Notes under the pieces: model-generated
The model's input: the letters and a program-made list of their open reading frames with translations, nothing else
What the model was told of the DNA's origin: nothing
Database searches by the model: none
In this document: piece by piece, positions 1 to 13,500 of the stretch
Position numbering within the stretch: the stretch's first letter is position 1
How the letters are laid out: each line of letters opens with the position of its first letter
Origin: Cyanobacteria bacterium UBA9226
GTDB taxonomy: Bacteria; Cyanobacteriota; Cyanobacteriia; Cyanobacteriales; Coleofasciculaceae
Length of the DNA stretch: 13,500 nucleotides
Reading direction: 5' to 3'
NCBI GenBank assembly: GCA_003520045.1
Contig: DOVO01000260.1
Coordinates: 510 to 14,009, forward strand
Translations under genes and position numbers: made by a program

Positions 1-68
1 TCCCCCTCATTCAAAACAGATACAGCGGGCACTGCTGTAACAGCCAAAAACCAACAACCAATGAAGAA

Positions 69-1322
69 TTAGTCATTAGCCATTAGCACTTCCACCAACT
101 TATCAATATCTTCAAAATTGCTAAAATAATGAAGGCAAGCACGAATGCAATCTGGATCCCGGAGAGTGCGCAACAAAAAGCCTTGTTCCTCCAAAGATTT
201 GACTAATTGATGAGATGATTTGCCATTAGTTAAGACAAAGGAAACTAGGCCAGATTGGGGTGGTGAAGTTAATAAACAGCGGACTGATTTTACCTCAGAT
301 AAACGCTGCCACAGATACTTACTCAGTTGACAAATTTGCTGGTAACGAGCTTCTCCAGTGCCCCATGATTGATGAAGTGCGATTGCGGCTTGCACTCCCT
401 TATACAAAGGATAGGCTGAAGTCGCCACTTCAAAACGTCGGGCATCAGGTTGCCAACCAATCGGTTGTCCGACTTTATCTACAATAATACCGCGCCAACC
501 AATAAAGGTAGGATTAAGTTCTTCTAGTACTTCAGGTTTGATATACAAACCACCAATGCCTCCTGGTCCGCACCACCATTTGTGACATGTAAAAGCATAG
601 AAATCTACTTCTAATTCTGTTAAGTTTAATGGCAAAAGTCCGACAGATTGGGCTGCATCCACTAAAATTTTTACAGGTTGACTATGAGGAGAGTAATCGC
701 GACAAGCTTTGACTATTTCTGCTAATGGTAAAACTTGTCCTGTATTCCATAAAACATGACTCAATACTACTAATTTGGTGCTAGGTTGGAGATGTTGGAG
801 AATGACTTCTGTGGGATTTCCTTCATTCAAAGTTGCCATAATTGGACAAAAAGAGAATTCCACTTCAAACCGTTGTGCAATTTCTTGGACTGTGGCAATG
901 ATACCAGGATGTTCGCAATCAGTGAGGAGAATGCGATCGCCTTTTTGCCAGTTAATTCCCCACAAGGCAATATTACAGCCAACTGTGACATCTTCGGTGA
1001 GGGCGATTGTTTCTTTGGATACTCCTATTTCTGAGGCAATTGCACCTCGGGTAAGATTAGCTTCTGCGATTACCCAATCATTTACTTTACCAGAGAAAGG
1101 TCCGGCTTCCTGAATATAGTGATAGGCTTTTTGAATAGCGGTGATAGATTCTTGTGGTAGAGGACCTTGACCGCCAAAATTAAAATATCTTTTGTTGGCT
1201 AAGGCTGGGAATTTCTGTCGGTATTGGGCAATTGATAGGGATGGATTGGTAATGCTCGTCATGGCAGTAATTGGGAAGATATAGCAATCCTTATTTTGCA
1301 CTAAATATTGGTCAATCTCCAA
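69..1322 (-). CDS. Class-V aminotransferase-fold PLP-dependent enzyme (cysteine desulfurase / isopenicillin-N epimerase-like)
   Basis: The 417-aa ORF carries the PLP-lysine motif FTCHKWWCGPGGIGGLYIKPE, as in SufS/NifS-type enzymes. Its C-terminal motif RACLHYFSNFEDIDKLVEVL resembles the SufS/CefD tail. The N-terminal QYRQKFPAL...YFNFGGQGPLP is typical of the family. An alternative internal start at 1262 (MTSITNP...) is possible, and AGGAA lies 6 nt upstream of the 1322 start. Confidence 0.85.
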   Translation of the reverse strand: MEIDQYLVQNKDCYIFPITAMTSITNPSLSIAQYRQKFPALANKRYFNFGGQGPLPQESITAIQKAYHYIQEAGPFSGKVNDWVIAEANLTRGAIASEIGVSKETIALTEDVTVGCNIALWGINWQKGDRILLTDCEHPGIIATVQEIAQRFEVEFSFCPIMATLNEGNPTEVILQHLQPSTKLVVLSHVLWNTGQVLPLAEIVKACRDYSPHSQPVKILVDAAQSVGLLPLNLTELEVDFYAFTCHKWWCGPGGIGGLYIKPEVLEELNPTFIGWRGIIVDKVGQPIGWQPDARRFEVATSAYPLYKGVQAAIALHQSWGTGEARYQQICQLSKYLWQRLSEVKSVRCLLTSPPQSGLVSFVLTNGKSSHQLVKSLEEQGFLLRTLRDPDCIRACLHYFSNFEDIDKLVEVLMAND

Positions 1323-1674
1323 TTCTGTATTCCTGAGAGCCTAAAGTTATATAAAATACTCAGTATCTGGAACCGATCGCATTTATAAATTGAAACCCAG
1401 GATCTATTTCTCGAAGGCATGAGGGGTCATACCCCTCTTGTGTCATAAATAATTAACTGATATTAAATACTTATTAAGTGCAGGAGCTTTTCGTTAGCTG
1501 TGCCATTATTACCTGTTAGATATAGAAAGCTAATCAGGTGGAAAAAAGAGATAGAGTTTTCAGCATTTTTGGCTATTTCAGATTAAGTTTTGTCACCTAA
1601 TTTTTTGGTCGTATTCCGGTACGTCCACTAGATTACTATCGGTAAATGAGAAAAGTTTTTCTGAATTGGAGTAA
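1323..1674. promoter_or_regulatory. Divergent promoter region between the class-V aminotransferase gene (-) and the TDO-like gene (+)
   Basis: This is a 352-bp AT-rich non-coding spacer between divergent starts. It contains the small hairpin GAGGGGT-CAT-ACCCCTC at 1422-1438. No specific -10/-35 calls are made. Confidence 0.35.
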
Positions 1675-2457
1675 GTGCTTATGAATCGAGAGCAATTCTA
1701 TGCAACCATGGCAGGGAAAGGGACATTAGATTACGAAATCTACCTCAATACTCAAACCCTTCTCTCATGTCAAAAAGATTTTGACGATTTTTGTAACCAA
1801 GATGAACTTCAGTTTCAGATAGTCCATCAGTCTGAAGAACTTTGGATGAAACTAATCGCCTATACTCTCCTTAACATTGATGAGTATATACAAGATGAGA
1901 AAACAAATCTGGTATTAACTCTCTTTAATCGAGTTCATCGGATTCAAAAAATATTAATCGATCAATTGCCAATCCTGGAAACAATGTCACCCAAGGATTA
2001 CCAAGAAATTCGTGCCAACTTAGGCAATGGTAGCGGACAGGAATCTCCAGGTTTTCGTACTTTAATGAAAATGTACAAACCTCTCTGGCAATCCTTTAAA
2101 ACCTGTTACTTAGATCGACACCAATTGAATTTAGAGCAAATTTACAATACTGAGTATTCCCATTGTGATGCTTACATGGTTGCCGAATCATTAGCTGAAT
2201 ATGATGAGTTATTCCAAAAATTCCGATACTATCATATTCAGCTTATTTATCGTACCATTGGGATGGGTGCAAATTCTCTCAAAGGACGTTCAGTAGAGCT
2301 ATTGAGAGAAGGAATGCAGAGTAAATTTTTCCCTGAACTTTGGGAAATTAGACATAAAATGACCAATAATTGGGGTAAAGAATACGGTCAAATTAGAGAT
2401 TCTCTCGGTCAAAATTTAGAAACATCCCAGCAAGAAAAAGTAATGGTTGAAGTGTGA
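1675..2457 (+). CDS. kynA: Tryptophan 2,3-dioxygenase (TDO)-like heme dioxygenase
   Basis: The 260-aa ORF has the TDO N-terminal signature LDYEIYLNTQTLLSCQ followed by IVHQSEELWMKLI, with the distal His in the HQxxELWxK block. A proximal His lies in FRYYHIQLIYRTIG. GGAG sits 6-7 nt upstream of the ATG. The stop overlaps the next gene's GTG start (GTGA). Confidence 0.8.
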   Translation: MLMNREQFYATMAGKGTLDYEIYLNTQTLLSCQKDFDDFCNQDELQFQIVHQSEELWMKLIAYTLLNIDEYIQDEKTNLVLTLFNRVHRIQKILIDQLPILETMSPKDYQEIRANLGNGSGQESPGFRTLMKMYKPLWQSFKTCYLDRHQLNLEQIYNTEYSHCDAYMVAESLAEYDELFQKFRYYHIQLIYRTIGMGANSLKGRSVELLREGMQSKFFPELWEIRHKMTNNWGKEYGQIRDSLGQNLETSQQEKVMVEV

Positions 2458-3590
2458 ATAAACAGGATTTTTTCATTCCCAATGGCATCTATCTCTTAAA
2501 TCATTCCGTAGGATGTCTCCCGCGCACAACTGCCTTCGCGAAGGAAGAGTTTTTCGAGATGTGGAAATTGAAAGGGGGTGAAGCGTGGGGAGAATGGCTG
2601 AGTTTGCTAGACGGATTTTGCCACTCTCTTGCCACATTACTCAATGGACATCCCGATGAGTTTTGCCCCCAGACTAATTTGTCTTCAGCTATCTCGAAAA
2701 TTTTGCTGTCTCTTCCTCTCCGTCGAGACAGAAATAAAATCTTAATTTCTGAAATGGATTTTCCCTCAATGGGATTTGCTATTTCTCAGATGAAAAGAAT
2801 GGGATATCAGCTTGAAGTAATCCCTGCAAAAAATGGCAGGTTGTCTCTGGAAAGCTGGAAAAAGTATCTCAAACCAGATGTGGAATTGGCATTGATTACC
2901 CATGTTATTTATGGGAATAGTTTCCTCAATCGTGTCCAAGATATCCTTGACTATGCCAAGGCAGAAGGGATTATTACGGTGGTGGATATTGCCCAATCGG
3001 TTGGGGTTGTACCTATTAATCTCCGGCAATGGAATGGAGACTTTGTAATTGGTTCCTGTATTAAGTGGTTATGTGGGGGAGCAGGTGCAGGATTTATGTG
3101 GGTAAATTCTGAGAAAGTTACCAATTTTCAACCGATGGATGTAGGGTGGTTTTCTCATGAAAATCCCTTTGAATTTGAGATTGATAATTTTCGCTATGCC
3201 CAAACTGCGAAACGGTTTTGGGGTGGTACTCCTTCTGTTTTACCTTTTGCGATCGCGAAATTAAGTATTGATACAATCAATCGTATCAGTGTCAATCGCA
3301 TCCGACAACACAACCAAAGGCTAACACAACGTCTGATTGAGGTGGCTGTGGCGCAAAACTTGAAAGTCTTGACTCCTTTAGATTCTAGCCAACGTGGGGG
3401 GACAGTTGTAATTGCGTTTCCCAATCCCATGGAGGCTTATCAAAGATTCAAGGAAGCAAACATTCTTATAGATATGAGACCTAATTTTGGTCTCCGCTTC
3501 TCGCCTCACATCTATAATGATGAGGCAGAAATCGATCGAATTCTTGATTTGCTAACCAGCGATTGCCACTTATTACCAATTGCGTCCTAA
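2454..3590 (+). CDS. kynU: Kynureninase-family PLP-dependent hydrolase (class V fold)
   Basis: The 378-aa ORF contains DFVIGSCIKWLCGGAGAGFMWV, matching the kynureninase PLP-lysine block (DFAxGCxYKYLNGGPG..FxWV). N-terminal IYLLNHSVGCLP...EWLSLLDGFCHSLATLLNG matches the kynureninase IYLDGNSLG...W...LA.LIG pattern. The GTG start overlaps the stop of the TDO-like gene, indicating translational coupling. Confidence 0.78.
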   Translation: MNKQDFFIPNGIYLLNHSVGCLPRTTAFAKEEFFEMWKLKGGEAWGEWLSLLDGFCHSLATLLNGHPDEFCPQTNLSSAISKILLSLPLRRDRNKILISEMDFPSMGFAISQMKRMGYQLEVIPAKNGRLSLESWKKYLKPDVELALITHVIYGNSFLNRVQDILDYAKAEGIITVVDIAQSVGVVPINLRQWNGDFVIGSCIKWLCGGAGAGFMWVNSEKVTNFQPMDVGWFSHENPFEFEIDNFRYAQTAKRFWGGTPSVLPFAIAKLSIDTINRISVNRIRQHNQRLTQRLIEVAVAQNLKVLTPLDSSQRGGTVVIAFPNPMEAYQRFKEANILIDMRPNFGLRFSPHIYNDEAEIDRILDLLTSDCHLLPIAS

Positions 3591-3603
3591 ATCTTTCTTG
3601 TTT

Positions 3604-3662
3604 GTAGTAGGCACTTTAGTGCCTCAAAAGCTGATAATGTCAGGCACTAAAGTGCTTACTAC
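3604..3662. terminator. Long stem-loop between convergent genes (candidate bidirectional terminator / palindromic element)
   Basis: GTAGTAGGCACTTTAGTGCCT (3604-3624) pairs with AGGCACTAAAGTGCTTACTAC (3642-3662) as a 21-bp stem with one G-U position and a 17-nt loop. Each arm holds a nested palindrome GGCACT..AGTGCC. There is no clear U-tract on either side. Confidence 0.4.
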
Positions 3663-3671
3663 GAACCTTAA

Positions 3672-3690
3672 CTATCAACTATCAACTATT
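3672..3690. repeat. Short heptamer tandem repeat CTATCAA x ~2.5 abutting the stop of the REC-HK gene
   Basis: Sequence ctatcaactatcaactatt is visible directly. This is an STRR-like heptamer. Confidence 0.5.
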
Positions 3691-5113
3691 ATTGGCTAAT
3701 TGGAATTTCAATGATAAACTCACTTCCTCTACCAAATTCACTATTAAATGATAATTTACCTTGGTGCTTTTCCACAATTATTTGATAGCTAATTGTCAAT
3801 CCCAAGCCCGTACCGGAGCCAACAGGTTTTGTCGTAAAAAATGCGTCAAATAGTCTCCTTTGGACATCTTCTGTCATCCCCAATCCATTATCGCTAATAG
3901 AGATGGTTATGCGATTATTATCAACGACATCAGTTTTAATCTTAATTGTAGGAATGGGACAAAGATCCAAGTCGCAAGTCTGATTTTTCAACTCAGAATC
4001 TCTTTCCTGAAGTAGGACACACGAAGCAACAGATAAACTCCTCCTTTCCTCAATATTTTTATTATCCATTCCCGATTTCTTAATTTTATCCTCTAGCGCA
4101 TCAATAGCATTAACCAAAATATTCATAAATACTTGGTTAATTTGACCTGCATTACATCTGACTTTAGGTAAGTCACCGTATTCTTTAATTGCATAAATTT
4201 CGGGCTTTTTACCTTTAGCTTTGAGGCGATGGTGCAATAGTAAAAGCGTGCTATCTATCCCTTCATGAATATCAGTTAATTTCCGTTGGGCTTCATCAAT
4301 ATGGCAGAAATTTTTTAGTAATAACACAATTTGGCAAATTCGTTCCGCACCTACCTCCATCGATTTCAGCATTTTTGGTAAGTCTTCTTCTAAAAATTCT
4401 AAATCTAATTCCTCAATTTTATCATTAATTTCTGGTGCAGAAGTGCCGTAGGTTTTTTGATATAGTTCAATTAGTTCTAAGATTTGTTGAGTATATTGCT
4501 TGGTAAGAGAAAGATTGCTATAAATAAAGTTGAGCGGGTTGTTAATTTCGTGAGCTACACCTGCTACCATCTGACCGATACTTGACATTTTATCGGCTTG
4601 AAATAGTTGGGTTTGAGTTTTTTGTAACTTTTTTAATGTCTCTTCAAGTTCTAAGGTTCTTTGCCTTTCTTTGGCTTGGGATCGCAACAATTCTTCATTT
4701 TGTTTTTCCAGTTGCTTTTGCAGATTTCTTAGGGTTAAATGGGTTTTGACTCGACACAATACCTCTGTGGGTTGAATCGGTTTGGTAATGTAATCAACTG
4801 CCCCCACATTAAACCCCGTAACTTTATCTCCTGTATCGCACAGCGCTGTCATAAAAATTACAGGAATATCTTGAGTTGCTTGGTTGGCTTTTAATAAGCT
4901 ACAGGTTTGAAAGCCATCAATTCCCGGCATCATCACATCTAGCAAAATTAGATCTGGCTTACTATATTCTGCTTGCTGAATGGCACTCTCACCATCTAGC
5001 GCCACCAAAACCTTAAATCCCGCATCTGTTAAATACTCGAAGATTAACCCTAAATTGGTGGGATTGTCATCAACGATTAAGATTTTGCTTGTTTCATTGC
5101 TTTCCACAGTCAT
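3689..5113 (-). CDS. Hybrid two-component protein: N-terminal response-regulator receiver fused to histidine kinase (REC-HisKA-HATPase_c)
   Basis: The 474-aa ORF has REC motifs ILIVDDNPTN and LILLDVMMPGIDGF. It then has a coiled-coil linker, the H-box VAGVAHEINNPLNFI, the N-box NILVNAIDAL, the G1 box ISISDNGLGMT and G2 PVGSGTGLGLTIS. Confidence 0.9.
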   Translation of the reverse strand: MTVESNETSKILIVDDNPTNLGLIFEYLTDAGFKVLVALDGESAIQQAEYSKPDLILLDVMMPGIDGFQTCSLLKANQATQDIPVIFMTALCDTGDKVTGFNVGAVDYITKPIQPTEVLCRVKTHLTLRNLQKQLEKQNEELLRSQAKERQRTLELEETLKKLQKTQTQLFQADKMSSIGQMVAGVAHEINNPLNFIYSNLSLTKQYTQQILELIELYQKTYGTSAPEINDKIEELDLEFLEEDLPKMLKSMEVGAERICQIVLLLKNFCHIDEAQRKLTDIHEGIDSTLLLLHHRLKAKGKKPEIYAIKEYGDLPKVRCNAGQINQVFMNILVNAIDALEDKIKKSGMDNKNIEERRSLSVASCVLLQERDSELKNQTCDLDLCPIPTIKIKTDVVDNNRITISISDNGLGMTEDVQRRLFDAFFTTKPVGSGTGLGLTISYQIIVEKHQGKLSFNSEFGRGSEFIIEIPISQ

Positions 5114-5427
5114 ATCCCGCCAGCCTTCCTATCTAATTCTCTTTCTCTTATTATTTTCTAAATTACACTGTTTTAATAAATACTTAACAATTTATTACAA
5201 ATCCCGATCTAACTAGTTGGATAAAAGTAACCTGTACAGTCTTAAGTCCATTGTTTTAAGTTTTGTTATCAATACCGGAGTGGTAAAAGAGGATAATTTA
5301 AAATTTTCATGAAACTTAACATAGTTGAATATATTTAAAGCTAACTAGTTATAGAATATCTCCTATTTGAATAATTTTCTTTCACATTACACCTCTCACT
5401 TATCAGATAGTTTTTGAGCTTAATCAA

Positions 5428-8400
5428 TCAAATACTACCGTTATATTGTTCGATAATTTCTCGCAATTGTTTCAGCTTAAATCTTTTAGCAAGCTGACGA
5501 ATGTGGGTGGCTAAATTATCAAATTTACTATCTAATTTTTCGAGGTAATCTGCTCGCTCGATAATTCCTTTAATATCACCCATTTTCACTAATTCTCCTA
5601 GCGTGGTAAGTTCAGAAACTGGTAAGCTGGCAACTATGAGTGAATTAGGATGGGGCGATCTATTTTTCTCAGATTCGCGATCTTCGTAAATCCATTCTAG
5701 TCCTAAATGGTAAGAAATCACATTCAAAAGATTCTTTGATTTGACAGGTTTGGGAATAAAAGATTGACAACCTGCTGCCAAACTTTCTTCCTGAATTGTC
5801 TGGGAAACACTTGCGGATAATGCGATGGTAACTGTATCTCTAAGCTGAGGTAGCTTCCGCAGTCTTCGGGTAGCTTCTAATCCATCTATGTTTGGCATAA
5901 TCAAATCCATTAAAATCAAATCCGGTACAAAATCTACAGCTTGCTTGAGGCAGTCTTCCGCATCTACTGCTTCCTTAATTTCAAATCCTAATGGTTTTAG
6001 TATTGCTAATAAAAGAGTACGGTTAACTCTATTATCATCGACAATCAAGATTTTGTGTTTCTCCCCTTTAAAACTAACAATCCGCCGATTTAGGGGTGGA
6101 GGAGCTTCTTCCCATTGGGAAACTGTAGGCAATTCTAAATCAAACCAAAATACACTCCCTTTACCCGGAGTACTAGTGACATGAATTTCGCTATTCATTA
6201 GTTGAGCTAATTTTTGACTGATACCAAGTCCAAGTCCACTTCCTTCAGAGATATGAGTAGAATCTCGCACTTGATGGAATGGCAAAAATATTTTTGCTAA
6301 TTGATTAGGTGATATACCAATACCAGTATCTTCAATTTGAAAGCGGATTTTGGTAGTTGTGGGTTGTGGGTTGTGGGTTATGGGTTGTGGGTTATTGATT
6401 ATTGGTCGAGGGCAGAGAGAATTAGTCCTTTTTTTTATAGTGAATTTTGACTTGTGAATTGGTTTATATGTTGTTGGCTCTATATATGAGTAATTAGTCA
6501 TATTTCTGAATTTTGACTTGTGAATCTTGACAGGTGAAGTGGGGGAATATCCTACTTTTAAATTTACTTCTCCTCGATCGGTAAACTTGATAGCATTACT
6601 GAGTAAATTGCTAATAATTTGCCGCAATCGTTTCTCATCGCCAATAATTCCGTTAGGTAGGGGTGACAACTGTTCGTAAGTAAATGTAATGTCTTTTTGT
6701 TCGGCACGTATTTTAAATAAATTAGCAAGACTTTTGAGGAAATTAGGAAGATGAAACTCTGTGGGAGATAGCTCCATTTTCTGGGCTTCAATTTTGGATA
6801 GATCTAAAATATCTTCAATCAGAGTAAGTAGATGTTCGCCACATTGGTAAATTATGTTTAGAATATTCTGTTCTTCTTCGGTTAAATTACTGTCATTTTT
6901 TAAGATTTGAGTGTAGCCAAATATGCCATTAAGGGGAGTACGGAGTTCATGGCTCATATTTGCCAGGAATTCACTTTTGGCACGGTTGGCTACTTCTGCG
7001 GCTTCTTTGGCTTGTTGGAATGCTGCTTCTTGTTGCTTGCGATCGCTAATATCGATATAAGCAACTACTGCTCCATAATTGGGGAGAGGAATGGGTGCAG
7101 CAGTAGCACTTAACCATACAACTTTTCCATCTGGCTTGACAATTCCCGCTTCAAAGTTTTCAATTACTTTGTTTTCTTTTAAGGCTTTCATGGGGGCAAA
7201 TTCAGAGCGAGGAATTTGACTGCCATCACTGCTAATAATTGACCATTTTTTATGGTTAAAGTCGCATTCAATGCCTTCATCATCAGACAAGCATAAAAAT
7301 TTTTCGGCTCCGGTATTGGCTTCGATGGTATTGCCCCATTTATCTGTTAGAGAAATGCCAATAGGTAAAATTTCAAAGAGGGTTTGATACTTTAATTCGC
7401 TTTCGCGCAAGGCTTCTTCCATTCGTTTGCGATCGCTAATATTGCGAGATATGCCCCGATAACCGCAAAATTGCCCCTTTTCATCAAAGATGGCAACGCC
7501 ACTGGTTTCCAAAACTACTGCATGTCCATCTTTGTGGATGAAGGTATTTTCCATACAAGTAAATGAATCGTGGCTGGAAAAAATATCGTCAAAAAAATGG
7601 GCAAGGCGATTCGCATCCCGCCAACTCATGAAATTATATGGAGATTGATCTTGAATTTCCGCTACACTGTAGCCCAATAAATCTATAACTTTAGGACTGA
7701 TGTAGCGATAAACTCGGTCTCTATCCATTTCCCACACCCAATCGCTGGTAGTTTCTACTAAATTTCTGAATCTTTCTTCACTTTTACGCAACTTTTTCTC
7801 GGCTTGTTGCCGTTTCCTCAGAGCAGCTTGCTGTTCGTTAATATCTTCACATACCGTAGTAACATATTGTGGTAATCCTCGCTCGTTTTTGATTGAGGAT
7901 ACTGTTAATCTACCCCAAACAATCACACCATCTTTACGGATATATCTTTTATCAATTGTGTAGCTTTTTCGTTTGCCTTGCAATAGGGAAACAAACAAAT
8001 CTCGATCCAGGGATAGATCCTCTGGATGGGTAAATTCGGCAAAATTAATTCCGACTATTTCGGTGGGAGAGTAGCCGAGAAAACGACAATTAGCTTCATT
8101 GCTGGCAAGGACAAACCCATCGAGATTCACTAGAGCAATTCCTACAGATATATTATCAAAAATTGAGCGAAATCTTTCTTCACTTTCTCGGAGTGCGGCT
8201 TCCACTTGTTGACGAATCTTGCGGGATTCTTCCCTAACTTCAATTTGGGATTTTATCTCTCGATTTCCATATTTTACCTCCTCTTTGTGTAGATTGCAAA
8301 TATCGGTGGCAATACTATCAATTCGGATCGCTTTGCGATTTGAATTTCTGTTTAATCGCCATCGATGAGATAGCCAGCGAGTTTCTCCACTAGGGTGGAG

Positions 8401-8667
8401 GATTCGATACTCTAAATTCAGTATCCCTAGGGAGAATATCAAGGGTAGTTGATATTCTACTCGATCCCGATCTTCAGGATGAATTACTTCTTTCCATAGA
8501 TACTTATTTTCAATAAATTCAGAGAAATCTCGTCCGTATACAGTTGCCGCACTTGCACTTAAGCAAAGGCTTTCCCAAGTCATCGGATTTACTGATAAAG
8601 CTACCTCGCTAAAATTTTTGAGAATATCTTCCAACCATTTCTGGTTTGCTCTACCTGTTTTCTTCAT
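5428..8667 (-). CDS. Multi-PAS hybrid sensor histidine kinase (PAS x ~4 - HisKA - HATPase_c - REC - C-terminal extension)
   Basis: The 1079-aa ORF has several PAS-like blocks, for example RILHPSGETRWLSHRW, FIHKDGHAVVLETSGVAIFDEKGQ and IVKPDGKVVWLSATAAP. It has the H-box ANMSHELRTPLNGIFGYTQIL, the N-box ISNLLSNAIKFT, G1 IEDTGIGI and G2 GSGLGLGISQKL. A C-terminal REC domain carries ILIVDDNRVNRT and LILMDLIMPNIDG. Confidence 0.9.
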   Translation of the reverse strand: MKKTGRANQKWLEDILKNFSEVALSVNPMTWESLCLSASAATVYGRDFSEFIENKYLWKEVIHPEDRDRVEYQLPLIFSLGILNLEYRILHPSGETRWLSHRWRLNRNSNRKAIRIDSIATDICNLHKEEVKYGNREIKSQIEVREESRKIRQQVEAALRESEERFRSIFDNISVGIALVNLDGFVLASNEANCRFLGYSPTEIVGINFAEFTHPEDLSLDRDLFVSLLQGKRKSYTIDKRYIRKDGVIVWGRLTVSSIKNERGLPQYVTTVCEDINEQQAALRKRQQAEKKLRKSEERFRNLVETTSDWVWEMDRDRVYRYISPKVIDLLGYSVAEIQDQSPYNFMSWRDANRLAHFFDDIFSSHDSFTCMENTFIHKDGHAVVLETSGVAIFDEKGQFCGYRGISRNISDRKRMEEALRESELKYQTLFEILPIGISLTDKWGNTIEANTGAEKFLCLSDDEGIECDFNHKKWSIISSDGSQIPRSEFAPMKALKENKVIENFEAGIVKPDGKVVWLSATAAPIPLPNYGAVVAYIDISDRKQQEAAFQQAKEAAEVANRAKSEFLANMSHELRTPLNGIFGYTQILKNDSNLTEEEQNILNIIYQCGEHLLTLIEDILDLSKIEAQKMELSPTEFHLPNFLKSLANLFKIRAEQKDITFTYEQLSPLPNGIIGDEKRLRQIISNLLSNAIKFTDRGEVNLKVGYSPTSPVKIHKSKFRNMTNYSYIEPTTYKPIHKSKFTIKKRTNSLCPRPIINNPQPITHNPQPTTTKIRFQIEDTGIGISPNQLAKIFLPFHQVRDSTHISEGSGLGLGISQKLAQLMNSEIHVTSTPGKGSVFWFDLELPTVSQWEEAPPPLNRRIVSFKGEKHKILIVDDNRVNRTLLLAILKPLGFEIKEAVDAEDCLKQAVDFVPDLILMDLIMPNIDGLEATRRLRKLPQLRDTVTIALSASVSQTIQEESLAAGCQSFIPKPVKSKNLLNVISYHLGLEWIYEDRESEKNRSPHPNSLIVASLPVSELTTLGELVKMGDIKGIIERADYLEKLDSKFDNLATHIRQLAKRFKLKQLREIIEQYNGSI
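6354..6395. repeat. Heptamer tandem repeat GGGTTGT / GGGTTAT x ~5.5 inside the sensor kinase CDS (encodes NPQPITHNPQPTT on the minus strand)
   Basis: A direct read gives tagttgt gggttgt gggttgt gggttat gggttgt gggttat. It is in frame with the surrounding CDS. Confidence 0.8.
6441..6525. repeat. Perfect 19-bp direct repeat TGAATTTTGACTTGTGAAT (6441-6459 and 6507-6525) inside the kinase CDS
   Basis: The two copies are spaced 66 bp apart, a multiple of 3. They encode the duplicated peptide IHKSKF in the HATPase N-to-G1 insert. The surrounding DNA is AT-rich and low-complexity. Confidence 0.8.
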
Positions 8668-8693
8668 TTGTTTATGTGGGAGGTTAGAAATTA

Positions 8694-8728
8694 GTTGACA
8701 GTTGACAGTTGACAGTTAATAGTTACTC
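8694..8728. repeat. STRR-like heptamer tandem repeat GTTGACA x3 plus two degenerate copies, between the MVP stop and the kinase start
   Basis: Sequence gttgaca gttgaca gttgaca gttaata gttactc. The same heptamer recurs at the enolase 3' end. Confidence 0.8.

Positions 8729-13500: not shown

Follow-up and report, generated by a model that had tools for sequence, protein, structure and literature searches.

How two overlapping genes, one resembling a tryptophan 2,3-dioxygenase (TDO) and the other a kynureninase, divide their work when no kynurenine formamidase lies beside them is the question raised by this cyanobacterial locus. A preliminary description of the 13,500-nucleotide stretch—called the window here, always at its full length—proposed a kynurenine-type pair, possibly acting on a modified substrate. 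We give about even chances to the reading that the two genes form a self-contained variant of a kynurenine-type cassette, which would convert tryptophan to L-alanine and (N-formyl)anthranilate; the substrate, the products of both steps and the order of deformylation are those we infer. More broadly, the pair probably turns tryptophan into alanine and an aromatic product, either anthranilate or isatin. The comparison is with kynA and kynU (2NW7 and 1QZ9), since the families and the logic are the same: a heme-dependent tryptophan oxygenase followed by a PLP-dependent C-beta to C-gamma hydrolase.

Both open reading frames stand as first described (TDO-like, 1675-2457; kynureninase-like, 2454-3590; both on the forward strand), and the GTGA overlap between them is confirmed at 4 nt. 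The heme gene ends in GTG (2452-2454) and TGA (2455-2457), and in the PLP frame GTG 2454 is the earliest start codon past an in-frame stop at 2448-2450. The start assigned to the heme gene does need moving: ATG 1681, not GTG 1675, is the most likely start because the Shine-Dalgarno-like GGAG and the N-termini of homologues agree—M-[ND]-R-[EDAQS] stands at this position in 21/21 aligned homologues. Given the overlap, the two genes are probably translationally coupled, and their promoter presumably lies within the upstream intergenic region (Table 1). A promoter scan of 1323..1680 gave no match to a sigma-70-like consensus; promoter and terminator scans of the window gave nothing useful, and an Rfam scan of the window found no family.

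Table 1. Features of the cassette and its upstream neighbourhood, in window coordinates
Feature	Position	Strand	Remarks
Heme gene (short TDO)	1681..2457	+	ORF from GTG 1675; likely start ATG 1681
Shine-Dalgarno-like GGAG	1668..1671	+	9 nt 5' of ATG 1681, read from sequence
GTGA overlap	2454..2457	+	PLP-gene start GTG 2454-2456 over heme-gene stop TGA 2455-2457
Kynureninase-like PLP gene, 378 aa	2454..3590	+	PF00266 and PF22580 KYNU_C matches
Intergenic region, 358 nt	1323..1680	.	5' of cassette; common to divergent gene 69-1322
Class-V PLP gene, divergent	69-1322	opposite to cassette	PF00266, E = 3.9e-44

The first protein belongs to the TDO family, as had been claimed. It scores 102.4 bits against Pfam PF03301 (Trp_dioxygenase), above the gathering threshold of 34.9, and its best PDB sequence match is the Xanthomonas campestris enzyme (XcTDO, 2NW7; E = 2.4e-21, 79.7 bits). 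Against the NCBIfam equivalog TIGR03036 for EC 1.13.11.11, however, it reaches only 125.8 bits, in two stretches, where the cut-off is 390.7. The alignment to 2NW7 also falls into two blocks with about 50 residues absent between them, a 23-residue linker replacing XcTDO residues 134-205; at 258 aa, the protein is shorter than the ~280-300 aa of the full-length bacterial TDO architecture. It is a member of a highly conserved subfamily of ~245 aa, referred to here as short TDO, whose proteins are 63-86% identical across phyla. An AF2 model built from a 27-sequence alignment reached a pLDDT of only 57.8 because the alignment is too uniform (76% mean identity), and this model was set aside for fold search and loop register.

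The tryptophan pocket of XcTDO is largely recognisable in this compact protein (residue numbers count from ATG 1681). The proximal His240 and distal His55 correspond to H185 and H49, invariant in 27/27 members; the carboxylate clamp Tyr113/Arg117 is identical (Y107/R111); Phe51, Leu120, Ser124 and Gly125 correspond to F45, L114, S118 and G119; and Tyr24, Tyr27 and Leu28, contributed by the neighbouring subunit, correspond to Y18, Y21 and L22. Across 22 to 27 short-TDO members from four phyla, these heme- and Trp-binding residues are invariant. To judge from the alignment, the pocket keeps all of the residues that recognise L-Trp and gives no sign of a modified substrate, which speaks against the modified substrate first suggested for the pair.

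The exception is one loop. GTGGS(SG), with the Thr254 that binds the substrate ammonium group, is absent, and N-S199-L-K-G-R203 stands in its place; SLKGR is invariant in the short-TDO family, and the earlier reading of GANSLKG for GTGGSSG was correct. By its spacing from the proximal His, Ser199 would take the position of Thr254; by comparison with MarE, Leu200 would. MarE, the heme oxygenase that forms a 2-oxindole in maremycin biosynthesis (9CA3/8VYY), is likewise compact and lacks helices of canonical TDO, and it shares with the window protein an S-L-x-G-R loop at the GTGGS site, the distal His55 and the Arg carboxylate clamp; its SLGGR differs from SLKGR by one substitution, Gly to Lys. 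Elsewhere the two proteins diverge: 8VYY and 9CA3 score only 35.9 and 35.6 bits against the window protein, compared with 79.7 for XcTDO, and MarE has Leu114 and a DATG lid loop where the window protein has the TDO-like Tyr107 (TDO Tyr113) and NGSG. The proximal His and the loop are separated by 14 residues in the window protein, as in TDO, but by 30 in MarE, and maremycin-type neighbours are absent around the window cassette.

The loop has a direct bearing on the expected product. When ascorbate is absent, MarE acts mainly as a dioxygenase despite its SLGGR, and a human TDO whose GTGGS was changed to SLGGS continues to yield ~95% N-formylkynurenine (NFK) (PMC12312684). By analogy, the SLKGR loop is compatible with NFK formation. 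The MarE-like loop was accordingly rejected as proof of mono-oxygenation, since SL-type loops give mainly NFK-type products (PMC12312684).

The second protein, correctly described as 378 aa long, is a fold-type-I (class V) PLP enzyme, and its placement in the kynureninase family rather than among generic aminotransferases holds. It scores 103.9 bits against PF00266 and 41.6 against PF22580 KYNU_C (cut-off 27); its top NCBIfam match, over the full length (residues 6-368), is the kynureninase equivalog TIGR01814 for EC 3.7.1.3, and its best PDB sequence match is kynureninase 1QZ9 (E = 1.3e-27). In Foldseek, the AF2 model (pLDDT 91) reaches TM-scores of 0.88-0.91 with the kynureninases 1QZ9, 2HZP, 3E9K and 7S3V, at an rmsd of 2.3-2.4 A, compared with 0.81-0.85 for SufS-type enzymes. 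The TIGR01814 score of 106.6 bits, however, is below the cut-off of 246.4. Both window proteins thus score less than half of their equivalog cut-offs, so neither gene is an ordinary kynA or kynU; the suspicion that this is not canonical tryptophan catabolism was a fair one.

The active site of the PLP protein is that of a kynureninase in most, but not all, respects. The Pseudomonas fluorescens residues Lys227 (the PLP lysine), Asp201 (to the pyridine N), Phe129 (stacking), Arg375 (substrate carboxylate), Ser36 and Trp64 correspond to K204, D178, F103, R348, S18 and W45, invariant in 19/19 family members. Trp256 is likewise kept, and the kynureninase-type motifs GWFSH, RFWGGTP and KWLCGGPG are present. 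The expected pattern therefore stands for Lys, Asp, Ser and Arg and fails at two positions. Tyr226 (human Tyr275), which precedes the PLP lysine, is replaced by I203 and is Ile or Val in 19/19 aligned members; Asp132 (human Asp168) of the FP(S/T)D motif is M106 in DFPS-M106-GF, with no acidic residue, and is Met, Ile, Ala or Val across the 19. Both residues are present in both solved kynureninases, and Tyr226 is strongly important for kynureninase turnover. In addition, the protein has DIAQS where kynureninase has DLAHS. Compared with kynA and kynU, then, the pair shares the TDO heme and Trp contacts and the kynureninase Lys, Asp, Ser, Arg and Trp, with SLKGR in place of GTGGS and without Tyr226 and Asp132.

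The cassette is a distinct two-gene unit across phyla. A TDO-superfamily heme gene lies directly upstream of the KYNU-like gene in 70 of the 73 loci with enough upstream sequence—this PLP family, the SO4413-type or KYNU-like family, is almost never without such a partner. The partner is a short TDO in 21 loci and a Shewanella SO4414/PrnB-type protein in 49, the latter matching 1ZEE with E = 1.9e-153, and the PLP proteins split into two clades that match the type of heme partner, the window protein being in the T clade. Across the homologous loci the junction stays tight: the called genes overlap by up to 14 nt or lie at most 32 nt apart. Free-standing two-gene cassettes with unrelated flanks occur in Nostocales, Chloroflexi, Gemmatimonadota, Acidobacteriota and Gammaproteobacteria. 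Single-polypeptide fusions also exist, both of PrnB-family and KYNU-like proteins (a 315-member protein cluster) and of a TDO with a KYNU-like relative. This near-obligate pairing, with the fusions to tryptophan-oxidising heme proteins, argues for sequential action of the two enzymes.

SO4414 (also 'sIDO'; 1ZEE/2NWB; PrnB/DUF1864) is a close parallel. Its PLP partner is of the same family (43-51% identity to the window protein), and its heme gene lies directly upstream of the PLP gene and often overlaps it, as in the window; the heme protein itself, however, is of a different superfamily clade (IDO/PrnB-like, about 390 aa). In Shewanella oneidensis, SO4414 is followed by the kynureninase-like gene SO4413. 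Our search of the literature on the cassette, the PrnB/kynureninase pairing and SO4414 (sIDO, DUF1864) found no characterisation. Forouhar et al., writing in 2007, are said to have seen no tryptophan dioxygenase activity in SO4414, the alternative heme partner, and we count this against a kynurenine-type function. Two further relatives of the PLP family deserve mention: plasmid relatives of the fused KYNU-like protein lack a heme partner and form a clade further removed, and P0353 combines a distant relative with a Trp dimethylallyltransferase and a heme-oxygenase-like di-iron domain in a single fusion.

The missing formamidase is genuinely missing from the neighbourhood, as first noted. A tblastn search of the 13.5-kb window with an IH/KynB-family query found no PF04199-type formamidase (E > 0.4), and no KynB-type (TIGR03035) gene was seen beside the cassette in about 90 related loci. 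Where the kynA-kynB-kynU operon has KynB, the hydrolase that recurs in relatives of the window pair is of isatin-hydrolase (IH) type. These PF04199 genes score 34-35 bits against a TIGR03035 cut-off of 223, and their protein matches IH-A (5NNB) with E = 1.6e-97 but kynurenine formamidases at only ~1e-5; on these grounds the PF04199 'cyclase' gene was rejected as the missing kynB. The protein carries the HxGTHxDxPxH, WXW and GLAS motifs, which are isatin hydrolase hallmarks (PMC6117287).

The gene is fourth in a Pyrinomonadaceae-type operon of short TDO, KYNU-like protein, methyltransferase and IH-type protein (L005, L090-L093, L095 and L096; L094 stops within the methyltransferase gene), in which the methyltransferase is a small-molecule O-methyltransferase. 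Copies 60% and 62% identical lie 3 kb from a PrnB-type and KYNU-like pair (L103) and 5 kb from a short TDO (L051), and in one natural fusion protein an IH-B-type domain (4J0N, E = 2e-137) is attached to a KYNU-like relative that shares 31% identity with the window protein. Two other loci with IH-family homologues sit in clusters resembling indole or IAA catabolism. Homologues of the isatin hydrolases LaIHA/LaIHB/RsIHA (5NNB, 4J0N, 5NMP), whose characterised role is isatin hydrolysis, are thus the recurrent third enzyme of related cassettes; neither the window nor any of the other cyanobacterial loci carries such a gene.

Other neighbours are catabolic rather than biosynthetic in appearance. 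A Trp/Tyr permease lies directly downstream in L170 and L111, in L051 the short TDO and a PLP gene are separated by an amino-acid permease, a divergent Lrp/AsnC regulator accompanies up to 29 loci, and L103 has a convergent alanine dehydrogenase. In about 13 Acidobacteriota loci, probably of related lineages, a 761-aa FAD_binding_3 + Oxidored_FMN protein belongs to a cluster lying within 10 kb; its domain arrangement is like that of 2-aminobenzoyl-CoA monooxygenase/reductase. The short TDO is solitary in most Acidobacteriota; clustering of these neighbourhoods returned glycosyltransferase, YdjC, flavin-reductase and F420-related genes and no clear pathway. The divergent class-V gene described as a third PLP enzyme exists, but its position next to the pair is confined to the contig of the source organism itself (L008) and does not recur in other Nostocales or other phyla, and we do not count it as a member of the unit.

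In the kynurenine-type reading, the two genes would constitute a self-contained cassette for the two-step degradation of free L-tryptophan. The heme protein would bind L-Trp in its TDO-type pocket and use O2 to oxygenate the indole C2-C3 bond, most likely giving NFK. The PLP enzyme would then cleave the C-beta to C-gamma bond of NFK, or of kynurenine after deformylation, to yield L-alanine together with anthranilate or N-formylanthranilate as the ortho-substituted aromatic acid; the formyl group may be removed by an enzyme encoded elsewhere, or only after cleavage. Against this reading we set the sub-cut-off scores, the loss of Tyr226 and Asp132, the lack of KynB, the isatin-hydrolase type as sole recurrent hydrolase, and the solitary short TDO of most Acidobacteriota.

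Some of these points would fit a different chemistry, to which we assign a minority chance: tryptophan may be converted through dioxindolylalanine to isatin and L-alanine. Both O atoms would be added with the ring unopened, giving 3-hydroxy-2-oxindol-3-yl-alanine (dioxindolylalanine, an NFK isomer), and the kynureninase-like enzyme would cut between C-beta and C-gamma by a PLP-dependent retro-aldol reaction; an isatin hydrolase could optionally open isatin to isatinate, and in the window the route would stop at isatin. Kynureninase has retro-aldol activity on gamma-hydroxy substrates, and such a reaction would presumably skip the carbonyl-hydration step, in keeping with the absent Tyr226 and Asp132. 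The two genes would also be chemically complete without a formamidase. The IH-type operon gene with its hallmarks, the nearby copies, the fusion and the indole- or IAA-like clusters all point the same way, and SLKGR resembles the SLGGR of MarE, which yields a 3-hydroxy-2-oxindole (+32 Da) side product. Only about three independent lineages, however, show the IH association; the KYNU-like protein in the fusion is a distant relative, and the gene is missing from the window and the other cyanobacterial loci. Moreover, the products that MarE and the mutated human TDO form with an SL-type loop are mainly of NFK type, and apart from this loop the pocket resembles that of TDO, with Tyr113 and Ser124-Gly125 where MarE has Leu114 and DATG. 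That the window and SO4414/SO4413-type cassettes together represent an undescribed two-enzyme route from tryptophan to isatin, with isatin hydrolase as an optional third step, strikes us as rather unlikely.

We consider it improbable that the pair tailors a modified tryptophan in a secondary-metabolite, siderophore or chromophore pathway, the setting first suggested. Both enzymes are atypical, an O-methyltransferase follows the pair in Pyrinomonadaceae, P0353 carries its dimethylallyltransferase fusion, and MarE, with a similar loop, is a biosynthetic enzyme; however, neither the window nor about 90 related loci contained NRPS, PKS, prenyltransferase or other biosynthetic genes, and the flanking genes of one genome are unrelated to those of another. 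The cross-phylum identity of the heme protein would suggest a housekeeping-like constraint, and the L-Trp-recognising residues are all kept. Least probable of all, in our view, is a PLP protein that merely shares an operon with the heme gene and is a cysteine desulfurase, C-S lyase or aminotransferase unlinked to the heme product. SufS (TIGR01979) is its second-best NCBIfam match, a Thermococcus cysteine desulfurase has the top Foldseek E-value, and DIAQS is closer to class-V desulfurases than to the DLAHS of kynureninase. The SufS score is nevertheless 92 bits against a cut-off of 475, and kynureninases give the highest TM-scores. Desulfurases typically carry His before the PLP lysine, as does the divergent class-V gene (CHKW), whereas the window protein has Ile-Lys and its family Ile or Val; the RGGT region, which aligns with the class-V domain end and might correspond to the desulfurase persulfide loop, has no cysteine. 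The 70/73 pairing and the fusions with tryptophan-oxidising heme proteins also tell against an unlinked role.

Automatic annotation of these genes varies—'TDO family protein', 'class-V aminotransferase', 'kynureninase' and 'selenocysteine lyase' are all in use—so the cassette is taken for a standard kynurenine pathway or else overlooked. With a partner that is either a compact TDO or of SO4414 type, both protein families could be tested by one simple assay pair. According to a recent claim, the loop at the GTGGS site governs the choice between mono- and dioxygenation in heme aromatic oxygenases (PMC12312684), and the invariant SLKGR sequence offers a natural test case. If the product is anthranilate or N-formylanthranilate, the cassette would be a minimal, formamidase-independent kynurenine route spanning cyanobacteria, Acidobacteriota, Chloroflexi and marine Gammaproteobacteria. 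Should isatin be the product, the cassette would represent a new branch of tryptophan metabolism leading to a bioactive signalling molecule; bacterial isatin would then have a direct enzymatic origin that bypasses free indole, and the orphan structural-genomics protein 'sIDO' would gain a function.

The TDO-like and kynureninase-like genes form a two-gene cassette for which we found no description in the literature searched. The protein families themselves are already known, but that literature covers neither these subfamilies, nor how nearly obligate their pairing is, nor any connection with isatin hydrolase. The heme gene ends in GTG TGA (2452-2457) and shares GTGA with the start of the PLP gene, so the overlap noted in the preliminary description is real; because of an in-frame stop at 2448-2450, GTG 2454 is the only possible start of the PLP reading frame. 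For the heme gene, ATG 1681 is more likely the start than 1675, since GGAG lies 9 nt upstream of it and all homologues start at the equivalent position.

Features of the window, with strand and basis of assignment
Feature	Positions	Strand	Basis or remark
Class-V PLP gene	69-1322	-	PF00266, E = 3.9e-44; divergent from the cassette
TDO-like gene	1675/1681-2457	+	Pfam Trp_dioxygenase, 102 bits
Kynureninase-like gene	2454-3590	+	Pfam Aminotran_5 + KYNU_C
Response-regulator/histidine kinase	3689-5113	-	receiver-HisKA-HATPase protein
Large PAS hybrid kinase, 1079 aa	5428-8667	-	recognised by eye
Major-vault-protein homologue, 881 aa	8811-11456	-	Vault domains
Enolase	12044-13345	+	recognised by eye

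Pfam bears out both family assignments made previously, and the earlier suspicion of a non-canonical role was fair; the proposed third gene and the secondary-metabolite setting did not hold. The class-V protein resembles SufS/CsdA, scoring far under their cut-offs, and carries the motif CHKWWCGPGG; its gene adjoins the cassette only in L008, the source organism's own contig, which comes from a Coleofasciculaceae MAG and is 100% identical to the window. The flanks of the cassette are unrelated in Nostocales, Chloroflexi, Gemmatimonadota, and others, and we therefore place the class-V gene outside it. Two tandem sensor genes, convergent with the cassette, follow—these are not conserved beside the cassette elsewhere. 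The HATPase match of the smaller protein spans 150 residues against a 111-position model, which suggests an insertion; the larger shows PAS-type repeats, a proline/threonine-rich insert, and a C-terminal receiver. Further along, this cyanobacterial contig encodes a homologue of the eukaryotic major vault protein, with Vault repeats (PF01505, E = 2.6e-68), Vault_2/3/4, and the MVP shoulder domain.

The heme protein is not classed as an equivalog of bacterial TDO, since it scores 125.8 with TIGR03036 against a cut-off of 390.7. It aligns with X. campestris TDO (2NW7, E = 2.4e-21) in two ungapped blocks, a 23-residue linker replacing residues 134-205 of the latter. Every residue that contacts heme or L-Trp is identical: Tyr24, Tyr27, Leu28, Phe51, and His55 correspond to Y18, Y21, L22, F45, and H49, while Tyr113, Arg117, Leu120, Ser124, Gly125, and His240 correspond to Y107, R111, L114, S118, G119, and H185. 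Alongside these common contacts, the window protein differs in being about 50 residues shorter and, as previously described, in having GANSLKG in place of GTGGSSG. MarE carries SLGGR at the GTGGS position of TDO and also lacks TDO helices (PMC11904535); the window protein is likewise compact, with SLKGR for SLGGR, although its overall similarity to TDO (79.7 bits) exceeds that to MarE (35.9 bits). Judged by sequence, it is a hybrid: its substrate pocket and xxSG loop are of the TDO type, whereas its JK loop is of the MarE type and it is compact like MarE. The short-TDO subfamily (~245 aa) is very conserved and occurs in at least 578 species genomes; mean column identity is 76%, the loop S199-L-K-G-R203 is invariant throughout, and identity is 63-86% between cyanobacteria, Acidobacteriota, Chloroflexi-type MAGs, and Shewanella algae. 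An SL-type loop modulates the outcome and does not abolish dioxygenation; MarE without ascorbate is mainly a dioxygenase, and human TDO with SLGGS still yields ~95% N-formylkynurenine (PMC12312684).

The best NCBIfam match of the PLP protein is kynureninase, over its full length (106.6 bits against a cut-off of 246.4), followed by SufS (92 bits); the best sequence match in the PDB is P. fluorescens kynureninase (E = 1.3e-27). Its AF2 model (pLDDT 91) superposes on kynureninases with TM 0.88-0.91 and rmsd ~2.3 A, versus 0.81-0.85 for SufS-type proteins. Ser36, Trp64, Phe129, Asp201, Lys227, Trp256, and Arg375 (P. fluorescens numbering) are kept and invariant in 19 members of the KYNU-like family, as are the kynureninase-type motifs GWFSH, RFWGGTPS, and KWLCGGPG in the family. 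It departs from both solved kynureninases in three respects—Tyr226 becomes Ile or Val, Asp132 of FP(S/T)D becomes hydrophobic, and DLAHS becomes DIAQS. The KYNU-like proteins therefore form a sister family of kynureninase, and the equivalog standard does not class them as kynureninases.

Scanning metagenomes with the PLP family and adding loci already collected brought the total to 87, of which 73 include sufficient sequence upstream. A TDO-superfamily heme gene lies directly upstream of the KYNU-like gene in 70 of these; one of the three exceptions has a frameshifted PrnB-type copy. The partner is a short TDO in 21 of the 73, including every PLP homologue at least 54% identical to the window protein, and in 49 a ~391-aa PrnB-family protein (PF08933, 592 bits) of the Shewanella oneidensis SO4414 'sIDO' family (1ZEE/2NWB, E = 1.9e-153). 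Genes of this second family are nearly always followed by a KYNU-like gene, often overlapping, and in many cases a divergent Lrp/AsnC regulator lies before them (L124, 6802-7977, and 48 other metagenome or genome loci). In Kineobactrum salinum (L006, CP048711.1, 6806-8004) the PrnB-type gene before the KYNU-like gene was not called and is apparently split by a frameshift into two ORFs, through either pseudogene decay or, possibly, an error in the sequence. In a neighbour-joining tree the PLP proteins separate cleanly according to the type of heme partner.

An exhaustive profile-free search (253 clusters at 50% identity, E <= 1e-30) uncovered several natural fusions. PrnB-family and KYNU-like domains are joined in a 767-aa protein (P0248) common in marine Gammaproteobacteria, in a cluster of 315 members, Candidatus Thioglobus among them; relatives of short TDO and of the KYNU-like protein are joined in 650 aa; and a KYNU-like relative is fused to an isatin-hydrolase-B-type domain in 666 aa (4J0N, E = 2e-137). 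A 997-aa JGI metagenome protein (P0353) joins a Trp dimethylallyltransferase, a heme-oxygenase-like di-iron domain (PF14518), and a KYNU-like relative, apparently a different and probably biosynthetic use of the PLP family. The pairing is not reciprocal—short TDO stands alone in most Acidobacteriota. At ~40 such loci (e.g. L027, 10761-11300, minus strand) a convergent Flavin_Reduct gene (PF01613) lies 30-120 nt past it, with CofD and luciferase-like (F420-type) genes nearby; the product of the Flavin_Reduct gene could conceivably keep the heme reduced.

As first reported, the 13.5-kb window holds no PF04199-type formamidase, and no KynB-type gene was seen within the ~10-kb flanks of any cassette examined. 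Pyrinomonadaceae have a four-gene operon of short TDO, KYNU-like protein, O-methyltransferase, and cyclase (PF04199). We rejected the cyclase (10272-11051 in L005) as kynB, its match to 5NNB being E = 1.6e-97 versus ~1e-5 for kynurenine formamidases; sequence comparison makes it isatin-hydrolase-type. It bears WXW and GLAS, hallmark motifs of isatin hydrolase (PMC6117287). Homologues of this type, 60-62% identical, are found in L103, close to a PrnB-type cassette, and in L051, close to a short TDO, and isatin hydrolase genes elsewhere occur in clusters resembling indole or IAA catabolism. The L051 stretch, from a Gemmatimonadales MAG (3882-10735), has the isatin-hydrolase-type gene on the minus strand and a distant class-V/KYNU_C-like PLP gene, bicupin, amino-acid permease, and short TDO on the plus strand; an indolepyruvate-oxidoreductase-like TPP enzyme lies upstream.

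The gene context of the relatives looks catabolic. Trp/Tyr permeases occur in two loci (L170, L111) and an amino-acid permease in L051, and divergent Lrp/AsnC regulators, the class of KynR, lie by cassette relatives. Some Acidobacteriota loci have genes resembling 2-aminobenzoyl-CoA catabolism. In a single instance (L103, 9147-10256, minus strand) a convergent alanine dehydrogenase directly follows the KYNU-like gene, which fits alanine as a product.

Nothing around the cassette suggests a biosynthetic cluster, and tailoring of a secondary metabolite is poorly supported and very unlikely. An unrelated desulfurase or lyase role for the PLP protein is likewise poorly supported, and more improbable still. 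The main rival, possible but on balance unlikely, is that the heme enzyme makes dioxindolylalanine, an isomer of N-formylkynurenine, and that the PLP enzyme splits it by retro-aldol cleavage into isatin and alanine. This route would account for the isatin hydrolase partner, for the loss of Tyr226 and Asp132, and for the sufficiency of two genes, and a side product of MarE is an analogous 3-hydroxy-2-oxindole (PMC12312684); however, it is based on few independent lineages.

The near-obligate pairing of the two genes, together with their overlap and the natural fusions, suggests that what the heme enzyme makes directly is the substrate of the PLP enzyme. Formylkynurenine is among the recorded substrates of kynureninase. 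Our default reading, which we hold to be about evenly balanced between right and wrong, is that the compact TDO would convert L-Trp and O2 to N-formylkynurenine, and the PLP enzyme would cut between C-beta and C-gamma, releasing L-alanine and anthranilate or N-formylanthranilate; deformylation would occur elsewhere, or following cleavage.

Follow-up and report, generated by a model that had tools for sequence, protein, structure and literature searches.

Between the N and G1 boxes of a hybrid sensor histidine kinase of UBA9226 lies a long stretch of repeat-laden DNA through which the reading frame stays open. Such a segment inside a catalytic domain could mark a decaying gene, a mobile cassette, a repeat-driven switch or a tolerated loop, and the question is which of these it is here. 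The stretch of DNA analysed, 13.5 kb long, is referred to as the window. The insertion appears to be ordinary and lineage-specific, rather than a mobile cassette or an on/off switch. With a probability of roughly two in three, the loop that it encodes is a lineage-specific disordered expansion of a β-hairpin, built locally from heptanucleotide repeats of the STRR type.

The kinase, identical to protein P0126 of UBA9226, contains three PAS domains, HisKA, HATPase_c (matched by Pfam in two stretches) and Response_reg, and its kinase fold matches those of GacS, RetS and HK853. As expected of a HisKA/HATPase_c hybrid kinase, the H box (residues 572–580), N box, G1, F (793–797) and G2 (809–817) are all present, followed by the receiver Asp motif (917–925), in one uninterrupted frame. 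The first-pass annotation had stated that the frame is kept across the repeats, which these downstream motifs confirm; the pseudogene that it had allowed for is contradicted by the intact 1,079-residue ORF and its full set of catalytic motifs. The gene and the elements bordering the insertion are:

5428–8667, minus strand: hybrid sensor histidine kinase gene, 1,079 residues, intact, with three PAS domains, HisKA, HATPase_c and REC
6580–6603, minus strand: N box LSNAIKFT, residues 689–696, placed by motif
6547–6570, minus strand: β-strand EVNLKVGY, first arm of the hairpin, residues 700–707 (AF2 fragment residues 156–163, pLDDT above 90)
6358–6546, minus strand: hairpin loop of 63 residues (708–770), rich in Pro, Thr, Lys, Ile and Asn; predicted to be disordered from the AF2 model, its composition and its absence in GacS (7z8n)
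6331–6351, minus strand: β-strand KIRFQIE, second arm of the hairpin, residues 773–779 (within AF2 fragment residues 227–236)
6313–6330, minus strand: G1 box DTGIGI, residues 780–785, placed by motif

Separating NAIKFT from DTGIGI are 83 residues. Among 91 homologs the same spacer has a median of 39 and a range of 21–89 residues, reaching at least 70 in eight of them; the spacer is long, yet not unique. Its unusual length had been recognized earlier, although at about 95 residues, a figure approached (~97) only if both motifs are counted. The Pro/Thr/Lys-rich character then ascribed to the loop is also apparent, but the description of the segment as AT-rich is not, its GC content being 0.370, compared with 0.387 in the remainder of the gene, at the 27th percentile of windows of the same size. 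The coding strand of the loop is poor in G (6%), with a GC skew of −0.66, the most extreme within the gene. Stop-free reading through such a composition is rare, occurring in 4% of shuffles of the 189-nt loop.

In the AF2 model, the two strands of the hairpin are joined by coil with a block-mean pLDDT of 41–45. This places the insert as a loop between N and G1, within the β-hairpin that precedes G1, and supports the suggestion of a surface loop, as does comparison with GacS (7z8n), which has 9 residues at the site where the UBA9226 kinase has 66. In a second solved structure, the hybrid-kinase chain 7p8e_A, about 70 residues are unaligned at the same place. The insert had been assigned to the ATP lid, but the lid is the stretch from G1 to G2 (fragment residues ~237–268), which is modelled separately from it. 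As modelled, the segment linking the N-box helix to the G1 strand of the ATP-binding domain is probably intrinsically disordered.

Filling the loop are several layers of repeats, listed here in coding order, with one further motif on the opposite strand:

6521–6546, minus strand: degenerate heptamer or 14-nt-period lead-in (CTTCACC TGTCAAG ...), holding a third 19-mer copy of 79% identity (6521–6539); Tandem Repeats Finder gives period 14 at 6507–6538
6460–6525, minus strand: duplication unit 1, 66 nt or 22 codons, IHKSKFRNMTNYSYIEPTTYKP, starting with a perfect 19-mer (6507–6525)
6388–6459, minus strand: duplication unit 2, ~72 nt, IHKSKFTIKKRTNSLCPRPI..., starting with a perfect 19-mer (6441–6459) and containing an A8 run (6429–6436)
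6356–6393, minus strand: heptanucleotide array, 5.4 copies of CCCACAA, translated as NNPQPITHNPQPTTT with two 7-residue periods; Tandem Repeats Finder
6361–6391, plus strand: canonical G-quadruplex motif of five G3 tracts separated by 4-nt loops, on the template strand; found by a regex scan, at the level of sequence only

The array, which reads GGGTTGT on the plus strand and had been placed at 6354–6395, is the sole period-7 array in the 3.2-kb gene. Its head-to-tail units match at 93%, and they are interrupted, so that no perfect run exceeds 20 nt or 2.9 units. The perfect 19-bp direct repeat reported earlier, TGAATTTTGACTTGTGAAT, stands at both positions given for it; at up to three mismatches it has two matches in the window, where 0.02 would be expected, and it amounts to 1.4 units of a 14-nt-period repeat. 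A second block, AATTAGTC, recurs at a spacing of 72 nt, and the repeat therefore reaches past the 19-mer. Outside the 19-mers the two duplication units are only about 70% alike, and their gapped alignment in this part, equalled by 3 of 300 shuffles, is moderately significant. Judged by these likenesses, the 19-mer pair is where an imperfect ~66-nt tandem duplication has been best preserved. Together, the period-7 array, the 19-mers, the ~66–72-nt units and the recurring AATTAGTC block speak for the origin by slippage or duplication that had been considered.

Alignment with related kinases shows how the loop differs between genera. Orthologs in other genera do not carry about 145 nt of the segment, which is seen in this species; none of the relatives found falls between 65% and 96% identity. 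In five related kinase genes from four clades, three of the genes being syntenic, this very spot is taken by an array of about six heptamers, with unit sequences that differ. In the syntenic orthologs L002, L003 and L004 and the non-syntenic homolog L015, arrays of 5.4–6.3 units (by clade AACCAAA/ACCAACA, TAAGAGG and CAATGCC) are the only substantial period-7 arrays of their genes, and the ~145 nt are missing. Tandem 7-residue peptides occur in 9 of the 91 homolog loops (3.8 k residues), compared with nine proteins in the other 126 k residues, and no similar excess was seen in these loops for other periods. In a Coleofasciculus-type homolog (L013), the same loop is occupied in frame by a dispersed palindromic repeat, GGGCGGGTTT...AAACCCGCCCCTA, which has two further copies in intergenic DNA within 6 kb and is absent from a relative (L014). 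Since different heptamer units and a palindromic element are found at one spot, the hairpin appears to be a recurrent sink for repeat DNA.

Heptamer arrays also form a population in the surrounding genome, as STRR-type arrays do. Eight period-7 arrays lie in the window and 11 in 23 kb of L001, an overlapping and extending sequence from another assembly, and related heptamers (AACAACC, AAGTCAA, AGTTGAC/TGACAGT) fill the intergenic DNA of the window. Although 79% of the L001 sequence is coding, its arrays are intergenic or at gene ends, save for the kinase array and a weak period-14 array in another gene. Placement at gene boundaries is usual, not obligatory, for STRR-type arrays; the kinase array, 2.3 kb inside a 3.2-kb ORF, departs from it as the sole interior period-7 array in the stretches examined. 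Moorena contains exact tandem repeats of the 14-mer AAGTCAAAATTCAC, and in a Microcoleaceae MAG the 19-mer stands inside a related heptamer-like run; the first site overlaps no ORF of at least 80 residues, and the second overlaps the start of an ORF by just 6 nt. From these sequences, the 14-nt-period repeat apparently forms non-coding tandem arrays in other filamentous cyanobacteria.

Had the segment arrived as a mobile cassette, as was first suggested, copies of it might be sought elsewhere. The search for further 19-mers that the first-pass annotation proposed, conducted for exact matches only across 185 k species genomes, located the 19-mer in the GTDB representative of the host species at the kinase locus only. 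The exact sequence occurs once each in Moorena and the Microcoleaceae MAG, in both cases within heptamer-like repeat runs. Four further matches, in non-cyanobacteria, are put down to chance. Neither the 19-mer nor the core between its copies turns up again within the window or along the 23 kb of L001, and comparison of the insert with all retrieved loci by BLAST with short words returned only the locus itself. A core 20-mer gave one unrelated chance match in JGI metagenomes, from which the host is seemingly absent, so that this says little on the host genome. The proposal that a ~47-nt SDR- or MITE-like element was inserted into the heptamer array of the loop, with the 19-mer pair as its target-site duplication, draws on the perfect 19-nt repeats flanking a 47-nt core with a 10+10-nt palindrome (ATATGAGTAA/TTAGTCATAT), on the element in L013, and on the 21–27-nt dispersed repeats that Elhai and colleagues reportedly described in 2008 within Nostoc heptamer arrays. 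It is nevertheless unlikely, given the single genomic locus, the chance metagenome match and the structure of the insert, in which terminal inverted repeats are lacking and the internal palindrome is the only one, with no palindromic structure overall; the dispersed copies (sought genome-wide for the exact 19-mer) and inverted termini of MITEs, RPEs and SDRs are both missing. Moreover, 19 nt is long for a target duplication, and the likeness runs past the 19-mer into the core and the next unit (the AATTAGTC block and a CCAAYAAY tail), as in a tandem duplication, which explains equally well both the absence of the segment from orthologs of other genera and its flanking direct repeats. The contrast between perfect 19-mers and ~70% likeness elsewhere counts against a single old duplication, which does not predict it; later homogenisation would be needed, or a more recent event, for example a target duplication by an inserted element. 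A promoter and terminator scan of 6100–6800 yielded nothing within the insert. Inteins and introns were considered separately and ruled out by the size of the insert, its 63 low-complexity residues, the absence of intein blocks, an Rfam scan without a matching RNA family and RNA folding without significant structure (z-score −0.05).

Variation in heptamer number had been put forward as a potential phase-variable switch, that is, a contingency locus in which adding or losing one unit would shift the reading frame and turn the kinase reversibly on or off. The frame arithmetic behind this is correct, as one unit more or fewer leads to stops at residue 780 or 787 with loss of G1, F, G2 and REC; the loop also holds the A8 run, and between genera the arrays at the hairpin have clearly turned over. 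Within the species, however, all seven cluster proteins that span the loop have it in identical form, as does the DNA of two other assemblies, L001 and L006, despite polymorphic flanking residues, and the alignments of the window with both are gap-free, showing no copy-number difference in any heptamer array apart from one intergenic array of L001 that falls inside a scaffold gap and is left out of the comparison. An apparent 226-nt insertion in this intergenic array, upstream of the gene, is the run of N that represents the gap. Known phase-variable loci have tracts far longer than 2.9 perfect units. Within other clades the loop keeps a constant length (in P0007–P0010, for example, 44 residues) while its array decays through point substitution, no truncated or frameshifted allele or homolog was seen in the sampled sequences, and the gene product is a cytoplasmic signalling protein. 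A switch at this site is accordingly highly improbable. The outcome that the first-pass annotation had set against its own view, a conserved segment of the same length without copies elsewhere, is observed at the species level, while between genera the length differs. Perfect conservation across sampled strains, with a G-quadruplex motif that the regex scan finds nowhere else in the window, might also indicate co-option of the loop as a disordered Pro/Lys-rich docking or regulatory segment, or of its template strand as a G-quadruplex modulating transcription. This seems quite unlikely: the strains differ by 5 nucleotides in the last 1.8 kb of the gene and are too close for loop identity to be a sign of selection, the orthologs retain neither the peptide sequence nor the G-richness (AACCAAA, TAAGAGG and CAATGCC give no template G3 tracts), and the loop is of low complexity and low model confidence.

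For the local expansion of the hairpin from heptanucleotide repeats, the following course can be proposed. A heptamer array adjoining the KIRFQ strand would be common in position to the related kinases. A further ~145 nt would have arisen 5' of the array in this species, from a 14-nt-period repeat (ATTCACA/AGTCAAA) together with an imperfect tandem duplication of ~66 nt, through what we infer to be slipped-strand mispairing or unequal recombination. Only frame-preserving, stop-free products would survive, because translation has to continue into the G1, F and G2 boxes and the receiver domain downstream, and this would account for the G-poor, stop-free orientation and for arrays of about six units (42 nt). 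The loop now appears fixed and stable, and we take it to be most likely neutral, or nearly so, for catalysis.

Long inserts between N and G1 are found in other HATPase_c proteins, at a known variable point of the fold, as the homolog set and the unaligned residues of 7p8e_A also show; to our knowledge, none of those in other kinases is known to be built of heptanucleotides. The kinase array is like cyanobacterial STRR-type arrays in its tandem 7-nt units, which are abundant in the genome and mostly at gene boundaries. It also resembles the ORF-interior heptamer arrays of a Beggiatoaceae genome, which has 10 such sets, one of them in a variable surface loop of an RNA polymerase beta-prime-like protein (MacGregor 2015, PMC4679880), in being read in a stop-free orientation as 7-residue peptide repeats. 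It differs from them in lying inside a conserved catalytic domain, in recurring at one hairpin in several related clades with differing units, and in being joined to a ~66-nt duplication. Indels in 7-nt steps separate close Cyanothece strains (PMC4679880), whereas no such variation is seen among the sampled strains of the kinase. With RPEs, dispersed ~150-bp palindromic families of many copies, and intragenic MITEs (reviewed in PMC10969869), the insert shares the in-frame placement of repeat DNA in a functional gene at a position compatible with the fold; unlike RPEs, it lacks inverted termini and the searches located no further copy, and it is the L013 loop insert that fits this kind. Like simple-sequence contingency loci, it has a repeat unit that is not a multiple of three within an ORF, where a one-unit change truncates the protein, but its tract is interrupted as well as short, the protein is a cytoplasmic kinase, and neither copy-number polymorphism nor OFF alleles are seen.

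The main value of the locus is practical, in that a repeat-laden stretch in a catalytic domain does not have to signal a pseudogene, mobile cassette or switch. The locus is a clean example of how tandem repeats that are abundant in the non-coding DNA of filamentous cyanobacteria can enter genes and be retained as disordered loops where the fold permits. Of wider interest is the recurrence of differing heptamer units and a palindromic element at the same hairpin of related kinases. A tentative and rather doubtful extension is that the N-to-G1 hairpin of cyanobacterial PAS hybrid kinases is a place at which selfish repeat DNA systematically lands and expands, such that arrays of about six units are repeatedly swapped for new units at one codon position and at least one clade has taken up an in-frame palindromic element. 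It would then parallel, in cyanobacteria, the 'selfish DNA in protein-coding genes' of Rickettsia; the cause might be some property of the DNA at this site, or selection favouring length and flexibility in the loop irrespective of its sequence. If the recurrence is general, the loop would be a natural marker of repeat turnover and a ready permissive site for engineered insertions in histidine kinases.

Elsewhere in the window, the neighbouring kinase ORF at 3689–5113 has a long N-to-G1 spacer as well.

The kinase encoded by ORF 5428..8667 (-) is a hybrid sensor kinase of 1079 residues, comprising three PAS regions, a HisKA and an HATPase_c domain, and a receiver domain. Its catalytic motifs are complete, and HATPase_c is split into two Pfam stretches, of which the second (residues 772–847) covers profile positions 36–110. 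Between the N box (NAIKFT) and the G1 box (DTGIGI) lies a spacer of 83 residues, compared with a median of 39 (range 21–89) among 91 homologs; the first-pass annotation had called it unusually long, correctly, but put it at about 95 residues. Nor is the segment AT-rich, as had been stated (GC 0.37, against 0.387 for the remainder of the gene), its true oddity being that G makes up only 6% of the coding strand. The parts of the loop (residues 708–770) are as follows.

Parts of the loop DNA, in coding orientation
Part 1: degenerate heptamers CTTCACC TGTCAAG
Part 2: unit 1, 66 nt, starting with the 19-mer and translating to IHKSKFRNMTNYSYIEPTTYKP
Part 3: unit 2, ~72 nt, starting with the 19-mer and translating to IHKSKFTIKKRTNSLCPRPI...
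Part 4: CCCACAA array, translating to NNPQPITHNPQPTTT

Both repeats first picked out from the sequence are real: a GGGTTGT heptamer array at 6356–6393 (5.4 units, 93% matches) and a perfect 19-bp direct repeat at 6441–6459 and 6507–6525, far over chance (0.02 matches expected). Because similarity runs on past the two 19-mers, with a AATTAGTC block repeated at 72-nt spacing and a gapped alignment of the units that was matched by only 3 of 300 shuffles, the direct repeat appears to be where an imperfect tandem duplication, roughly 22 codons long, is best kept. A 14-nt repeat in which the heptamers ATTCACA and AGTCAAA alternate (period 14 at 6507–6538) underlies the 19-mer, which spans 1.4 of its units. 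Also within the loop is an A8 homopolymer on the coding strand (6429–6436; ACT ATA AAA AAA AGG), which is the same in the DNA of two same-species loci, L001 (from UBA11166) and L006.

An AlphaFold2 model of residues 545–865 (alignment of 63 sequences, mean pLDDT 83.9) has β-strands at fragment residues 156–163 (EVNLKVGY) and 227–236 (...KIRFQIEDT), with the whole intervening stretch as coil (block-mean pLDDT 41–45). Following the second strand is G1, and the G1–G2 stretch, the site of the ATP lid, is modelled apart (pLDDT ~81). Among solved structures, the best relatives are the kinase cores of GacS, RetS, ShkA and HK853; GacS (7z8n) has 9 residues at the position where the kinase has 66. From the model and the GacS comparison, the insert is predicted to be a disordered extension of a β-hairpin turn, outside the ATP lid. 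By general knowledge of the Bergerat fold, this turn is presumably solvent-exposed and far from the nucleotide site. The first-pass annotation was thus right to expect a loop between N and G1 but misplaced it in the lid, which lies beyond G1; its view of a tolerated, slippage-generated loop is supported by the disordered coil of the model and with the tandem-repeat anatomy.

The nearest relatives beyond the species are 51–64% identical. Three of these loci (L002 from Limnofasciculus, L003 and L004) are syntenic: a homolog of the major vault protein lies upstream, and a REC/HATPase gene follows downstream. In these and in the non-syntenic homolog L015, the N-to-G1 spacer has 35–45 residues and some 145 nt of the loop DNA seen in the window is absent. 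Directly ahead of the KIRFQ strand, each has a heptamer array of its own (5.4–6.3 units) with a unit that depends on the clade (AACCAAA/ACCAACA, TAAGAGG or CAATGCC, versus AACCCAC in the window), and these are the sole substantial period-7 arrays in those genes (>3 kb). Tandem 7-residue peptides, each equivalent to three heptamers, are found in 9 of the 91 homolog loops (3.8 k residues) as against 9 proteins in the other 126 k residues, an excess of ~33-fold per residue; periods 4–6 and 8–10 show no similar loop excess in this set. In a Coleofasciculus-type clade (P0012–P0017 and P0019) the loop reaches 72–89 residues, and inserted in frame into that of P0015 (locus L013, 12646–12750) is a palindromic element, GGGCGGGTTT...AAACCCGCCCCTA, with two more, intergenic copies within 6 kb (~15820–15882 and 18617–18678); the related gene of L014 lacks it. 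Since clade-specific heptamer arrays and this element share one loop, the N-to-G1 hairpin in this kinase family appears to be a recurrent sink for repeats.

MacGregor 2015 (PMC4679880) described heptamer arrays within ORFs, in stop-free orientation, one of which falls in a surface loop, itself variable, of a homolog of an RNA polymerase subunit, and also reported indels in steps of 7 nt that distinguish close Cyanothece strains. Repeats carried in frame by genes are best known from Rickettsia palindromic elements (PMC10969869), which the L013 element resembles as a repeat inserted in frame. The kinase loop is a fresh example of these known kinds; the one point that merits a survey is that unrelated repeat DNA recurs at one hairpin.

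Period-7 tandem arrays number eight in the 13.5-kb window, seven of them at gene boundaries; those below lie at or across gene ends, and several touch or overlap stop codons.

Period-7 arrays of the window
39–61: AACAACC
68–87: ATTAGCC
3670–3689: AACTATC
8693–8717: AGTTGAC
11823–11838: AAGTCAA
13329–13369: TGACAGT

Those at 39–61, 8693–8717 and 11823–11838 are intergenic and have heptamers related to the loop repeats. In Nostoc, heptamer arrays are over-represented in intergenic DNA and rare in coding regions (PMC4692102). The 19-mer recurs in Moorena sp. SIO3H5 (L005 2517–2544), surrounded by exact tandem repeats of the 14-mer AAGTCAAAATTCAC, and in a Microcoleaceae MAG (L009 1076–1095), within a related heptamer-like run, neither site being covered by a long ORF; its presence in such runs in two other filamentous cyanobacteria points to a repeat family common to several genera. 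A mobile cassette, as had been proposed, finds no support: the insert has no terminal inverted repeats, only an internal palindrome (10+10 nt), and another copy is absent from both the window and the 23 kb of L001, which overlap the window and reach beyond it. The suggested search for other 19-mers returned only this locus as an exact match in the GTDB representative genome, and a 20-mer from the 47-nt core between the copies gave a single, unrelated chance match in metagenomes.

The proposed phase-variable switch has sound arithmetic, gain or loss of one unit truncating the protein at residue 780 or 787. The sampled strains, however, do not support it. All seven loop-covering proteins of the 90% cluster (from UBA11166, UBA11367, UBA11149, UBA11159, UBA9226, UBA11366 and one further assembly) have the same loop while flanking residues vary (K/Q, T/A), so that the suggested ortholog alignment gives constant length and sequence within the species, and absence of ~145 nt only in other genera. 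Alignments of the window with L001 and L006 contain no gaps and no copy-number difference in coding or intergenic heptamer arrays, one intergenic array lying in an L001 scaffold gap and hence outside the comparison. The array is moreover interrupted (longest perfect run 2.9 units), within other clades the loop keeps its length even as its arrays lose their regularity by substitution (44 residues in P0007–P0010, for example), and no frameshifted homologs were seen. Turnover between genera shows arrays to be dynamic on a long timescale, which is not proof of switching. The L001 gap is an N run (9744–9969) exactly within the CTGTCAA/AGTTGAC array upstream of the kinase (window 8693–8717); because the UBA11166 assembly broke there, copy-number heterogeneity at this array is possible. 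Between the window and L001 the gene differs at 79 positions, with just one, synonymous, in the loop; 74 fall in the PAS-encoding first half (window 7194–8297, gene nt 371–1474) and 5 in the final 1.8 kb, a clustering suggestive of a recombination tract or of mixed strains within the MAG.

GGGTTGTGGGTTGTGGGTTATGGGTTGTGGG (6361–6391 (+)), on the gene's template strand, fits the canonical G-quadruplex pattern; neither strand of the window has a second match of this kind. Since the orthologous arrays are without G3 tracts, a conserved role for the predicted structure is unlikely. The window has no Rfam match, the loop RNA is no more stably folded than shuffled sequences (z = -0.05), and the insert contains no promoter or terminator motif.

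The window is cyanobacterial, judging from its repeated GCGATCGC sites and its period-7 arrays; its kinase protein is identical to that of the UBA9226 MAG, and its DNA is 99.7% identical to a 'Coleofasciculaceae cyanobacterium CTOTU46674' contig. Directly upstream of the kinase is an 881-residue protein homologous to the major vault protein of eukaryotes (window 8811–11456 (-); Pfam Vault, Vault_2/3/4 and MVP_shoulder), found also at L001 6991–9636, L002 264–2930 and L003 460–3132. Limnofasciculus and one other relative keep the gene order MVP, PAS hybrid kinase, REC/HATPase protein. The downstream REC/HisKA/HATPase protein (window 3689–5113 (-), 474 residues) also has an unusually long spacer, ~66 residues from N box NAIDAL to G1 box DNGLGM, in which no tandem array was detected. 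In the UBA11166 contig, kaiC, kaiB and kaiA (L001 19477–22526) are found about 6 kb past the kinase locus, and some homologs of the kinase are labelled 'circadian input-output histidine kinase' in UniRef.
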